From positions 22,840-86,839 of the forward strand of contig JAZSRO010000089.1 in NCBI GenBank assembly GCA_045538515.1: a stretch of 64,000 nt of DNA. The letters are read 5' to 3'. The translations under genes were made by a program, and so were the position numbers. This document shows, piece after piece, positions 1 through 64,000 of this stretch. Under the pieces are notes generated by a model, which had not been told where the DNA came from, ran no database searches, and worked only from the letters and a program-made list of their open reading frames with translations. The stretch comes from Acutalibacteraceae bacterium (GTDB lineage: Bacteria > Bacillota > Clostridia > Oscillospirales > Acutalibacteraceae). Each line of letters starts with the position of its first letter. Positions within the stretch are counted from its first letter, which is position 1.

Positions 1-155
1 GTATCGGTCAGAAAAAAGCCGTTACTGCCGCACCCGCCGCACCTGAAAAAATCGAAAACAAACAAGAAATTCTGGCCGCCGTTTCTGCCGCTATTGCAGA
101 AGAACTCGGCACCGATGTTTCGGCTATCAGAATTACATCATTCAAAAAACTGTGA
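1..155 (+). CDS. 3' end of an OadG-like gamma subunit of a Na+-translocating decarboxylase (partial; start lies outside the window)
   Basis: Open frame from pos 3 to TGA at 153-155 reads ...AAPAAPEKIENKQEILAAVSAAIAEELGTDVSAIRITSFKKL*, an Ala-rich OadG-type C-terminus. It lies directly upstream of the BCCP, beta and alpha genes. Confidence 0.5.
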   Translation, partial: IGQKKAVTAAPAAPEKIENKQEILAAVSAAIAEELGTDVSAIRITSFKKL

Positions 156-166
156 GGTAAAATATT

Positions 167-538
167 ATGAAAATGTACAAAGTTAATGTAAACGGAACCG
201 AATATGAAATCACACTTGAAGTTGTAGACGCTGCAGATGTTAAACCCGCTGCTCCCGCTACACCCGCACCTGCCGCACCTGCTGCTCCCGCTGCGCCTGC
301 TGCTCCTGCTCCTGCCGCTGCCGGTGGAGAGACAGTTGTAGCACCGATGCCCGGCACAATCCTTTCTGTAAATGTTGCAAACGGCGCCGCTGTTAAAAAA
401 GGCGATGTGCTTTTGGTGCTTGAGGCTATGAAGATGGAAAATGAAATTATGGCTCCCTGTGACGGCACAGTTTCTTCTGTTCCCGCTACAAAGGGCGCAA
501 CCGTTAACACAGGCGATGTTCTCTGCGTTATTGCTTAA
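167..538 (+). CDS. Stand-alone biotin carboxyl carrier protein (biotinyl domain) of the decarboxylase
   Basis: 123 aa. A Pro/Ala linker ([23 protein letters not shown]) is followed by a biotinyl domain with EAMKMENEI (biotinyl-Lys in AMKM). Confidence 0.9.
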
Positions 539-555
539 TTTTGGGGAATTGGCTT

Positions 556-1779
556 ATGTTAGAACAGATTATTGAATTTTTGAAGACTACCGGCTTTTTT
601 ATGCTGTTTGAGAACTTCCTTGCTGACAAGGTTGTTGATGGTGTGATTGTTGCCGTAGCAGGTTGGAAGACGCTTACTATGATTTTGGTATCGCTTCTGC
701 TTTTATGGCTTGCTATCAAGAAACAGTTTGAGCCGCTTTTACTTATTGGTATTGCATTTGGTATGTTGCTTACCAACCTCCCCGGTGCAGAGATGTACCA
801 CAGCGAACTGTGGACCGCGTTTATGGCGGGTGAAATCGGATACGGCACCATTTTGCACGATGGCGGACTTTTAGACATTCTTTACATAGGCGTTAAGACC
901 TGTGTTTACCCCTGTCTTATTTTCGTTGGAATCGGCGCTATGACCGACTTTGCGCCCCTTATTTCCAATCCTAAAAGTTTGCTTTTGGGTGCCGCCGCAC
1001 AGGTTGGTATTTTTGTTACATTTATTGGTTGTGTATTGCTTGGATTCCCGCAATCCGCCGCCGCTTCGATTGGTATTATCGGCGGTGCTGACGGCCCGAC
1101 AGCGATTTTTACAACCTCAAAACTTTATCCCGACCTCTTGGGACCGATTGCCGTTGCCGCTTATTCGTATATGGCGCTCGTTCCGGTTATCCAGCCGCCC
1201 ATTATGCGCGCACTTACAACTAAAAAAGAGCGCGAAATCGTAATGAAGCCGCTTCGCACCGTTTCCAAGACCGAGAAGATTATCTTCCCTATCGCTGTAA
1301 CAATTTTCGTAGCACTGCTTGTTCCCGCTGCGACACCGCTTGTTGGTTGCTTAATGCTTGGCAACCTCTGGAAAGAATCGGGCGTAGCAGAGCGTCTTTG
1401 CAGGACAGCCCAAAACGAACTTATGAATATTGTTACAATATTCCTTGGAATTTCTGTTGGCGCAACGGCAACCGCGCGTTCGTTCTTAAATCTTGAAACA
1501 CTCAAGATTATGCTTATGGGTGTTGTTGCTTTTGGAATTGGTACCGCAAGTGGCGTATTACTTGCCAAGTTTATGAATCTGTTTTCCAAAAACAAAATCA
1601 ATCCGCTTATCGGTTCTGCGGGTGTTTCCGCCGTTCCTATGGCGGCGCGTGTTTCACAGGCTGAAGGTCAGAAGGCTAACCCCTCTAACTTCCTTTTGAT
1701 GCACGCTATGGGCCCGAATGTTGCGGGTGTTATCGGCTCTGCTATTGCGGCAGGTGTGCTGATTTCGTTATTTGCGTAA
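556..1779 (+). CDS. oadB: Na+-translocating decarboxylase beta subunit (OadB/GcdB/MmdB family membrane pump)
   Basis: ATG at 556 with GGGGAA 6 nt upstream; the track ORF starts at TTG 541. It is a polytopic protein with [10 protein letters not shown] and [16 protein letters not shown] motifs that I recall from beta subunits. Operon context supports the call. Confidence 0.85.
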
Positions 1780-1786
1780 GGAGGTT

Positions 1787-3181
1787 ATGAATATGGCAAA
1801 ACTTAATATTACAGATACCATTCTTCGTGACGCGCATCAGTCCCAAGCCGCTACCCGTATGCGCCTTGAAGATATGCTCCCCGCTTGTGAGATGCTTGAT
1901 AAGGTTGGTTATTGGTCGCTCGAATGTTGGGGCGGCGCAACCTTTGACTCTTGTATGCGTTTTTTAGGTGAAGACCCGTGGGAGAGACTCCGCGCACTTA
2001 AAAAGGCTATGCCCAACACAAAACTTCAGATGTTGCTTCGCGGACAGAACATCTTAGGTTACAGACATTATGCAGACGATGTCGTTGACGCTTTTGTTAA
2101 AAAGGCTATCGAAAACGGCATTGATGTTATCCGCGTATTTGATGCGCTTAACGACACACGCAACATGTCACAGGCTATGAAGAGTATTAAAAAATACGGC
2201 GGAATTTGCGAAGCCGCAATCAGTTATACCGAAAGCCCTGTTCACAGTGAGGAGTATTTCGTAAAACTCGCTTGTGAACTTCAGAAAATGGGTGCAGATG
2301 TTATCTGCATTAAGGATATGGCTAACCTGCTTTTACCGTATGATGCATATTCGCTCGTTAAGAAACTTAAAGAAAATGTCAGTGTTCCGATTCACCTTCA
2401 CACCCACAACACAACGGGCACCGGTGATATGACCAACCTTATGGCAGCACAGGCTGGTGTTGACATTGTTGACTGTGCGCTTTCCCCTCTTGCTAACGGT
2501 ACCTCACAACCGTCAACAGAGGCTTTGGTTGCCACCTTAAAAGGCACCGAGCGCGATACAGAACTTGACCTTAACGCGCTTTCTGAAATTGCTAAACATT
2601 TCCGCACCGTTGCCGATAAACTTAAAGCAGACGGCATCTTAGACCCCAAAGTTTTGAATGTTGACACCAAAACACTGCTTTATCAGGTACCCGGCGGTAT
2701 GCTTTCTAACCTGTTATCACAACTGAAACAGGCCAACGCAGAAGACAAGTTTTATGAGGTTTTGGCAGAAATCCCCAATGTCAGAAAGGATTTCGGTTAT
2801 CCTCCGCTTGTTACACCCACAAGTCAGATTGTTGGCACACAGGCTGTGCTCAATGTGCTTTCGGGTGAGCGTTACAAGATGATAACCAAAGAGTCTAAAG
2901 GACTTCTCCGCGGCGAATACGGACGCGTTCCGGGCGTTGTTAATGAGGATGTTAGACGCAAGGCAATCGGCAACGACACAATCATTACCTGTCGTCCGGC
3001 CGACCTGCTTGAGCCCGAACTTGAAAAAATCAAAGCCGAGGCGGGTGACCTTGCAAAGTGTGAAGAAGATGTATTAAGTTTCGCTCTCTTCCCACAGGTT
3101 GCGGCTAATTTCTTAAAAGAACGCAACGAAAAACGCGAGGGTGGCTCTATCAGAACACTTATAGTTGAAGATTTGACCTAA
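1787..3181 (+). CDS. oadA: Oxaloacetate decarboxylase alpha-type carboxyltransferase (5S / pyruvate carboxyltransferase domain) lacking a fused biotinyl domain
   Basis: AAGGAGG at 1778-1784 precedes ATG 1787. ITDTILRDAHQS and IHLHTHNTTG are hallmarks of the HMGL-like carboxyltransferase fold. The protein is 464 aa with no C-terminal AMKM motif. Confidence 0.85.
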   Translation: MNMAKLNITDTILRDAHQSQAATRMRLEDMLPACEMLDKVGYWSLECWGGATFDSCMRFLGEDPWERLRALKKAMPNTKLQMLLRGQNILGYRHYADDVVDAFVKKAIENGIDVIRVFDALNDTRNMSQAMKSIKKYGGICEAAISYTESPVHSEEYFVKLACELQKMGADVICIKDMANLLLPYDAYSLVKKLKENVSVPIHLHTHNTTGTGDMTNLMAAQAGVDIVDCALSPLANGTSQPSTEALVATLKGTERDTELDLNALSEIAKHFRTVADKLKADGILDPKVLNVDTKTLLYQVPGGMLSNLLSQLKQANAEDKFYEVLAEIPNVRKDFGYPPLVTPTSQIVGTQAVLNVLSGERYKMITKESKGLLRGEYGRVPGVVNEDVRRKAIGNDTIITCRPADLLEPELEKIKAEAGDLAKCEEDVLSFALFPQVAANFLKERNEKREGGSIRTLIVEDLT

Positions 3182-3182
3182 T

Positions 3183-3213
3183 AAAAAAGGACGGTTTTCA
3201 CCGTCCTTTTTTA
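3183..3213. terminator. Bidirectional rho-independent terminator between convergent genes
   Basis: AGGACGG (3188-3194) pairs with CCGTCCT (3201-3207). An A-run lies on the left and a T-run on the right. Confidence 0.8.
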
Positions 3214-4188
3214 TTATTTCTTATTTGCGAGTGCTTTTTGTTGGCGAATGTCTGCGCCCAAAAACTGCAACAGTGTATAACTGCCGATAATTCTTGAAGA
3301 CACGCGTGGTGTATATTTTTCGGCAATTTCCTCGAGAGTTAAATTTGTGCTGATTACCGTTGGCAGTTTTTTGAGAATTCTCGTGTTTATAATATTGTAA
3401 ATACAAGACTGGGAAAAACTTGTGCTCATTTCGGTGCCGAGGTCATCAATAACAAGCAAATCACACCCGAGCAAACTATCTATAACCTCTGTACTGCCCG
3501 AATATGAAAACTGTTCACCCGCCGCCTTATTTATAAGGTTTTGTGCACTGCCGTAAATTACCGAACTACCCTTTGCAACCGCCTCATTAGCAATAGCGAG
3601 GGACAGATGTGTTTTGCCGAGTCCCGTTTTGCCGAGCAAGAGTAAATTCTGTCCTGTTTCCGAAAATTTAAGCGAAAACTCGCGGCAGATTTTAAGCACC
3701 TGTGTCATACGCTTTTTAGGGGCTACGCCCTCATCTGCCTTATCGCTATAATATTTTAGGTCGAAATTATCAAATCGACAGGTATCGAGCGGCATTTCTT
3801 CACACAGTTGCTCGTACGCGAGTTTTTTTGCAATTTCTACGACACATTCGCAGATTTTTCCGCCTATATAACCCGTATCGCAACAGTTTTTACAAGCATA
3901 TTCAATCTGTGGGAAAGCGGTTCCGCCCAGTAATTTTTGTTTTTCTTTCGACAATTCCTCGCTTTTGGCTTTCAGGGTTTCGAGTGCGTTTTTATCGCCC
4001 GAAAGCGCCGCAACTGCGGTACGGGCTGCAATATTTTGTAAACCCATCTCAATCTCTGTGAAACGCGGGTTTGCCGCTCTTAATTCCGAAACGGCTTTTT
4101 CGTACTGCGTTTCGGCATTGTAACGCTGTGCTTTTTTTATTTCAAATGCGCGTGTATATGTACTCGAAAAAAGTCCCAAATGTGTCAC
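3214..4188 (-). CDS. DnaC/DnaI-like helicase-loader AAA+ ATPase
   Basis: Walker A LLLLGKTGLGKTHL and Walker B LLVIDDLG. There is an N-terminal Cys cluster CKNCCDTGYIGGKICEC. It lies 5 nt downstream of a DnaD-domain gene. Confidence 0.75.
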   Translation of the reverse strand: MTHLGLFSSTYTRAFEIKKAQRYNAETQYEKAVSELRAANPRFTEIEMGLQNIAARTAVAALSGDKNALETLKAKSEELSKEKQKLLGGTAFPQIEYACKNCCDTGYIGGKICECVVEIAKKLAYEQLCEEMPLDTCRFDNFDLKYYSDKADEGVAPKKRMTQVLKICREFSLKFSETGQNLLLLGKTGLGKTHLSLAIANEAVAKGSSVIYGSAQNLINKAAGEQFSYSGSTEVIDSLLGCDLLVIDDLGTEMSTSFSQSCIYNIINTRILKKLPTVISTNLTLEEIAEKYTPRVSSRIIGSYTLLQFLGADIRQQKALANKK

Positions 4189-4192
4189 CCCT

Positions 4193-5119
4193 TTAGTCGT
4201 TATCTATCGCGCTTAACATACTGTCAAACACGGTGGTATCGTACGCGGCAATGGAATCTTTGCCTTTTTTGCCGTCTTCCTTAATATCCTCTACCTTTTT
4301 GACGCCGTTTTTATACCATTTATCAAGAATTTTTGTGATATACGGAATAGAAAACTTGCCCGTTGCATCGATACAGCGGTTGTATGCCTCTTTCAAAAGT
4401 TCGGTGCTCATTTTGCGTTCGCCCACGAAAAGCAGAGAAAATTCCTCTTCCTTTTTGCTGGGCATGCGGCGGTCAATTCCAAACGCTTTTGAAACGATGC
4501 CCCAGCACGAACGGCTTTTATAAATTTCGTTTATTTTCCCCTCTGCTCCCGCAATATCGCAAACACCGCTATCAAGCCACGAAAGCGCGGTTTTTTCTAT
4601 GTAGCCTATATTTGCCTTGCCGTCACTTATTGCAAACTCGACAAGCATTAAAAGTACGGCAATGCTCATACCCTCGTCATCACAAAGCCATACAAGTGTT
4701 GATGCTTCGGTTTGGCGCAAGGCTCTGCCGAATTTAGCCTCTGCCTCGCGCAGTAAAAATGTGATTTCGGGGCTTTCCATTCCTCGCCTTGCAACCTCTT
4801 CCCTTGTGGGTTTTACGGTTGCGGCACGAACGGCTTTTTTGGGTGCCACCACAGGTTGCGGTACTGCAACTGTTTCGCCTTCTTCGGTGGCTAAAACGCC
4901 GCATTCCGCCCAAAACATCAAAGCATCGGCAACTTCTGATACGGGCGCGGAAAGAGTTTTTGCAATTTTTTCGGCGTTTATTTCTTCTGCTGGATTTCGG
5001 AAAACACAAAGCAAGACACGAAGCTGTAGCGCCCCTGCCATTTTTATATGCTTATCCACCACTGCGGAGGGTACGGGAAATGCACTCCACAGGGCATTTG
5101 AACTTATATGATATTTCAT
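4193..5119 (-). CDS. DnaD-domain replication initiation / primosome protein (Firmicutes DnaB/DnaD-like)
   Basis: Two DnaD-type C-terminal repeats (YIEKTALSWLDSGV and YITKILDKWYKNGV). I chose the ATG at 5119 (MKYHISS), which has GGAGA upstream, over the track start at 5194. Confidence 0.65.
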   Translation of the reverse strand: MKYHISSNALWSAFPVPSAVVDKHIKMAGALQLRVLLCVFRNPAEEINAEKIAKTLSAPVSEVADALMFWAECGVLATEEGETVAVPQPVVAPKKAVRAATVKPTREEVARRGMESPEITFLLREAEAKFGRALRQTEASTLVWLCDDEGMSIAVLLMLVEFAISDGKANIGYIEKTALSWLDSGVCDIAGAEGKINEIYKSRSCWGIVSKAFGIDRRMPSKKEEEFSLLFVGERKMSTELLKEAYNRCIDATGKFSIPYITKILDKWYKNGVKKVEDIKEDGKKGKDSIAAYDTTVFDSMLSAIDND

Positions 5120-5252
5120 AGCGTTCTCCAAAAAAATTACTGTACAAAACATTATAGCACTTTTTTTCTCTCTTGTAAACCGACAAAAAAACACTTTTAT
5201 TTTCTCCGGCTTTGTTGTATAATTATTTTATCAAACCTATGGAGGTATTTTT

Positions 5253-6266
5253 ATGGCAATTTTGGTAACAGGCGGTGCTGGATACATTGGTAGCCACACC
5301 TTAATTTCTATGTTTAATTCGGGTTATGATGTGGTTGTTATTGACAACCTTGATAACTCTAACAAAGAATCACTAAGACGAGTTGAGGAAATTACAGGCA
5401 AAACTGTAAAGTTTTACGAAAACGATGTGCGCGATAAGGATGCACTTAGAAAAATATTCCGCGAAAACAAAATCGAAGCGGTTATTCACTTTGCGGGACT
5501 TAAAGCCGTTGGCGAATCCTGCAAAATTCCGATTAAATATTACGACAACAACCTCATCAGCACACTTTATCTTTTAGAGGTTATGGAAGAATTTTCGGTT
5601 AAGCGTCTTGTTTTCAGTTCATCGGCAACCGTTTATGGTACACAGGAAGAAATGCCGCTTGTTGAAACAATGCCGCTTGGCGCCATTAACCCTTACGGCA
5701 GAACAAAATACTTCATTGAAGAAATTTTGCGCGACCTTTACGCATCCGACAACACTTGGTCGATTGCGTTGCTTCGATATTTCAACCCCATCGGTGCGCA
5801 CGAAAGCGGCAAAATTGGTGAAGACCCGCGCGGAATTCCCAACAATCTTATGCCCTACATTTCACAGGTTGCAGTTGGCAGACTCCAGAAATTAAATGTT
5901 TTCGGTGACGATTATGACACCGTTGACGGCACAGGTGTACGCGACTACATTCATGTTGTAGATTTGGCAAACGGTCACGCAAAGGCTACCGACTGGGTAC
6001 TCAGCAACACCGGTTGTGAGGCATTTAACCTTGGCACAGGCAACGGTTGCAGCGTTTTGGAACTTAAGTGTGCATTTGAAGAAGCATCTGGCGTTACCGT
6101 TCCATTCGTTATTGCGCCGCGCCGCCCAGGCGACCCCGCAACAGTATATGCCAACCCCGAAAAAGCACATAAAGTGCTTGGTTGGAGTGCCGAAAAAGGT
6201 ATCAAAGAAATGTGTATAGACACTTGGCGTTGGCAAAAGAATAATCCGAACGGATATAATGAGTAA
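5253..6266 (+). CDS. galE: UDP-glucose 4-epimerase
   Basis: [15 protein letters not shown] Rossmann motif and SSSATVYG...[10 protein letters not shown] (S/YxxxK catalytic set). The 337-aa length is typical. Confidence 0.92.
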
Positions 6267-6267
6267 T

Positions 6268-6296
6268 AAAAACCCCCACGCTGCGTGGGGGTTTTG
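6268..6296. terminator. Rho-independent terminator shared by galE and the convergent XRE gene
   Basis: ACCCCCACG (6272-6280) pairs with CGTGGGGGT (6284-6292), flanked by A and T runs. Confidence 0.8.
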
Positions 6297-6300
6297 TATT

Positions 6301-6540
6301 TTATTCAAGACCTGAAAAGAAATCAGCATACGAACAATTATAAATTTTTCTTAGGGCAACTATCACGCTGGCTTTGATATTAAGTTCACCCGCTTCATAT
6401 TTGGCATAGGTGCTTCTACCAATATCACAGCCCTTACGCTGAAGTTCCGCGCACAGTTTTTCCTGTGATATACCGTAAGCGTCTCTAAGTCTCCTAAGAT
6501 TGTCGCCCATATTCAAATCTCTTCTGATTTTCTGTTCCAT
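6301..6540 (-). CDS. XRE-family helix-turn-helix transcriptional regulator
   Basis: 79 aa. HTH_3-like segment LRRLRDAYGISQEKLCAELQRKGCDIGRSTYAKYEAG. Confidence 0.8.
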   Translation of the reverse strand: MEQKIRRDLNMGDNLRRLRDAYGISQEKLCAELQRKGCDIGRSTYAKYEAGELNIKASVIVALRKIYNCSYADFFSGLE

Positions 6541-6560
6541 ATAACTTCCTCCAGATAATC

Positions 6561-6634
6561 TTGACCAACATTGGTTGCAATTATCCTTATTGTATGTTAT
6601 ACTAAAACAAAATATTGTCCGCTATATTGGTCAA
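6561..6634 (+). promoter_or_regulatory. Divergent promoter region: sigma-A-type promoter for the SLOG gene, framed by inverted 8-mers that may be the XRE operator
   Basis: -35 TTGCAA (6575-6580), a 17-nt spacer, then TGt-TATACT (-10 at 6598-6603). The palindrome ACCAAcaTTGGT (6564-6575) abuts the -35. TTGACCAA (6561-6568) and its complement TTGGTCAA (6627-6634) bracket the promoter. Confidence 0.4.
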
Positions 6635-6649
6635 TTTTAGGAGGCAAAT

Positions 6650-7093
6650 ATGTCAACATGCACTTTTTTTGGGCACAGAAACACACCTAAAGAAATTGAA
6701 CCGCTATTACAAGCAACACTTATAGATTTAATTGAAAATCACTGTGTCGACTGGTTTTTTGTCGGCAACGAAGGTAATTTTGACCTAATTGTAAGAAAAA
6801 ATTTAAGATTGCTAAAGTTGGACTATCCACATATAAACTATGATGTTGTTCTCGCCTATATGCCAGGAGAAAAAGGAGAGTACTATTGTAAAGAGGATTT
6901 TGAAGAAACTATATGCCCCTATATATTCGATAAAACACCACCAAAATATGCAATACCCAAACGAAACAGATGGCTCATTAAGGAATCCGATTATGTTATA
7001 ACCTATGTTACGCATACACTCGGCGGTGCCGCCCAATTCAAAGAACTTGCAGAGAAAAAAGGTAAAATAGTCATCAATCTTGCCGATTTGTAA
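6650..7093 (+). CDS. SLOG / DUF1273-like (YpsA-type) protein of unknown function
   Basis: 147 aa. The CTFFGHR N-terminus and Rossmann-like alternation resemble SLOG-family proteins as I remember them. AGGAGG precedes the ATG. Confidence 0.5.
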   Translation: MSTCTFFGHRNTPKEIEPLLQATLIDLIENHCVDWFFVGNEGNFDLIVRKNLRLLKLDYPHINYDVVLAYMPGEKGEYYCKEDFEETICPYIFDKTPPKYAIPKRNRWLIKESDYVITYVTHTLGGAAQFKELAEKKGKIVINLADL

Positions 7094-7120
7094 TATTGAA
7101 AAATAATTTGCTTTCTGCTC

Positions 7121-7208
7121 GTGCCGCGAGGCACTTCCTTTCTGTCCGCACACAGAAAGGAAGCAAAGAAGTGCTAAGGGGGTTTCGATTCCCCCTCGGA
7201 CAGAAAGG
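7121..7208. repeat. Structured intergenic repeat module (copy A1) with several mutually exclusive pairings; second copy at 47205-47268
   Basis: Three hairpins: GTGCC-GCGA-GGCAC (7121-7134), CTTCCTTTCTGT-CCGCAC-ACAGAAAGGAAG (7134-7163) and GGGGG-TTTCGATT-CCCCC (7178-7195). CGGACAGAAAGG (7197-7208) can pair instead with CCTTTCTGTCCG (7137-7148). Confidence 0.7.
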
Positions 7209-7378
7209 TTTTATAACATAAAAATCGTTTCGGCAATACGTCTATTACCGAAACGAAATGTTAATCTTTAATAAATCTACATATCCCTGTCCTCACCCCC
7301 GAAACGACAAGGCTGCCGCCCTTGACCCGCGATAGACGGTCGTCTGGGCGGTTTTCTTTTTTGTTTGTAATTATTTTC

Positions 7379-7416
7379 TTGACAAACATAATACTTCGTG
7401 TTACGATGTATTATGT
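7379..7416 (+). promoter_or_regulatory. Promoter of the PadR operon, overlapped by a 9-bp inverted repeat (candidate PadR operator)
   Basis: TTGACA (7379-7384), a 17-nt spacer, then TACGAT (7402-7407). ACATAATAC (7386-7394) and GTATTATGT (7408-7416) are perfect complements separated by 13 nt. Confidence 0.5.
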
Positions 7417-7431
7417 GATGGGAGGTATTGT

Positions 7432-7752
7432 ATGGATATTCAATTAAAACGCGGTCTTTTAGATGTATGCGTTTTGGCAGCGATTAAAGACGAAGAATCC
7501 TATGGATATAAAATAATAAAGGATATGAAGCCGTATGTAGAATTATCAGAATCTACGCTTTACACAATACTGAAACGCTTAGAGATGGCAAATATGCTTA
7601 CAGTTCGCACGGCAGAACACGGAGGCCGACTCAGAAAATATTATCATATTACAACCGACGGCTTAAAACGAATTGAAGATTTCAAAAGTGACTGGAAGGA
7701 AATTTTATCCATATATCAGTTCGTTACTAAGGGGGATGGAAACAATGACTAA
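7432..7752 (+). CDS. PadR-family transcriptional regulator
   Basis: 106 aa. LLDVCVLAAIKDEESYGYKIIKDM...STLYTILKRLE is the classic PadR winged-helix signature. Confidence 0.9.
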   Translation: MDIQLKRGLLDVCVLAAIKDEESYGYKIIKDMKPYVELSESTLYTILKRLEMANMLTVRTAEHGGRLRKYYHITTDGLKRIEDFKSDWKEILSIYQFVTKGDGNND

Positions 7753-8332
7753 AGCAGAATTCCTGGCGGCGTTAGAAAAAGGGCTTTCCTGTTTGCCGCA
7801 AGAAGATATGGCAGAGCGACTCAACTTTTATTCCGAGATGATTGATGACCGTATAGAAGACGGATTATCGGAAGAAACCGCGGTAGCCGAGATTGGAAAC
7901 ACCGATGAAATTATAACGCAGATTATAGCCGATGTTCCTCTTTCAAAACTTGTAATTAAAAAAATCAGGCCGAAAAGACGCATAAGCGCGTGGGAGATTG
8001 TACTTTTGGTGCTTGGCAGTCCGTTGTGGCTATCCTTGCTTATTGCCGCGCTCTCGGTAGTATTCTCACTTTTTGTTGTGTTATGGTCGGTTATAGTATC
8101 ATTTTGGGCGGTTTTTGTATCCCTTCTCTGTTGTGCCATTGGTATTATAATCGGTGCTATAATTCTTTCTCTAAACGCTCACATTTTAACCGGTATTGCA
8201 ATGATTGGCGCGAGTTTTGTTTGTGCGGGACTGTCAATTTTCTTTTTCTTTTTATGCAAAGCGGCAACGCGCGGCGCAGTTTGGCTTACTAAAAGTACGG
8301 TAATTTGGATTAAAAGGGGGATAATACAATGA
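7745..8332 (+). CDS. DUF1700-type membrane protein (PadR-associated sensor-like partner)
   Basis: ATG at 7745 overlaps the PadR stop. The N-terminus MTKAEFLAALEKGLSCLPQEDMAERLNFYSEMIDD is typical of DUF1700. The C-terminal half is hydrophobic and multi-pass. Confidence 0.75.
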   Translation: MTKAEFLAALEKGLSCLPQEDMAERLNFYSEMIDDRIEDGLSEETAVAEIGNTDEIITQIIADVPLSKLVIKKIRPKRRISAWEIVLLVLGSPLWLSLLIAALSVVFSLFVVLWSVIVSFWAVFVSLLCCAIGIIIGAIILSLNAHILTGIAMIGASFVCAGLSIFFFFLCKAATRGAVWLTKSTVIWIKRGIIQ

Positions 8333-9237
8333 CAAAAAGCGCAAAAATATGGCTTATTATAGGTGCTTCCCTTTTTATAATCGGCGCATTGATTTTTACC
8401 GCTATTATGACGGTCAACGGTTGGGATTTTACAAAACTTTCCACCGTAAAATATACAACCGAAACCCATAAGATAACCGAACCGTTCAGCGAAATAAAGA
8501 TAGAAACCAACACCGCTGATATTGAGTTTTTAGAAAGCGAAGACAGCGAATGTAGAGTAGTATGTTATGAAACAGAAAACGAAAAACACACAGTTTTCGT
8601 AGAGGACGGCGGTATGCTTAACATCACACTTGAAAGCAACAAAAAGTGGTATGACAATATCGGAATAAACCTTGAAACATCTAAAATTAAAGTTTATCTG
8701 CCGAAAGGAGAATATGTTACCCTCAACATTGCGGCGGATACGAGCGATGTAAAGATACCCGAACACTTTACTTTCGTTAAGGTCGATATTTCGGTTAGTA
8801 CGGGTGATGTTGAATATTATGCTGCCGCAACGCGTGATATTTGGATTTCGACAGGTACAGGTGATATTACTTTAGAAAACATTAAATCTGATACACTTGA
8901 ACTAAGAGTCACTACAGGGGATACATATCTTACAAATGTCAAATGTAAGTATATTCAGTCCCTCGGTAATACAGGCGATATCACACTTAAAAATACTATA
9001 GCAGAGGAACAACTTATTATAAGACGCAGTACGGGTGATGTACGGCTCGAGCGCAGTGACTCAGCAACAATTTATATAAAAACCGACACAGGCGATATTA
9101 CGGGCACGGTACTTGAAGATAGGTATTTTGATATAAGCACCAGCACCGGCACCGTTCGCGTACCTAAAGGAGCAAATGGCGGAAACTGCGAAATCACCAC
9201 AAATACCGGCGATATTTTAATTGATATTGCAAAATAA
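8329..9237 (+). CDS. DUF4097-type beta-strand-repeat protein with an N-terminal TM anchor
   Basis: ATGA overlap with the upstream gene. It has one TM helix followed by about 10 repeats of the S/T-TGD-I/V motif (STGDVEY, GTGDITL, TTGDTYL and others). Confidence 0.75.
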   Translation: MTKSAKIWLIIGASLFIIGALIFTAIMTVNGWDFTKLSTVKYTTETHKITEPFSEIKIETNTADIEFLESEDSECRVVCYETENEKHTVFVEDGGMLNITLESNKKWYDNIGINLETSKIKVYLPKGEYVTLNIAADTSDVKIPEHFTFVKVDISVSTGDVEYYAAATRDIWISTGTGDITLENIKSDTLELRVTTGDTYLTNVKCKYIQSLGNTGDITLKNTIAEEQLIIRRSTGDVRLERSDSATIYIKTDTGDITGTVLEDRYFDISTSTGTVRVPKGANGGNCEITTNTGDILIDIAK

Positions 9238-9264
9238 AAAAGCGTCCTTCGGGACGCTTTTTTT
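9236..9264. terminator. Bidirectional rho-independent terminator
   Basis: AGCGTCC-TTCG-GGACGCT (9241-9258) with an A-run before and a T-run after. Confidence 0.85.
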
Positions 9265-10015
9265 AATGAAGTAATACATCACTTACAAGCATAACACAGA
9301 AGCCGACAAGCAGTGCGTAGGTCGCACCGCGCTCGTTACCGTGGGCGTGTGTTTCGGGTATCATCTCGTCACTTATGACATAAAGCATTGTGCCACCCGC
9401 AAAACTTAAAGCGAAGGGCAAAATTGCGGTAGAAACACTGACGGCAAAATAACCGAGCAGAGTTCCCAAAACTTCAACAAGCCCTGTAAGTGCGGCGGCT
9501 ATAAAGGTCTTTTTCGGGGACACCCCGACCGCGAGCATAGGTCCTATAATAACCATACCCTCGGGTATATTCTGCAGCGCGATACCTCCCGCTATTAAAA
9601 ATGCTTGACCGCTGTCGCCCGAGCCAAAGCCGACACCTGCGGCAATTCCCTCGGGCAGATTGTGAATAGCGATTGCCATAAGAAAAAGCAGTACGCGGGA
9701 AAGTTCGGTCTTTTGGTGGTTCTCTATATCATCACCCACCATTTTATGTAGGTGAGGTACGATTTTATCAATAAGATTAAGACAGAGTGCACCCGCAAAA
9801 ATGCCGAGTATTGCCCACGCGAGTCCCCATTTTCCACCCGATTCTACGGCGGGCAGAATGAGTCCGATTACGGCGGCGGCGAGCATTACACCCGCAGCAA
9901 ATGACAGCACTATATCCGAAAACCGATGTGATATTTTCTTGAACGCAAAGCCGACAAGCGCACCGAAAACCGTTGCACCGCCTACGCCCAGCGCCGTAAT
10001 TAACACCATTTCCAT
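9263..10015 (-). CDS. ZIP-family divalent metal (zinc) transporter
   Basis: Start chosen at MEMVLITALGVGG (10015). The protein is multi-pass, with HNLPEGIA and LQNIPEGM motifs typical of ZupT/ZIP permeases. Confidence 0.8.
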   Translation of the reverse strand: MEMVLITALGVGGATVFGALVGFAFKKISHRFSDIVLSFAAGVMLAAAVIGLILPAVESGGKWGLAWAILGIFAGALCLNLIDKIVPHLHKMVGDDIENHQKTELSRVLLFLMAIAIHNLPEGIAAGVGFGSGDSGQAFLIAGGIALQNIPEGMVIIGPMLAVGVSPKKTFIAAALTGLVEVLGTLLGYFAVSVSTAILPFALSFAGGTMLYVISDEMIPETHAHGNERGATYALLVGFCVMLVSDVLLH

Positions 10016-10020
10016 AATTT

Positions 10021-10821
10021 TTACGGGCGAAGTCCCATTCCGCCCTCGAGCGTCAGGGTTTCGCCATTCATATATTTGAAATCGGGGGAAGCCAGTTGTA
10101 CACAAACGCGTCCGATTTCAAGTTCTGCATCGCCGTAGTGACCGGCGGGTGGCATTTTAACATTTGCCTTGAACGCATCAGGATATGCTTTTTCAAACTG
10201 CTCAAGTTGCGCAGTCCAGGCAAGCGGACAAATAACATTTGTGTTTATTCCGTCCTTTGCCCATTCGGTTGCGGCAACGCGTGAGAGTCCGCGTATACCC
10301 TCTTTTGCGGCGGCATAGGAACACTGACCGTAATTACCGAAAAGTCCCGCGCCCGATGCAAAGTTTATAATACTGCCCTTTGTTTCCTTGAGATAAGGGT
10401 AACAGGCTTTCATATAATAAAAAGCAGCGTAAAGTCCCGAATACATAGCAAGGTCAAACTGCTCTGTTGTGTGGTCCTGAATCGGCACACCCGAAGCAGA
10501 TGCCTGTGCGTTGTTTATAAGCACATCAACTCTTCCAAACTCGGCTATTGCCTTTTCGACAACGCCCTTTGCAGTAGCCTCATTATCGGCGCCTGCATTT
10601 ATATCTGCGGCAAGGGCCAAAACTTTTATTCCATAAAGACTTTCAAGTTCTTCTTTGGCTTTCTCGAGTTTTTTAACATTTCTACCTGTTATTACAAGGT
10701 TTGCACCCTCTTTTGCGTAGGCGGTTGCAATTCCGTAGCCGATAGAGCCACATCTTCCGTCCTCAAGCGCGGCGTAACCTGCACCTGTTATTATTGCGGT
10801 TTTTCCTTTAAGAAAACTCAT
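10021..10821 (-). CDS. SDR-family short-chain dehydrogenase/reductase
   Basis: KTAIITGAG...GYGIA cofactor motif, NNAQ, and a Ser-YxxxK set (SYAAAKEG). AAGAGG ribosome-binding site. Confidence 0.85.
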   Translation of the reverse strand: MSFLKGKTAIITGAGYAALEDGRCGSIGYGIATAYAKEGANLVITGRNVKKLEKAKEELESLYGIKVLALAADINAGADNEATAKGVVEKAIAEFGRVDVLINNAQASASGVPIQDHTTEQFDLAMYSGLYAAFYYMKACYPYLKETKGSIINFASGAGLFGNYGQCSYAAAKEGIRGLSRVAATEWAKDGINTNVICPLAWTAQLEQFEKAYPDAFKANVKMPPAGHYGDAELEIGRVCVQLASPDFKYMNGETLTLEGGMGLRP

Positions 10822-10881
10822 ATTTTAACCTCTTTCATTTTTAGTGTGTTTATTTTATCATACACCGATTTATATGTCAAT

Positions 10882-10910
10882 AAAAGCCACATCAAAAAGA
10901 TGTGGCTTTT
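10882..10910 (-). terminator. Rho-independent terminator after the Gfo/Idh/MocA gene
   Basis: AAAAGCCACATC-AAAAA-GATGTGGCTTTT. Confidence 0.75.
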
Positions 10911-10914
10911 ATTT

Positions 10915-12186
10915 CTATTCTAACTCTTTTGCTTTGTTAGCCTCTGATTCGGCTAAAAGACGCATAAAGTTTTCTTTTTGTTCTTCGCTTGGTGCATAGT
11001 TGGGATGGCTGCAGCAAGGCACTGTGGGCGCTCTGCCATCCGAATACCAGAACGGTGAATCGTTATCGTTTTCGTACTTTACTCTATCCTCTTCTAGTCT
11101 GAAGTCAGGAATATCATACGGAACACCGCGCTCCATCATACTTCTGTAAGCCATAATGGCAACGGCAGACAGTCTTGTTGCAAAATACACATCAAACGGG
11201 TGCGGTTTGTTTTCGCGGATGGATTCAAAGAAATCACGGACTACAAAGAAGTCGCCGCCGCCGTGACCTGACGCTTTAATAAGTTCTTCATCCTTATCGT
11301 TGATTTCGGGCATATAGTAATTTACACATTCTTTGTCTTCGGGTTTGTCCCATTTATTATAGCGAAGCATTATTTTGCCGCCCGAACCGCGAACATTCTC
11401 AACCATTCCCTTTTCGCCACAGATGCGGTAAGAGTTATCACTCGCACCGAAAGACGAGTTTGCAACAAACTTAAATACCGAATCGTTATCGTTAAGGGTT
11501 GTTATAATTGCCGCCTTATCTCCGCAGTTAGATGCTGCATTAGAGTCACGCGGAACGGGAGAGAAAACAGGCATTGCCGTAACACGAACAGGATTTGCGC
11601 CTGTTGCATACATAATGGGCGCCAGTGAATGTGTTACATAATATGTACGGGGCAGGAAGAGGCGCCAGTGCTTGTCGCCATCATAGAGAGTTGCCTTTTC
11701 CCCTGCACCTTCATACGGGTCGCTCGCATGGTTATATTCTCCCTCTGCGTAAATGAGTTTGCCGAGGGTGCCTTCATCGCAAATTCTCTTCATTTCGCGG
11801 TTAAAGGTCATATACGGATAGTTTTCCGCAAGCATATAAATTGCATCCGATTTTTCTGCCGCACGAACAAGTTTTACAGCATCCGCAAGGGTTGCGGCGG
11901 CTGTACATTCACTCAAAACATGAATACCTTTCTCAAGGCAACGAACGGCATACTCCGCATGTTCGTGGAAATAGTTTGCAAGTAACACAGCGTCCATGGG
12001 ATGCTCAATAAACTCATCAAAATTATCGTATACTGCAACTTTCCCAAGTCTTTTTACAGCCTCTTTTGCGCGTCTTTCGTGCTTTTCACAAATTGCCACG
12101 ATATCGCCGTTGTTGGCAAGGATGTTGTCAAAAAATGTACTTCCTCTGTCGACACCGAAGATACCTATGCGTATTTTTTTGCTCAT
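10915..12186 (-). CDS. Gfo/Idh/MocA-family NAD(P)-dependent oxidoreductase
   Basis: N-terminal IRIGIFGVDRGSTF Rossmann strand and an EKHERRAKEA segment. The fold-typical EC..A..L.DA and GEYNH regions are present. GGAGGAG ribosome-binding site. Confidence 0.75.
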   Translation of the reverse strand: MSKKIRIGIFGVDRGSTFFDNILANNGDIVAICEKHERRAKEAVKRLGKVAVYDNFDEFIEHPMDAVLLANYFHEHAEYAVRCLEKGIHVLSECTAAATLADAVKLVRAAEKSDAIYMLAENYPYMTFNREMKRICDEGTLGKLIYAEGEYNHASDPYEGAGEKATLYDGDKHWRLFLPRTYYVTHSLAPIMYATGANPVRVTAMPVFSPVPRDSNAASNCGDKAAIITTLNDNDSVFKFVANSSFGASDNSYRICGEKGMVENVRGSGGKIMLRYNKWDKPEDKECVNYYMPEINDKDEELIKASGHGGGDFFVVRDFFESIRENKPHPFDVYFATRLSAVAIMAYRSMMERGVPYDIPDFRLEEDRVKYENDNDSPFWYSDGRAPTVPCCSHPNYAPSEEQKENFMRLLAESEANKAKELE

Positions 12187-12293
12187 TTTATTCTCCTCCG
12201 TTTTCGTTAGATAAGAATTACGCTGTTATGATAACGCAAAAAAATAGCAATGTAAATAGAAAAAAGTTATATATTTATGTGATTTTTCCACTT

Positions 12294-13100
12294 TTACAGA
12301 GTTTTTGTCCACACTGCCGCCAACCTTACCCATTCGGCAATTCTCTTGTTATTCCATTTTTTGTTGCCGCACTCGGTAATTTCATTTCCAAGCGCAACAC
12401 CGTGCGGTGCATCGGGGAAAATATGAAGTTCAAACTGTTTATTTGCATCCCTCAGCGCCGTTGCGAGTAAAAGTGAATTCTTTACATTCACCAATTCATC
12501 GTTAGATGTGTGCATCATAAATATTGGTGAAGTTTTTTCATCAACCGCTAAATCAACACTCAAATATTTTAGTTGTTCTTCTGTTGGGGTGTCTGTACAC
12601 AAAAGGTTTTTGAAACTACCGGTATGCGCTGCAGACTCTATACCGTTTACAACGGGATAACAGAGTATTGCGCCTGTAGGTTTATTATAACCAAACGGCA
12701 TCGATACCGCGTCATAAACCTCTTTCCTATGCCACATTGTTGCAATACTTCCCGCAAGATGTCCACCCGCGGAAAAACCCACAACAAAAATTTTATCCTT
12801 ATCAATGCCGTATTTTTGGGCATTATCTTTTATGTGTTTAATAGCCAGAGATACCTCTATTAATTGCGCGGGATAGGGGCGCTTTCTCGCCACAGAATAC
12901 CTAAGCACAAACGTGTTAAACCCGTACGGCATAAATGCCTCGGCAATCGGCTCCCCCTCGCGCGGGGCAATAGAGCCATAACCGCCACCCGGAATCACAA
13001 GCATTGCGCTACGGGTAAATCCCTCCATAGCAGTTGCAACATAAGAGTCTAAATAGACGCTTTTATCGTCTTCTCTTAAAAAAGTTCTCGCGCTTATCAT
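12294..13100 (-). CDS. Alpha/beta-hydrolase carbohydrate esterase (acetyl/feruloyl esterase-like)
   Basis: Oxyanion PGGGYG, nucleophile elbow GFSAGGHLA, then MMHTSNDELV and PHG. There is no signal peptide. Confidence 0.7.
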   Translation of the reverse strand: MISARTFLREDDKSVYLDSYVATAMEGFTRSAMLVIPGGGYGSIAPREGEPIAEAFMPYGFNTFVLRYSVARKRPYPAQLIEVSLAIKHIKDNAQKYGIDKDKIFVVGFSAGGHLAGSIATMWHRKEVYDAVSMPFGYNKPTGAILCYPVVNGIESAAHTGSFKNLLCTDTPTEEQLKYLSVDLAVDEKTSPIFMMHTSNDELVNVKNSLLLATALRDANKQFELHIFPDAPHGVALGNEITECGNKKWNNKRIAEWVRLAAVWTKTL

Positions 13101-14161
13101 AAAATCCCCTCCAGAAGTTTACCCACTGTTTTTGCCATACTTAAAAATCCGCTGTCGTTAGGATGGGCGGTATCAACAAGAGCTGTCTCCCAGGTATCTT
13201 CTGTAAGTAAATCCGGTCCCGCTATAAAATAGACATTGTTGTCCCCTGCCGCTTTGGCATTTTTATAGGTATTATGTATTATTTCCATTCTTTGCTTTTC
13301 AAGCGGTGTTAAATGCGCTTTGGGACGCGATAACATTATAATCGGCAGGTGGGGTTGCGCCTTCCTTACAGTCTTAAACATTTTTTCGTGGGTGGCTGCA
13401 AGATGTTCAACGTTCGGAGCGTTATAGTCATAGTCATACACGAAAGCCGACATTGAAAGCCCCGCTATATACTCTGCAATTTCCTGTTCTCCCTTTGCGT
13501 TGCCTGAAAAACCTAAATTTAGAATTTCGGTATCAAGTACGCGCGAAATTATTAAAGGATATATGTTGCCCGGTCTTGATGCGGCAATTCCATGTGTTAT
13601 CGAACTTCCGTAAAATACAACGGGCTTTTCGGTTTTATATGCCCTTGGTTCCTTTATATAGCAGTCTGCATCTATGCCGATATAAACCTTAGTCACGGGT
13701 GAATAAATGGGGAAATTGATTGTGACGAGGCGCTCTTTACGGTCTTTTTGCGGAAAGTCTATTACACTTTCATATCCCTCTTTCACTACCGAGGGTGGCA
13801 TAAATGTACCCACACATCTTTGTCCCTCGCCCTCATCTGCGTACATATCAAAACCCGCTACACAGGCAAATGTAATATTTGCCCACGCAGACGCTTCCGA
13901 TGCGTTTTCCCTCACAGAGATTGCAACATAAGGACTATCCGTAACGAAACGAATGCGCCCACCCGTTGCGCTGGTGTTAAGTACCGACACACCGTCATTA
14001 ACCGTATCGGCAACTGTTTGCGGCATACGGCAGAAAACGCCATTTTCTTTTATTATTCCGTGTATAGAAAACGGCGCTTCTTCTGCATCATAAAACTTTA
14101 TGTTTTCGCGGTCAATATTTGTCTTGAAGTCAAGGTTTTTGTCTATTTTTTTAATATCCAC
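13097..14161 (-). CDS. SGNH hydrolase with an N-terminal GxDLY-type beta-sandwich domain (carbohydrate esterase)
   Basis: GFDMY motif in the N-terminal domain. The C-terminal half carries FYGSSITHG (block I), GFSGNAKG and DTAHPND (DxxH). Confidence 0.7.
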   Translation of the reverse strand: MDIKKIDKNLDFKTNIDRENIKFYDAEEAPFSIHGIIKENGVFCRMPQTVADTVNDGVSVLNTSATGGRIRFVTDSPYVAISVRENASEASAWANITFACVAGFDMYADEGEGQRCVGTFMPPSVVKEGYESVIDFPQKDRKERLVTINFPIYSPVTKVYIGIDADCYIKEPRAYKTEKPVVFYGSSITHGIAASRPGNIYPLIISRVLDTEILNLGFSGNAKGEQEIAEYIAGLSMSAFVYDYDYNAPNVEHLAATHEKMFKTVRKAQPHLPIIMLSRPKAHLTPLEKQRMEIIHNTYKNAKAAGDNNVYFIAGPDLLTEDTWETALVDTAHPNDSGFLSMAKTVGKLLEGIL

Positions 14162-14901
14162 TACTTTAACTCCTTAAAATTATCATATATAAACTCTGCC
14201 ATTATTTTTGCCGCTTTTGGCATTGGATGACAGGCATCTCCGTGACCGAAAAGCCAGTCGCCGTGGCCATAGTTATCTGCTTTTGGGTCGTAGTGTTTTG
14301 TCCACAAATCATAGGTATCTATCATTAAGAGATTCTTTTCTTTAACAATCTCATATGTGCGATAAACATATTCGCGTATGCTATCACCATTGGTGGTGGC
14401 GGTCAATACTATGAGTTCTGCCTGTGGTTCGGTTTCCATCAGTTTATCAAGCATTTCACTATACTGTACCTTGAACACATCATTTGTTACATATTTCTTT
14501 GGGTCGGGCATTAATGCATCGTTAATGCCGAACATTGTAAATATAAAATCCGAACGGGTGCCGCACGGCAAAACTCCCGTATAGTCAGAAAAACGGTTCA
14601 TTGCGCGCAAAACGGTGTTTCCGCCAACGCCCGAACGCAGTACGTTTATTCTGCCATTATCTCCGTCTTGCACCAAAACTTCATCATATCCGTCAAGGGG
14701 TTTTACTTCGCCCACCACTTTGCCGTCATAGCGGACAATTTTCGCATCCGCGAACTCAGCCGCCAAGCAATTTGTAAAATATGCGACAAAAGTTTCTTCA
14801 CTTGTCGAGTGGCCTGTTGTTCCCTGTGTTATACTGTCACCAACAAAAGTCAGTGTAACGGTTTCGCCGTTTTCAATTTTTCTTTTAATTTTATTTAACA
14901 T
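14161..14901 (-). CDS. SGNH/GDSL hydrolase (esterase)
   Basis: FVGDSITQG, GVGGNT, FGINDA and GDACHP blocks. Confidence 0.8.
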   Translation of the reverse strand: MLNKIKRKIENGETVTLTFVGDSITQGTTGHSTSEETFVAYFTNCLAAEFADAKIVRYDGKVVGEVKPLDGYDEVLVQDGDNGRINVLRSGVGGNTVLRAMNRFSDYTGVLPCGTRSDFIFTMFGINDALMPDPKKYVTNDVFKVQYSEMLDKLMETEPQAELIVLTATTNGDSIREYVYRTYEIVKEKNLLMIDTYDLWTKHYDPKADNYGHGDWLFGHGDACHPMPKAAKIMAEFIYDNFKELK

Positions 14902-15194
14902 TTTCCCGCATCTTTATCAAGTTTATAGTTTCTTACATACAAAATAAGGTCTATACCAACCATTATGAGATTGAGCACATAGAAGAAAAGCACATACCAC
15001 TTTTCCGCGAAAGCCGCCATATATGCCTCGTTTACAAGTTTGGATGCGATACCCGCTATGTAGCCAAAGAAAATAAGACACAAAAATGGTAAACTTTTGC
15101 CCTTTGTTGTTCGTGCTTTATATGATTTCATCACATTAAGCGGCCAAGAAGCACCAAAACTTACCACCATTATAATTTCTAAAATTTCTGCCAT
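14895..15194 (-). CDS. Small 3-TM membrane protein, PQ-loop / SemiSWEET-like
   Basis: 99 aa with three predicted helices. TM1 ends in WPLNVMKSYKARTTKGKSL, which resembles the PQ-loop K..K.k...g.S pattern. It is translationally coupled inside the esterase/GH78 operon. Confidence 0.45.
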   Translation of the reverse strand: MAEILEIIMVVSFGASWPLNVMKSYKARTTKGKSLPFLCLIFFGYIAGIASKLVNEAYMAAFAEKWYVLFFYVLNLIMVGIDLILYVRNYKLDKDAGKC

Positions 15195-15200
15195 TTTTAA

Positions 15201-17390
15201 TTACTCCTTTATATTAAATATATTTTCTCCTGCAGGGAGTTTTTTCCCTTTATAATAAACTTCCATTCCCTTTGGAACAGAAAATTTAAGATTAATTTCG
15301 CCTTTTACTCTTTCCCATTCTACCAATATTTTGCCAAAATGCGTATCGGTGCTTCCCCTTACAAAGTTTAGTTCTTTTGGGAAGAACGGTTTAATTTCTG
15401 CCTTTGCAAAACCTACTCCGATACAGTTTATGCCGAGTATGTTTTTCACAATCCAGGACATAAAGTCCGAATACATATGATGGTTTTTAGAATCGATATG
15501 CTTATAGTGCGGCCAATATTCCCAAAGCGTTGTGGCGCCTTGCTCTATCCATTCGCGATAGGACGGAATACCTCTGCTCATTAGAATTTTATATGCCGTT
15601 TCACTTTCGCCTATCATCGTTAGTGCGTGGAAAAGCCTTCTCATTCCCACCATTCCGCAGTCGTGGTGGTAATCCTTTTCGGCTATGAGCCGCAACAGTT
15701 GCGCTTTTAGTGGATCAACATCGTCATAAACACCGTAATATATAAGCATCGCTACCGATGTTTGTCTATCCGATTTGCAGGTGCCGTCTTTTGCTATGTA
15801 GGTGGATTTCACAAGGTTTTTAAGTTCCTCTGCTGCCTTAACATGCCGTGTATAGTCGTATCCTGCAATTTCTGCGGCAAGGGCGGCTATGTTGTGAAAA
15901 TGCATTAAAAGCAACGCGTTTATAAGTTCAATCGGCACTAAGTCTACATCTTCGGGTGTTTCAAACTGCGGTCTTGCCCAGTCGTCAAGTCCAAAACGGA
16001 TAAAACCGTCCTTATCTGTGCGGCTTTTAAGATAATCAAAATATTTTATAAAGAACGGATATGAACTTACAAGTGGTTCTTTATCCCCCGTGTGCAGATA
16101 GAGTCTATAAGGAATTTCGAACAACACACCGTCCGACACAGGCCCGTTGCCCCAACTGTAACCCCAACCCGCCGTTGGAATGATTCCCGGCATTTCGCCG
16201 TCATCGTGAACTGTATCGTGAATATCCTGCAACCACTTACGGAAAAATCGTTCGCTTTCAAAGTTGCAAAGGATTTGCTCTGCCGAACTTTGCGCATCAT
16301 TCGTCCAACCAAGTTTTTCACGCGTGGGACAATCGGTCAGTGCGTAGAACATATTTGAATAAACCGAATACACGCCAGCGTGCCACAAATTATTAAGAAA
16401 TTCGTCCGAACATTCAAATTCGGTTCGCAACTTTACATCTTGATGAACGAAAACGCCGTAAACTTCTGCTTCGGTTTCGCTTTTTAATCCGTCTATTTCT
16501 ATAAACTGAAAACCGTGGTAACAAAAACGGGGCGACCAAGTAATTTCCTCGCCCGAACAAATAAATTTATCGGTCTGAAACTCGGTTTTTGGATAATGGC
16601 GCGCCATATCGTTAAGTTCCAAACTAAAATCGTCTTTTACCTGTTCTGCATATTTAATTGTGAGGACTTGCCCGCTTTCGCCTTTAATTTTAAGACGAAT
16701 GTAACCCGATATATTTTGACCTATATCAAACAGGTATTTTTCCTTTCCCGTTTTGGCAACCATCTTACCCCTAAAAACTTCACATTCGCGTATGGGTTCA
16801 CAAAGACATTCGCGAAAAGTGCCGAGTGGCTGTGTGTCGGCTACCGCCTGTTCCCAACCGCTGTCGTCAAAGTCGGATTGTGTCCATTTTTCGTCAAAAA
16901 GCCGCGCATCGAAATGTTCGCCGCTGCGCAGAGCATTAAACCGGATGGGACCATTAACTGTGCAACGCCAACTCTCGTCCGATTGCAATACAGCTTCACC
17001 ATCGACCGACAGTTTTAATATGAATTTTGGCACATCGCGCCAAGCGGCTTTATCAAAATCCCACGAGGACGGCATATCTTCGTTATACCAACCGTTTCCG
17101 CACCATACGGCAAAGGTGTTTTCGCCTTTTTTTAGTAGATGAGAAACGTCGTAAACATTATACCAAAGCGTTTTTTGATAATCGCTTACGGGGGCGGTAA
17201 ACTTATCCTCTGTTACAAGTGCACCATTTATATAATAATATCCATAACCTAAACCGCAAACATAGAGTTTTGCGTTTTCGGTATTATCTAAAAAAACCTT
17301 TTTGCGAAAGCGCGGTGCGTAGTTTCTATGTGTAAACTCTTTTTCTAACGCTCTATTCGGTTTTATAAAGGTTATATCCTTAAAAAACAT
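15201..17390 (-). CDS. GH78 alpha-L-rhamnosidase (intracellular)
   Basis: The N-terminal APRFRKKVFL...KLYVCGLGYGYYYINGALV pattern and the family motif LTDCPTREKLGWTNDAQ are present. There is no signal peptide. Confidence 0.85.
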   Translation of the reverse strand: MFFKDITFIKPNRALEKEFTHRNYAPRFRKKVFLDNTENAKLYVCGLGYGYYYINGALVTEDKFTAPVSDYQKTLWYNVYDVSHLLKKGENTFAVWCGNGWYNEDMPSSWDFDKAAWRDVPKFILKLSVDGEAVLQSDESWRCTVNGPIRFNALRSGEHFDARLFDEKWTQSDFDDSGWEQAVADTQPLGTFRECLCEPIRECEVFRGKMVAKTGKEKYLFDIGQNISGYIRLKIKGESGQVLTIKYAEQVKDDFSLELNDMARHYPKTEFQTDKFICSGEEITWSPRFCYHGFQFIEIDGLKSETEAEVYGVFVHQDVKLRTEFECSDEFLNNLWHAGVYSVYSNMFYALTDCPTREKLGWTNDAQSSAEQILCNFESERFFRKWLQDIHDTVHDDGEMPGIIPTAGWGYSWGNGPVSDGVLFEIPYRLYLHTGDKEPLVSSYPFFIKYFDYLKSRTDKDGFIRFGLDDWARPQFETPEDVDLVPIELINALLLMHFHNIAALAAEIAGYDYTRHVKAAEELKNLVKSTYIAKDGTCKSDRQTSVAMLIYYGVYDDVDPLKAQLLRLIAEKDYHHDCGMVGMRRLFHALTMIGESETAYKILMSRGIPSYREWIEQGATTLWEYWPHYKHIDSKNHHMYSDFMSWIVKNILGINCIGVGFAKAEIKPFFPKELNFVRGSTDTHFGKILVEWERVKGEINLKFSVPKGMEVYYKGKKLPAGENIFNIKE

Positions 17391-17403
17391 ATGTTTCTCC
17401 TAT

Positions 17404-17442
17404 AAACACCCACACCGTCGGTTTTCGGCAGTGTGGGTGTTT
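17404..17442 (-). terminator. Strong hairpin between the two GH78-type genes (terminator or attenuator)
   Basis: AAACACCCACAC (17404-17415) pairs with GTGTGGGTGTTT (17431-17442). It sits in the 57-bp gap between the genes. Confidence 0.6.
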
Positions 17443-17447
17443 ATGCT

Positions 17448-19388
17448 TTATTCGTAATACTTAGGCGTTTTATCGGTATAGTTAAGAACGTGATAATAGC
17501 AAATAGGCATTGCGCTCCAACCGTGGCTCTTACTGCCGGCTTCATCCTTAGCCTTGACATAATCGTAATCATATTCCCAGAATGACGTTGCGCCGTCATC
17601 AAGCATCTTCTTGTACTCAGTACGGATATTGCTTAGAATATAATCGTTATATTCGTTTCCGCAAGCCTTTATGAGAGCATCATACTTGAAACCAATCATG
17701 CTAAGGCTTATGGGTGTGAAACCGTTGTCCTTATCGCCGAGTTTGTGTGCGAGTGCTACCGCCTCTTCACCCACAATAGCGTCAGATAGAATTGCAAGTG
17801 CGTTAACAAGGTCACTTGCTCTGTCATCAATACTGCTGTTTACGAAAACCTTACGCTCTTTATCGTAAAGTTTTTTGTAAATTTCTTTGCGTATATTCTC
17901 TGCTATCTCGTCATAATTATCTGTTTTTCCGAGCATTGCGCCCATCTTATGCATAAGACGAAGCGCTATGACAAGCAAACAGTTCATTGCGGTGTCAAAC
18001 TTATCGTCATCCTCTTTCAAAAGTTTACCATCAAGACCGTCACGCCACTCATAGAAATTCCACTGGTACTTATCTCTAAAAGCGCGAATAAGATTGTCTT
18101 CCAGCAGTGACAGAAAGACCTTTATTATGGTTTCAAGACGCGGATAGGTTTCTTCTATCAGCGTTATATCTTTTGAATGCACCGTATACTCATAGGTCTG
18201 TATAATATAGAAAAGCGCAAACGTGGTAATTCCGAGTATTGATCCTGTGGGACAGGTAATATTCAAAAGCCCGTCTTCGCGCCTGTCTTTGCTCATAAGC
18301 AAAAGATTTGAACGCGGGAAAGCATATTCCTTGAAAGCATAGTATCCACAAAGCATCTGATTGCGGGAGTCAAGCGCATAAAGTGCTTGCTCACGATACG
18401 GTGTGTCTTCATAGTGGTCGTGCGCACAAACCTCAAGTGTATGGGCGCAAACGTCATATATACGTCTGTCAAGTTCGTCTGGCAGTTCATACGGTGCCTT
18501 TGTAAAGGTATAATAAGCAGGAACAAGCGACAGCATTTCAACCTTTACAGGTGTTTTTGAAATTACGCCGAGATAACGCGTTCCGCAACGCAAGAAGGGA
18601 TTAAAATAGGTGTTTTTACCTTTGCGAAGTTTGAATTCGTAACTATAGTTACGGTTACAACTCTTAAGGTATATGATTTTATTGTCACGCACGATTTCAT
18701 CAAAGACAACAAGTATAGTTTGTTCAACGGGCGAATCGATAGTAAAGGTCAGATAACCTGTTTCTTCGCGTCCTAAATCAAAAATTGGTCCCTCTGCACC
18801 CTCAATATAGGTGGATTTTATCGGTTCTTTGCCAATATCCATCTTCTTTATAGGACGGATAAACATAGGCAAATCCTGCTCTACGATATCGCTTTTCTCA
18901 AAGCCGTCTCCCTCACCGTTTATCCAATTATCCTCTTTTGTGAAGTCGTAACTGTAACTAAATCGAATCTGTCCTGTCAAGAAACGGCAAAGACCGTTTT
19001 GATATGTAGGACTAATGCGCGACAAGGTATTTTCCGATGATTCGGCAATGAGTTTGCCGTCACCGTAAACCTCATAACGCAAAGATGCGTTACCGGGGTA
19101 ATAACTGTAATGCTCAACGTTGCCAAAGTGCCAAACGGCAATGGCGAGGGTGTTCTTGCCCTGTTTGCAGTATGGGGTCAAATCAATCTCGTCATACACC
19201 TTATACCAAGGAAAATCGGGATACTGCCCCAAATCTACAAACTCGCCATTGAGGTAAACTACATAGGTTGAATCGGAAGAAATCTCCAGTTTAGCATCTT
19301 TACCATCAAAATTGAATGTATCTAAAAATTCGCAGTAAATATCTTTTTCGTATTCGCTGTTTTTCCAAATCCATTTTGATGTTTTCAT
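17448..19388 (-). CDS. GH78-related six-hairpin glycosidase (rhamnosidase-like, divergent)
   Basis: Start at MKTSKWIW. It has the rhamnosidase-type N-terminal pattern (AKLEISSDSTYVVYLNGEFV) and a degenerate catalytic-domain motif YEDTPYREQALYALDSRNQ. Confidence 0.6.
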   Translation of the reverse strand: MKTSKWIWKNSEYEKDIYCEFLDTFNFDGKDAKLEISSDSTYVVYLNGEFVDLGQYPDFPWYKVYDEIDLTPYCKQGKNTLAIAVWHFGNVEHYSYYPGNASLRYEVYGDGKLIAESSENTLSRISPTYQNGLCRFLTGQIRFSYSYDFTKEDNWINGEGDGFEKSDIVEQDLPMFIRPIKKMDIGKEPIKSTYIEGAEGPIFDLGREETGYLTFTIDSPVEQTILVVFDEIVRDNKIIYLKSCNRNYSYEFKLRKGKNTYFNPFLRCGTRYLGVISKTPVKVEMLSLVPAYYTFTKAPYELPDELDRRIYDVCAHTLEVCAHDHYEDTPYREQALYALDSRNQMLCGYYAFKEYAFPRSNLLLMSKDRREDGLLNITCPTGSILGITTFALFYIIQTYEYTVHSKDITLIEETYPRLETIIKVFLSLLEDNLIRAFRDKYQWNFYEWRDGLDGKLLKEDDDKFDTAMNCLLVIALRLMHKMGAMLGKTDNYDEIAENIRKEIYKKLYDKERKVFVNSSIDDRASDLVNALAILSDAIVGEEAVALAHKLGDKDNGFTPISLSMIGFKYDALIKACGNEYNDYILSNIRTEYKKMLDDGATSFWEYDYDYVKAKDEAGSKSHGWSAMPICYYHVLNYTDKTPKYYE

Positions 19389-19412
19389 AATATCACCCTT
19401 TTTGCTTTGCAA

Positions 19413-20393
19413 TTATGAAAATTCCGAATATCTTGCCTTGATTTTGGTGTTATCTACTTCGGTAGGTTTCTTTGCATCGCCTGCGAAGAAGAATTTGAAA
19501 TCGCTGAAATCGGTCTTGCCGCCGCGGTTGAAAACAGCAAAACCGAGTTTAGTTCCCTCAGGCACAGCATACATATCGGCATAACTTTCTTCATAGTCTT
19601 GTACCGCATTATTTTTTTCCATTATAAATCTGCGTTTGCCTTCTTTGTTTTGGGTTATTACACCAAAGCGCGACTGTCCTGCTTCTAACACCTTAGACCT
19701 AAAGCAAAAATCGTAAACTCCGGGTTTTTCTATCGGGAACCAAGCAATATAGTAATATCCCAAGTCTTCGCCTTCGTAGTGGATAGCACCGTCCTCAACC
19801 TCTACAAAATCACAAGCCTCGGCAAAAGGTTTTGCCCACGCGTCAAAATCTGCAATAATGTTTTTTTCTTGGTCACAGGTATTGGTATCCTCAACCCAGT
19901 TGACAGAAAATGCTTCTTTTCTTCCGGGTTCGGGTATGGCATCAGTCATTTTGAAAACGCGCACCTCAGAAAGCACCACTTCTCCGCGTGTGGCGTGTGT
20001 AAAGAATGACATTTCTTCGTTGCTTCCCGAATTGAAAGCATAAACGCGGGTATATTCGCCTCCGTCCTGACCTCTGATAGTCAGTTGTTGATCGGTGCCG
20101 CCGCGATAAACATAGAAAGACTGTTCACGCTTAGATAGCGAGTTTTCAAGCCACAAACCCTCGCTATCACAAATTCCGAACTGGAAGTTTGTAAAGTTGG
20201 GGGCAACAACTCTACCCGTTACACGCAAGAAATAAAGCGTATCGGGCTCGGTTTTGAAGGGAACCTTTGTGTTGAGTCCTTCGCCTTTATATGTTTTTTC
20301 GGTTAAGTCGCTATATACACATTTATCCTCGGCACAAGTGACGCCGCCGTATTGTGTGCGTCTGCCGTATGCGGTTTTAGAAAATTCCATCAT
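19413..20393 (-). CDS. Hypothetical cytoplasmic protein, apparently two beta-sandwich (CBM-like) halves
   Basis: 326 aa with no signal peptide or TM helix. The start overlaps the stop of the upstream GH gene by 1 nt. I recognise no motif. Confidence 0.6.
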   Translation of the reverse strand: MMEFSKTAYGRRTQYGGVTCAEDKCVYSDLTEKTYKGEGLNTKVPFKTEPDTLYFLRVTGRVVAPNFTNFQFGICDSEGLWLENSLSKREQSFYVYRGGTDQQLTIRGQDGGEYTRVYAFNSGSNEEMSFFTHATRGEVVLSEVRVFKMTDAIPEPGRKEAFSVNWVEDTNTCDQEKNIIADFDAWAKPFAEACDFVEVEDGAIHYEGEDLGYYYIAWFPIEKPGVYDFCFRSKVLEAGQSRFGVITQNKEGKRRFIMEKNNAVQDYEESYADMYAVPEGTKLGFAVFNRGGKTDFSDFKFFFAGDAKKPTEVDNTKIKARYSEFS

Positions 20394-21700
20394 TAAAACT
20401 CCACCTTCTTTTCAAGTGTCAGCGTGGGGGAAACCGTGCTGCTGCCATCGGCAAAAACGGCTGTTACGCGATAGGTTTCTGTTTCTCCCGAATCTTCGTG
20501 CGAGGCGTGAAGAATGTCGGGGAAATCCTTATACTCTTCCTGTTTAACGCGGGTAAGTTCTTTCCACGCGTCTCCCTCCTTGTATTCAAGCGAATATTCG
20601 GTAGCACCGCGCGCACCGAACCACTGTAGGTTATCGGTACCGTTCGTCATAATCATACAAGGAACGTCCTTTTCGGTATTGCCTGTGATAGCGTTTTCTC
20701 TGTCGATGCTATAAAAACGCAAGAATGCAGCAGTTTTACGAAGTTCGCCCTGTTTGTTAACAATGTGCATTTCTCCGCCGCCGCCTGCCCAGCCGTAGCA
20801 CCAATAGAAACCGCCTGCAACGCCAAACTTTTCAAAGTTTGCATAGTATTTTTTGATAACCTCTATCTGCTCGTCGTCGGTCTTGTTAGAATAGTTTCCA
20901 ACTCCGTATTCGCCAAGCATTAAAGGACGCTCAAGGAACATATCCTTTGTATCAGCAAACGAGCCTGCATCATTATAAATATCGCATCCGTAGAAGTCAA
21001 CGTCTACATCGCTGTATTTACCGCCGAGAATCGTATTGTGACTTGCACCTGATGAAACGGTTGTGGCAAAACGGGGGTCGAACTCTTTTACCGCCTTGGC
21101 AACCTGATTCATATAGCGTTTCATAACATCCCACGAAGTTCCGCGGGTAACGGCCCAAAGTCCGCCGTCGGCCTCGGGCTCTGCATATACGTCAACGAGT
21201 TCTACGCCGTATTTCCTACCCAGTTCCAAAATCGGATATACGTAATTTTTTATAAATTTATCGGTTTCGGACGGTACCTGCATAAAGCGTGTGTGCTTGT
21301 CATATTCAAACTTATTCCCTGTAAATGAGGATTCACAGTGGTCAAAAAGGCAGATGCTTATATTAAGGTTGTATTCATCTGCTATTTGGAAAACACGTTC
21401 TAAATTTTCCATAAACAAAGGCTCTACACCGATAACGCTACCCTCATCATCGTAAACCATTCCTTCAAATGATTCATTGAGCCAGATTTTTGCCATTTCA
21501 TAACCCATAGCGCTTGCGTTATAAAAGGTCTGTCTTACGTATCTTTCGTTAAAACGAGTGCCCGTACCGCCCACGTCACCGTAAAAGGTTGAACCGATAT
21601 CGCGGCCGTACCATTTCGAATTGAACCACGGAACGTAAATACCATTTACAAAACCGTTTCTTTTAAGCCTTTTGGTTATATAGAGTTCTTTGTTTTCCAT
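20393..21700 (-). CDS. Clan GH-A (GH5-like) TIM-barrel glycoside hydrolase with a C-terminal Ig/Fn3-like domain
   Basis: IWLNES (acid/base Asn-Glu) and LMLGEYG (nucleophile Glu) are spaced as in GH5-type enzymes. There is no signal peptide. Confidence 0.6.
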   Translation of the reverse strand: MENKELYITKRLKRNGFVNGIYVPWFNSKWYGRDIGSTFYGDVGGTGTRFNERYVRQTFYNASAMGYEMAKIWLNESFEGMVYDDEGSVIGVEPLFMENLERVFQIADEYNLNISICLFDHCESSFTGNKFEYDKHTRFMQVPSETDKFIKNYVYPILELGRKYGVELVDVYAEPEADGGLWAVTRGTSWDVMKRYMNQVAKAVKEFDPRFATTVSSGASHNTILGGKYSDVDVDFYGCDIYNDAGSFADTKDMFLERPLMLGEYGVGNYSNKTDDEQIEVIKKYYANFEKFGVAGGFYWCYGWAGGGGEMHIVNKQGELRKTAAFLRFYSIDRENAITGNTEKDVPCMIMTNGTDNLQWFGARGATEYSLEYKEGDAWKELTRVKQEEYKDFPDILHASHEDSGETETYRVTAVFADGSSTVSPTLTLEKKVEF

Positions 21701-21713
21701 AAGCGGTTCCCCC

Positions 21714-23018
21714 TTATTTTACAAAGTGCTTAACGCCTTTGTTTGTTTTTACACTATATGTTTTTTCGGCATCGGCCAACATTTTATCAAAATCCGATTC
21801 GCCGAGATATTCGTTAGCCTTAAGATGAAAACTGCTTTCTCCGTCGCCTATATAACGGATAAGATAAAGATTTGTTTGGTCTTCTACAACGTCCCAATCG
21901 CCCTCTACACGCTTATCCGAATAAACCCAATCTTTGAGTTTGTCGGACGAATATTCCTTATAAACGTTGGTGAGTTTTATGTCATCTGAAAGCGTTTTGA
22001 AGGTTTCTTCGGTCTTATCTTCCATTTCTTGCCACTTGTAATAAATTTTACGCATTTTTTCAACCGTTTCGTACGGTTCTTGACCGAGAGGCATTGTAAG
22101 CATCTGAACCTTTTTGGTGGTATAATCGTGCTTGTAAGGTGCTTTTACAATATAATAAACCGCAAACTGTCCCGTACCTTCAAAAATAGTGACGTCGCCT
22201 GCTTTGCGTTCCTCTGAAAACGCCCAGTTGCCGAAGTTTGTGCGCACTTCATAAGGATACGCTGTTACGGTATAGTCGGCAACGGTTTTTTCCGATTTTA
22301 TTGAAGTTAGATAATCTTGCGCCAATTTATCAAAATCCTGTGTTTTTAACTGGCTTGCAAATCGGTTTGCCGCAGATTTTGCCGCAATGTATGCCGCCTC
22401 TTTATCAAACGTTTCATCCTGAATGGCAGCAAATTCCATATATTTATAATCGACAACGTCAAATTCTTCTTTGTTGTCATTATAATATTTCTCATATTCT
22501 GTAGTATCATAGGAAAGTGAAGAATAGAAATTTTCTTCGTACTTTTTGGCGAGCGCTTTGGCTTTCATAACGTAAATCACGTTATCTTTACCGTACTTTT
22601 CATATTCAGCCGCCGCACTCTCCAAAGCCTTTACTTCCTTGTCAGTAAGCGTTATGCCCGCGGCATTTGCGGTTTCACAAAGCAGGAGTGTTTTTTTGGT
22701 AGACTCTACTGCTTTATCATAAAAATATGAAAACCAACTCTCCCCGTAAGTGCTCTTTTGCCATTTGAGCGATTTGTCTTTATTAAGTCCCACAGTTTCT
22801 ATATAATCTTTGCCAAAAACAGCGGTGTTATCGTCTATATATTCCTCCATTTGCTTCTTCACAAGATAGGACATCATCGCACCGCTTATTTTATAATTTT
22901 CGGTTGACAAAACGGTGGCATTTTTGCCTATAATGGGGCTGATTATCAAAAACCAGACCGCCGAAAGAACAACCAATATTGCCAACACAAAAGCGGTTAT
23001 ACGAAAGGCTTTTTTCAT
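21714..23018 (-). CDS. Membrane-anchored PrsA/SurA-like foldase with a degenerate parvulin domain
   Basis: N-terminal TM helix AFVLAILVVLSAVWFLIISPII. The C-terminal region FGNWAFSEERKAGDVTIFEGTGQFAVYYIVK resembles the end of PpiC domains. Confidence 0.45.
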   Translation of the reverse strand: MKKAFRITAFVLAILVVLSAVWFLIISPIIGKNATVLSTENYKISGAMMSYLVKKQMEEYIDDNTAVFGKDYIETVGLNKDKSLKWQKSTYGESWFSYFYDKAVESTKKTLLLCETANAAGITLTDKEVKALESAAAEYEKYGKDNVIYVMKAKALAKKYEENFYSSLSYDTTEYEKYYNDNKEEFDVVDYKYMEFAAIQDETFDKEAAYIAAKSAANRFASQLKTQDFDKLAQDYLTSIKSEKTVADYTVTAYPYEVRTNFGNWAFSEERKAGDVTIFEGTGQFAVYYIVKAPYKHDYTTKKVQMLTMPLGQEPYETVEKMRKIYYKWQEMEDKTEETFKTLSDDIKLTNVYKEYSSDKLKDWVYSDKRVEGDWDVVEDQTNLYLIRYIGDGESSFHLKANEYLGESDFDKMLADAEKTYSVKTNKGVKHFVK

Positions 23019-23188
23019 ACTAAAAATCTCCTTTGGTTTTAATAAAACTTGTTATCTTTATTTTACTTGTAAACACCTATAATTTCAAGATGAAAAGTGA
23101 TGTTTTTTATGCTATTTTTTGAAAAAAATGACGTTTTTACATTGCGGTATAAATCCCGGCAGTTTTTTTTGGTGCACAGGCAAAAAAT

Positions 23189-23229
23189 AACTACCCAAAA
23201 AAGAGTTTTTCTCTCATCTTTGGGTAGTT
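23189..23229 (-). terminator. Terminator after the ABC solute-binding protein gene
   Basis: AACTACCCAAA (23189-23199) pairs with TTTGGGTAGTT (23219-23229). Confidence 0.65.
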
Positions 23230-23245
23230 AATTTATAGTGTTTTA

Positions 23246-24661
23246 TTAAAACTTAAATGCTGCTTTGTCTTTTTCGTAAGTTTCAATTTTGCCGTCAATA
23301 ACGGTCTTCCAACTATCGATTGTAGTCTGGAGAGGTGTGTTGGGGTCGGCAAGTTCATTGTAAAGTGTCCAAATCTGGCTGCCTACAATACCTACGCCTG
23401 TGAAGTTAAATGTGTTACCTGTAACGGTCTTCTTCCAACGAGCAAGCCATTCTTTGTTAGACTGACTTGTTGATTTCATATTTTCTTGATAATATGCGCG
23501 GAAGTTGATGAGGTTGAAGCCCATTTCAGCGTTCTTTGCTTTACGCGGAACGAAACCAAACTGGATACCGCCTGGGTTATAGCTCTTGCCACCGGTGTAG
23601 GACGGGAACGGAACCCAATCCCACTCAAAGTTAGCAGATGCCCAATCTTTGTGATTGTTCTCACGGATGTACCACATTGAACCAACGTACATAGCAACGT
23701 TACCGCCTGTCCAAGAACCTTCGTTCTTAGAAAGGTAACCGTCACCCATAATCTTCTTAACGAAGTTGAAGCCGTCTTTGAATTCCTTGGTGTTCATTGT
23801 GTTGGTGAACTTACCGTTGTTAGGTGAAATAACCGAAGCACCTGCGGAACGTGCAAATGCTGCCATATCTTCCATCTGAGCGCCCCAAACGGTGGTGTTA
23901 CCGTTCTGTACTACTGTTGTAGCCTTTGCGAGCTCATAGAAAGCGTCCCAAGTCCATTTGCCCTCGTTATAATAATCGAGAGGTGTCTTCTTAACCTTTG
24001 TGTTGCTGCCAAAAATCTTCTTATTGAAATAAACGAAGAGTGCAGAACCCCAGAAATGGTCTGTAAGTCCATAATACTCGCCGTCATACTTAAGTTGGTC
24101 CATAAGGTCGTATGCAAGCCAAGTATCCTTGCTCTTATCAATCATCTTTGTGATGGGCTGTGCCAATTTTTTGGTGATAAAGCCCGGGAATTGGTCCTCG
24201 TTCATAAACGTTGCATCAGGTGCGTCGTTTGCTGCGATGAGAGCTGTAAGCTTCTGGAACATAAGGGTCGAATCCTTAACGGGTACGAACTTGATTTTAG
24301 CACCGGTCTGCTTCTGCCAAGCATCGTAAATTCCCTGTTCCCAATTTTCAGGGGTGTACCAAACCAAAACTTTTGCAGTTTTGCCCTTGTAGTTAACATC
24401 AAAGCGACCGCCGGTCTCTTTGTCGTTAACATTCCCTGCCTGAGCAACCTGGCTTGAGGTTGGCTGCTTGTTGGAAGCCGTGTCTTTTTTGGAAGAAGCG
24501 TCTGTATCTTTATCTGTCTCTTCCTTGCTCACTGTTTCAGTAACAAAAGATTCAACAACATAATAATCGCTTCCTTCATCTCCCCCTGTAGTAATGGAAC
24601 AAGCGGTTAAACTGAATACCATTACAAGACAGAGTGCCAAAGAAATTGTTCTCTTTAACAT
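23246..24661 (-). CDS. ABC transporter solute-binding lipoprotein (CUT1 sugar family), importer 2
   Basis: Lipobox VFSLTAC|S and a Ser/Thr/Asp-rich linker. The size and pattern fit family-1 extracellular solute-binding proteins. AAGGAG ribosome-binding site. Confidence 0.85.
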   Translation of the reverse strand: MLKRTISLALCLVMVFSLTACSITTGGDEGSDYYVVESFVTETVSKEETDKDTDASSKKDTASNKQPTSSQVAQAGNVNDKETGGRFDVNYKGKTAKVLVWYTPENWEQGIYDAWQKQTGAKIKFVPVKDSTLMFQKLTALIAANDAPDATFMNEDQFPGFITKKLAQPITKMIDKSKDTWLAYDLMDQLKYDGEYYGLTDHFWGSALFVYFNKKIFGSNTKVKKTPLDYYNEGKWTWDAFYELAKATTVVQNGNTTVWGAQMEDMAAFARSAGASVISPNNGKFTNTMNTKEFKDGFNFVKKIMGDGYLSKNEGSWTGGNVAMYVGSMWYIRENNHKDWASANFEWDWVPFPSYTGGKSYNPGGIQFGFVPRKAKNAEMGFNLINFRAYYQENMKSTSQSNKEWLARWKKTVTGNTFNFTGVGIVGSQIWTLYNELADPNTPLQTTIDSWKTVIDGKIETYEKDKAAFKF

Positions 24662-24694
24662 ATGCGTTTTCTCCTTTTTAATTTTATATTAACA

Positions 24695-25570
24695 CTATCC
24701 GACCAAGCCGGAGTGTTCAATACCTTGAATAAAGTATTTCTGCAGTGCACCATACATAATTACCATTGGTGTTAAGAAAAGCATTACACCTGACATAAGT
24801 TGATTACGAATGGTGGAAATACTTGTAGATGCTTGCGAAAGGTTTGATTTTAATGTGGTTAGTTCTGTTGAAAGCGTTGAAAGTTCGTCAAAGAACATTG
24901 TAGGAATCATTGTTTCGTTCCAGTACCAAACGATTGAAAGAATGGCAACAACCAAGAACGATACCGCGGAGGACGGAACAACGATTTTCCAATAGGTCTT
25001 GAATGTTCCGCAACCATCTATATAGGCTGCTTCCTCAAGTTCTTTTGGTAGGTTTTTAACGAACTGGCGGAAGATGTAAATCATAAGTCCCGCGCGAACG
25101 CCCTGTCCCAAACCTGCAGGTATGAAAAAGGTGAATACGGAATCTAAAAGTCCTAAATTTTTGAAAATTGCGTATTGCTGAACAATGAGCATCTGCGGCG
25201 GTACGATAATCGTAATTACCACAAGCAAGAAAATCAGCGTCTGTCCACGGAACTTAAATCTTGCAAGACCGTATGCTGCGAGCGAACAACTAACAATTTG
25301 TAAAAGAACACTCGTACAAACCAGAAATACGGTGAACAGGAAATTTGAACCGTAGGACATAACACCCCATACATTCACATAGTTCATAAAGGTAACCGCT
25401 TTTGGAACCCACACAACCGAGGGGTCCAAAAGTTGCACTTCCGTCATAAGACTTGTGCTTAAAGCGTAAATAATCGGGAACAAGATAACATATATAATTC
25501 CGATTAAGAAAGCCCAACGAACTATGCTGCCAAAGATAGAGGCGACAACGTTTTTAATTTTTGTGTTCAT
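24695..25570 (-). CDS. Carbohydrate ABC transporter permease, importer 2
   Basis: Six TM helices. EAA loop EEAAYIDGCGTFKTYWKIVVP. Confidence 0.9.
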   Translation of the reverse strand: MNTKIKNVVASIFGSIVRWAFLIGIIYVILFPIIYALSTSLMTEVQLLDPSVVWVPKAVTFMNYVNVWGVMSYGSNFLFTVFLVCTSVLLQIVSCSLAAYGLARFKFRGQTLIFLLVVITIIVPPQMLIVQQYAIFKNLGLLDSVFTFFIPAGLGQGVRAGLMIYIFRQFVKNLPKELEEAAYIDGCGTFKTYWKIVVPSSAVSFLVVAILSIVWYWNETMIPTMFFDELSTLSTELTTLKSNLSQASTSISTIRNQLMSGVMLFLTPMVIMYGALQKYFIQGIEHSGLVG

Positions 25571-25584
25571 ATTGTCCCCTCCTC

Positions 25585-26520
25585 TTATATTTCGGCGTTT
25601 TTAAGCGGTTTTCTGAAAATTATCAGAATTGCGCCGATAACTACACCTAAAATCACGAAATAACTCCACATTATTGCAGATGATTTATTATAGTTGCTTT
25701 CCTGAATAAGTCTATATGCCTGTTGCATAACTTTATTGTTGTTTGATGTAAACAGGTCAATACAGGTATAAACAACATTAAGAATAATAACATTCGCCAT
25801 CATCGGAACGGTTACATACCAGAATGTTTCCCAACCCGTTGCACCCTCAACCTTGGCAACCTCATAATACTGTGCCGAGATAGATTGCAAACCTGCAAGG
25901 AACAGGATTGTTTGAACACCCGAACTCCAAACGAGGTTGAAGATTGAAGCAATATATTCATTAAGTTGTTCTACAAGCGCATTTGGAAGACCAACATTTT
26001 CAAGCATCGCAGAAAAACTGAATGAATTGTAAAGTCCTCCGCCACCAGAGCCCGATTCGAGCAATTCTTGCGCTGTTGTATCGCCGTTAAGATAGGTGAG
26101 AACAACGCCACTTGCTATAATAACAGGCAGGAAGAAGATTGCTCTGACTATCAGTCTGCCACGGAAGTTCTGATTGAGTACGATTGCGAAAACAAAACTC
26201 AAAAACAGAATAATGGGCAACGAATAGAAGAAATCTACAATTGAATCAAAAAGGTTGGTGGTAAAACTGGTGTCCACCGTCCAGATGTTGTTATAAAACT
26301 CAAATCCGGCAAAACGGGTGGCAAAATATTCTATTATTGTACCGCTGTGTTCGTCAAGCGGGGTTGCCTTCGAAAAGGAGTACCAAATTGAAAGCAGTGC
26401 AGGGTAAAAGAAAAACACAAGGAATCCAATTACCCACGGAATTGTAAACACAAAACCCTGTCTCGCACGGCGTTTCTCCATTGAGGCGGGGAGTAATTTA
26501 TCTAAAAAACTTTTTTTCAT
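25585..26520 (-). CDS. Carbohydrate ABC transporter permease, importer 2
   Basis: Multi-pass. EAA-type loop YYEVAKVEGATGWETFWYVTVP. Confidence 0.9.
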   Translation of the reverse strand: MKKSFLDKLLPASMEKRRARQGFVFTIPWVIGFLVFFFYPALLSIWYSFSKATPLDEHSGTIIEYFATRFAGFEFYNNIWTVDTSFTTNLFDSIVDFFYSLPIILFLSFVFAIVLNQNFRGRLIVRAIFFLPVIIASGVVLTYLNGDTTAQELLESGSGGGGLYNSFSFSAMLENVGLPNALVEQLNEYIASIFNLVWSSGVQTILFLAGLQSISAQYYEVAKVEGATGWETFWYVTVPMMANVIILNVVYTCIDLFTSNNNKVMQQAYRLIQESNYNKSSAIMWSYFVILGVVIGAILIIFRKPLKNAEI

Positions 26521-26534
26521 ATTTTCCTACTCCC

Positions 26535-28739
26535 CTATCTTTTAATAATAAAATCGTTTGCGCCGATGCTTACATTTTCGGCGTTGTAATCTGTTTCGTT
26601 GCAGTTGATTGTAATTTCTACGCCGTTGCTGAATGTTGTTTTGTAAACACCCTTTGCAAGTACGGCATAGCCGCTTATTGTGGCTCCGTTTGTTGCCTCA
26701 ATAGCATCCTTACCTCTTTTAATGGTAGAAATCATAGTTTCCTTACGGTCTTTATAACTACCTGCTGCAAGTGTATCAAACACCGATGCAGAATATTCAG
26801 ATGTTTCTGTGCCGCAAATCGTGAAGTAAAGACCTGTTCCGAGTGCGACTGAACGCAAGAAATCATCTGCTTCGTTGTTGGTAAGTGTGAGCGATGCACC
26901 TGACATTGCTCTGTAGCCCTTAAACACGATATGATAGAATGGTAACCATTCGTCCTCAACCGTAAAGTTGCTACTGTTAATCGGCGAATCAGTTATGTAA
27001 TCTGCTGAAAGTGCAGCGTACTGATTTGCAGAATCGAACATAATCTGTGTTTTGTTCTTTTTTAGAACTTTAGAAGCCTTTGTCACATTTTCAGAGAAAT
27101 TAAGCGCAACAAAGTTCTCCATTCTCTTATAATCGCCGTAGGTTATGTCGCCCATTGCGCCGAGCGACACGCCGGTAAAGGCATTTTTATTTATTGTTTT
27201 TGTGAGTTTTTCTGCTGCTTCTTTGAAGAAGTTAGGAGCAAGCAAATAATACTCATAGGCGTTTTTCTTTGTGCCGCCTGTGGAAACAGAGTAGAAATAC
27301 TGTGACGCTTTAAGTGATGTTGTTGAGGTTGCGGCATCGGTATTAACCGTAAATCCGTTGCCCGATTTTGTGAAACGAACCAAATCAAATTCAGGGAACA
27401 GTTTTGCGCCGCTTTTCTCTACGGTATCAAGCAATGCGTTGAGCGATTTCTTGTTTCCAAGAACTTTTTCGGTTTTATATCCACCGGCAATCTTGGTAGC
27501 ATCAAGTCCGCCGCCCTGAACACCGCTGAGTTTTACGGTCGGTGCTACACCTGTTTCTTTTGCAACATCGGCAATAATCTCTGACGCCTGTGCATAGGTG
27601 GTAATGGGTTTTATTACCTTTTTAGGAATTCCAAAGAAAAATTCACGCTTTGATGCTGCCATTGGCAAATCAAGATAAAGTGCGGTTTCATTTTCTTGTT
27701 TCTTTAGTCCCTTTTCATTTACAAGATACTCTCTGTAAAGGTCTGCGGTCTTAAAGAAATCCGAATCCTGACCATCTATAAACATTATGCGTTGGCCAAC
27801 TTTGCTACCCTTTGCAAGTGAACTGAACTGGTGACCAATCATAACATGTCCCCAACCTTGCGGAAGCGCAATCGCTTCTGTTCCGCGAACAGCAAAGGTT
27901 GTGTATGCGTATGAGAAGCCAAGGTCTACATCACCTGCGGTGGCGTTAACCTCTGCACATTCCTCGCCTCTGTCGATAATTGTGCAGTATGTGCTTTCAG
28001 CATCGCTTACAGAATAGACAGGAAGTTTTATGTCTTCGGTCTTTGTAAATTGATACTGTGTGGTTGAAGCCTTATCCTGACCATAAACATAGCCCTTATA
28101 TGTACGGGCAGCACGGTCTGTATCACAATACATTACCATTCCGCTGCCATCCGGAATAAACATTTCGTTTGTCTTTTCGTTCAAAACAGACGAAGCATAA
28201 GGCAACACAGAAATTCTGTAAATCTGGTATTGGCTTTCATATATACTGTCAAGGTTTATATTAACATCAAGATAGCCGTTTACCAAACGGTATTCTACTG
28301 GGATTGCCGCGTTCTGCTCGTCAAAGCAGTAAAGCAATCTTATACCGTTATCAATCTTATATGAATAAGTTCTGCCATATTCATAAGCGCCTGTGTACGA
28401 TGTTACGGTAGTAAGTCCCTTTTCCTTAACAGACTTACCCTCAATCATAATCGAGGATTCAAGATAGGATTTAATACCACCGTCATACAAATTGTTAAGA
28501 TACTGTTCTGTCGGCATACTAGACCATATAAGCACATCACCTCTATATACAAGCAAGGCTAAACGGTCAGCATCCCAATCAAGTCTAAGTTCGCCGTCCT
28601 CTGCGACTGTGCCGCTACTTACATAGTTTTCGGTTGTTTTTACGGGTTTACCTTCGACAGTTTCGTCTACGACACAACCCGACAAAACTGTAAGGAGCAA
28701 ACAAAGACAAAGAACTAAAGATATTAATTTTTTTATCAT
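26535..28739 (-). CDS. Large (734 aa) surface lipoprotein of unknown function (reminiscent of DUF5696-annotated proteins)
   Basis: Lipobox LTVLSGC|V and AGGAGG ribosome-binding site. I recognise no catalytic motif. The family assignment is from memory only. Confidence 0.5.
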   Translation of the reverse strand: MIKKLISLVLCLCLLLTVLSGCVVDETVEGKPVKTTENYVSSGTVAEDGELRLDWDADRLALLVYRGDVLIWSSMPTEQYLNNLYDGGIKSYLESSIMIEGKSVKEKGLTTVTSYTGAYEYGRTYSYKIDNGIRLLYCFDEQNAAIPVEYRLVNGYLDVNINLDSIYESQYQIYRISVLPYASSVLNEKTNEMFIPDGSGMVMYCDTDRAARTYKGYVYGQDKASTTQYQFTKTEDIKLPVYSVSDAESTYCTIIDRGEECAEVNATAGDVDLGFSYAYTTFAVRGTEAIALPQGWGHVMIGHQFSSLAKGSKVGQRIMFIDGQDSDFFKTADLYREYLVNEKGLKKQENETALYLDLPMAASKREFFFGIPKKVIKPITTYAQASEIIADVAKETGVAPTVKLSGVQGGGLDATKIAGGYKTEKVLGNKKSLNALLDTVEKSGAKLFPEFDLVRFTKSGNGFTVNTDAATSTTSLKASQYFYSVSTGGTKKNAYEYYLLAPNFFKEAAEKLTKTINKNAFTGVSLGAMGDITYGDYKRMENFVALNFSENVTKASKVLKKNKTQIMFDSANQYAALSADYITDSPINSSNFTVEDEWLPFYHIVFKGYRAMSGASLTLTNNEADDFLRSVALGTGLYFTICGTETSEYSASVFDTLAAGSYKDRKETMISTIKRGKDAIEATNGATISGYAVLAKGVYKTTFSNGVEITINCNETDYNAENVSIGANDFIIKR

Positions 28740-28755
28740 CTTTGACCTCCTACAG

Positions 28756-30870
28756 TTAAGCTTTTCTAAAGACTACTTCGTTATATACGGAACGGAAAAA
28801 CTCTATAACATCCTGGAAAAGTGTGAGAACAAGCAATATAAGGAACGCGCAAAGTATCATTCCGATTATTGTTACAATTCCCATTCCAAGTGCACGGAAG
28901 AAACTGTAATCGTGTATGATTGTAAGTTCTACAAGCAATACAACAATTGTGATTATCCAACAGATTGACTGTGCACCGCTTAAAATAATTGCTTCATCAA
29001 ACACAAGGAACTGTGAAGCGATTATAAAGAAGATGCTGTATATAATCTGCGGAACAAGAGCAAATCCCGTTGCGATTACGATTTCCTTAAATGTGCCTTT
29101 GCCCTCGAACAAGGTGCAAAGTCCCCAGTTTACAACACACCACAACACCGCGATGCCTACTGTTGTGACAAATACCATTGCCGAGTTGTATTTATCGGGG
29201 TCGTAATCTGTATACATAAAGCCGCCCCATGTTGTTTCAAGAACCTTGCCTATAAACATCAAAATCATTATACCAAATGCAATAAACATATAAATGTCAA
29301 GTTGCTTTGATTTTTGTTTGCGCAAGGTTTTAATCTTGGTAGAAGTCTGAATCGGACGACAGAACGCCAAAAGCGATGTCATCACAATACCCGGTTCTTT
29401 CTTCTCGCGCGGGTGCTTTTTACGGTAAATCATATATGCGATTATACCGGCTACAGCAAGAATTGCTACAATAAATATAATAGCAAAATTGTCGGAAAGA
29501 AGTTTAAGTCTTACCTGCTCAAATGCGCGTTCATAAATTTCACGCTCGTATCCGAGTTTTGCATATTTGAGGGCAGAATCATAATCCTCCATAGCAATAT
29601 AGTAGTTAGCAATACCGGCATACGCCAACTGGTTGTAGCCGTCCTGCTCTTTAACGCTAACCCAAAGCGGATATGCGCCTTCGAAATCGCCGTTATCGGT
29701 TTTTTCCATTGCAGAGAAAAGAAGTTTACCGAAATCTGTAAGGCCGAAAACGGTTATACTGTTTGTCGTGGAGTCAATTACCAAGACATCTTTTCCGTTT
29801 ATGGCAAGTTCGGTTGCGGTTTTGAAGGTTCCCACCTGTTCGCCAAGTCCCTGTCCGCCACCGAACGCTGTAACAAGGTTACATGCGGTATCGTATACAA
29901 AAACTCTGCCATAGGTAGAATCAAGGCCGTATATGTATCCGTTATCATCAACAGCAATTGCAGCAAAATGTTCGGTTGCGTTGAATTTGTTGATAAGTTG
30001 AATGGTTTCGCCGTTACCAAAAGCAAAAGTGTCTGCCGAATCGCCATCGCGTTTAAGAATATTTATGCCCGAATAACTGAGTTTGCGAAGTTGGCCTTTG
30101 CCGCTTTCGGAGTTAGCCGTTGCGGTGTAGATGAAGCCGCCTTTTTCATAAATATCGTCAAACTCATACGGAAGTTCACGCATGGAAAACTCATACTGTG
30201 CATCTGTTTTGAGGGTATTAACAAAGAAATTCTTTATTGCATCAAGCACGGTAGCAGAGGTCTGGTTTGCACCGAAGAATCCTGTAAACTCGTAATCTGA
30301 TGTGAAAACGAGCGCACCGTAGTAGACGCCTTTACAGAGCACGAAGATAAAGCCATCTTCATCCTCTAAAACCTTTGTTGCATTAAACTCTAAATTATCA
30401 GGAATAATGGGCGAATCGGGCTTGGTTATAACCTTTACAACCGAACCCTCCGCATTTGCCACAACAACATACTGATTTGTGTTATCGGCTATGTAGATTG
30501 TGCCGCTTTTTGCAACGAAAAGTCCGTTTGCGGTTGAAAGGTCAAGCGTTTCTTCGCCATTTTTGATGTTATCAATAACACGGACAAACTGATAGTTTTT
30601 ATCAAGCACGACTATACGGGAATTACCGCTGTCAAGCAGATAAATATAGTCCCCTGCAATGCAAATATCGTTAATTGTGTTGAATGCGCCGATACCGAAA
30701 TCCTGTCCTTGCAGGTAACGATTACTTACAAACACATCCTTTTGCTGAACGAGAACGGTTTTACCTTGACCGTTTTTCTCCTGAAAAGATTCTGCACTTG
30801 CGGTGATACCGCCGACTGCTATCAATAAGGCAAGTGTGATGCAAACTAAAACTTTCAAATATTTTTTCAT
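28756..30870 (-). CDS. Fusion protein: signal peptide + NHL-type beta-propeller + TPR-like segment + C-terminal multi-pass Yip1-like membrane domain
   Basis: NHL-like blades are present (GDYIYLLDSGNSRIVVLD, GTIYIADNTNQYVVVAN, GYIYGLDSTYGRVFVYD, KDVLVIDSTTNSITVF). One TM helix follows, then a basic loop, then about 5 TM helices. Confidence 0.6.
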   Translation of the reverse strand: MKKYLKVLVCITLALLIAVGGITASAESFQEKNGQGKTVLVQQKDVFVSNRYLQGQDFGIGAFNTINDICIAGDYIYLLDSGNSRIVVLDKNYQFVRVIDNIKNGEETLDLSTANGLFVAKSGTIYIADNTNQYVVVANAEGSVVKVITKPDSPIIPDNLEFNATKVLEDEDGFIFVLCKGVYYGALVFTSDYEFTGFFGANQTSATVLDAIKNFFVNTLKTDAQYEFSMRELPYEFDDIYEKGGFIYTATANSESGKGQLRKLSYSGINILKRDGDSADTFAFGNGETIQLINKFNATEHFAAIAVDDNGYIYGLDSTYGRVFVYDTACNLVTAFGGGQGLGEQVGTFKTATELAINGKDVLVIDSTTNSITVFGLTDFGKLLFSAMEKTDNGDFEGAYPLWVSVKEQDGYNQLAYAGIANYYIAMEDYDSALKYAKLGYEREIYERAFEQVRLKLLSDNFAIIFIVAILAVAGIIAYMIYRKKHPREKKEPGIVMTSLLAFCRPIQTSTKIKTLRKQKSKQLDIYMFIAFGIMILMFIGKVLETTWGGFMYTDYDPDKYNSAMVFVTTVGIAVLWCVVNWGLCTLFEGKGTFKEIVIATGFALVPQIIYSIFFIIASQFLVFDEAIILSGAQSICWIITIVVLLVELTIIHDYSFFRALGMGIVTIIGMILCAFLILLVLTLFQDVIEFFRSVYNEVVFRKA

Positions 30871-30885
30871 ATACATCACTCCCCC

Positions 30886-31746
30886 TTATCCCTTAATGCC
30901 CGAACTGCTCATCGTCTTAGTAACACTCGACTGAGAGATGAGATATACTGTTGTCGGGAACAGAAGCATTATTACCGATGCTGCCATTGTACTACCCTGA
31001 CGGGTGATACCGGCGGTTGAAATCTGCTCAATGATGTTGGGCAGAAGTTTAATGTCTTCATCAAAAATCATTGACGAGGACGAAGTTGCCCACAAATCTC
31101 TGAATGCGAACAAAACGAGTGTCAGCACAGCGGGGCGAATAAGCGGCAGTGCAATCTTGAAATAGATTGTAAAGCAGGTCGCTCCGTCAATTTTTGCCGC
31201 CTCCATCAATACATCGGGAATACTGCTATCCATATACTGTTTAAGCAAGAATACACCGAGTGTTGACGGTATATAGGGCAAAATATATACGAGATATGTG
31301 TTGAGAATTTTAAGTTCAGACATAATTACATACTGCGGAATTGCAAGTGTGTAAGAGTTGAAAAGAAGTGACATCTGAACAAATGTAAATATAAGTGTAT
31401 AAGCCTTGTGGCGATACTTTGAAAGTGTGAACGCTGCCATCGAAGCAACAAAAACATGAAGCATTGTTGTAACGACACTGACAAAAACACTGTTTATTAT
31501 GTATCTTGAGAACGGAACCCACTCAGTAGATAACAGTTGCGGTAACGCCATATAGTTTTCAAGCGTTGGCGCCACAACATAAAACTTTGGTGGGAACGCC
31601 ATAATTTCATCCAAAGGCTTTAGTGATGTAACTATAAGATATATAAGCGGCAAAAGCATAAATGCACCGAACACCGTTAAAAAGGTTGCAATAACTGCGG
31701 TGCCGAACTTTGAACGCGTATATCTTTTTACCTGATTACGTGCCAT
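30886..31746 (-). CDS. Carbohydrate ABC transporter permease, importer 1
   Basis: EAA loop MEAAKIDGATCFTIYFKIALP. Six TM helices. Confidence 0.9.
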   Translation of the reverse strand: MARNQVKRYTRSKFGTAVIATFLTVFGAFMLLPLIYLIVTSLKPLDEIMAFPPKFYVVAPTLENYMALPQLLSTEWVPFSRYIINSVFVSVVTTMLHVFVASMAAFTLSKYRHKAYTLIFTFVQMSLLFNSYTLAIPQYVIMSELKILNTYLVYILPYIPSTLGVFLLKQYMDSSIPDVLMEAAKIDGATCFTIYFKIALPLIRPAVLTLVLFAFRDLWATSSSSMIFDEDIKLLPNIIEQISTAGITRQGSTMAASVIMLLFPTTVYLISQSSVTKTMSSSGIKG

Positions 31747-31777
31747 AAATTACCTTTCCCTTCGTTTAATCCAATTA

Positions 31778-32677
31778 CTATTTATCAAGCGTGTTGAGCA
31801 GTTTTCCTATTACATATCTTGTAATTGCCATAAGGGCAAACAGGAACACCGCAATTGCCGAGGCATAACCCATTTCGTACCTGACAGTACCGTAGTCAGA
31901 CATATGTGTAACTATGGTGTGGGTTATGTAGTTAGTACTCGGATTACCTGTAAGGGCTATGGCAACAGCGCTGACAGAGAATGCCGCCTGAATTTGCATA
32001 ACAGCCGAGAAAAGCAATATGCTCTTCATAGAGGGCAATGTAATATACCAAACCTCTTGCCAACGGTTGCGGATACCTTCGATTGCGCCAACCTCATAAA
32101 GTTCGCTTCCAACATTCTGCAAACCCGAAATGTTAGCGAGGAACGAGGTACCCATACTCATCCACAACTGAACTATCATGACGATAGGCAGTGCGTAGGA
32201 TGCATCTTTAAGCCAAATAACCGGCTCGGTTATGAATCCGTATTCCAAAAGGAAACCGTTTATAAGACCGTAACTATCGCCACTGAAGATAAATAACCAT
32301 ATAAAGTAAACATTACCTACAAGTGCGGGTGAATAGAAAATGAACGAAACAACAGCCCTTGCGACACGCGGAAGTTCGTTTATGAACCACGCAAGTAAAA
32401 ATGCGAACGCATATCCAAGCGGACCTGTTATAACAGCGAATATAAGGGTGTTTTTAAGAGCGATTTTGAATATATCGTCATACAAAAACAGTCTTATATA
32501 GTTCTGAACACCGCTGAATGTCGGAAGATTTAGCATATCAAAGGTTGTGAAACTGAGCACAACCGATGACAAAATCGGCAAAACGGTGAACAGGAAAAAC
32601 AATGCCAAAAACGGTGTCAAAAGAAGTGTGGGCTGAAGGAAACTTTCACTTCTGTACTTTTTAATTTTAGTTTTCAT
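31778..32677 (-). CDS. Carbohydrate ABC transporter permease, importer 1
   Basis: EAA-type loop LYEVGAIEGIRNRWQEVWYITLP. Multi-pass. Confidence 0.9.
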   Translation of the reverse strand: MKTKIKKYRSESFLQPTLLLTPFLALFFLFTVLPILSSVVLSFTTFDMLNLPTFSGVQNYIRLFLYDDIFKIALKNTLIFAVITGPLGYAFAFLLAWFINELPRVARAVVSFIFYSPALVGNVYFIWLFIFSGDSYGLINGFLLEYGFITEPVIWLKDASYALPIVMIVQLWMSMGTSFLANISGLQNVGSELYEVGAIEGIRNRWQEVWYITLPSMKSILLFSAVMQIQAAFSVSAVAIALTGNPSTNYITHTIVTHMSDYGTVRYEMGYASAIAVFLFALMAITRYVIGKLLNTLDK

Positions 32678-32691
32678 TTTGCTTCCCCTCC

Positions 32692-35499
32692 CTACTTCTT
32701 ATCAGCATATTCTTTGCTCTTTCTTTCCATTTCTTCGTCTATCATAAGCGACCATTTGGTAAGAGCATCTTTTGGTGCATCGCCATCGGTGTAAACGGCA
32801 TAAAATGCATTTTCAAGTGAACGGTTTACATAGTAACTTCCCGGAACTTCGGGTATAAATTCTGCAAGTTTATACTGATTTAATATAACCTTTGCATCGT
32901 TTCTGTTCCAAGAAAGAAGTTGCAACGCCTCAATATTCGCGGTTGGAACACGAGCCGCAATACCAACGATAGACTCAACATCCGAACTGTATCTGTACTG
33001 TGTTTCTGCGCTGGTCCACCACTTAAGGAATTCCCAAGCCTTATCGGGAGAATCGCTGTCCTTAAGTATTACTGTAGCGGTTGCTGTACCAATTGTTTTA
33101 TTGTTCAATCCGTTTTCGCCTTCAAATCCCGGAAGTTCGTGAACACTCCAGCGGCCGCTGATTTCAGGTGCCGCCGCCATAAGTGTGGCGTAGGATGTGT
33201 AAGGCTCAATACCAAGCGGCATTTCGCCAGTACGGAAACGGTTGTAAAGGCTGAAGGCTACAGGCAGTTTGTATTCAACATACAAATCTGTATAGAAATT
33301 AAACGCATCGAACGCTTCGGCTGTATCAAGATTTGTCTTTGCAAGGTCCTCTGTATAAAGAGTTCCGTTTTTCTGATAAAGGAAGGTTCTGTAGTTAAGC
33401 GGAACACCGACAGACAGGTTGTTTCTCATAAGTACCGCACAGCAACGCAGGAATTCATCCCAGGTTTTCGGTACAGAGATTCCAAGTTGCTCAAAAATGT
33501 CATCTCTGACATACATCATATTAAATGTAATGCTGTCGGCAAGACCGTAAACTCCGCCTTTGTATCTGAAGGGGTTAATGGGCTTATCACTGCCGTAGTT
33601 TTTCTGCAATGTTTCTTCAAAATCAGAGAACTGTGACAAATCATAAAGTGCACCACGCATCGCAAGGTTAACGGGTGTATCATTAGTTTGCATAATGGTA
33701 CAATCGGGTGCGTTACCCGAAAGTTTCGCCTGAATCATAGATGCTGCAGCAATCTTGATATTGGCCTTTATGCCTGTCTTGGGTGTGAAGGTTTCCTCGA
33801 CCATTTTTTGAAGAACTCTTGACTGGTCGCGGCCAATGTTTACCCAAACATCGATAACATCGTCACCTTCTGCCGAAGAAAGCGAGTTATAGTCAACTAC
33901 ATATGAAGCAAGTAGTTTATTGAAACCGAAAACAAATCTTTCGATAAAGTTAGATTTGTACTCTTTCTCATCAACACTTTCGCCCGCTATGATTATCTTT
34001 TCAATGTCAAGCGGCATTTTGCGCATTTCGTAAATCCACGCACCCGCACTACTGTAGTTATTGAAAAGGTCGCTGACATATTTATGTGCTTTGAACTTGG
34101 AGTCTAGCATACGCTCAAGCACGAGTGCAAGACTTTCAAGTGTAACGGCGTTAGAGCCGCCCTTCGCGCCTGTAATAGCGTTATATTCTTTTACCAAGCC
34201 ATCGATTTGTTCTATGTAGGTCTTAAGGTCATCAGTAAGGGTTGGAATCTGCTCATAAAGGCGATAGTCACGGTTAGCATCAGGACTTGTGCCCGTAATC
34301 ATAATAATCTGACGGTACATTTCGCCGACATTATATATAAGGGTTTCAAGTCGGCGGCTGATGTCTGCAACCGAACCTAAAGTTGCCTTGAGAGATACCG
34401 TGTGCGTTCCCTCTGTAAGATATACATAGTAAGGTGTTTCTCCGCCGAAAGTAAGCAACTCCCACTTTGTGTTGTAGGGAAACTTGAGTTCATTTGCCTC
34501 TGCAAATGGGGTTTTACCGTCTATTTGCAGACTTCTGATTGAACTGGCGTTAGTAAGATAACCCTGTTTATATTTGAATGTTATGCTATAATACGCATCC
34601 TTGGGAGCAGTAAATTCCCAAGTAATCTTTTCACCGGCGGCATCCCAGTTGTTGCCTCCGATGCAGTTGATGGATGTATGATACGCACTTGAGGGAGTAA
34701 GTGACGGGTCACTGCCGTCTGCAAGAGGACGAAGTTCTTTAGAGTTTTTATAAACTGCGTTCTGCGCCTCAATCACAATATTGTCGCCATCATATATACC
34801 CGAAACATCTTCCGCTTTATACGCCGGTGTCTTCTCCGCGCCCGAAAGTGTTATGGATTCAAGGGCAATTGTGCCCGAATAAAGTTCGATTGTTATGGTG
34901 TTTGCACCTTGTGTAAGGAGGAACTTAAGAGGGTCAAGGAAGAGTTCATCTGGGTCTATGAGTTTTTCGCTTACCCACTGCGGTTTTTGAATCTGCGAGG
35001 GGCTTGATTGGTTTCCAAGCGCATCCTCTGTGGGTTTGCCATCGTCTACCCAAACACGCGGCAAGAACATACTGTCGGCTTCCGAAAAAGGCTCTTTTCC
35101 GTTGATTTTACAGGAAAGTTCAATATTCGCATCGTTATTGTCAACGGCTGCATAGTTAAGCGCAATGTTATAAAGCGCTTCTACACTGCAATTGGCGGTA
35201 AACGAAACGGGACCGCTTTCTGAATCTATGATAAGGACATTGTCCTTTCCGCAGTATGAATCAAGTTTTGCGTTCGAACCTTCGGTAGCAACAAAACCGG
35301 ATGCATCTATCTTTATAGATTCGCCGGTGTAATCGTTTTTACCCTCAAGGTAATCGATATATCCGCTATCGGTCGCGACCAGGGCAACCGAATCATTGAC
35401 ATCAGACACCGTATCAGCAGAACAGATTGTCTGCATAAACAGTGTTGCTATCAAGGATATAACCAAAACTGTACAAATTAACCTTAAAGCGTTCTTCAA
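32692..35499 (-). CDS. Giant (about 935 aa) solute-binding protein: N-terminal signal/anchor + two CBM-like beta-sandwich modules + family-1 SBP domain, importer 1
   Basis: I place the start at TTG 35499, 7 nt after a perfect AGGAGG, giving (M)KNALRLICTVLVISLIATLFMQTICSA. The N-terminal ~450 aa carry two lectin-like segments. The C-terminal ~450 aa resemble an SBP. Confidence 0.7.
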   Translation of the reverse strand: MKNALRLICTVLVISLIATLFMQTICSADTVSDVNDSVALVATDSGYIDYLEGKNDYTGESIKIDASGFVATEGSNAKLDSYCGKDNVLIIDSESGPVSFTANCSVEALYNIALNYAAVDNNDANIELSCKINGKEPFSEADSMFLPRVWVDDGKPTEDALGNQSSPSQIQKPQWVSEKLIDPDELFLDPLKFLLTQGANTITIELYSGTIALESITLSGAEKTPAYKAEDVSGIYDGDNIVIEAQNAVYKNSKELRPLADGSDPSLTPSSAYHTSINCIGGNNWDAAGEKITWEFTAPKDAYYSITFKYKQGYLTNASSIRSLQIDGKTPFAEANELKFPYNTKWELLTFGGETPYYVYLTEGTHTVSLKATLGSVADISRRLETLIYNVGEMYRQIIMITGTSPDANRDYRLYEQIPTLTDDLKTYIEQIDGLVKEYNAITGAKGGSNAVTLESLALVLERMLDSKFKAHKYVSDLFNNYSSAGAWIYEMRKMPLDIEKIIIAGESVDEKEYKSNFIERFVFGFNKLLASYVVDYNSLSSAEGDDVIDVWVNIGRDQSRVLQKMVEETFTPKTGIKANIKIAAASMIQAKLSGNAPDCTIMQTNDTPVNLAMRGALYDLSQFSDFEETLQKNYGSDKPINPFRYKGGVYGLADSITFNMMYVRDDIFEQLGISVPKTWDEFLRCCAVLMRNNLSVGVPLNYRTFLYQKNGTLYTEDLAKTNLDTAEAFDAFNFYTDLYVEYKLPVAFSLYNRFRTGEMPLGIEPYTSYATLMAAAPEISGRWSVHELPGFEGENGLNNKTIGTATATVILKDSDSPDKAWEFLKWWTSAETQYRYSSDVESIVGIAARVPTANIEALQLLSWNRNDAKVILNQYKLAEFIPEVPGSYYVNRSLENAFYAVYTDGDAPKDALTKWSLMIDEEMERKSKEYADKK

Positions 35500-35697
35500 A
35501 ATTGTACCTCCTAAATTAAGTGCTGACACCAATAAAACCTTGTTTGCTTTACTGAGCAGTTTCTTCTTTTTCACTACTTTCAAAATTGTTTTATACGGTT
35601 TAATCTCATAAAACAACTTGCAAATAGCATACTCTGCAACCTATGCTGCAAAGCATGAACGAAAGTGAAAAATTTTTGCCAAATTATCACAAATGCA

Positions 35698-35706
35698 TTA
35701 TACCAT
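35698..35706 (-). promoter_or_regulatory. Candidate extended -10 promoter element for the importer operon
   Basis: The minus strand reads TGgTATAAT. The -35 is weak (GAAGAC). This would give a ~190-nt leader. Confidence 0.3.
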
Positions 35707-36111
35707 ATTCATATAATAATGTCTTCTCATTTTTCACCAAATTGCCATAAAACACTCTCAAAAATCACTATGTTTCATATTTTAACGAAAATATTTGGTA
35801 AATTTTACGCATTAGTGAACAATATTTTGGAACTTTTGTTAAATTTTCAACTATGGACGCGCTTCCCTTCGTCAAAATGACAACTGATTTGTCTCAATAC
35901 ACAAAAAGTTTTGATTTTTTGAAATAATCCCGTGAAAAACCGATTTTCCACCGAAACACGCCGTCTTTTTGTGCAATTTTACCACTAAAACGGATAAAAC
36001 TTGGACACATAGTGTGTTGGCTTTTACTCGTTTTACAACGCACAATCAACACATTCGTCAATATGCACATATCATATTTTTCGTGGTGCGATTTCGACCT
36101 TATAAAATAAT

Positions 36112-36137
36112 AAAAGACCGTGAAATCACGGTCTTTT
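36112..36137 (-). terminator. Terminator after the GH3 gene
   Basis: GACCGTG-AAAT-CACGGTC with A/T runs on both sides. Confidence 0.75.
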
Positions 36138-36164
36138 ATTATACATATTCAAAAGATTGTTATA

Positions 36165-37787
36165 TTAATCAATTTGGGGTTGACGAAGGTCGATTTCAAC
36201 GGGGGTAATACCCTTTGCTTCCTTGTCACCAAACAAAACGTCACAAAGTCCTTCAGGGTTAACAACACTAAGAGAGAAGGTGTTAACAACGGTCTTTGCA
36301 TAGGGGAAGGTGCTTGGAATAAAGGGTGAACCGTGACAAATCATAATTACGGGAATATCAAGTTTGAAGAGATATTCGTAAACCTTTTGAAGCATCTTTC
36401 CGCAGGGTTGGAGATTAAGACCGCCCCAAACAAAACCGTAATAGAAGTTAACTATGAGTGCGTCTGCTTCGGGCAAATCCTCTACGCTGACAATGCCGTT
36501 CTCTTCATACTCGCCGTATTTGAAGATTTCGATTCCTCTTGCTCTGAGAGCATCATCGAAATTGGTAGGACGCTTACGTTCGGTGTTTGTAAGGTCAACG
36601 CTGATGATTTTCTTTATTTTGTTTTTATCAAACGGGAGATGTCCTGCTTCATTTTTGAAGATAGAAACGGAATTTTCGCCAATGCGCTTTGCTGCGTTTT
36701 TAAACTTTTCACGTTCTTCTGCAGAAACGGGTGTATAAGAATTATCCTTTTCCTCGTCAAAGAGTCCAAGACGTTCTTTCGCCTTGTAAATTCTGTAAAC
36801 AGATTCTTTAATACGCTCTATTGTGATTTCGCCGTCGTTAACAGCCTTTTCGAGAATGTCAACCGTTTCGGTCATTGGTGAGCAGAAGTTTGTGAAGATA
36901 AGCATATCACAACCTGCTTGAATGGCTCTTACGTATGCTTTATCATACTTAATATACGGTACAAGACCGCCCATATTAAAGCCGTCCGATACCACGAGGC
37001 CTTGGAAACCGAGTTTCTCGCGGAGAAGTTTAGTAATAACGTTATGGCTGAGTGTGCAGGGGATGATTTTTCCATCAGGTTCTGCTGCAGGGAAACAGCA
37101 GTGGGACGGCATTATTGCGCTAAGGCCGTTATCGATGGCGGCTTTCCAAGTTTTACCGTAAACATCCATCCACTCGTCCATCGTCATATCATTAAATGTA
37201 GCGTGAATATGACTGTCAGCCATTTTCTTTCCGTCGGGACTTGGGAAGTGTTTGCCTGTTGCCAATGCACCGTTTTCCTGTACACCCTTAATAAATGCGC
37301 CTGTCATTTTGCTAACCTGATTGTGTTCATTGCCCCAAGCGCGTGTGTTTGTGCTTGCAATGGGTGACAAACACATATCTAAAACGGGGCCAAAGGCCCA
37401 GTGAACGCCAACCTCAAGACCTTCTTTAGCACAGGACTCACCTGCTGTGTAGGCGTCTTCCTCGCTGTTTGCTGCAGAAATTACCATTGCCGAACCAAAC
37501 TGTGTGCCTGTATCCATAATAAAAGAAGGAGAAGTTTCCATATCGGTTGCGAAGAGCGGATAATTACCGCCACGCTCTTTGAGCATTTTAGTCAACGCAA
37601 CAATATCATCATGCTTTGACGGGAAAATGTAGAATGCGCCCGGCTTTACATCACAATCCTTGAAAACATTTTCAAAATACTCACGCGGGTCGGAATCTTC
37701 TTTATATGTAGCGCGGAGTGCGGGACATAAAAGTTGTGCGACCAAATCGCGTGTACTCATGCCTTCAATATACTTTTCAAATGTCAT
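36165..37787 (-). CDS. GH3 glycoside hydrolase (NagZ / beta-hexosaminidase- or beta-glucosidase-like), intracellular
   Basis: GVHWAFGPVLD, GKHFPSPDG and the nucleophile region GLVVSDGFNMGG are spaced as in the GH3 N-terminal domain. Confidence 0.8.
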   Translation of the reverse strand: MTFEKYIEGMSTRDLVAQLLCPALRATYKEDSDPREYFENVFKDCDVKPGAFYIFPSKHDDIVALTKMLKERGGNYPLFATDMETSPSFIMDTGTQFGSAMVISAANSEEDAYTAGESCAKEGLEVGVHWAFGPVLDMCLSPIASTNTRAWGNEHNQVSKMTGAFIKGVQENGALATGKHFPSPDGKKMADSHIHATFNDMTMDEWMDVYGKTWKAAIDNGLSAIMPSHCCFPAAEPDGKIIPCTLSHNVITKLLREKLGFQGLVVSDGFNMGGLVPYIKYDKAYVRAIQAGCDMLIFTNFCSPMTETVDILEKAVNDGEITIERIKESVYRIYKAKERLGLFDEEKDNSYTPVSAEEREKFKNAAKRIGENSVSIFKNEAGHLPFDKNKIKKIISVDLTNTERKRPTNFDDALRARGIEIFKYGEYEENGIVSVEDLPEADALIVNFYYGFVWGGLNLQPCGKMLQKVYEYLFKLDIPVIMICHGSPFIPSTFPYAKTVVNTFSLSVVNPEGLCDVLFGDKEAKGITPVEIDLRQPQID

Positions 37788-37854
37788 AACTATCGCTCCT
37801 CATTTTTATTTAAGCCTTACGACAAGATTATAATACAACTTTTTCTAAAAAAAG

Positions 37855-37889
37855 TACTCTCATTTTTTGGCTTTTTACTCTCATTTTTT
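37855..37889 (-). promoter_or_regulatory. Two 14-bp direct repeats, 21 bp apart, upstream of the GH3 promoter (candidate AraC-type activator site)
   Basis: TACTCTCATTTTTT occurs at 37855-37868 and 37876-37889. On the minus strand, TATAAT lies at 37832-37827 with only a poor -35 (ACTTTT) that abuts the proximal repeat. Confidence 0.45.
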
Positions 37890-37900
37890 AAGTTTTTTGA

Positions 37901-38740
37901 TTAAATGGTGAAAGTACTGTGCCGCGCCCTGAGTTTTGCAGGCGTTACACCGTAGTGCTTCTTGAAGATTTTTTGAAAATGACTAAAACTCGCATAGCCT
38001 ACATCCTCTGATATCTGTTCGATTTCCTTTTGGCTTAGCACAATTTCCTTATGCGCGGTGGAAAGACGGAGATTAAGCACATAATCGTGAAGTGAAACCC
38101 CAAGATTTTGCCACATAAGTTTTGAAAGGCGGCTGCGGCTATAATTTGATATACGGACAAGTGCCGCCACTCCCTCTTTCATATTTTCGGGTTTGTTCAT
38201 TTCTTTAAGCGCCTCGGCAAGCCACAAGGGCATCGTGACCGACTGCAGTCTTGCGTTATCCATATATGTTTTTATAAGCAAACTCAAAAGCAACCGCATA
38301 TCGTGCTCTGACGACAGTGATTCAATGTTTTCAAACAGGGCATATACACTCTCTGTTATACCCGCACAGGTATAAATGGTAGGTGCCGACTTTTGATACT
38401 CTTTTTCAACATCCAAATCAAACGCGCGACACATACGCTCAAATTCCGAACGCTCAACAGACAGGCATATTGCCGTTACATCGTTAGATTGACTTATAGA
38501 ATCGTGATATTCACCCGGAGAAAGCAAAAAGATATCATCTTTATGCAATTTATAAAGTTCGTTATTGATATTGTGAACATTTTCACCCTTTAGCACGAGC
38601 ATCCATTCAAAAAAATCGTGTGTATGCCACACAGCGCTCAGTTTTCTGCCCTTTGCGCCCTCCAAATACTGAAAAATATAATTACCTTTTTCGCGTATTT
38701 TTTCAAACTTTAATGTGTTTCCAGCAGGTTTCTTCTCCAT
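37901..38740 (-). CDS. AraC-family transcriptional regulator (cupin sensor + HTH)
   Basis: N-terminal cupin-like WHTHDFFEWMLVLKG. C-terminal EDVGYASFSHFQKIFKKHYGVTPAKLR is the AraC HTH signature. Confidence 0.9.
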   Translation of the reverse strand: MEKKPAGNTLKFEKIREKGNYIFQYLEGAKGRKLSAVWHTHDFFEWMLVLKGENVHNINNELYKLHKDDIFLLSPGEYHDSISQSNDVTAICLSVERSEFERMCRAFDLDVEKEYQKSAPTIYTCAGITESVYALFENIESLSSEHDMRLLLSLLIKTYMDNARLQSVTMPLWLAEALKEMNKPENMKEGVAALVRISNYSRSRLSKLMWQNLGVSLHDYVLNLRLSTAHKEIVLSQKEIEQISEDVGYASFSHFQKIFKKHYGVTPAKLRARHSTFTI

Positions 38741-38912
38741 ACCGTCACCAGCGTTCTTTATTGTTTGGCTTCATTGTATCACAGTGTTTTGGAATTTACA
38801 ACAACAGTGTTAAAAATCGCATAAACACAATCAAAAAGTGTCTATTTTCGCTTAAAAAAGGGTGATATCCTGTGCTCAGTAACAAAAAATCGCATTTTCG
38901 AGGGTTAAAAAT

Positions 38913-39737
38913 ATGAATTATCCACTCTTGCTTTTTTCAATTCTTCTGGCGGTTGGGTGCAATATTTTATATCACAAACTCGGGGACATGCGCAGCCCAT
39001 TTATGTTTTCAGCTGTATCTTCACTCTCGTGGGTTTTGATGCTTATTTTCGGCGGGGCTGTCAACATACAATTGACAGAAGTCTTTTTCGGCGTAGCATA
39101 CGGCATTATACAGGCGCTGTTTTTGTATTTTAAGATGCGCGCTATGGGAACGGGGCCCGTTTCCATCACAAGCGTCATCGGCAACTGTTCTATGCTGCTT
39201 TCGACAATTTTCGGTATTTTATATTTTAAGGAAAGCGTTAATCTCTGGCAGATTTTTGGTGTTTTGGGAATTATCATATCGGTTTTGTTGTGTCTCGATG
39301 CCAAATCAGATATGAAAGCGGCGCCTAAATGGAAGTTTTTCTGTATTGGATTTTTCTTTTTTGCCGCCGCTACGGGCATTGTTTTCAAATTGTTCAGCAA
39401 AACAGACGGCAACGGCAACAATATGATGCTTATATCTGCTTTCACCATGGTTTTATTTATGCTAACACTGTCTTTTTTGAAAAAGGAATCTGTATTCTCA
39501 CAAAAGAAAACTCTGTTTTTTGCGGTTTTGGCCGGTGCTATGAGCCTTGGGTACAACCGACTTAATTTATATTTATCGGGCGCTTTACCATCTGTAATTT
39601 TCTTTCCCATATTTAACGGTGCTATTGTTTTGATTGTAACAGTTTTAGGAATTTTAATTTTCAGAGAACGGCTTTCAAAAAAGCAGATTTCAGGCGTATT
39701 ACTTGGACTTTTGGCAATAATTTTGCTTGGCATATAA
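38913..39737 (+). CDS. DMT-superfamily (EamA/GRP-like) permease, possible sugar transporter
   Basis: 274 aa with about 9-10 TM helices and an internal two-fold repeat. The full-length antisense ORF is compositional junk. Confidence 0.6.
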   Translation: MNYPLLLFSILLAVGCNILYHKLGDMRSPFMFSAVSSLSWVLMLIFGGAVNIQLTEVFFGVAYGIIQALFLYFKMRAMGTGPVSITSVIGNCSMLLSTIFGILYFKESVNLWQIFGVLGIIISVLLCLDAKSDMKAAPKWKFFCIGFFFFAAATGIVFKLFSKTDGNGNNMMLISAFTMVLFMLTLSFLKKESVFSQKKTLFFAVLAGAMSLGYNRLNLYLSGALPSVIFFPIFNGAIVLIVTVLGILIFRERLSKKQISGVLLGLLAIILLGI

Positions 39738-39749
39738 GGAGTGTTTTTT

Positions 39750-41381
39750 ATGATAAATTTTGAGCACAAATTACCTTCAATGAATATTGACGGCAGAAAC
39801 AACGGCACCTATAACAACCACGAACTTGGTTTCCCCTCTATCCTCACAACCCGCGATGCGAAATTGGGACTTTTTCTAAAAGCACTCAGAAACAGCATTT
39901 TATCTGAGCGGTCGCTTGTTTTTATAGACGGCAAAATTTTGCTTGTTGATAAAAACTGGATTCGTGACCACGTACATATTACAAAGGCTATGCGCCACTG
40001 GGAACAGCGCTTTGGTGATTTTTTGGACTTTATTATTGCCACCCAGCGCGAAGACGGTCAGTTTTATGAACTGATAAAACAGTATGACGACGAACATTGG
40101 AAGATGGTAAACGAAGACTGTTATATTATGTATCCCGATGACAATCTTTCGCTTGTAAGACTTGAACTTGAGGCGGATGTTGAGTATCTTGTGGTTGAAG
40201 GCGCCACCTATCTTTACCGCACAACAGGCGATGACGAATGGCTCTCAAATGTTTTACCCGCTCTTGAAAAAGGTATTGACTATATGATGAGCGATGAAAA
40301 GCGTTTTGACGAGGAACACGGCCTTGTCAAGCGCCCCTTTACTATTGATACGTGGGATTTCACCTATGACGCCACCAATAACACAAAAAGCGCAGAAGAC
40401 CGCCGTATAAATCCCGATACACCTATGTCGATTATGCACGGTGACAACTCGGGCGTTTATCAGGCTATGATACAACTTGCATGGTTTAACCGTAGACTTG
40501 GCAATGAAGATAAAGCGAAAGAGTGGGAAAAACGCGCCGCCGTATTAAAGGACAACATATTCAAGCACCTGTGGAACGGCAAATTTTTTATTCACCAACT
40601 TCATTTAGGTCACAAGGGCGCGGATAACCTTGAAAACGAGCGTCTTTCCCTTTCCAACACATACGACATAAACCGAGGAGTTACAGACCTTTGGCAGTCG
40701 CGCAAGATTATTGAAGAATATATGCGCCGCCGCGAAACAACCAACCTCTTTGCCGAATGGTTTACGATTGACCCGCCGTATGAAAACTTTATAGGCTACA
40801 CCACAGGTGAATACGTAAACGGCGCCGTATCGCCCTTTACAGCGGGGGAACTCTCAAAAGCGGCATTCAATAACGGCTATGAAAGTTACGGATACGATAT
40901 CATCAAGCGCTTTATGAAATTAGTAGAGCGTGACGGCACATCGTATTTCTTATATTTCCCCGATTCAGCACCACAGGCGGACAGAGGGCCGAGCGCGTGG
41001 GGCGCCGCAGCACTTATAAGCGCGGTTGACGAAGGTCTTGCGGGTATTGAAGATATCGGCGTAAACTATGACGAAATCCGCCTTTCTCCACGTTTTACCG
41101 TCACAGAATATGACGAACTGCGTTATCTTACGGGCTACGAATGTTCGAATACTTTGGTTGATTTGCGGTATATATTAAAAGATGAAGGTATGCGTTACGA
41201 CCTTTATTCCCCCGCTAAATCAGTAAACGCGCACATTATGCTACCCGAAGGTAAAACGGCCAAAACACTTTACATTAACGGCAAAGAAAGCGGTTTTACA
41301 CATTGCCGTGTTGCAAACAGTAATTATATCGATGTTTGTGTGAGGGCAGACGGTTATGTGAGTTTCGAAATAATTTTCTAA
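39750..41381 (+). CDS. Unassigned (alpha/alpha)6-barrel glycosidase-like protein
   Basis: ATG at 39750 lies 8 nt after GGAG. The protein is about 543 aa with no signal peptide. The helical-repeat pattern and the ...PSAWGAAALISAVDEGLAGI segment resemble six-hairpin glycosidases. It is co-transcribed with the DMT permease. Confidence 0.45.
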   Translation: MINFEHKLPSMNIDGRNNGTYNNHELGFPSILTTRDAKLGLFLKALRNSILSERSLVFIDGKILLVDKNWIRDHVHITKAMRHWEQRFGDFLDFIIATQREDGQFYELIKQYDDEHWKMVNEDCYIMYPDDNLSLVRLELEADVEYLVVEGATYLYRTTGDDEWLSNVLPALEKGIDYMMSDEKRFDEEHGLVKRPFTIDTWDFTYDATNNTKSAEDRRINPDTPMSIMHGDNSGVYQAMIQLAWFNRRLGNEDKAKEWEKRAAVLKDNIFKHLWNGKFFIHQLHLGHKGADNLENERLSLSNTYDINRGVTDLWQSRKIIEEYMRRRETTNLFAEWFTIDPPYENFIGYTTGEYVNGAVSPFTAGELSKAAFNNGYESYGYDIIKRFMKLVERDGTSYFLYFPDSAPQADRGPSAWGAAALISAVDEGLAGIEDIGVNYDEIRLSPRFTVTEYDELRYLTGYECSNTLVDLRYILKDEGMRYDLYSPAKSVNAHIMLPEGKTAKTLYINGKESGFTHCRVANSNYIDVCVRADGYVSFEIIF

Positions 41382-41383
41382 AT

Positions 41384-41414
41384 AAAAAAGAGAGCCGTGA
41401 GGCTCTCTTTTTTA
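41384..41414. terminator. Bidirectional terminator
   Basis: AAGAGAGCC-GTGA-GGCTCTCTT with flanking A and T runs. Confidence 0.8.
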
Positions 41415-42083
41415 TCTTGTAAAATCAAAATCACATTTTTTGAGGAATGCTTTGGCAAGAATATGTGCGCCGAGGAAATTCGGATGTATTCTGTCAAGCG
41501 CTATAATTGCCGAATGATAATACTTTAAGAATTCATCAAACGCCGCTTGGAAATCAACGAGTATACAACCGTGTTTTTGGGCAACCTTTTTACAAATTGC
41601 GCCGTACTCGTCCATACGTTTGCGCATAGCATCTTCCTTGCAAGACTCAATCATAAACGGAGTTGCAATGAAAATTCCCTTTACGTCAAGGTTTTCGTGA
41701 ATTCGTCTTATCATTTCTTCAAGATTTGCCTCATATTCATCGGGTAAAACGTGTCTGTCGGGCAATATGGGACTTGCAAACTGACTCCAAACGTCGTTAA
41801 TACCAAGGCAGATTGAAACCCAATTTGGTTTATATCCCTTAGGCGCTGGGTCCAAAACGTCTTCATCAAAACGTGCAAGATATGAACGTGTTGTTGCGCC
41901 CGAATGACCTGCGTTGGAAAGACGAAGTTCAAGTTCGGGATAACTTGAAGTTAAAAAACAATGCATCATATTAACGTAAGTTGTGTTTCCAAGGCCGTTA
42001 AGTTCACCTATCGGCTGATTGCTACCCATATCGGTAACCGAGTCACCTGCGAATAAAATTCTGTCGCCTTTTTCAAAAATCAT
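41412..42083 (-). CDS. SGNH/GDSL hydrolase (esterase)
   Basis: FAGDSVTDMG, GHSGATT, LGINDV and DRIHPN blocks. Confidence 0.8.
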   Translation of the reverse strand: MIFEKGDRILFAGDSVTDMGSNQPIGELNGLGNTTYVNMMHCFLTSSYPELELRLSNAGHSGATTRSYLARFDEDVLDPAPKGYKPNWVSICLGINDVWSQFASPILPDRHVLPDEYEANLEEMIRRIHENLDVKGIFIATPFMIESCKEDAMRKRMDEYGAICKKVAQKHGCILVDFQAAFDEFLKYYHSAIIALDRIHPNFLGAHILAKAFLKKCDFDFTR

Positions 42084-42092
42084 AAAATCACC

Positions 42093-44408
42093 TTAAAATC
42101 CTTGTATTTCTAAAAGGTCGCCGCGTTTTAACCAGTTTACAACGTCTATAAAATTGTAAGGCGCGGGGCCGCTTATGTAATGGTTTTTATATTGTTTGCC
42201 GTCCACATTCCACTCTATAAAATAGAAATGGTTTTTAGAATCGGGTTTAATAATATCAAGGTCTTTTGCGCTGTTTGCATCAATGGTGAATTCGCCCTCT
42301 AAAGCAAAACTGTCATCCGTAAAATCGGTAACCTTATATTTAACAGTTTTGGGTACGAGATATTCGTTTGCGGCTACAAGTGTGAGCGCGTTCGGTTTTT
42401 CCTCGCTTACCATAAGACATACGGGTTCTTGTATGCGCTTTATGGTGTGGTATGCTAACTTTTTGCAGTAGTAATAGTCCACAACGGAATCCGAAAACTG
42501 CGGCCAACCGTCCACAAGGTTCCACCAGATGAGTCCTGTCCTTCTCCATTTTGCCGTACGGAAACGCTCAATAAAGAATTTCTTTGCTTCACTTTGCGAA
42601 ATCTGACTAGCCAAAGCAAAATCTTCTATATTTTCCGGCGTGAAACCGAAAAGCACTTCGATTTGGGATGCCATAAGCGGATTGCGGAAAGAATATTCCG
42701 CTTCGTTTCCGAGTTCCATACAGGTTGCGTGAACCTGCCAATCGTCATTATCCTGCCAGGGCCAAAGTTTATCTTCGGGGATAAATTTCTTTATAGATTC
42801 GGGTGACGGACAGCCGTGGTAACCCGTTTCACTAGCAAAATATGCCGGTGAGGTTGTATAAAATTCGCCCTTATAATAGTCGCGCGGACCCCAAAGGTGT
42901 GCTTCGGGCAGACTGTTTTCGGTGCTGTCAAGATATCCGACCGTGGATACATAGGGGGAACTTGCAAGAAAATCTCTTGAAGGGTCAAAATCGGATATCA
43001 CGCGGGGTAAAACCTCACGCGTAAGTTTGTTGAGCGCGGGATTGCGCCTTGATTTAGTCCACTGTGCTGTGGCAGCGTCACACTCGTTATCTCCCGCCCA
43101 GAGTGCAATAGACGGGTGCATACGAAGTTTCTTTACAACCGACTCTGCCTCCGCTTTTAACATCTCACAGGCGCGGTCATTCTGCGGATATGCAGCACAG
43201 CCCATTGCAAAATCCTGCCACACTAAAATTCCGTGTGTATCGCAAAAATCGAAAAATTCGTGGTCTTCATAGACATTACCGCCCCAACAGCGTACCATAT
43301 TGCAGTTAATGTCATAAAGCATCTCAAGTGCGTTAGGCAGACGCTCTTTATCACGCGAATGGAAGGCATCCATCGGCACCCAGTTTGTGCCACGGGCGAA
43401 GAACTTTTCGCCGTTGACCATAAACACAAACTCACCGTTGCCGTTTTCGTCAATAGTTTCGGTGCGGTTAAGTCTTACAGTGCGGATACCGAGTTTGAGT
43501 TCCTTTACATCAACCGTTTCGCCCCGCTTTTTAAGCGTGGCTTTTACATCGTACATATCCTGCGCTCCCATATCGCGCGGCCACCAGAGCACAGGATTTT
43601 CTACTGTGAATATAATCTTTCCCTGTGTATGCCAAAGCGCTTTTTGCGACCAAGAAAACTCACTATCTCCGCATTTACCGCTGATTATAAGCGAATAATC
43701 GGTACTGTAATCATCAGAAACGGTAACGGTATATAATCCGTGCATATAGGCGTTGCCGTCCCCGAGTTCTGCGGTGTAAATATATATATCGTCTATGCGG
43801 TCGCACTTTTCGTTTTTGATATATACGTCACGCCAAAGTCCCGCAGATACAAAGCGCGGCATAATGTCCCAACCGAACATATGCGATGCTTTGCGAAGAT
43901 TTAGCGAACCCGCGTTATAGGGCAGATGTGTTATAACATCGGCATCAAATCTATGTTTTCTTGCCTCTATTACGGCGGGTTTTATATGTACAAGCAGTTC
44001 GTTTTTGCCGTTTTTGAGCAGATTTTCTGCTATCGCGAATTTATGCTCTATAAACATATTTTCGGGCGAACCCAAGAGTCTGCCGTTTACATAAACATCG
44101 GCAACGGTATCAACACCGCAAAGATTAAGGGTGAGGTTTTTCTTGTCCTCTACCGTGAAGTCGCGCACATACCAAAGGTGCCTGTTTTCAAGTTTCTGTA
44201 TTTTGTGCGGATTTTGTGAATAAAACGGGTCATCAATCAGTCCCGCCCTATACATATCAAGTTCAAAATTACCCGGTACAATAGCATCTATTGCCGGTAT
44301 TTTTTTGCGGCGAAGTGCCTTTTCGGTACAAATATTTTCGGCGAAATCGGCGCAGTTTTTATTTTCCGCTATGTAAAGACGCCAATTTCCGTTAAGCATT
44401 GTCTTCAT
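42093..44408 (-). CDS. GH2 glycoside hydrolase, beta-mannosidase-like
   Basis: The N-terminus LNGNWRLYIA is typical of GH2 beta-mannosidases. The acid/base region is LWAGDNE and the TIM barrel carries VWQDFAMGCA. There is no signal peptide. Start chosen at ATG 44408. Confidence 0.75.
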   Translation of the reverse strand: MKTMLNGNWRLYIAENKNCADFAENICTEKALRRKKIPAIDAIVPGNFELDMYRAGLIDDPFYSQNPHKIQKLENRHLWYVRDFTVEDKKNLTLNLCGVDTVADVYVNGRLLGSPENMFIEHKFAIAENLLKNGKNELLVHIKPAVIEARKHRFDADVITHLPYNAGSLNLRKASHMFGWDIMPRFVSAGLWRDVYIKNEKCDRIDDIYIYTAELGDGNAYMHGLYTVTVSDDYSTDYSLIISGKCGDSEFSWSQKALWHTQGKIIFTVENPVLWWPRDMGAQDMYDVKATLKKRGETVDVKELKLGIRTVRLNRTETIDENGNGEFVFMVNGEKFFARGTNWVPMDAFHSRDKERLPNALEMLYDINCNMVRCWGGNVYEDHEFFDFCDTHGILVWQDFAMGCAAYPQNDRACEMLKAEAESVVKKLRMHPSIALWAGDNECDAATAQWTKSRRNPALNKLTREVLPRVISDFDPSRDFLASSPYVSTVGYLDSTENSLPEAHLWGPRDYYKGEFYTTSPAYFASETGYHGCPSPESIKKFIPEDKLWPWQDNDDWQVHATCMELGNEAEYSFRNPLMASQIEVLFGFTPENIEDFALASQISQSEAKKFFIERFRTAKWRRTGLIWWNLVDGWPQFSDSVVDYYYCKKLAYHTIKRIQEPVCLMVSEEKPNALTLVAANEYLVPKTVKYKVTDFTDDSFALEGEFTIDANSAKDLDIIKPDSKNHFYFIEWNVDGKQYKNHYISGPAPYNFIDVVNWLKRGDLLEIQGF

Positions 44409-44504
44409 ATACAACACATCCTTCTCAGGTTATTTTAACCTATACCACACTTAAAATCTACCCTAATTTTAATCATTTCTATGTGATTTTTAATTTTTGT
44501 TCTG

Positions 44505-45398
44505 TCATTTCTTGTTTTCGGGGCGATGTAATTTAAGAAAATCTATAAACTCTCTCATATCTGGAGAAAGCCAACGGTTTTTGTGACACAAAAGTTGGCT
44601 GTAATACGGTTGCTCATCAACATCCACCGAAAGTTTTACAAGACTTTTATTTTTCAGTTCTTCACTCACGCAATATTCGGGTAACAAGGCAAGTCCCATT
44701 CCCTTTTTGGCAAGTTCGGCTATGACGAAAACATTGTCAATCTCCGCCGCTATATTTATGTTTTCACCCTGTTCTGCCGCTATAGCGCGTAAACACTTAT
44801 GACAGGTGCCCTCTTTTTCGGTTACCAAAAAGTCGTGTTTTGCAAGTTCTGAAAATGGGATGTTTTTTTCTTTTGCCAAGGGATGTTCTCTGCCGCAAAC
44901 GAAAACAAGTTGCTCTTTGCAAATATAATGACAGGCAAAAAGCGGTTCTGTGTTAAGCACCGAGGAAACAAAAACCATATCTAATCTGTTGTGTTTAAGG
45001 TCTTCAAACAGATCATCTATTCTGTGGCCTGTTTTTATGTTAAGCGACACATTTTCGCACTTCTTTTTGAATTTCGGCAACAAATCGGTTATTACCGCAA
45101 AAAGAAGCGATTCCGAAACGCCTATTCGCAGCAAACTCTGTTTATTTCCGCCGCCTATTTTTTCTGCGGACGACAGCATATTGACAAGTTCATACGCAAG
45201 TGTCAAAAACTCCTCCCCCGCCGCAGTTAAAAATATTTTGCGTCCCACGCGGTCAAAAAGCGGAACACCTAATTCCTTTTCAAGTTGTTTAATCTGTATT
45301 GTTACGGTTGATTGAACATAACACAGTTCCTCTGCCGCCTTGGTAAAACTTCCGAGTTCTGCAACCTTTATAAAGGTTTTTACATTTTTTACATCCAT
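44505..45398 (-). CDS. LysR-family transcriptional regulator
   Basis: Start at MDVKNVKTFIKVAELGSFTKAAEELCYVQSTVTIQIKQLE, a LysR HTH. Confidence 0.9.
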   Translation of the reverse strand: MDVKNVKTFIKVAELGSFTKAAEELCYVQSTVTIQIKQLEKELGVPLFDRVGRKIFLTAAGEEFLTLAYELVNMLSSAEKIGGGNKQSLLRIGVSESLLFAVITDLLPKFKKKCENVSLNIKTGHRIDDLFEDLKHNRLDMVFVSSVLNTEPLFACHYICKEQLVFVCGREHPLAKEKNIPFSELAKHDFLVTEKEGTCHKCLRAIAAEQGENINIAAEIDNVFVIAELAKKGMGLALLPEYCVSEELKNKSLVKLSVDVDEQPYYSQLLCHKNRWLSPDMREFIDFLKLHRPENKK

Positions 45399-45410
45399 AA
45401 GCACCAATCC

Positions 45411-45425
45411 ATTAAAAATTTTAAT
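45411..45425. promoter_or_regulatory. Candidate LysR box (T-N11-A palindrome) in the divergent LysR/YitT promoter region
   Basis: ATTAAAA-A-TTTTAAT is a perfect 7-bp-arm palindrome, 13 nt upstream of the LysR start. Confidence 0.4.
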
Positions 45426-45510
45426 GCTTTTAATCAAAAACATTCGTTTTATAAATTTATGGTAACACATTATACTGTTTCTGTAAATACAAAATTTGGA
45501 GTTTTATGTT

Positions 45511-46392
45511 ATGAAAAAAAGCGCAAAATCAGTAGTGGAATACGCCGTAATTATTGCAATGGCACTGCTTCAGTCGGTCAACTATCATTTTTTCATTGTG
45601 GAAAACAATTTTGCACCCGCGGGACTTAATGGTTTGCTTACAATGATTCAGTATAAAACGGGCATAAGTTTAAGTTATACAACGCTCATTGTTTGTATGC
45701 CGCTTTGTGTTTTGCTTTTCTTTTTTGTAAGCCGAAAATACGCGGTACGCTCGGCAGTTTTCACCATTGTTAACTCTTTTTCGTACCTTTATCTGCAACA
45801 TTTGGGGCTTGACAGCCTTAAATATGACGCAGGCGGACACGACACCGTTTTCCCCGCTATCATAAGCGGCGTTCTTGCGGGTGTTATAAGCGGACTATGT
45901 TTTGCTAATCACTCGGCATCAGGCGGAATGGAAATGGTTTCTAAATACATAAGCAAAATAAACCCCACCTCTAATTTTTTTGTTGTTTCTTTCATACTTA
46001 ACGCCCTTGTGGCAATAGTTTCGCTTTTTGTATATTCGGACAAAGGCTTTTTGGATTACAAGCCCGTTGCACTGTGCATAACCTATTGTTTTGTTTCGAG
46101 CGCAGTCGGCAACTATATATTAAAGGGTTCCAAAACCGCATACAAGTTTACAATTATTACCACCCACGCGGATGAAATATCGAGTGATATTATGCACATT
46201 TTGCACCACGGCGCCACCAAAATTTCTGCCACAGGCGCCTACACAGGAGGCGAAAAAGATGTGCTTATCTGTGTTGTAAACAAGCATCAACTTACCGATT
46301 TTAAGAAAATTGTGAACAACTATGACGCGACCTTTTCGTTTTATGAACTTGTAAACGAAACCTACGGCAATTTTAAGCATATAAAGCATTGA
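45511..46392 (+). CDS. YitT-family membrane protein (DUF2179 C-terminal domain)
   Basis: Multi-pass N-terminal part. The C-terminal soluble domain carries ATKISATGAYTGGEKDVLICVV. Confidence 0.8.
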   Translation: MKKSAKSVVEYAVIIAMALLQSVNYHFFIVENNFAPAGLNGLLTMIQYKTGISLSYTTLIVCMPLCVLLFFFVSRKYAVRSAVFTIVNSFSYLYLQHLGLDSLKYDAGGHDTVFPAIISGVLAGVISGLCFANHSASGGMEMVSKYISKINPTSNFFVVSFILNALVAIVSLFVYSDKGFLDYKPVALCITYCFVSSAVGNYILKGSKTAYKFTIITTHADEISSDIMHILHHGATKISATGAYTGGEKDVLICVVNKHQLTDFKKIVNNYDATFSFYELVNETYGNFKHIKH

Positions 46393-46434
46393 CAGTATAT
46401 ATTTCTGTGTGTTATAAATTTCTTGGGTGATATT

Positions 46435-47141
46435 ATGAATTTCAAAGAGCAACATAAGAAAAAAGCCGTCACCTTTAGTTTTGATGACGGTGTTACACAA
46501 GATATCAGAATGGTAGAATTGCTTAATAAATACGGGCTTTTTGCAACCTTTAATGTTAATTCGGAAGCACTTGCAACGCGCGGATTTTTGGATAGAAGAG
46601 GAAAGAGAATTTCGCACTATAAACTGCACCCCGAAGACGTAAAATTTGTATACGACGGTCACGAGGTTGCGGCGCACACGCTGACGCATCCCTTGCTTAC
46701 CGCTATTGCGGATGACTGCGAGATTATAAGACAGGTGGAAAAAGACCGCGAAAACTTATCAGAACTTGCAGGATATGAGGTTGTCGGTATGGCTTACCCC
46801 TGTGGCGGAGAGAATAACGATGACCGCGTTGCCGAAATTATAAAAAACAACACGGGTGTAAAATACGCGCGTACCATAAAAAGTGTACATAATTTTGATG
46901 TTCAGGAAAACCTCTTCCGCTTTAATCCAAGCGTTTATTATCTCCACTTTGACAAGATGATGGAACTCGGTAGGCAATTTGTGGAACTTAAAACCGAAAA
47001 CCGCAGATTTTCTATATCTGGGGCCACTCGTATGAGATGGATTATGAAGAAGATTATTGGGTGAAATTTGAGGAATTTTTGAAACTCATTTCGGGTAAAG
47101 AGGATATTTTTTACGGAACTAACAAAGAAGTATTGTTATAG
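46435..47141 (+). pseudogene. CE4 polysaccharide deacetylase interrupted by a 1-nt frameshift in an A-run (true pseudogene or homopolymer sequencing error)
   Basis: Frame 1 contains FSFDDG and HEVAAHTLTHP, then degenerates after ...VELKTE. A shift at AAAA 46997-47000 restores KPQIFYIWGHSYEMDYEEDYWVKFEEFLKLISGKEDIFYGTNKEVLL*, ending at TAG 47139-47141 directly before a terminator. Confidence 0.75.
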
Positions 47142-47143
47142 TC

Positions 47144-47172
47144 AAAAAAGGGATGCATCGCATCCCTTTTTA
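47144..47172 (+). terminator. Terminator after the restored CE4 reading frame
   Basis: GGGATGC-ATC-GCATCCC followed by TTTTT. Confidence 0.8.
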
Positions 47173-47204
47173 TTTTTATAGAACAATAAATTTTGTTCCG
47201 CTTA

Positions 47205-47268
47205 TGCCGCGGCGGCACTTACTTTCTGTCCGCACACAGAAAGTAAGCAAAGAAAAACTTGAGGGGGG
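47205..47268. repeat. Structured repeat module, copy A2 (homolog of 7121-7182)
   Basis: TGCCG-CGG-CGGCA followed by CTTACTTTCTGT-CCGCAC-ACAGAAAGTAAG. The stem differs from copy A1 by a two-sided change (C:G becomes A:T). Confidence 0.7.
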
Positions 47269-47278
47269 CGGTGGGTAA

Positions 47279-47455
47279 AGTGATATTGCAAACTATCGTT
47301 TGCAGTGATATTTTTGCCTAACAGCAAAAGTGATATTGAAACCTTGCGGTTTCAGTGGTATTTTATTCGCCAACAAAACTCGCGAAGCGAATACCACTCG
47401 GCGTTAGCCGAATATCACTGCAAAGCAATACAACTCGCCTTTGACGAATAAAACT
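47279..47455 (-). repeat. Hairpin-spaced 9-mer array, copy B (AGTGATATT family; the inverse orientation is collinear with 60887-61057)
   Basis: Forward 9-mers lie at 47279, 47304, 47329 and 47354. Inverted 9-mers lie at 47390, 47411, 47427 and 47447. Spacers include GCAAAC-TATC-GTTTGC, TTTGC-CTAACA-GCAAA, GAAACC-TTGC-GGTTTC and CGGC-GTTA-GCCG. Confidence 0.8.
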
Positions 47456-47482
47456 GCCCAACTTCTTATAAAGAAGTTGGGC
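47456..47482 (-). terminator. Terminator of the 1024-aa glycosidase gene
   Basis: GCCCAACTTCTT-ATA-AAGAAGTTGGGC. On the minus strand it is followed by AGTTTTATT. Confidence 0.75.
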
Positions 47483-47499
47483 GTTGCGTCCCTTTTTTA

Positions 47500-50400
47500 T
47501 TATTTCGTTTCGGTAATTCTGGGGGCGGAGAGGATGCCAAGCGGACGGAAGCGGTAACTCTCACTCCATTCTGCATCCTTTGTGTGCCACATATCAGGGC
47601 CAAGCCAAAAACGCTCTTCATCGGCGAGGTGTAGTGCACCGAAAGCATTATAGCGTTGACCGAGAAGCGTGAGTTTGAGCGTATGTTTACCCGCGGGTAA
47701 ACGTCCTAAATCAAGTTTATAAGGCGGATAGATTATATAATCCTTTTTGCCATTCAACTCTACCTTTATTGCGGCACCCGCATAGTGCGGCGCGGTCATT
47801 TCTACCCTGCCGCCTTTAGTTTCAATCTCCACATTATAGGTAATATTTCCGGTATAGTGTGCAAGACCTTGATGTGTTATATCGTCAAATCCGAGCAGCG
47901 TGGGTTTCTTTCCGATACTGCGGTGTTCGCCCTTGACGGTTACACCGAAATCTCCGAGCAGATAGCACCACTCAAGATTTATACGGCGGCCGAACGGCTG
48001 TGTGAGTTCGAGCACATTTTCGCCTTTTTTGAGTGTGGGAAGTGCGACAGTTTCAATGCTCTTGTCTACAAACCAACCGGTAGGCTCCGATTTTATAACC
48101 TTGCCGTTAAGCACGATTTTTGTTTCTCTTGCGTCCTCAAGTGCGAGTTTAACATTCTTAATCTTTTCGTCACACACGAAGGTATAGCAGAGATATACCG
48201 AATGGTCGGGCGCCTGTTTGCCGTAAACCCAAGGTTGTGTTACCCAACCGTCATTTTTAGGCCAACCGAGCGTCTTTCTTACGGCGTTATCAACACGCAT
48301 AATCTCGGTTTCGGGCATAAGGGGTCCGCCGTCAAGCGAATATTCCGCCTTATCAAGCACGAATGCATTGGGCTCATCAAGCGCAAATGAAACAAGTTTC
48401 GGCACTTTTACTGTGACGGTTTCGGTTTCTTTTTCTATTTCTGCTGCTGCGGGTACGCTGTTTCTATCGGTAAACTTGAGAAGAAGTGAATCCAAATCGT
48501 AAACAACCGTTTTTACTACGGTGTTTCCGTTTTCAATTTCCGAACAAATTGGCTTTATATCACCCGTCATTGTATCATAAAGCATTACGCCGTATTCGCC
48601 TTTTAGGGTAATCTTTATTTCCTGTTTTTGGGGAACGTCCTTGTTATACGGTTCTTCACAGTGTGCAATAAAGAGCCAACGGTCGTCACCGTCCTCGCGC
48701 AACTGGTGGATTAGGTCTTCGGTGCGTTCGCCTTTTTTATTGCGAATTTCAACCATACGCGCCGATGCTAATGCGTCCAGCACGCTTTCTTTCATAAAGC
48801 CTGTGCAGTTTGACTTTTCAAAAAGTGCTTTGCCGCGTTCGCTCGGTACGGCATTTTCGTAAATCGGTGCATTTCCAAGGAAAACAAGGTTTCCGCCCGC
48901 CTCTTTGAATGCTTCAAGCCTTTCGAGCGTGGTGCTGCGCAGAGTTTCACAGGCGGGTACTATGATTGTATCGTATTCCATAACGCCGACCTTAAGCGGT
49001 GCGCCGCCCCTTTCGCACTGTGTGGGCAACAATGATTCGCAGATAAAATCAAAATCTATATTACCTGTAAGCAACCACTTTGTAAGATTTTTGAAGTTAT
49101 CATCCATCTGTTTGCGGATTGCGGCGGTCTGCTCCTCAGGTCCGAAATGGAGCCAATAACTTTCAATCGGATGAATAACGCCGACCTTTACAAGCGCTTT
49201 TCCGCGCGTAAGCGCCGTATGTATACGCGAATAATGGTCTTCTACAACACCATAATCCTTGCACCACGGCGACTGATAGTTAAAGGTTGCGGGATAATCG
49301 TGTTTTGCTTCGCCTTTCATTGAAACCCAAGAAAGATGGTGTACGCGTGTGGTAACGCCCAGCGCCGCCTGCCAGTCACCCTGGAATTTATGTCCTCTGA
49401 AATCAAAATCCCAGCCTGTAACGCCGTAAAGTTCGCTCAGAACGCCCTCGCGGCCGTACTGGTGCGATGCCGACTGTGCCTGTTTAACGGTGGTAAGTTC
49501 CACCTGATTGCAGAGCATATCAACGCCCGGCAACTGAAAACTACGGTACGAACGCATTGCTTCACCCAACGCCTGTGACTGACTTTCAAGCGAGGGTTCT
49601 TCCATCATATGACCTGTTAGCATAAGTCCGTGCTCTTGACACCAATTGCCGCATTGGTCGGCAAAGGCAGAGGCGAAAAGTTCTGCCACATGGTCGTGAT
49701 AATGATAACGAACGGTGGAAATCTTGCCGTCAGGCAACTCCCACACGAGTTCGGGCAGATGTGCTACCAAATCTTCGCCGTATTTTGCTGCAAAAGTTTC
49801 CTGTATGTCGTGTGTCCAAGGCAACAACACCTTTTTGCTTTCTTTTGCAAAACCGAGTCTTGTTTTATGTGTAAACTGCGGTTCGTCCGTGAACATCGTG
49901 GGTATAAGTGTACCGAAATCGTCACCGACCACCTCATTATAGCGCTCATAAGTAACCTCGATAAAACGGCGCATTGACGCGGGGTCGAGCGTGTTAATAT
50001 ATGTTTGGTCGTTAAACCACGGAGTCGGGTCAGGCTCTTCCATATAAGCGTACCATTTAACGCCTTCGGCTTCATCATTTTCGGAGAGCAGTTTGGCGCT
50101 TTTAAGGCAGCCGTTTTCATCCAGAACGATATCATAACAAGCGACTAATTCGTCCTTGTTTTCCATATCCTCTCTGTGCAGTCTTTTGATTTCTTCTTCA
50201 ATACTGCGGTCCATAAAGAGAAGATATTTTTCGCGGTAACGCGGGTCTTTTGTAACAATACCGCCCGCCGCGCCCGAGGGCCAACGGTCCTCGTCATAGA
50301 GATATGCGAGCATATCCTCATTTCTCATTTTTTCAACACAGGATTTGATTAAATCCATATGTTCGTCACTCAAATATTCGGTTGCCATACCCGTACGGAC

Positions 50401-50574
50401 ATGCATATGTGCGCCGCCCATACCCATTTGTTTCAGGGTGTCAATCTGGCTTAAAAGTTCTTGCCTGTCGAGTTCGCAGTTCCAAGCCCAGAACGGTGTA
50501 CCGCGATAGGCACTTGTTGGATTTTTGAAAAGTTCTGCCGAAAGAGATGCATCTTTACTCTTGTTATACAGCAT
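47500..50574 (-). CDS. Large (1024 aa) intracellular glycoside hydrolase, family uncertain (possibly GH106-like rhamnosidase type)
   Basis: The N-terminal RGTPFWAWNCELDRQELLSQIDTLKQMGMGGAHMHVRTG...AYLYDEDRWPSGAAGG pattern is one I associate with large TIM-barrel glycosidases. Several beta-sandwich-like C-terminal domains follow. There is no signal peptide. Confidence 0.55.
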   Translation of the reverse strand: MLYNKSKDASLSAELFKNPTSAYRGTPFWAWNCELDRQELLSQIDTLKQMGMGGAHMHVRTGMATEYLSDEHMDLIKSCVEKMRNEDMLAYLYDEDRWPSGAAGGIVTKDPRYREKYLLFMDRSIEEEIKRLHREDMENKDELVACYDIVLDENGCLKSAKLLSENDEAEGVKWYAYMEEPDPTPWFNDQTYINTLDPASMRRFIEVTYERYNEVVGDDFGTLIPTMFTDEPQFTHKTRLGFAKESKKVLLPWTHDIQETFAAKYGEDLVAHLPELVWELPDGKISTVRYHYHDHVAELFASAFADQCGNWCQEHGLMLTGHMMEEPSLESQSQALGEAMRSYRSFQLPGVDMLCNQVELTTVKQAQSASHQYGREGVLSELYGVTGWDFDFRGHKFQGDWQAALGVTTRVHHLSWVSMKGEAKHDYPATFNYQSPWCKDYGVVEDHYSRIHTALTRGKALVKVGVIHPIESYWLHFGPEEQTAAIRKQMDDNFKNLTKWLLTGNIDFDFICESLLPTQCERGGAPLKVGVMEYDTIIVPACETLRSTTLERLEAFKEAGGNLVFLGNAPIYENAVPSERGKALFEKSNCTGFMKESVLDALASARMVEIRNKKGERTEDLIHQLREDGDDRWLFIAHCEEPYNKDVPQKQEIKITLKGEYGVMLYDTMTGDIKPICSEIENGNTVVKTVVYDLDSLLLKFTDRNSVPAAAEIEKETETVTVKVPKLVSFALDEPNAFVLDKAEYSLDGGPLMPETEIMRVDNAVRKTLGWPKNDGWVTQPWVYGKQAPDHSVYLCYTFVCDEKIKNVKLALEDARETKIVLNGKVIKSEPTGWFVDKSIETVALPTLKKGENVLELTQPFGRRINLEWCYLLGDFGVTVKGEHRSIGKKPTLLGFDDITHQGLAHYTGNITYNVEIETKGGRVEMTAPHYAGAAIKVELNGKKDYIIYPPYKLDLGRLPAGKHTLKLTLLGQRYNAFGALHLADEERFWLGPDMWHTKDAEWSESYRFRPLGILSAPRITETK

Positions 50575-50658
50575 AAAATTACCTCCGCCTGTATCTTGCT
50601 GATATTAAAAATAACACATAATAAATTACAAGTAAATGCGTTATTTGGCTGTTTTTAT

Positions 50659-52122
50659 TTATGGTATTGGAATCTCGCCGTCACGCACCTGTTTCATAAG
50701 TTCTGTGCCGTGTTCTATCGTAGTCATATCGGGCAACATAACATAGGCGTTAAATCCAAGCGAATAAGGTCTTCTCCACGCGCCCGTACCGTCTGCCGAG
50801 TATGATGTTACATTCCATTTTGTGCCTTTTGCGAGTTGGCGTTTTATAAGTTCTGTAATACGCTCATACGGCATATCGGTTTCAAATGCGCCTTTAAGGC
50901 TATCAAGCGTTTGCTTGTAGTTTGCAATTATTGCAGGGCTTGTTGCCTTATCTATAACGCCCTTTATTACCGCCATCTGATTTCTGCCGCGCTGACGGTC
51001 GCCCCCCGCGACCGAATAACGCTCGCGCGCAAAAGAAAGCGCTTGTTCGCCGTTTAAGAAGTTTTCGCCCTTACTGTAGGTGTATCCACCCGTAGAAAAA
51101 GCATACTGTGAATTAACAGTTACACCGCCGAGAGCGTCTATAATATCTTTGAATCCGTCAAAATTAACCCTGAAATGATAGTCAATATCAATATCATAAA
51201 GCATACAGAGTGTATCGCGGCTGACATTTATGCCGTATATTCCCGCGTGGGTTAGTTTATCAAGTTGACCGTTTGAAATCGAAAGCGGCACAAAATAATC
51301 GCGCGGGGTTGAAATAAGCAGAATTTGCCCCGTTTCTATATTGACCGTTGCCAAAATATTAACATCGCTTCGGCTTCGGCGCCTTATGCTTCCAAAACAG
51401 TCTATCCCGCTTATATAAACCGTAAAAATATTTTCATTTTTAGGCTCGGCTTTATATTCGGGCGTTTCTATGAGACTTTTAACCGTATGGATTTTACGGA
51501 TTTTTTCTTTATCTTCTTTATGGTCTTCGGTATCCTCAAGCAGTTCTAAAAAACTCTCATTTACCACTATTGCATCTACCTTTTGAGAGAAAAGCAGGCC
51601 GTCCATAAGGCGTTCTATGCTTTCGTATTCACCCGTCAAGAGCGTTTTTCCAAGCGCTGTATTTATTTCATTTAAGGCAAAATCGGTTGCGGCTCGGTCT
51701 TGTATTTCCAGTAAACCTATTTTGTAATCCGCTATATCGGAAAGACTTTGTGCCGCGTCATCTTTACGGACATAAACGCTTATTTCAGAATATTCTTCGC
51801 TCTGCGTTGTAATATCTTTGAGCGCTTTGCTGCCCACTATTGTAAAATAGCAACCCGCCGTCTCGACAAAAAGCAAAATCGCCGTAAGCACACAGGAAAG
51901 CACCAAAAGCACACGCTTTTTTGTGTTTTTTGCAAGGAAGAACACACCCGCCGTTACAAGCAATGAAGCCAACGCACAAAGGGTTATTATCTGCCAAGTT
52001 AACAATTTTGTAGCAATAAGTAAACACACAAACACAACATCTGCAACAAATAAACCGGCAGAAAGCGAAAGTGCAAGTGCCAGGGGTTTTAATTTTTCTT
52101 TCACAATATCACCTCGTGACAT
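50659..52122 (-). CDS. LCP (LytR-CpsA-Psr) family cell-wall glycopolymer ligase
   Basis: Three N-terminal TM helices. The LCP core carries RSDVNILATVN...LLISTPRDYFVPL and ARERYSVAGGDRQRGRNQ. Confidence 0.85.
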   Translation of the reverse strand: MSRGDIVKEKLKPLALALSLSAGLFVADVVFVCLLIATKLLTWQIITLCALASLLVTAGVFFLAKNTKKRVLLVLSCVLTAILLFVETAGCYFTIVGSKALKDITTQSEEYSEISVYVRKDDAAQSLSDIADYKIGLLEIQDRAATDFALNEINTALGKTLLTGEYESIERLMDGLLFSQKVDAIVVNESFLELLEDTEDHKEDKEKIRKIHTVKSLIETPEYKAEPKNENIFTVYISGIDCFGSIRRRSRSDVNILATVNIETGQILLISTPRDYFVPLSISNGQLDKLTHAGIYGINVSRDTLCMLYDIDIDYHFRVNFDGFKDIIDALGGVTVNSQYAFSTGGYTYSKGENFLNGEQALSFARERYSVAGGDRQRGRNQMAVIKGVIDKATSPAIIANYKQTLDSLKGAFETDMPYERITELIKRQLAKGTKWNVTSYSADGTGAWRRPYSLGFNAYVMLPDMTTIEHGTELMKQVRDGEIPIP

Positions 52123-52125
52123 TTT

Positions 52126-53256
52126 CTAAAAAATACCAAGTTCTTCTCTGCAAAAAGGTGCTTTGAAATATTTATCGTTAAGCGGCTCACCGAATTTTCG
52201 GTGGCGAATAATGTTTACAAGTTGCTCTACATCCTCTATCTCGTGGTAATGTTCGCCTTTGCGATAATACCAAATAAGATTATCCTCAGCACCCAAGAGT
52301 GAAAATGCGGGTTTAGCGGCGTTTGTTGTATACAGACTGCCGACAGGGTTTGCCCAGATATCACTTGCCGCCTCTGACACAAAGAGTACGCGAGGTGCAA
52401 CCATCGCTTTAAGGAAATGTGCATCAAACGGCAGTTTTTCGGGGCAATCGGCATATTTGCCCATATCTGCGCCCATCCAAAAACCGAAATTGTTCCAAAG
52501 GTCATAAAGCATTTCGCTTCTTCCTGTGGTGCCATCCTCTTTTATAGCCTCTACTTCAAGACGGTAGCAACTACAGGCACCCGCACAGGTCTCATTAGGG
52601 TTGACAATCGCGGCGCGCTCGTCCAGTACACCTGCAAGCATTGCGGTTTTTCCGCCGCGCGAATGTCCCGTAAACGCGATATTATCCATATCGACTATGC
52701 CCAGTTTCGATATCGCATCAACACAGCGCGAATAGCCCCACGCCCAAGCGCCGATTGCACCAAATGTATATTCGGGGTAACAATTATAAAGCGGTGCGTT
52801 TCTTCCCGCCGCCTTGTCATCGGGCACAAGTTCTGTGCGGTTAAAGAGCACAAGCGTTACACCGTTTTCTATAAAGGTGTTTATATATTCCTTATCAAAA
52901 GAATACGGAAAACACAAATCACCGTCAATTGCCACAGGCGGTAATCCGTCCCCCTTCTTCTTTGCGTTTATAACGCGCATTACAAAACTGACAGGAAAAT
53001 CGCGTCTGCCGGTTATTATTCTGTAAGAAGAATGTTTTGCGCCATCAACATAAAGCGGTTCAACCTCTAAAAACTCCGGTTTTGGCGGCATTGTGCCGTA
53101 CTGCAATTCAACAGCCGTTTTATAAATTTCTTCGCGGCGTTTTTGCCAGTTTTCACGGGTTACTTCCTGACCGTTTTCAAGTTTCATAAGACAGGGCAAT
53201 TCGCCCAAAAGTTCGCATTTTGTTACCTTTATAAGATTTTCGTCCATAAAAGTCAC
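52126..53256 (-). CDS. CE15-like glucuronoyl esterase (alpha/beta hydrolase)
   Basis: TGHSRGGKTAM matches the G-x-S-R-x-G-K nucleophile motif of CE15. There is no signal peptide. Confidence 0.6.
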   Translation of the reverse strand: MTFMDENLIKVTKCELLGELPCLMKLENGQEVTRENWQKRREEIYKTAVELQYGTMPPKPEFLEVEPLYVDGAKHSSYRIITGRRDFPVSFVMRVINAKKKGDGLPPVAIDGDLCFPYSFDKEYINTFIENGVTLVLFNRTELVPDDKAAGRNAPLYNCYPEYTFGAIGAWAWGYSRCVDAISKLGIVDMDNIAFTGHSRGGKTAMLAGVLDERAAIVNPNETCAGACSCYRLEVEAIKEDGTTGRSEMLYDLWNNFGFWMGADMGKYADCPEKLPFDAHFLKAMVAPRVLFVSEAASDIWANPVGSLYTTNAAKPAFSLLGAEDNLIWYYRKGEHYHEIEDVEQLVNIIRHRKFGEPLNDKYFKAPFCREELGIF

Positions 53257-53289
53257 TCCCTTAACTACATTATTATATCACACAAAAAT

Positions 53290-53328
53290 AAAAACGGCAA
53301 TCGGTCAAAATGACAAATTGCCGTTTTT
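53290..53328 (-). terminator. Terminator after the NhaC gene
   Basis: AAAACGGCAAT (53291-53301) pairs with ATTGCCGTTTT (53317-53327). Confidence 0.7.
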
Positions 53329-53338
53329 TATAAAATTT

Positions 53339-54898
53339 TTACGCTGCCTGTTTTTTCGATGTGGCTTTTATAATTACAACAACCACTGCAAAAATCACAA
53401 GTGCGACCGCCCACATAGCAACAGCCGAAATAACCGAACCGAACGATGAAAGCAATCCTGCAACTATGTATGAAACGAAAGAGATTACCGCAACGAGCGT
53501 TGCATACGGAAGTTGGGTTTTAACATGGTCAACATGGTTACAGTTACCGCCGGTTGAGGCGAGGATTGTGGTATCCGAGATGGGCGAAACATGGTCGCCG
53601 TAAACCGCACCGCCAAGGGTTGCCGAAACGGTGAGAAGTACAAGTGTGCCGCTGCCGCCGAGAATGGTTACCGCAATGGGAACGAGAACGCCGAATGTTC
53701 CCCAGGATGTTCCCGTGGAAAATGCAATTACACAGGCAAGAACAAAGAATATTGCCGGGAAGAAGGACTGTACTGTGGCAGGAATCTTCTCCATATTGGT
53801 CTGTACGAATGCCTGTGCATCAAGATATCCGCCCTTAGCACCCATAATACCCGCAATACTCCAGGCAAATGTGAGGATTAAAATGGCGGGTACCATTGTC
53901 TTAAAGCCCTGTGTGAAACTGCCCGTTATTTCCTTGAAAGAAACAACCTTTGTTATCATATAGTATATCGAAACAAGAATCAGTGCAACAGTAGAGCCGA
54001 TTGCAAGAGATGTTCCCGCATCGCAGTTGGCAAATGCTTCTATAACATTGGCAGACTGTACTTTTGTGCCGTAAACGCAGTTGTCCCAATCGTAATAAAA
54101 TCCCGAATAAATCATTCCGCCAACACAGCATGCTATCAGGATTATAACAGGGATAATAAGGTGACGGACCTTGCCTTTTTTGTTAGCAACGATTGACGAA
54201 TCCTCGTCTGTCGGAAGGTCTGTTTCACCTGCGTTAAGGTCGCCCTCTGTTTCGGCTATGTATTCATTTTTCTTCATCTTGCCGAAATCCGCTTTAATGT
54301 AGCAGAAAAGGAAAACCATTATAATAGTAAGAATTGCGTAGACATTAAAAGGTATTGTTTTAATGAAAACGGTAAGTCCGTTACCCTCAAGTTGTCCCGA
54401 AACCGCTGCTGCCCACGAAGAAATGGGGGCTATGATACAAACAGGGGCTGCTGTAGAGTCGATTATCCACGCAAGTTTCGAGTGCGAAACCTTGAATTTG
54501 TCTGTTATGGGACGCATAACCGAGCCAACTGTCAGACAGTTAAAATAGTCGTCTACGAAAATAAGACAACCAAGTGCGCTTGTTGCCGCCAAGGCACCGC
54601 TTTTGGACTTGATTTTCTTTCCTGCCCAATCGCCGTAGGCTTTAGAGCCGCCCGACTTTTGCATTAAAACAACAAAAATACCAAGCACTACAAGAAAAAC
54701 GAGTATTGGTGCGTTGCTTCCAACCTTTTCACTCATAACCGTATAAAGTGTGCCAAGCGCCTGTAGCGGATTACCGCCCGTGTACATAAGTGCGCCTGTG
54801 AGAATACCCACAAACAAAGAAACATAAACCTGTTTGGTCAAAAGTGCGAGTACAATCGCAACCAAAGCAGGAGCGAATGCCCAGATTGTTCCTTCCAT
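53339..54898 (-). CDS. NhaC-family Na+/H+ antiporter
   Basis: 519 aa with about 12 TM helices. The N-terminus GTIWAFAPALVAIVLALLTKQVYVSLFVGIL is typical of the family. Confidence 0.8.
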   Translation of the reverse strand: MEGTIWAFAPALVAIVLALLTKQVYVSLFVGILTGALMYTGGNPLQALGTLYTVMSEKVGSNAPILVFLVVLGIFVVLMQKSGGSKAYGDWAGKKIKSKSGALAATSALGCLIFVDDYFNCLTVGSVMRPITDKFKVSHSKLAWIIDSTAAPVCIIAPISSWAAAVSGQLEGNGLTVFIKTIPFNVYAILTIIMVFLFCYIKADFGKMKKNEYIAETEGDLNAGETDLPTDEDSSIVANKKGKVRHLIIPVIILIACCVGGMIYSGFYYDWDNCVYGTKVQSANVIEAFANCDAGTSLAIGSTVALILVSIYYMITKVVSFKEITGSFTQGFKTMVPAILILTFAWSIAGIMGAKGGYLDAQAFVQTNMEKIPATVQSFFPAIFFVLACVIAFSTGTSWGTFGVLVPIAVTILGGSGTLVLLTVSATLGGAVYGDHVSPISDTTILASTGGNCNHVDHVKTQLPYATLVAVISFVSYIVAGLLSSFGSVISAVAMWAVALVIFAVVVVIIKATSKKQAA

Positions 54899-54964
54899 AT
54901 TAATCTTCCTTTCGGTTTTTTATGCGGAAAATTATAGCATATATGCAAAAAAATGTAAAGTTAT

Positions 54965-56185
54965 TTATTTTTTAGGCAAAATATAATGTTGCGGTAAACC
55001 GTTCTTCGTTCGAATTGTTGGCTCACCTTGAATCAGAGGCAAACAGTAATCTATCACATCGCGCGTAACATCGTTGCCTTTCTTATTTATCCACTCGTCA
55101 GGGAAATATTTTACGCGGTTGGCAACAAGGCTTACATCTACAGGCTCTATCTTTATATTGTACGGTTTGTCCGAAACACGCACAAACGCCATCATAACAC
55201 CCGATTTACCCTTAAGTGCCGCCTCGACTGCCGCGCCGCCAACGAGTTCTGCCTCCACGATATCGCGTTTTGATAAAAGGTGTGACGAGCAACGCTGCAT
55301 AACATTGAGTTCTATTGAACGCACCTTGCAACCGACTTCCTTTGTGACAACCTTTTCAAGTGAACGCGCAACACCCGCAAGATATTTATGACCGAAAATA
55401 TCATTTTTGCCCGATTGGAAGTTTTCTTCAACTTCATCGGGGTTGAGTTCTACACCCTCTGAAAGTGCCACAATAACCGATGTGTGCTTTTTCTGCACAC
55501 GCTTTACATCCTCTACAAACTGTTTGCAAGAGAACGGTTTTTCGGGAAGATAAATAAGATGCGGTGCGCTTTCGCCGTTTGCGCGTAAAAGTGCGCTCGA
55601 TGCCGTAAGCCAACCTGTATCTCGTCCCATTATTTCAACAATTGTAACAGAGGGAATGGAATAAACACTGCTGTCACGCGTGATTTCAAACATTGTTGTA
55701 GCAACATATTTTGCCGCCGAGCCAAACCCGGGGGTGTGGTCGGTTTCGGGAAGGTCGTTGTCTATTGTCTTTGGAACACCGATAGCCTTTACATCGATAC
55801 CGTTCGCCTCAAAATAAGCGTGGAGTTTCATAACGGTATCCATCGAATCGTTGCCGCCTATATAGAAAAATGCAGAAATATCGTTTTTCTTCAGGTTTTT
55901 AACAATCTTTTCATAAACCTCGGAATCGGTGTTATAATCGGGAAGTTTATACCTGCAAGAGCCAAGCACCGTTGACGGCGTTTGTCTTATAAGGTCAATA
56001 TCATCATCGGTTTTTATGATGTCTGTAAGGTCTACAAGGTTGCCGTATATAAGCCCCTCTATTCCGTTTACAGAGCCATAAACCTTATCAATCTCCGCAT
56101 ATTTACCCGCCTGTGTAAAAACGCCCAGGAGTGACGAATTTATAGCAACGGTTGGTCCGCCTGACTGTGCAACAACAATGTTCAT
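54965..56185 (-). CDS. pfp: Pyrophosphate-dependent 6-phosphofructokinase (PPi-PFK)
   Basis: PFK fold (SGGPTVAINSS, MGRDTGW). IGGNDS and PKTIDNDL place Asp and Lys at the positions equivalent to E. coli PfkA Gly104 and Gly124, the signature of PPi-dependent enzymes. Confidence 0.8.
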   Translation of the reverse strand: MNIVVAQSGGPTVAINSSLLGVFTQAGKYAEIDKVYGSVNGIEGLIYGNLVDLTDIIKTDDDIDLIRQTPSTVLGSCRYKLPDYNTDSEVYEKIVKNLKKNDISAFFYIGGNDSMDTVMKLHAYFEANGIDVKAIGVPKTIDNDLPETDHTPGFGSAAKYVATTMFEITRDSSVYSIPSVTIVEIMGRDTGWLTASSALLRANGESAPHLIYLPEKPFSCKQFVEDVKRVQKKHTSVIVALSEGVELNPDEVEENFQSGKNDIFGHKYLAGVARSLEKVVTKEVGCKVRSIELNVMQRCSSHLLSKRDIVEAELVGGAAVEAALKGKSGVMMAFVRVSDKPYNIKIEPVDVSLVANRVKYFPDEWINKKGNDVTRDVIDYCLPLIQGEPTIRTKNGLPQHYILPKK

Positions 56186-56306
56186 TAAAAACTCTCCTCA
56201 ATTCTATTTTGTGTTATATCCATTTTACCATAAAACCGCCAAAAAACAAGACACACAGGCAATTTTTGTTAAAAAAGCGGTAAAAAACATTATTTTGAAA
56301 AAAGTG

Positions 56307-56335
56307 TTGACAAAACTTTTCTGTTATGATATATT
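56307..56335 (+). promoter_or_regulatory. Sigma-A-type promoter of the tRNA pair
   Basis: TTGACA (56307-56312), a 17-nt spacer ending in TGa, then TATATT (56330-56335). It lies 17 nt upstream of tRNA-Thr. Confidence 0.6.
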
Positions 56336-56352
56336 TATTTTTGCTGTTAAGC

Positions 56353-56428
56353 GCTGGTGTAGCTCAGTTGGTAGAGCAGCTGATTTGTAATCAGCAGGTC
56401 GGGGGTTCGAGTCCGTCCACCAGCTCCA
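56353..56428 (+). tRNA. tRNA-Thr (anticodon UGU)
   Basis: Acceptor GCTGGTG/CACCAGC, D-arm GCTC-AGTTGGTA-GAGC, anticodon arm GCTGA-TTTGTAA-TCAGC, T-loop TTCGAGT, and an encoded CCA. There is one mismatch in the T-stem. Confidence 0.85.
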
Positions 56429-56468
56429 GTTTTCTAACGAGTTCTAAAACGGACTCACAATTTAATAT

Positions 56469-56554
56469 GGGAGAGTTCCCGAGTGGCCAAAGGGGACAGA
56501 CTGTAAATCTGCTGCGTAATCGCTTCGATGGTTCGAATCCGTCCTCTCCCACCA
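56469..56554 (+). tRNA. tRNA-Tyr (anticodon GUA), class II with a long variable arm
   Basis: Acceptor GGGAGAG/CTCTCCC, anticodon loop CTGTAAA, a long variable arm, T-arm GATGG-TTCGAAT-CCGTC, and an encoded CCA. Confidence 0.9.
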
Positions 56555-56708
56555 AATTAGAAGAGTACCACCGTAAGGTTGGTGCTCTTTTAATTTTTGG
56601 CTGAGGGGACGAGATGAGAACAGGGTGTGCCGTCCGCAGACGGCAAAAACAGTTCGGGGAACTGTTTTTAACCCGCGGTCCTTTAGGCGAATCCGTCCTC
56701 TCCCACCA
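56552..56708 (+). repeat. 157-bp direct repeat, copy R157-a: tRNA terminator + structured segment + pseudo tRNA-Tyr 3' end
   Basis: 156 of 157 nt are identical to 60696-60852. It contains the bulged terminator AAGAGTACCACC-GTAA-GGTTGGTGCTCTT-TTAATTTTT, hairpins GCCGTC-CGCA-GACGGC and AAACAGTTC-GGGG-AACTGTTT, and ends in GGCGAATCCGTCCTCTCCCACCA (the tRNA-Tyr 3' end lacking TT in the T-loop). Confidence 0.9.
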
Positions 56709-56744
56709 AAAAATCGACTTGTGAAAACAAGTCGATTTTTTTAT

Positions 56745-56933
56745 CCATTGCGAAAGCAATGGTATATCATCAACGATAGCGTTGCTATCGTTGTATCTCA
56801 TCAGTCCGTCAGGACTGTATATCATCACGCGTCAGCGTGTAGCAAAAAAACTTTCGCAATGATGATATACAAAACTCCGTTTTGATGATATGCAATTCCT
56901 TTCGGAATAGATGATATACAATGCTTCGCATTG
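56745..56933 (+). repeat. Hairpin-spaced 10-mer array, copy C (TATATCATCA family)
   Basis: Forward 10-mers lie at 56763, 56794 and 56818. Inverted TGATGATATA-type 10-mers lie at 56860, 56883 and 56909. Seven distinct mini-hairpins lie between them, for example CCATTGC-GAAA-GCAATGG, ACGATAGC-GTT-GCTATCGT and ATTCC-TTTC-GGAAT. Confidence 0.8.
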
Positions 56934-57029
56934 ATTTGCTTGTAAATTTATGCTACAATAAATTAAAGGCGGTGATACTGTGCAAAAAAAGGCAAGAAAA
57001 AACTTTTTTTAATTTCTCTGTTCCTTATT

Positions 57030-57584
57030 TTGTTAATACTATTTTATTTAATATTCACCGCAATCAGTATTGTAAATTACGGTAAAAGAGATGAAAAAGC
57101 ATCTTCCGATGTCGCAATCGTTTTAGGTGCGAGTACTTGGAACGGTGAGGTTTCGCCGGTTTATCGCGAAAGGCTCAATCACGGAATTTGGCTCCATCAG
57201 AATGGATATGTTGACTTTTTAATTCTGACCGGTGGTGTTGGAGATGGCAACAATGTTTCCGATGCCTACATTGCAAAACAATACGCAATTTCCAACTCTG
57301 TTCCGGAACAAGCGATTTTTATAGAAGAAAAATCCACAATTACCGAAGAAAATCTCGAAAATGCTAAAGCGATAATGGATGAGAATTCTTTTGATACGGC
57401 AATTATTGTCAGCGACCCACTACATATGAAACGGTCAATGTTAATGGCGGGTGATTATGGTATCAATGCTTGTTCGTCGCCAACACCTACAACAATGTAT
57501 AAGAGCCTTAAGACGCAAATCCCTTTTTTATTGAGGGAAGAGTTTTTCTATATTGGATATTCAATAGTAAGAATTTTCAGATAG
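57030..57584 (+). CDS. DUF218 / YdcF-family protein (N-terminus possibly lost through a T-run frameshift)
   Basis: AIVLGAS...LILTGGVG...IEEKSTITEENL...IIVSDPLHMKRS matches the DUF218 pattern. GTG 56980, preceded by AGGCGGTGA, opens MQKKARKNFF and stops at 57010. One extra T in T7 (57004-57010) would fuse it to this frame. Confidence 0.75.
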   Translation: MLILFYLIFTAISIVNYGKRDEKASSDVAIVLGASTWNGEVSPVYRERLNHGIWLHQNGYVDFLILTGGVGDGNNVSDAYIAKQYAISNSVPEQAIFIEEKSTITEENLENAKAIMDENSFDTAIIVSDPLHMKRSMLMAGDYGINACSSPTPTTMYKSLKTQIPFLLREEFFYIGYSIVRIFR

Positions 57585-57606
57585 GCATAATAATAGTTCG
57601 TAACAG

Positions 57607-57732
57607 CCAAAAAATAGACTTGCTTTTGCAAGTCTATTTTTTTATCCATTGCGAAACTTTGGTATATCATCAGCCGATAGGCTGTATTTCCTTTCGCAAT
57701 AATCATATTACGGCTTTGCCGTGATTTTATTG
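57607..57732 (+). repeat. Terminator hairpin plus truncated 10-mer array, copy D
   Basis: 57607-57672 repeats 56706-56772 (CCAAAAAAT, a GACTTG/CAAGTC hairpin, TTTTTTTATCCATTGCGAAA, GGTATATCATCA). Degenerate inverted units TAATCATATTA and TGATTTTATTG follow, with hairpins GCC-GATA-GGC and CGGC-TTTG-CCG. Confidence 0.75.
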
Positions 57733-57751
57733 TGAGAAAAATATTTCATCA

Positions 57752-58639
57752 TTATTTAATAGCCTCGAACGGATTTTTTTCGTTAATATATTTCTTGAAT
57801 TTTTCCATTGAATCAAAACAGTAAGAATCCTTTTTCCAGACAAGATTTACATCGGCATACATAGGGATTTCTGTGGGAATTGCCACAAATGTTTCATTAG
57901 TCTTTGTCAATTCTCTGAAAGTGAATCCGGCAGCTGTATCGCTTGAGATCATAGTTAACATAGTAGAAAGTTGGTTTGTTTGCAGAATGATATTGGGATT
58001 TATCTTTTCGGCAGCAAACCATTTTTTTATCTTCTCTGTTTGAAAAAAGGTGTTTTCGAACAGAACCAGAGGGGTGCTTTTCAAAAGACGGGGTGTAACT
58101 GATTGATATTTTGCAATTGTGTTATCTTTCGAAGTGCAGCATACGATTTCGAGTTCAGCGACTTTTGTTGACACAAACTTTTTATCAAAAGAATTGTTAT
58201 CAAGCAAAAGCACCATATCCAGATAGTTTTCAGATAGTTTATCTAAAAGTCCGTTATGCCCGTCCTCAACAATTTCAAGTGTAATATCAGGATAAAGCTT
58301 ATAAAAATCACGGTAAATATTCGGAAGTATAAGTGAGGCGATCATGGGCGGAACACCGAGCCTCAGTTTTTTACGCTCATTTCCTAAATCTTTCATAATG
58401 TTCTCCATCTGCTCGGTTCGAGGAATTATTTCCTTGCACATTTCAAACAGCACCTTGCCTTCGGAGGTTAATTCCATACCCTTGTGGTGTCGATTAAAAA
58501 GCACTACACCAAATTCATTTTCCAACGCTTTTATTGCAGATGAAAGAGAAGGCTGTGATATATAAAGATATTCAGATGCATCTGAAAGAGAACCATATAT
58601 ACATATCGCATAAAAATATTTTAACTGGTTTAAATTCAT
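57752..58639 (-). CDS. LysR-family transcriptional regulator
   Basis: MNLNQLKYFYAICIYGSLSDASEYLYISQPSLSSAIKALE HTH. It is divergent from the dehydrogenase gene. Confidence 0.9.
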   Translation of the reverse strand: MNLNQLKYFYAICIYGSLSDASEYLYISQPSLSSAIKALENEFGVVLFNRHHKGMELTSEGKVLFEMCKEIIPRTEQMENIMKDLGNERKKLRLGVPPMIASLILPNIYRDFYKLYPDITLEIVEDGHNGLLDKLSENYLDMVLLLDNNSFDKKFVSTKVAELEIVCCTSKDNTIAKYQSVTPRLLKSTPLVLFENTFFQTEKIKKWFAAEKINPNIILQTNQLSTMLTMISSDTAAGFTFRELTKTNETFVAIPTEIPMYADVNLVWKKDSYCFDSMEKFKKYINEKNPFEAIK

Positions 58640-58663
58640 TTAATATCACCTCAGAAATATTAT

Positions 58664-58678
58664 ATAGTTTTAATCTAT
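58664..58678. promoter_or_regulatory. Candidate LysR box (T-N11-A) between the LysR gene and the dehydrogenase gene
   Basis: ATAG-TTTTAAT-CTAT. The arms extend to TATATAG/CTATAT. Confidence 0.4.
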
Positions 58679-58753
58679 ATTTGTCAACGAACTATGTATT
58701 TTACAAATACTGTGTGGGGTATTATAATAAAAACAAAAATGGAGGTATATGAA

Positions 58754-59827
58754 ATGAATGTACATAAAATAGCTGTAATAGCCGGAGACGGTATTGGTCC
58801 GGAGGTAATTGAGGAAGGCGTCAAAGTTCTGAATGAAGTTTCAAGACTTGACGGCGGTTTTAACTTTGAATTCACTTATTTCCCCTGGGGCTGTGATTAT
58901 TACAAAGAAAACGGCAAGATGATGGCGGATGACGGAATAGAGCAACTAAAAAAGTTTGATGCAATATTTTTAGGTGCTGTAGGAGCACCCGGAGTTCCTG
59001 ATCATATCTCACTTTGGGATTTACTCTTGGTTATCAGAAAAAGCTTCGATCAGTATATAAACCTTCGTCCCGTAAAGTTGTTAAACGGAGCACCTCAAGT
59101 ATTAAAAAATGTATCTGCCGAATATATAGATATGGTTTTTGTAAGAGAGAATACCGAGGGTGAATATGCAGGCAGCGGTAGTTGGTTGTACAAAGGTAAA
59201 GAAAATGAGGTTGTCATCCAAGACGGTGTATTTTCAAGAAAAGGCTGTGAAAGAGTTATTCGCTATGCTTATGAACTTGCAAAATCACAAAACAAAACAC
59301 TTACGAGCATCAGCAAGGCAAATGCACTGAACTATTCAATGGTTTTCTGGGATCAAATTTTTGAAGAAGTCGGACGTGAATATCCGGAGGTTAAAACCTA
59401 TTCTTACTTGGTAGATGCCGCAAGTATGTTTATGGTTAAAGACCCCAAACGTTTTGAAATAGTTGTTACTTCTAATCTGTTCGGAGATATTCTTACCGAC
59501 CTTGGAGCTGCAATAGCAGGAGGAATGGGATTGGCTGCAGGTGCAAACCTAAACCCCGAGCGTCATTTTCCGTCTATGTTTGAACCAATTCACGGCAGTG
59601 CTCCCGATATAGCAGGTCAGAAAAAAGCAAATCCCCTTGCTACAGTTTGGTCTGCAAGTCAGATGCTTGACTTTTTCGGCTATTCAAATTGGGCAGAGCG
59701 TCTGATTGATTGTATCGAAGAGGTGCTAACAGAAAGCAAGGTATTAACTCCCGACCTTGGAGGAAATGCTATAACAAGCGAAGTTGGCGATGAAATTGTA
59801 AGAAAATTACAGGAGACTGCATTATGA
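58754..59827 (+). CDS. Tartrate dehydrogenase / D-malate dehydrogenase (decarboxylating), isopropylmalate-dehydrogenase superfamily
   Basis: GGAGG at 58741 precedes ATG 58754. KIAVIAGDGIGPEV, ...FLGAVG..PDHISLWDLLLVIRKSFDQYINLRP and NLFGDILTDLGAA are present. The ~357-aa length is typical. Confidence 0.8.
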   Translation: MNVHKIAVIAGDGIGPEVIEEGVKVLNEVSRLDGGFNFEFTYFPWGCDYYKENGKMMADDGIEQLKKFDAIFLGAVGAPGVPDHISLWDLLLVIRKSFDQYINLRPVKLLNGAPQVLKNVSAEYIDMVFVRENTEGEYAGSGSWLYKGKENEVVIQDGVFSRKGCERVIRYAYELAKSQNKTLTSISKANALNYSMVFWDQIFEEVGREYPEVKTYSYLVDAASMFMVKDPKRFEIVVTSNLFGDILTDLGAAIAGGMGLAAGANLNPERHFPSMFEPIHGSAPDIAGQKKANPLATVWSASQMLDFFGYSNWAERLIDCIEEVLTESKVLTPDLGGNAITSEVGDEIVRKLQETAL

Positions 59828-60609
59828 GTAAATTGTTCGAATCTGATATACAGCCGTTTGAAATATGTAAAAATATTTATTTTGTCGGAAGTACAAGAGT
59901 ATCTGTTCATATTATTAATACAGAAGACGGACTTGTTATGCTTGATACAGGTTTCCCCGATATGTACGAACAAATTCTTGACAGTATGGATAAACTCGGG
60001 CTTAACCCATCTGATATTTGTGCTATATTTCATTCACACGGTCACATTGATCACTTTGGTTGCACACAAAAATTTAAAGAATTAAGCGGAGCAAAAACAT
60101 ATATCAGTCGGATAGATAACGATATTGTTAATGGTAAACTGGATCTCTCCTGGGCGAAAGAAACCGGATACGAAAGACTTCCTGCCTTTGACTGTGATGT
60201 ACTTATTGAAGACGGAGACTGTTTTTCGTTCGGCAACACAACTATAAGGTGCAGACTCACCCCCGGACATACAGATGGTGTACTTTCCTTTTTTATAAAT
60301 GTTGCAACAGAAGAGAGCTCTTATGTTGCCGCAATGCACGGCGGTGTTGGATTTAACACGCTGACAACAGAATTTTTAACTGAATACAAGTTGCCTTTTG
60401 CTTGCAGAGATATATTTAAGGAGGGTCTTCACTCGGTTGCTGACGAACATGTAGATGTTGTTCTCGGTAATCATCCTGAGCAAAACGACACAGTAGGAAA
60501 ACTTAAAAAGGTTTTATTAGGAGAAAGCATTGCAGATCAGGGTGAGTGGAAAAGGTTCTTAACATCAACCGAGAACGCACTTGATACTAAAATAGCAAAC
60601 GGTTTTTAG
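59824..60609 (+). CDS. MBL-fold metallo-hydrolase
   Basis: HSHGHIDHFG zinc motif. ATGA overlap with the upstream gene. Confidence 0.85.
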   Translation: MSKLFESDIQPFEICKNIYFVGSTRVSVHIINTEDGLVMLDTGFPDMYEQILDSMDKLGLNPSDICAIFHSHGHIDHFGCTQKFKELSGAKTYISRIDNDIVNGKLDLSWAKETGYERLPAFDCDVLIEDGDCFSFGNTTIRCRLTPGHTDGVLSFFINVATEESSYVAAMHGGVGFNTLTTEFLTEYKLPFACRDIFKEGLHSVADEHVDVVLGNHPEQNDTVGKLKKVLLGESIADQGEWKRFLTSTENALDTKIANGF

Positions 60610-60695
60610 ACAGGTTGTTCCATAAAATTTAAAATATGTAGTGGTTTAAACACATAGGTCACAAATTCAAAAGGGTTTGAATTTGTGCTTCCCTT

Positions 60696-60852
60696 CCAAA
60701 TTAGAAGAGTACCACCGTAAGGTTGGTGCTCTTTTAATTTTTGGCTGAGGGGACGAGATGAGAACAGGGTGTGCCGTCCGCAGACGGCAAAAACAGTTCG
60801 GGGAACTGTTTTTAACCCGTGGTCCTTTAGGCGAATCCGTCCTCTCCCACCA
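60696..60852 (+). repeat. 157-bp direct repeat, copy R157-b
   Basis: It differs from 56552-56708 only at 60820 (T versus C at 56676). It is followed by the hairpin ATCCGACTT-GTTTCGAT-AAGTCGGAT. Confidence 0.9.
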
Positions 60853-60886
60853 GAAAATCCGACTTGTTTCGATAAGTCGGATTTTC

Positions 60887-61057
60887 AGTTATATTCGCCT
60901 TCGGCGAGTTATATTGCTACGCAGTGATGTTCGGCTAAAGCCGAGTGATATTGCCCTTCGGGCAGTTAAGGAGCGAATATAATACCACTGAAACCGCAGG
61001 TTTCAATATCACTTTCGCGTAGCGAAAGTATCACTGTGCCAAGGGCACAATAGCACT
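60887..61057 (+). repeat. Hairpin-spaced 9-mer array, copy E (AGTGATATT family)
   Basis: Forward 9-mers lie at 60887, 60907, 60923 and 60944. Inverted 9-mers lie at 60981, 61005, 61027 and 61049. Spacers are CGCC-TTC-GGCG, CGGC-TAAA-GCCG, GCCC-TTCG-GGC, GAAACC-GCA-GGTTTC, TTCGC-GTA-GCGAA and GTGCC-AAG-GGCAC. Confidence 0.8.
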
Positions 61058-61201
61058 TGAAATGTAATGGTTCGAACATATAGGTCAAAAATTCAAAAGC
61101 CTTCGGTTTTGCCGCCTCCCTTTACACAAGGGAGGCTTTTTATTGCAAAAATCCGAAATATGTGCTATCGTTTTAGTAACATATATTTTGAGGGTGATAT
61201 A

Positions 61202-61804
61202 ATGAAAATTTTTAATTCCACAAAGCATTTGCTGAGTTTTGTTTTTGTTGCATTTTATTTTATATTCAATATTATGCATACATTCATCACATTTTCAAAA
61301 TTCTCCGTTTTGCTTAACAGTATCATAACATTAATTCCGTCAATTCTTATTTTGTGTTATCTATTATTTGGATTTAAAGATTTTAAATCCACAAAACATA
61401 CACTCTCATTAGCATTTGGCATAATTGTTTTTAGAAATTTATATACTGTGACAGTTTCCATCATCGGCACACCCAAATATTTATTATTTGAAAATGACAC
61501 TAAAATTTTATTCGCCTTATCGGTAGTTTTATTGTTGTTTAATATACTGTGTTTTTGCGGGACATTGTTTGAATTTAGATTTTCAATTCTTTTAAAAATC
61601 GGATGCATTGGTTATATATTAACAACCATTATAATTCCAATTTATCAATTCTTTTTGCTAGGCAGAATAAAATATCTAAATTCCATTCCAAAAGAAATGT
61701 TGCCCATAAATATATTCTCTTTCGTAAAATACTTATCTATAATATTTTTTTACTCAGGAATTCTTATTTTATCAACAAATAAGAAAAATACAGATTTGGT
61801 GTGA
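61202..61804 (+). CDS. AT-rich hypothetical multi-pass membrane protein
   Basis: Start at MKIFNSTKHLL, 200 aa, about 6 TM helices. It is visibly much more AT-rich than neighbouring genes. I recognise no motif. Confidence 0.55.
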   Translation: MKIFNSTKHLLSFVFVAFYFIFNIMHTFITFSKFSVLLNSIITLIPSILILCYLLFGFKDFKSTKHTLSLAFGIIVFRNLYTVTVSIIGTPKYLLFENDTKILFALSVVLLLFNILCFCGTLFEFRFSILLKIGCIGYILTTIIIPIYQFFLLGRIKYLNSIPKEMLPINIFSFVKYLSIIFFYSGILILSTNKKNTDLV

Positions 61805-61970
61805 CAAAAGTGGGGTTTTTGAAAAATAAATAATAAAACCTTGATTTCAAGTGATTTTAGGGCGTAGTTTCAAGATAACGCCCCAAATGGTGCGTCTGCT
61901 CACCGCTTGACTTTTTTACCTCGCGGTTGTATATTTATTATATAGGTATATATTCAAGGAGGAAATTTTT

Positions 61971-64000
61971 ATGAAAACTTTGTTTAGCAAAATTTTATCC
62001 TGTATTTTAGCACTTTCGTTTCTTTTGTCGTTAGGTGCTATCACTGCTTTGGCAGAAACCGATAATAATCTTGACTCCGAAGCAGAAATCCAAGCCGCAA
62101 TTGATGCAATTCCCGTAGGTGGCAAGGGCGAGATTACTATTGAAAACATAAATTTAGGGCTCGCCGGCGGCTTTTATATTGACAGCAAAGATGTAACATT
62201 TAATCTCAAAAATGCACAGATTTCCACAACGGCTGAATGTTGTCCTGTTATTATAGCGCTTGATGCCAATATTACCATCAACGCTGATAATCAATCCTCT
62301 TTAACGACCAACTCTAACACCTTTGGTATGGGTGCAATTCGCCTTGATAACGGACTTTGGGATGATGATGCCAAAAAACATACAAAAACATTCAACCTTA
62401 CCATTAACGGCGGTAAATATTTTTCTCCCGCCGATGATGCTGTTGTTTACGCTACACCGGGAACGACAGTTACTCTAACCGATGTTATGTGTGATGGTAT
62501 TGTTGATGCAATCAATATGGAAACCGTTGGTGTTCCCGAATACGGTAAACTTGTAATTAACGGCGGTAGATTTACAAACGATATAAGAAAATACGCGGCA
62601 GCAGGTAAATTCGCCTGTAATGTAGGGGATTTTTATTATGTTCGTGACAAGGAAACGAGTGACTTATTTGCAAAACTCGTTCCGGGCAACAAAATCACCT
62701 TTGACTATGCACCGCCCAAGTCTATAGAAGATGAAGCACTTTTCTTGCTCGCAGAAACACTTTGGGAACAGAATCCCGAACTCAACTTCAATCCTGAAAG
62801 TTTCTCAAGCGATTTCAAGACCTGTGAAATCGGTATAAATATGGACACTCCGTGGGAAGAAGTTCACGCGGTACAGGTTGTTTGGAACTATGACGAAAAG
62901 GTTCTTCAAACTGCAAAGACCTACATTGACAAATTCCCGACCGACAGAAACTGGTTCGCCGTTTCCGATTTGGAACTTGTAAACTATTTTGCAAACTATA
63001 ACCCCGACGCCGAAACCGATTCGTTTGCCAACTATTCGGGCGAACTTAAAGAGATTTTCAACAACGCAAACTTCACATTAGAGGTTGAAACACGCGGCGG
63101 CGGAGCGGCTCCGTATTTCACCGAAACAATCGGTAGTGCAAAACTTATATATGACGGCAAGGTTTACTTTACCGCCGGTATGCTTGGTGCACGCGGCGAA
63201 CACACGATTTTCGTTCCAAAAGACACCGCCTCTACAAAGGATGCTCTTGCGGCTGCGGCACAAAAGAGAATTGACGATTATCTCGGCAAAGGTAAAATAA
63301 AAATAACTGCAACAGATTATACCGTAACAAAGTTTTATGATGATGAACTTGCAGGATACGATGAAGCACTTGCAGATGCAAGAGCAACTCTCAACGCCGA
63401 AATGGCTAAACCCGAAAACGAAAGAGATATGTTCGTAATTTGGGACTGTCAAGGCATCATTGACCACACGCCCGACTATAAACAGCAGTTTATTGATTCT
63501 TTCAAAGACGGTGGCGACCTCGCTTTCCTCAATAAAGCCGAAGGCGGTTTTATCTTCACAGCAGATGTTGTCGGCAAGGAAGTTGCGTTTGATTTCATTA
63601 TAGTAAAAGATGATACAAAGATGGTTGTTCCCTCCTTTGCTACGGCAGACCTCGAAACAAATGTTTCGGTAACAACCACCTCATCCTCCGTTCCGCTTGA
63701 CACCGTTGCCAAGGTTGAAAAACTGACAGAGGGTACTGATTTTGACCGAATCACAAAAGCACTTGACGGTATGCAGTGTGAGATATTTGACATTAACTTG
63801 CACTCGGCTTCTGCAAATAAAAACATAACAAAACTCGAAGATGGTGAGTTCTATGTTACTCTTCCCATCCCCGATGAATTTGCAAACAAGAATGTTACTG
63901 TTTATTATGTTGACGACAACGGAAAGCCTACGGAGCATCCCCCTGTTTCCATTGATTTACAGAACAAATTTGTAACCTTCACAACCGACCACTTCAGCGT
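61971..64000 (+). CDS. Secreted large surface/cell-envelope protein of unknown function (partial; continues past the window end; absent from the supplied ORF track)
   Basis: AAGGAGG at 61957-61963 precedes ATG 61971. The signal peptide is MKTLFSKILSCILALSFLLSLGAITALA|ETD. I translated the frame by hand and it stays open for all 676 codons to position 64000. A candidate promoter is TTGACT 61907-61912, 17 nt, TATATT 61930-61935. Confidence 0.8.
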   Translation, partial: MKTLFSKILSCILALSFLLSLGAITALAETDNNLDSEAEIQAAIDAIPVGGKGEITIENINLGLAGGFYIDSKDVTFNLKNAQISTTAECCPVIIALDANITINADNQSSLTTNSNTFGMGAIRLDNGLWDDDAKKHTKTFNLTINGGKYFSPADDAVVYATPGTTVTLTDVMCDGIVDAINMETVGVPEYGKLVINGGRFTNDIRKYAAAGKFACNVGDFYYVRDKETSDLFAKLVPGNKITFDYAPPKSIEDEALFLLAETLWEQNPELNFNPESFSSDFKTCEIGINMDTPWEEVHAVQVVWNYDEKVLQTAKTYIDKFPTDRNWFAVSDLELVNYFANYNPDAETDSFANYSGELKEIFNNANFTLEVETRGGGAAPYFTETIGSAKLIYDGKVYFTAGMLGARGEHTIFVPKDTASTKDALAAAAQKRIDDYLGKGKIKITATDYTVTKFYDDELAGYDEALADARATLNAEMAKPENERDMFVIWDCQGIIDHTPDYKQQFIDSFKDGGDLAFLNKAEGGFIFTADVVGKEVAFDFIIVKDDTKMVVPSFATADLETNVSVTTTSSSVPLDTVAKVEKLTEGTDFDRITKALDGMQCEIFDINLHSASANKNITKLEDGEFYVTLPIPDEFANKNVTVYYVDDNGKPTEHPPVSIDLQNKFVTFTTDHFS

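Follow-up and report, generated by a model that had tools for sequence, protein, structure and literature searches.

Gut-1-related arrays of short hairpins and constant words at tRNA-type CCA ends, and their association with Avd-like proteins in gut Clostridia

REP/BIME (REPIN) elements are intergenic palindromes that occur in alternating orientation, often after genes or terminators, and they are thought to act as hairpins of single-stranded DNA. Among catalogued motifs, Gut-1 was published as a 77-nt, three-hairpin small RNA candidate with no described context, partner protein or function (Weinberg et al. 2010, PMC2864571); it has been in Rfam (RF01706) since 2010 with neither a context nor a function, and we found no expression data for it in the literature searched. 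DGRs work with Avd, and their targets depend on a hairpin or cruciform in the DNA whose GC-rich stem may vary and whose loop, 5'-GRNA, is strand-specific (Guo et al. 2011, PMC3240598). In addition, d(GCGNAGC)/d(GCGNNAGC) is presented as a mini-hairpin DNA motif in a review (PMC13037366).

The array described here (56743-56933) forms the middle of a module of about 250 bp within a 64-kb window, that is, the whole stretch of 64,000 nt that was analyzed. The module runs from a bidirectional terminator through hairpin H1, three units of hairpin plus TGTATATCATCA, a centre complementary to H1 (anti-H1) and three inverted units to a sigma-70 promoter, and positions 56708-56959 represent one copy of a dispersed, conserved "cassette head". 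The features of the locus are as follows.

56688..56708, plus strand: pseudo tRNA-Tyr 3' end (…GAATCCGTCCTCTCCCACCA), closing the 157-bp repeat R157-a; same sequence as tRNA-Tyr 56534-56556
56708..56742, no strand assigned: bidirectional intrinsic terminator (A6, stem TCGACTTGT, loop GAAA, stem ACAAGTCGA, T7)
56743..56762, plus strand: ATCC and hairpin H1 (CCATTGC-GAAA-GCAATGG)
56763..56839, plus strand: left half-array, words TATATCATCA (56763), TATCTCATCA (56794) and TATATCATCA (56818), in alternation with hairpins ACGATAGC-GTT-GCTATCGT, GTCC-GTCA-GGAC and CACGC-GTCA-GCGTG
56840..56861, plus strand: centre, an A-rich linker, then anti-H1 CTTTCGCAATG (56851-56861), the complement of the H1 5' arm and loop
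56860..56933, minus strand: right half-array, inverted words TGATGATATA (56860), TGATGATATG (56883) and AGATGATATA (56909), in alternation with hairpins CAAAAC-TCC-GTTTTG, ATTCC-TTTC-GGAAT and CAATGC-TTC-GCATTG
56931..56959, plus strand: outward sigma-70-type promoter (TTGATT, 17 nt, (TGC)TACAAT)
57030..57584, plus strand: cargo gene encoding a DUF218 (PF02698) protein
57596..57609, plus strand: GTTCGTAACAGCCA, the end of the DUF218 cassette, a decayed tRNA-like ...CCA directly followed by the next terminator
57607..57725, plus strand: truncated copy D, with terminator (two-sided stem change), decayed H1, one TATATCATCA, GCC-GATA-GGC, anti-H1 TTTCGCAA, decayed inverted word TAATCATAT and CGGC-TTTG-CCG

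An initial annotation of this DNA had placed three forward and three inverted 10-mers in the array, and all of these coordinates hold. The seven mini-hairpins that it listed are also present, and the terminator hairpin proper (56714-56735) adds an eighth to their left; a hairpin of this kind is found in every copy, with a different stem each time. The constant word, (T/G)G-(T/C)AT(A/C)TCATCA, measures 10 to 12 nt and is repeated three times forward and then three times inverted within 56708-56959, with variants among the inverted words (56883 ends in ..ATG and 56909 starts with AGAT..). The array is far from chance. Indeed, with up to one mismatch allowed, the window holds 15 word matches against 4.3 +/- 2.1 in shuffled sequence (0 of 100 shuffles reach 15), and 6 of the 15 fall within 156 bp, in the order +++---. 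The element begins directly 3' of the pseudo tRNA-Tyr CCA and is, as a whole, an imperfect inverted repeat, with CCA/A-run as its left junction and a variable right junction. The promoter's -35 box lies half inside the last hairpin, where it shares positions with the 3' arm. Of the 63 family members that have sufficient flanking sequence, 21 show the same promoter layout, as do six of the seven copies that precede a cognate Avd-like gene.

Folded as single-stranded DNA, either strand of 56743-56936 reaches -45 to -46 kcal/mol, against about -20 for shuffled sequences (z = -8.0). An alifold analysis of 38 copies yields 43 pairs, 19 of them with at least two pair types and 11 with at least three, at 2.7% non-pairs; the H1 pairs show three to four types. 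The stems therefore covary with compensatory changes across copies, a check that the initial annotation had proposed. Its view that the spacer hairpins are unrelated holds within one array. The hairpins are not unique, however: between copies, the same modules recur at matching positions and carry compensatory changes. The words are conserved in sequence and the hairpins in structure only. Word variants are specific to the unit position, and since unit spacing varies from 19 to 39 nt, the arrays are not helically phased.

The complementarity already noticed between TTGCGAAA (56748-55) and TTTCGCAA (56852-59) extends to 11 bp (CATTGCGAAAG/CTTTCGCAATG), and an alternative pairing of the H1 5' arm and loop with the centre is possible. 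The complementarity is repeated in copy D (57649-56 and 57692-99) and covaries in at least seven variants, with a mean exact complement of 9.65 nt against 5.62 nt with shuffled partners. By eye, three wobble pairs of this helix favor the plus strand and four the minus strand, which is uninformative on strand. A zipper model, in which the forward words pair with the inverted ones, is predicted by minimum free energy and was set aside: its pairs never vary and the position-specific variants are uncompensated (TATCTCATCA versus TGATGATATA), which speaks neither for nor against it.

The loops differ between the strands. When both halves are read on their TATATCATCA strand, the 136 distinct hairpins comprise 29 GNA and 35 GNNA loops (64/136), and the complementary loop types occur in none of them (0/136). 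The closing pair is C-G in 105 of the 136, internal G.T pairs outnumber A.C pairs 11:1, triloops are common, and GNYA makes up half of the GNNA loops. In the right half-array, the loops read GGA, GAAA and GAA on the minus strand. This loop set resembles the stable d(GCGNAGC)/d(GCGNNAGC) mini-hairpin DNA (PMC13037366) more than it resembles RNA GNRA loops; several hairpins are literal matches to the motif, such as GCGAAGC and GCGAAAGC (the latter in H1).

Further copies, on which the initial annotation had staked its reading, exist. This genome holds seven in all, the present one included, and some are decayed or truncated (copy D, C78, C116). A scan of GTDB species genomes gave at least 120 matching loci; among the first 120, at least 76 were confirmed by arrays in both orientations, nearly all of them in metagenome-assembled genomes of gut or rumen Clostridia. 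The commonest architecture among confirmed loci is +++--- (37 cases), and the order -+ occurs once. As for position relative to gene ends, also proposed as a check, about 80% of the members start directly after a true or decayed tRNA-type CCA, and the decayed ones include T-arm...CCA remnants. Among 71 copies, a tRNA or tmRNA on the same strand (13 kinds) directly adjoins 36, and a further 7 are one element away. The same terminator module is found behind different tRNAs, cassettes stand in tandem at two loci (L005 and L104), the downstream cargo is diverse, and the distribution across families is patchy. Among the first 117 pattern matches listed in viral contigs, none is a real array. The family is a widespread, uncatalogued relative of the Gut-1 motif.

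The link to Gut-1 is provided by a sister 9-mer array 4 kb away (60886-60956), which matches RF01706 at 50.9 bits (the gathering threshold of this covariance model is 50 bits). The suggestion that the 10-mer array is a diverged subfamily of the 9-mer element type is borne out: both have the same parts list, with a terminator, a first hairpin, forward units, a centre that complements this hairpin, and inverted units, and both are members of a single superfamily whose arrays precede Avd-like genes. The shared core ATATCA/TGATAT, also noticed at the outset, is real, but this hexamer is all that the two words have in common, and its polarity is mirrored, so that it lies in the opposite order along the element. 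Polarity is thus not fixed: the sense strands (ATATCA) converge on the centre in the TATATCATCA class and diverge in the 9-mer class and most others.

A host protein co-occurring with the arrays had been anticipated, for example of the RAYT or HTH type. Such a protein does exist, but it is an Avd-like four-helix bundle, neither RAYT nor HTH, and its gene is missing from this genome. Among about 55 downstream genes, 8 form one Avd-like cluster starting about 60 nt past the array, and the cluster protein matches PF05635 at 67 bits, TIGR02436 at 72.6 bits and PDB 2RLD (five chains). The superfamily layout, with a short word at least twice forward and then at least twice inverted between small palindromes, followed by a promoter or ribosome-binding site and a PF05635 gene, is found in the family (8 copies), where in other genomes the outward promoter drives this dedicated clade; at the locus described here, the array and promoter are present and DUF218 replaces the Avd-like gene. 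The five Avd-like genes that this genome does possess each have their own forward-then-inverted array with a different word, and across the order 76 of 125 Avd-like genes are preceded by such an array. About 19 word classes map almost one-to-one onto Avd-like protein clades. Mapped on the protein tree, the 19 word classes undergo 20 changes (minimum 18), whereas label shuffles average 53 and never fall below 48. The eight TATATCATCA-linked proteins are compatible with one clade; arrays occur in 7 of 8 genomes with this clade and in 12 of 143 without it (151 genomes; Fisher p = 1.2e-6). PADLOC returned no defence-family match to the Avd-like protein beyond one marginal match. Avd-like four-helix-bundle proteins constitute a large family and, to our knowledge, have no known role outside DGRs.

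Since the cognate clade is absent here, the seven local copies are orphans, and the copy under study feeds the DUF218 gene. Overall, 12 of the 19 array-bearing genomes lack the cognate protein; arrays are canonical in 6 of 17 cases without it and in 14 of 25 with it (p = 0.22), a weak, non-significant trend toward decay. The DUF218 gene is absent from 13 of 13 same-genus genomes. The tRNA-Tyr site is empty in three of them (G013, G004 and G009) and holds another cassette in G001, which is closed by the same GTTCGTAACAGCCA end. The neighbors are PFK, LysR, Iso_dh, an MBL-fold protein and two open reading frames without a family match. The nine tyrosine-recombinase matches and the one reverse transcriptase match of this genome lie on other contigs or far from arrays.

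We tentatively favor the hypothesis that the array is a docking site for an Avd-like oligomer on unwound DNA, coupled to the outward promoter that it abuts; the hairpin-dependent DGR targets offer a precedent. The word would be the putative recognition site of a class-specific Avd-like oligomer, read on the 5'-TATATCATCA-3' strand while the flanking palindromes are extruded from locally unwound DNA as very stable C(GNA)G/C(GNNA)G mini-hairpins. As spacers of free sequence, the hairpins would keep the words accessible. Since the array abuts the -35 box, which lies half inside the last hairpin, its occupancy or extrusion would set promoter activity, possibly leading to autoregulation in complete units, and the array would insulate the promoter from the strongly transcribed upstream tRNA. 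At the present locus, it may serve at most as a passive terminator and promoter, or alternatively might be read by a related ATATCAC-class protein (C42:119468-119770). The match between clades and words could partly reflect mere linkage of each gene to its upstream DNA. Against the hypothesis also stand the arrays of genomes without the cognate protein, which are about as intact as the others, and a polarity that differs between classes. Moreover, the H1/centre helix spans about 100 nt and covaries, which would be hard to achieve by local duplex extrusion and points to fully single-stranded RNA or DNA; and in some other classes the array adjoins the ribosome-binding site and must be transcribed there.

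These last points lead to a second reading, in which transcription of the whole array or of a half-array would give a small RNA, tRNA trailer or leader whose hairpins present the single-stranded word to a protein that binds RNA. As Avd is RNA-binding in DGRs, this protein might be the same Avd-like one. Strong stem covariation, a long-range helix typical of RNA domains, G.U-compatible mismatches on one strand and the bidirectional left terminator all agree with an RNA. Furthermore, three classes (ATATCGA, ATATCGC and TATTTCAT) have their proximal half in the GNA-sense orientation and only 32-49 nt ahead of the Pfam match, so that it must be in the 5' UTR, and Rfam files the sister Gut-1 as a small RNA (PMC2864571). 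However, the two halves of TATATCATCA-class arrays have their sense on opposite, converging strands, so that no single transcript carries both in sense. The recognizable promoter is downstream of the array and points away from it, and a terminator separates the tRNA from the array. GNA triloops and GNYA loops are as frequent as GNRA, UNCG is absent from the sense strand, and RF01706 has no match at E <= 1 in 55500-58500. Apart from Gut-1 on the sister array, Rfam searches near the array (E <= 1) and across the whole window (gathering threshold) matched only tRNAs and BASRCI337, the latter dismissed as a chance match (18 bits versus a gathering score of 229). On balance, we consider an RNA somewhat unlikely. 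A plain double-stranded operator array bound by a conventional transcription factor, in which the palindromic spacers are irrelevant, would suit direct and inverted words immediately upstream of a -35 box, but it would leave unexplained that all spacers are palindromes with compensatory changes, C-G closing pairs and loops biased to one strand (64 versus 0), that the spacing varies from 19 to 39 bp and that the long-range complement covaries; we give it hardly any credence.

A further reading is the end of a small mobile gene cassette that would insert at the 3' CCA of tRNA or tmRNA genes or of their decayed copies. The folded single-stranded array would be its recombination or docking site, comparable to integron attC or to attP arm sites, with the Avd-like protein as a class-specific accessory and the enzyme supplied in trans. 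The tRNA/tmRNA adjacency and CCA junctions, a single terminator module behind different tRNAs, the empty, differently filled or DUF218-filled tRNA-Tyr site within the genus, tandem cassettes with diverse cargo, the strand-specific, DNA-like loop design and the patchy distribution all fit this picture. Yet no recombinase, HUH enzyme or reverse transcriptase is present in or beside the cassettes or elsewhere in the 64-kb window. No excised form or, in an unsystematic look, target-site duplication was noticed, the viral matches listed contain no real copy, and homologous recombination between repeats could equally explain the variation among relatives. Such a cassette end is therefore unlikely in our estimation. 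The same holds for its broader form, in which Gut-1-type arrays are the cis sites of an unrecognized gene-cassette system of gut Clostridia, integron-like without an integron integrase, that inserts promoter-bearing cassettes at any tRNA or tmRNA CCA while class-specific Avd-like proteins read the single-stranded DNA mini-hairpins: we see this as an improbable scenario. A selfish REP/BIME- or MITE-like repeat mobilized by a transposase in trans, with no host function and an incidental terminator and promoter, would account for multiple intergenic palindromic copies, some truncated or decayed, and for arrays persisting without an Avd-like gene. It seems very unlikely, given the low copy number (7), the lack of a GTAG-type REP signature, the architecture conserved across families with position-specific words and compensated stems, and the tie to one protein clade. 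Moreover, the only Y1/RAYT-type gene of the genome (PF01797) is on a 1620-bp contig (C7) without arrays around it, and a RAYT/IS200 link was rejected.

Whichever reading applies, the family keeps to a fixed genomic order, from a tRNA-type CCA end through terminator, array and promoter to the gene, and each word class pairs with its own clade of Avd-like four-helix-bundle proteins. If the cassette reading were true, bacteria would have a new way to stack accessory genes behind tRNA genes. Partial resemblances to a DnaA box (TTATCCA), the DnaA-trio, box C/D (UGAUGA) and an HUH nick site (CTTGATA/TTGAT) were unsupported and were not retained.

With integron cassettes and tRNA-integrating islands (att repeats, CIMEs), the arrays share promoter-dependent small cassettes with diverse cargo stacked at one site, a boundary formed by an imperfect inverted repeat (with strand-specific single-strand features) and copies of tRNA 3' ends that mark the cassette ends. 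Unlike attC, they occupy the promoter-proximal (5') cassette end and lack R/L core boxes; any tRNA-type CCA (13 tRNA kinds and tmRNA) serves as target rather than one specific tRNA, and no integron or island integrase was found adjoining the array. REP/BIME elements likewise consist of intergenic palindromic units in alternating orientation, but the array combines variable hairpins with a constant linker, the reverse of REPs, and differs from them in having its own terminator and promoter and a low copy number.

DGR targets (PMC3240598) are similar in that an Avd-family system involves a DNA hairpin with a sequence-free GC-rich stem and a strand-specific 5'-GRNA loop. The arrays differ from them by their 6-8 hairpins, 4-9-bp stems, tri- and tetraloops and the constant word in between; behind the Avd-like gene come small, diverse genes, none of them a reverse transcriptase, and the single RVT_1 match of this genome is on another contig. 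The hairpins share the C-G closing pair and GNA/GNNA loops of mini-hairpin DNA (PMC13037366). That motif is physicochemical and does not define a genetic element; in the literature searched, we found no array of mini-hairpins with a constant linker.

Gut-1 remains the closest relative, and the TATATCATCA class is its sister class. At least three short hairpins with covariation-backed stems, a constant single-stranded word between them and a home in gut Clostridia characterize both. The word is 10-12 nt long here (TGTATATCATCA) and GUGAAAU (local variant GUGAUAU) in Gut-1, the polarity is mirrored, and the loop statistics favor the strand opposite to that of Rfam's Gut-1 model. Since these statistics resemble DNA mini-hairpins on that opposite strand, they raise doubt as to whether Gut-1 is an RNA. 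The catalogued Gut-1 is one of about 19 word classes, and the larger family to which it belongs is missed by the Rfam model.

Our analysis securely identifies the word array at 56745-56933 as an orphan copy of a cassette head related to the Rfam family Gut-1 (RF01706; PMC2864571), supplying a terminator and a promoter. Its sequence description in the initial annotation checks out: the constant 10-mer word lies forward at 56763, 56794 and 56818 and inverted at 56860, 56883 and 56909, and a small palindrome fills each gap between words. Allowing up to one mismatch, the 10-mer has 15 matches in the window, versus 4.3 ± 2.1 in shuffled sequence (0 of 100 shuffles reach 15), and 6 of the 15 are crowded within 156 bp. 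Folding of 56743-56936 yields -45 and -46 kcal/mol for the two strands versus about -20 for shuffled sequence (z = -8). A longer unit has this stretch as its core; it is directly preceded by a pseudo tRNA-Tyr with a ...CCA end and followed by a DUF218 gene:

56708-56742, bidirectional terminator: A-run, 9-bp hairpin, T-run
directly after the terminator and before the first word, ATCC and then the first hairpin, H1
after H1, left half: three units of word plus hairpin
between the halves, centre: A-rich, terminating in CTTTCGCAATG, the complement of the H1 5' arm and loop
after the centre, right half: three inverted units
56931-56959, outward promoter: TTGATT, 17 nt, TGC-TACAAT, its -35 overlapping the 3' arm of the last hairpin
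56709-57609, the DUF218 cassette, terminating in GTTCGTAACAGCCA, with the truncated copy D directly after

Within 56966-57035, AAAGGCGGTGA forms a strong ribosome-binding site, and its GTG at 56980 opens a frame that reaches a stop after 10 codons. The long DUF218 frame (57030-57584, from a TTG start) is out of frame with it, and A7, A6 and T7 runs lie between the two; this could stem from a frameshift in a homopolymer or an error of assembly, or the short frame could encode a leader peptide.

A genome-wide search for further copies brought the total to seven in this genome (2.0 Mb, 116 contigs), namely, the flagged array, copy D (57607-57725) and copies on contigs C111, C116, C42, C76 and C78, the last consisting of the right half only. 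The array pattern used, TATATCATCA-N8-24-YATMTCATCA, occurs in 5 of the 61 relatives and, across the order, in 19 of the 151 sampled genomes, and GTDB species genomes contain at least 120 pattern loci, at least 76 with arrays in both orientations. Among the matches listed, carriers are nearly all gut or rumen metagenome-assembled genomes, labeled Acutalibacteraceae, Oscillospiraceae, Clostridia or Eubacteriales; +++--- is the most frequent architecture (37 cases), and the order -+ was seen once. The hairpins between words are no random fillers: modules recur at fixed positions across copies, with compensatory changes. In an alignment of 38 canonical copies, two or more pair types occur at 19 of the 43 consensus pairs and three or more at 11; non-pairs make up 2.7%. 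The words keep their sequence, with position-specific variants (TATCTCATCA typical of units 2 and 3, CATATCATCA of unit 5), at a variable word-to-word spacing of 19 to 39 nt.

The extra pairing proposed between H1 and the centre proved real, as the two covary, loops included, in at least seven variants (H1 sequences TTGCGAAAG, AGCCGACAG, AGCCGCAGG, TTACGGAG, AACCGCAG, AGTCGCAGG and AGCCGAAAGG, each with a matching centre). Over 60 distinct pairs, the mean length of the longest exact complement is 9.65 nt; shuffled partners give a mean of 5.62 and a maximum of 6.77. The covariation is genuine, and the helix, bridging about 100 nt, is in competition with H1.

We read 136 distinct hairpins, from copies among the matches listed, on the strand spelling TATATCATCA (plus in the left half, minus in the right). 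Their loops include 29 GNA and 35 GNNA and none of the complementary types TNC and TNNC; a C-G pair closes 105 of the 136, and internal G.T outnumber A.C pairs by 11:1 on this strand (p = 0.006). Therefore, given the strand bias of loops and G.T pairs, the unit is a C(GNA)G hairpin plus TGTATATCATCA, with the strand switching between the two halves. GNYA makes up about half of the GNNA loops, and triloops and tetraloops are equally common. PMC13037366 describes d(GCGNAGC) and d(GCGNNAGC) as very stable DNA mini-hairpins; GCGAAAGC lies within H1 and, on the minus strand, GCGAAGC within the last hairpin. Judged from sequence, the loop signature of the array matches such DNA mini-hairpins and not RNA GNRA or UNCG loops.

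The flagged region has no Rfam match at E ≤ 1. Gut-1 itself matches at 60886-60956 on the + strand (50.9 bits versus a threshold of 50), which is the 9-mer family of the initial annotation. Of the proposal that both arrays are one element type, the common parts stood, whereas the polarity is mirrored. The Gut-1 array comprises a terminator, first hairpin, forward units, centre and inverted units, as in the flagged array, and its centre complements its first hairpin plus linker. In most word classes (array types defined by their constant word), GNA/GNNA loops lie on the coding strand in the promoter-proximal half (36 versus 5) and favor the non-coding strand in the distal half (3 versus 42), so that the sense strands diverge from the centre. 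In the TATATCATCA class they converge; thus, the parts are identical and the architecture is mirrored. GATTACA, its sister class, and GTTATGA also appear to converge, as judged from few hairpins. By eye, the Rfam-modeled strand of two Gut-1-type arrays of this genome (60886-61057 and the C111 copy) has mostly TTC/TTCG/TTGC loops, and the opposite strand has their complements, GAA/GCAA, with C-G closing pairs; therefore, the Rfam model may represent the strand opposite to the functional one, or describe a DNA element. The open reading frames downstream, 61067-61804 (245 aa) and 61971-63998 (more than 676 aa, extending past the window end), have no Pfam match at E ≤ 0.001.

Among the matches listed, 71 oriented copies had adequate upstream sequence. 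The 3' end of a same-strand tRNA or tmRNA (13 kinds) adjoins the element terminator in 36 of these, and in 7 more it lies 200-290 nt upstream, as at the flagged copy. Since one terminator module is found behind different tRNAs, the terminator is part of the element. CCA directly precedes the element start in about 80% of copies among the matches listed, and in tRNA-less copies it belongs to a decayed T-arm...CCA remnant. Downstream genes are diverse, and 21 of 63 copies among the matches listed have an outward promoter (TTGAYW-N16-18-TAnnnT). Within the genus, the DUF218 cassette stands behind tRNA-Tyr only in this genome; the site holds an ordinary terminator and then other genes in relatives G013, G004 and G009, and a different cassette in G001. 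At one locus in G009 (L271, G009:C19), a gene that by eye resembles a transposase type, not arrays, lies behind tRNA-Tyr, a further sign of this end as an insertion hotspot.

Several repeated sequences mark cassette borders. The 15-mer AGTTCGTAACAGCCA (57596-57609), found once in this genome, ends two unrelated cassettes, that of DUF218 and that of a zinc-ribbon membrane gene in G001 (L265, G001:C16), and resembles a decayed tRNA T-arm...CCA end. A 157-bp element, R157, sits once before the flagged array (56552-56708) and once before the Gut-1 array (60696-60852), beginning at a tRNA-type CCA and closing with a copy of the tRNA-Tyr 3' end. It also occurs in G001 and G006 (96-99%) and in G003 (89%, over a longer stretch containing it); in G001, another cassette sits between tRNA-Tyr and R157. 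At three loci with no preceding tRNA (L069, L087, L111), the A-run of the next terminator has a conserved TTGTTGCTATTTTAAGCTGTAAACAC ahead of it, and a looser version at L104 closes with GTTGTAAACAC; such sequences may be another kind of cassette end.

One gene cluster accounts for 8 of about 55 downstream genes among the matches listed, starting about 60 nt past the array. Its protein matches PF05635 (67 bits) and TIGR02436 "four helix bundle protein" (72.6 bits), and among solved structures its nearest relative is PDB 2RLD, a five-chain deposition of an uncharacterised protein. Five such Avd-like genes are present in this genome, each with its own forward-then-inverted array directly upstream (C15:1438-1900, C35:19700-20088, C73:53600-53900, C81:48450-48800 and C42:119770-120100), followed by a TTGATT-type promoter or ribosome-binding site. 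Each array has a different word (GTGATAT, TGAAAT, CGATAT, TTCACTATT and ATTCATTATT); the TTCACTATT and ATTCATTATT arrays apparently lack hairpins between words. PF05635 genes occur in 71 of 151 genomes of the order. Such an array accompanies 76 of the 125 Avd-like genes examined (120 from the survey plus these five), in about 19 word classes. A maximum-likelihood tree of 131 proteins requires 20 word-class changes for 19 classes (minimum, 18), and shuffled labels require 53 on average and at least 48. The eight TATATCATCA-linked proteins are compatible with one clade, since the constrained tree scores better; in an earlier tree, seven of them shared a long, fully supported stem. With clade membership set at ≥81% identity, the suggested phylogenetic co-occurrence with a protein holds: arrays are found in 7 of 8 clade-bearing genomes versus 12 of 143 without the clade (Fisher p = 1.2e-6), and in the eighth the gene lies at a contig start. 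Since none of this genome's five proteins falls in the TATATCATCA clade, its seven array copies are orphans. Arrays are similarly intact in genomes with and without the cognate protein (p = 0.22), which weakens a strict dependence on it.

Most likely, the word would be recognised, on unwound DNA, by an Avd-like oligomer specific to its class. We infer that the word would be displayed on one strand, between stable mini-hairpins, and that an array adjoining a -35 half inside the last hairpin could provide autoregulation and insulation. The long-range helix, the persisting orphans and the variable polarity count against docking of such an oligomer. A structured RNA is a serious rival, and the loop types would favor single-stranded or extruded DNA over RNA; a recombination site of a mobile cassette is another serious rival. 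RAYT/REP, integron, DGR (diversity-generating retroelement) and plain-operator identities each fail at least one defining test.

The motif family was already known but unexplained, the published Gut-1 record giving only its occurrence in human-gut sequences, with no later functional work found in the literature searched; the flagged array is a new variant. No description of the element class, the tRNA-end grammar or the class-matched Avd-like partners was found in that literature. A precedent for an Avd-protein system with a strand-specific DNA hairpin is provided by DGR targets, which work with Avd and require a DNA hairpin, its GC-rich stem free to vary and its GRNA loop strand-specific (PMC3240598).

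Follow-up and report, generated by a model that had tools for sequence, protein, structure and literature searches.

Two Gut-1 hairpin arrays placed head to head: architecture, hosts and genomic placement of a repeated element from gut bacteria

The element flagged at positions 60887-61057 of the window (the whole stretch of 64,000 nucleotides of Acutalibacteraceae DNA that was analysed) belongs to the Rfam family Gut-1 and takes the form here of a convergent pair of Gut-1 hairpin arrays. The finding is genuine, but it concerns a new member of a known family and no unknown kind of element. What is newly added to Gut-1 is a two-arm architecture, a covarying closing helix (P1), a host range and a REP-like genomic habit, in which positions just behind tRNA and tmRNA genes are strongly preferred.

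Identification as Gut-1

The initial annotation could assign the element to no named family, which proved wrong. An Rfam scan of the window matches the first arm of the flagged copy (hereafter copy A) to the Gut-1 RNA (RF01706) at 60886-60956 on the + strand with 50.9 bits, above the curated gathering score of 50 bits. The second arm of copy A matches the same model on the - strand at 60977-61058 with 37.3 bits, and the first arm of the second copy in the window (copy B) with 38.6 bits; both values come from a permissive threshold and lie below the gathering score. For arm 1 of 18 related loci the model gives 52-68 bits, and in three of these 18 arm 2 passes the Gut-1 threshold on the opposite strand. 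The model alignment displays three successive hairpins separated by conserved GUGA(A/U)AU linkers, as is typical of the family, and the stems of h2-h7 covary. A clear match to a known REP, BIME or MITE family had been named at the outset as an outcome that would speak against the original proposal; a known family was indeed matched, only it is a family of ncRNA motifs.

The Gut-1 motif was described by Weinberg et al. (2010, Genome Biol 11:R31; PMC2864571), who rated it as a likely RNA on the basis of covariation. The published motif covers one arm only, with 77 model positions and three hairpins, and was presented as a small-RNA gene occurring "in human gut only", with neither a host organism nor a function assigned (PMC2864571). 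Its type in Rfam (RF01706) is Gene; sRNA. In the supplementary alignment with flanks, at least two seeds, BAAZ01000095 and BAAZ01025322, represent the whole two-arm element, centre included. Searches of a literature library on Gut-1, its 9-mers and REP elements in the carrier taxa returned nothing beyond the 2010 paper.

The repeated succession of a hairpin and an (A)GUGA(U/A)AUU linker is common to the published motif and the element described here, and the scores attain the family threshold. The two differ in extent, as our element spans ~175 nt and comprises a leader hairpin, arm 1, P1 with the centre, and an inverted arm 2. They differ also in context, since the element is now assigned to named metagenome-assembled genomes from human and ruminant gut, in which it behaves as a multi-copy extragenic repeat.

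The two copies in the window

The eight 9-mers reported initially for copy A are all present, each within one mismatch of AGTGATATT: four are forward on the + strand (60887, 60907, 60923, 60944) and four are inverted on the - strand (60981, 61005, 61027, 61049). The first two forward 9-mers read AGTTATATT, which departs from the consensus first given. The whole window holds 38 AGTGATATT-like 9-mers (at most one mismatch) against 17.5 +/- 4.3 in shuffled sequence, a count of 38 being attained in none of 100 window shuffles, and 14 of the 38 fall within the two ~175-nt loci, copies A and B. The spacers are self-complementary as described, with lengths of 7-15 nt. Several of their loops had been likened to UUCG and GNRA; most are of 3 nt (TTC, TAC, GCA) or of GNNA type and are no canonical UUCG tetraloops. 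The view that the arms share only the 9-mers is also incorrect, since the 12-nt left end, GTTATATTCGCC at 60888-60899, and the centre, AGCGAATATAAT at 60972-60983, are complementary. The parts of copy A are as follows.

60853-60886, + strand: leader hairpin, GAAAATCCGACTT gtttcgat AAGTCGGATTTTC, a match in the scan for terminator-like hairpins
60887-60963, + strand: arm 1, the forward 9-mers F1-F4 with hairpin spacers; Gut-1 match, stems covary
60896-60906, 60916-60922, 60932-60943 and 60953-60963: arm 1 hairpins h1, h2, h3 and h4
60888-60899, + strand: 5' strand of P1, GTTATATTCGCC, overlapping F1 and the 5' half of h1
60964-60983, + strand: conserved AGTT, short linker and centre, with the centre 12-mer AGCGAATATAAT at 60972-60983
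60981-61057, - strand: arm 2, four inverted 9-mers; Gut-1 match on the opposite strand, stems covary
60990-61004, 61014-61026 and 61036-61048: arm 2 hairpins h5, h6 and h7

An A-run precedes the leader hairpin and a T-run follows it, and the hairpin adjoins the first 9-mer. The 3' side of P1 is provided by the centre 12-mer AGCGAATATAAT, part of which also belongs to the first inverted 9-mer. A further complementarity exists between the spacer GCTACGC and the loop of TTCGCGTAGCGAA. Compared with shuffled sequences, copy A folds with z = -7.55 on the + strand and z = -7.58 on the - strand. A tRNA or tmRNA gene upstream of copy A was considered and rejected: neither ARAGORN nor Rfam detects one, and the region is a duplicated tRNA-Tyr-tail repeat. 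The exact-sequence look-up of the protein neighbouring copy A gave no record. The window also encodes LytR-CpsA-Psr, YitT and comparable Firmicute proteins.

The second copy pointed out in the initial annotation was confirmed, the reverse complement of 47279-47456 being collinear with copy A unit by unit. Both copies contain the CGGC/GCCG and GAAACC/GGTTTC hairpins, and the two-sided stem differences also stand: TTCGC/GCGAA in copy A corresponds to TTTGC/GCAAA in copy B, and GTGCC/GGCAC to GCAAAC/GTTTGC. The two copies lie in opposite orientation within 13.5 kb, and the folding of copy B against shuffles gives z = -8.23. Its parts are listed below.

47456-47482, - strand: leader hairpin, GCCCAACTTCTT tat AAGAAGTTGGGC, a match in the scan for terminator-like hairpins
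47381-47455, - strand: arm 1, with the Gut-1 match at 47386-47456 on the - strand (38.6 bits)
47447-47455, 47427-47435, 47411-47419 and 47390-47398, - strand: 9-mers of arm 1
47443-47454, - strand: 5' strand of P1, GTTTTATTCGTC
47360-47380, - strand: AGTT, linker and centre, with the centre GGCGAATAAAAT at 47360-47371
47279-47362, + strand: arm 2, with AGTGATATT at 47279, 47304, 47329 and 47354 (+ strand of the window)

The AAAA of the copy B centre matches the TTTT of its own left end, a two-sided change relative to TTAT/ATAA in copy A. The leader of copy B lies directly 3' of the stop codon of a gene for a 1024-aa glycoside-hydrolase-like protein (47500-50574, - strand), whose nearest relatives are only 88-89% identical. 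In the 88% relative the orthologous site of copy B is likewise occupied by an array, inside which the contig ends; this array has the other P1 type, belongs to a different subfamily and is preceded by a wholly different leader hairpin. The contig of the 89% relative ends 9 nt past the gene. In two relatives of ~62% identity the orthologous sites are ordinary intergenic regions with no arrays.

Architecture and covariation of the family

Related copies were collected by scanning one genome per species with the centre pattern, which gave more than 119 listed loci, and by scanning metagenomes with the arm-2 pattern, which gave further true arrays mixed with unrelated tandem repeats. The anatomy was deduced from 98 complete copies and the covariation from an alignment of 92 sequences. 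Complete elements are 163-188 nt long. Their parts follow a fixed order: a variable leader hairpin of 12-13 bp, C-AGTTATATT, h1 (CGCC-loop-GGCG), three further 9-mer/hairpin units, AGTT with 3-9 nt, the centre GGCGAATATAAT overlapping the first inverted 9-mer, and three hairpins in alternation with AATATCACT. The repeated unit consists of a variable, short, G+C-rich hairpin and, after it, a near-invariant AGTGATATT. Forward units always precede inverted units in the complete copies, the usual count being four plus four. A terminator-like leader hairpin of differing sequence precedes every related copy. Stems vary freely (126 distinct ones), and one stem type occurs with many different loops; the conserved part is the 9-mer between the hairpins, along with the centre, which is nearly invariant in the 98 copies. 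The 9-mers are spaced 16 to 25 bp apart, occasionally 40-50 bp.

The proposal that hairpins are retained while their sequence drifts is borne out by the 92 related copies, in which 28 of 44 pairs have two-sided changes. Standard pairs occupy 97.9% of the cells, compared with 80.1% after shuffling and 37-51% when partners are slid, and cells with two-sided changes number 666 against 185 in shuffles. The covariation score is 0.43, as opposed to 0.10 for shuffled and 0.03-0.10 for slid controls. RNAalifold applied to the same copies predicts h2-h7 together with P1, a long-range helix of 12 bp that joins the left end GTTATATTCGCC to the centre and is preferred over h1. P1 and h1 are mutually exclusive, because the 5' strand of P1 overlaps F1 and the 5' half of h1. 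P1 covaries as well: TTAT/ATAA is replaced by TTTT/AAAA in at least 10 copies gathered without constraining the centre, and single copies carry the double changes TTTGCC/GGCAAA, C/G and T/A. The coexistence of both P1 types in one genome, as in copies A and B, favours base pairing over a co-evolving binding protein.

A long foldback between forward and inverted 9-mers was rejected, as nested pairs are no more complementary than non-nested ones, and as position 4 of F1 is T in 99% of copies with the matching A in the partner in only ~10%.

Hosts and dispersal

Among the matches listed, all named records are metagenome-assembled genomes from the gut, sampled from human, goat, sheep, deer, cattle and reindeer. 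They are labelled Acutalibacteraceae, Oscillospiraceae, Ruminococcus, Faecousia, Candidatus Avispirillum, Ruminococcaceae, or merely Clostridia or Eubacteriales; the host families belong to the GTDB order Oscillospirales. Several genomes give at least 3-4 copies each among the matches listed, and a second copy lies within 8 kb at about one locus in ten. Contigs often terminate within arrays. In the metagenome assembly ERZ808278 a few contigs together contain at least 11 single-arm arrays, composed of about ten stem types in varying order.

The loci are non-orthologous, with different gene neighbourhoods according to ORF clustering of 119 loci. In 8-kb blocks around these loci there is no recurrent protein neighbour of the transposase, integrase, Rep or Cas type; the largest neighbour family is an ABC-F ATPase (10 of 119 loci, at ~2.7 kb), and the others are housekeeping genes. 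The arrays are not CRISPRs, as the initial annotation held. Their repeats are of 9 nt and run in both orientations, their 7-16-nt hairpin spacers are shared by different genomes, and no protein recurs beside them. Nor are they classical MITEs, a second exclusion that survives: the ends AGTTATATT/AATATCACT are inverted repeats, but the 62 copies tested show no flanking target-site duplication of at least 4 bp. A transposase-type signature for the spread of the family was not seen. Duplicates within genomes (loci L006 and L102) are exactly identical from F1 to the last 9-mer, and the left flank almost invariably reads ..TC up to the boundary, followed by AGTT.

A plasmid or phage origin was rejected, there being essentially no plasmid or phage copies. 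Plasmids gave no array match; the phage database gave one "UNVERIFIED bacteriophage" record, a tRNA-Arg locus that is itself a Gut-1 seed; and one of 16 pattern matches in viral contigs was a true array, the others being unrelated tandem repeats.

Placement at the ends of transcription units

The copies lie at the ends of transcription units, immediately behind a terminator hairpin, a stop codon or a tRNA/tmRNA gene. In 22 of the 98 full copies the start lies 29-40 nt past a tRNA or tmRNA gene that is directed toward the array, while a tRNA on the right-hand side occurs in a single copy of the 98. The tRNA-adjacent copies involve nine tRNA species, with only the leader hairpin between gene and array. 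Of the left protein-coding neighbours, 32 are directed toward the array and 13 away from it. Single-arm arrays begin between -2 and +51 nt after a same-strand stop codon in 15 of 38 cases, and a convergent gene is found at the other end in 9 of the 38. On the strand entering each arm, terminator-like scores are obtained for the leader hairpin together with F1 and for several of the internal hairpins joined to their 9-mers. By the criteria for intrinsic terminators the leader hairpins qualify as predicted terminators; the internal ones pass a loose scan, but have AGUGAUAUU as their tails.

Gut-1 is a dispersed, extragenic, REP/BIME-like hairpin repeat, and the explanation that we tentatively prefer is that its arrays act at transcript 3' ends. 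Transcripts entering an arm from either side would fold into a row of stable hairpins, which may halt or insulate read-through and block 3'-to-5' RNA decay. Because the arms would limit read-through and decay from both sides, a convergent pair is proposed to act as a two-way barrier between adjoining transcription units, and the 9-mers could serve as single-stranded recognition sites for a putative factor common to these bacteria. This reading is supported by the 3'-end placement and by the terminator-like scores on the strand entering each arm. Other observations count against it. Two-arm copies sit after a terminator, so that only read-through would reach them; the orientation bias of single-arm arrays, 15 against 9, is modest; and a plain barrier needs no 9-mer so strictly conserved across bacterial families.

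This last property, a 9-mer nearly invariant across families while stems drift, together with the stereotyped four units per arm, would be accounted for if the element were a free-standing sRNA, or rather two convergent sRNA genes, whose hairpins display single-stranded AGUGAUAUU sites and titrate a protein. CsrB/RsmZ-type RNAs are protein sponges and provide the model. One single-arm array (L174) lies directly behind a perfect extended -10 promoter. The covariation-based rating of Gut-1 as a likely RNA (PMC2864571) agrees with such a role. We nevertheless judge it very unlikely. Promoters directly upstream are rare, only 1 of the 51 single-arm arrays and 4 of the 195 paired arms having an extended -10 just upstream; the arrays begin at stop codons or straight after terminators; and a dedicated regulator gene would not be expected in such varied contexts or at such numbers, tens of copies or more in each genome.

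Promoters inside the element were considered too. A top-strand promoter in the centre was rejected, since the TATAAT there is accompanied by neither a -35 box nor TG. On the bottom strand the centre contains a promoter-like TTGAAA-16-TGgTATTAT, seen only in copies with the GAAACC-type h5; we did not adopt it because a start at this point would exclude P1.

The strictly conserved 9-mers and their convergent four-plus-four layout about an A+T-rich centre could also be read as sites on duplex DNA. A protein bound to the four forward and four inverted 9-bp sites would then act as a roadblock, an insulator or a nucleoid landmark, and the array would lie downstream of highly transcribed genes, with which the adjacency to tRNA and tmRNA genes is consistent. 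The stems are almost purely Watson-Crick, and their wobbles have no strand bias, which also speaks for this reading. Yet the spacing of 16-25 bp, occasionally 40-50 bp, means that the sites are not helically phased, and the hairpin spacers kept by two-sided changes would be left unexplained, as would the covariation of P1 and the presence of two P1 types in one genome. We regard this as the least probable of the explanations considered.

Acting strand and molecule

The evidence on which strand acts, and whether as RNA or as ssDNA, conflicts. Rfam orients Gut-1 along the AGTGATATT strand. In favour of this strand acting as RNA is that it has the same sense as the upstream gene or tRNA. Successive 9-mers can moreover pair with each other, the closing ATT of one with the initial AGT of the following one, by way of an invariant T.G. 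With these "feet" counted, stability as RNA favours the AGTGATATT strand in 378 of 486 hairpins, and the innermost foot pair shows covariation, being T-A in 78 copies and G-C in 12.

RNA-selected structures usually display a clear excess of G.U. Among 450 unique hairpins the wobbles on the AGTGATATT strand are G.T in 35 cases and A.C in 48, a point against the sRNA as well. Loops on the AATATCACT strand read mostly G..A (GNA 84, GNRA 47, GNYA 38) with no purine preference at loop position 3, and h2 on this strand is GCGAAGC; they presumably resemble stable DNA mini-hairpins such as d(GCGAAGC) more closely than RNA GNRA loops. Folding energies of the spacers alone favour the AATATCACT strand in 185-202 hairpins, versus 59-68 for the other. 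Wobbles without an RNA signature and loops optimised on the opposite strand also count against action at transcript 3' ends. The window contains a second kind of array in which the order of the arms is reversed, and it follows the same rule, with the G..A loops on the strand carrying ATATCA, a further point against RNA of the AGTGATATT strand.

These features are what would be expected if the hairpins and P1 formed on the AATATCACT strand as ssDNA and were read, and perhaps spread, by an enzyme encoded elsewhere. Candidates include HUH/Y1 enzymes (a REP-associated transposase or a TnpA of the IS200/IS605 type), and effects on transcription would be secondary. Beyond the G.U count, the strand-asymmetric GNA/GNNA loops are closed by C-G, and the combination of one stem with many different loops fits this proposal. 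So do the nearly constant left flank, the sharp ends of the within-genome duplicates at F1 and R4, and the lack of target-site duplications, as IS200/IS605 and REP elements likewise make none. The turnover at the copy B site, where the 88% relative has another subfamily and leader and those at ~62% have no array, also agrees with it. But no HUH or transposase gene recurs in the 8-kb blocks around the 119 loci, and the comparison of sites yielded no empty/filled pair with exact boundaries. The arrays are oriented according to the neighbouring gene and not to a single replication direction, copies A and B being mutually inverted and locus L175 having arrays on both strands. An ssDNA element of this kind is unlikely in our judgement, although it heads the order of confidence among the rivals, followed by the protein-sponge sRNA and then the duplex-DNA binding array.

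A more sweeping version, in which Gut-1 arrays are no RNAs at all and represent the Firmicute counterpart of REP/RAYT-type systems working via ssDNA, is distinctly unlikely. The mini-hairpins and P1 would then be DNA structures of the AATATCACT strand and the 9-mer a putative recognition or cleavage site of the enzyme. The 9-mer contains a TGATA core reminiscent of rolling-circle nick sites, and the complement of the 9-mer is similar to the TAATATTAC nonanucleotide; we mention both likenesses as leads only.

Relation to known systems

REP and BIME elements of Enterobacteria and Pseudomonas, which are associated with RAYT transposases, are short multi-copy extragenic palindromes located mostly at gene 3' ends. 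They form arrays with both orientations, make no target-site duplications and fold on either strand, and whether they act as DNA or as RNA has long been debated. The Gut-1 arrays are similar in being multi-copy extragenic palindromic units at gene 3' ends (the copies counted per genome being a lower bound), and likewise run two ways, have no target-site duplications and fold on either strand. In contrast, a REP has a conserved palindrome with a flanking GTAG-type tetranucleotide, whereas here the stems vary and the 9-mer between hairpins is conserved; the units are set four one way and then four reversed instead of alternating; and no RAYT gene is linked to the arrays in the 8-kb blocks.

With intrinsic terminators, including bidirectional ones, the element has in common a leader with A-run and T-run, and several internal hairpins that together with U-rich 9-mers score as terminator-like. 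It departs from them in that the internal hairpins precede AGUGAUAUU instead of a clean U-tract, in that there are eight of them, and in that the 9-mer is conserved at positions that a terminator would not need. Palindromic elements derived from IS200/IS605 and the attC sites of integrons also keep their structure while the sequence varies, have strand-specific hairpin features and lack target-site duplications. These consist of one or two hairpins with a known enzyme, unlike the seven small hairpins and long-range helix found here, and no TnpA or integrase is linked to the arrays at the 119 loci.

Conclusions

Gut-1, present in Rfam since 2010 as an orphan motif, gains hosts, a full anatomy and a genomic habit, and a motif that could not be placed becomes testable in culturable relatives. 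On the practical side, the arrays break metagenome assemblies and can be mis-annotated as small-RNA genes or phage sequence. Should the strand paradox resolve toward DNA, Gut-1 would represent a new repeat system of Firmicutes operating at the level of ssDNA. Under the more sweeping ssDNA version, if true, it would be a new kind of ssDNA element, domesticated or selfish, directed at the regions that follow terminators and tRNA genes.

Evolution of stems and loops

Comparison of stems and loops across all arrays, comprising 450 unique hairpins, revealed that loops evolve much faster than stems. The share of Watson-Crick pairs in the stems exceeds 90%, a single stem is found with many different loops, as illustrated by the stem CGCC (86 copies, 20 different loops), and loop length switches between 3 and 4 nt. 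Despite this fast change, the first loop base is kept as T on the AGTGATATT strand.

Repeated elements adjoining the arrays

The following elements were found in the window near copy A, the two-arm Gut-1 element at 60887-61057, and behind the tRNA genes.

56551-56720 and 60696-60870: near-identical direct repeat of ~170 bp (2 mismatches)
56747-56932: hairpin-spaced array of a second kind, directly 3' of the adjoining tRNA-Thr/tRNA-Tyr operon
56762, 56793 and 56817, matches on the minus strand: three GTATATCATCA units, first arm of this array
56860, 56883 and 56909, plus strand: three TGATGATATAC units, second arm, following the GTATATCATCA units
56938-56985: conserved outward-facing promoter and ribosome-binding cassette, 3' of the array
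60636-60661 and 61062-61087: 26-nt motif ATGTARTGGTTYRAACAYATAGGTCA, direct repeat

The spacers of the second kind of array are also small hairpins, whereas its arms are in reverse order compared with the Gut-1 element; Rfam gave no match at this array. Each ~170-bp repeat contains a terminator hairpin followed by a strongly folding segment of ~115 nt, which is closed by the pair GAGGGGACG/CGTCCTCTC and ends with the last 20 nt of tRNA-Tyr, GAATCCGTCCTCTCCCACCA. The real tRNA-Tyr gene immediately precedes the first copy, and neither copy was called by ARAGORN or Rfam. This repeat bears some resemblance to rtT, the repeats located distal to tyrT in E. coli.

One occurrence of the 26-nt motif lies ~250 nt upstream of copy A and the other 5 nt downstream of it. 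The motif is also present 3' of the arrays in four related loci (L007, L028, L088 and L089), where a short helix with a CCA end and then a terminator often come next.

Many arrays are followed by an outward-facing promoter/ribosome-binding cassette with the layout TTGCnn-17-TGCTATAAT ... AAGGCGGTGAT-n-ATG, and the cassette of the window recurs in the right flanks of L002, L004, L019, L026, L027, L040, L062, L104 and L110. The small ORFs downstream are unrelated and membrane/secreted-like by appearance. This cassette may represent another mobile module.

Single-arm arrays and a phage-labelled record

In the metagenome assembly ERZ808278 (L174, L175, L184, L208, L244 and L259), single-arm arrays of 4-7 units each occur about every few kb, are built from about ten stem types in varying order, and all end with cgcacNNNgtgcg-AGTTGTGGAATATT. 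In several cases the array starts at, or overlaps, the stop codon of the gene lying upstream. Another repeated intergenic element, with GGATTCCCACG...CTCGGAATGACA, adjoins single-arm arrays in L154, L167, L175 and L212.

The record MT835815.1 (L261), titled 'UNVERIFIED: Bacteriophage sp.', contains tRNA-Arg(ACG), a terminator, a two-arm Gut-1 element and a four-helix-bundle protein gene, a layout identical to that of the Gut-1 seed BAAZ01025322 and of L101. The contig probably represents bacterial DNA within a virome data set.

Linker variants

The original Gut-1 consensus is GUGAAAU. The right flank of the Gut-1 element in locus L094 contains a further array.

L094 7310-7480: array with a different linker motif, AGTGATGTT/AACATCACT

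Its forward units precede the inverted ones, as in the neighbouring Gut-1 element. Because the linker of the further array differs, the array family seems to comprise several 'specificities'.
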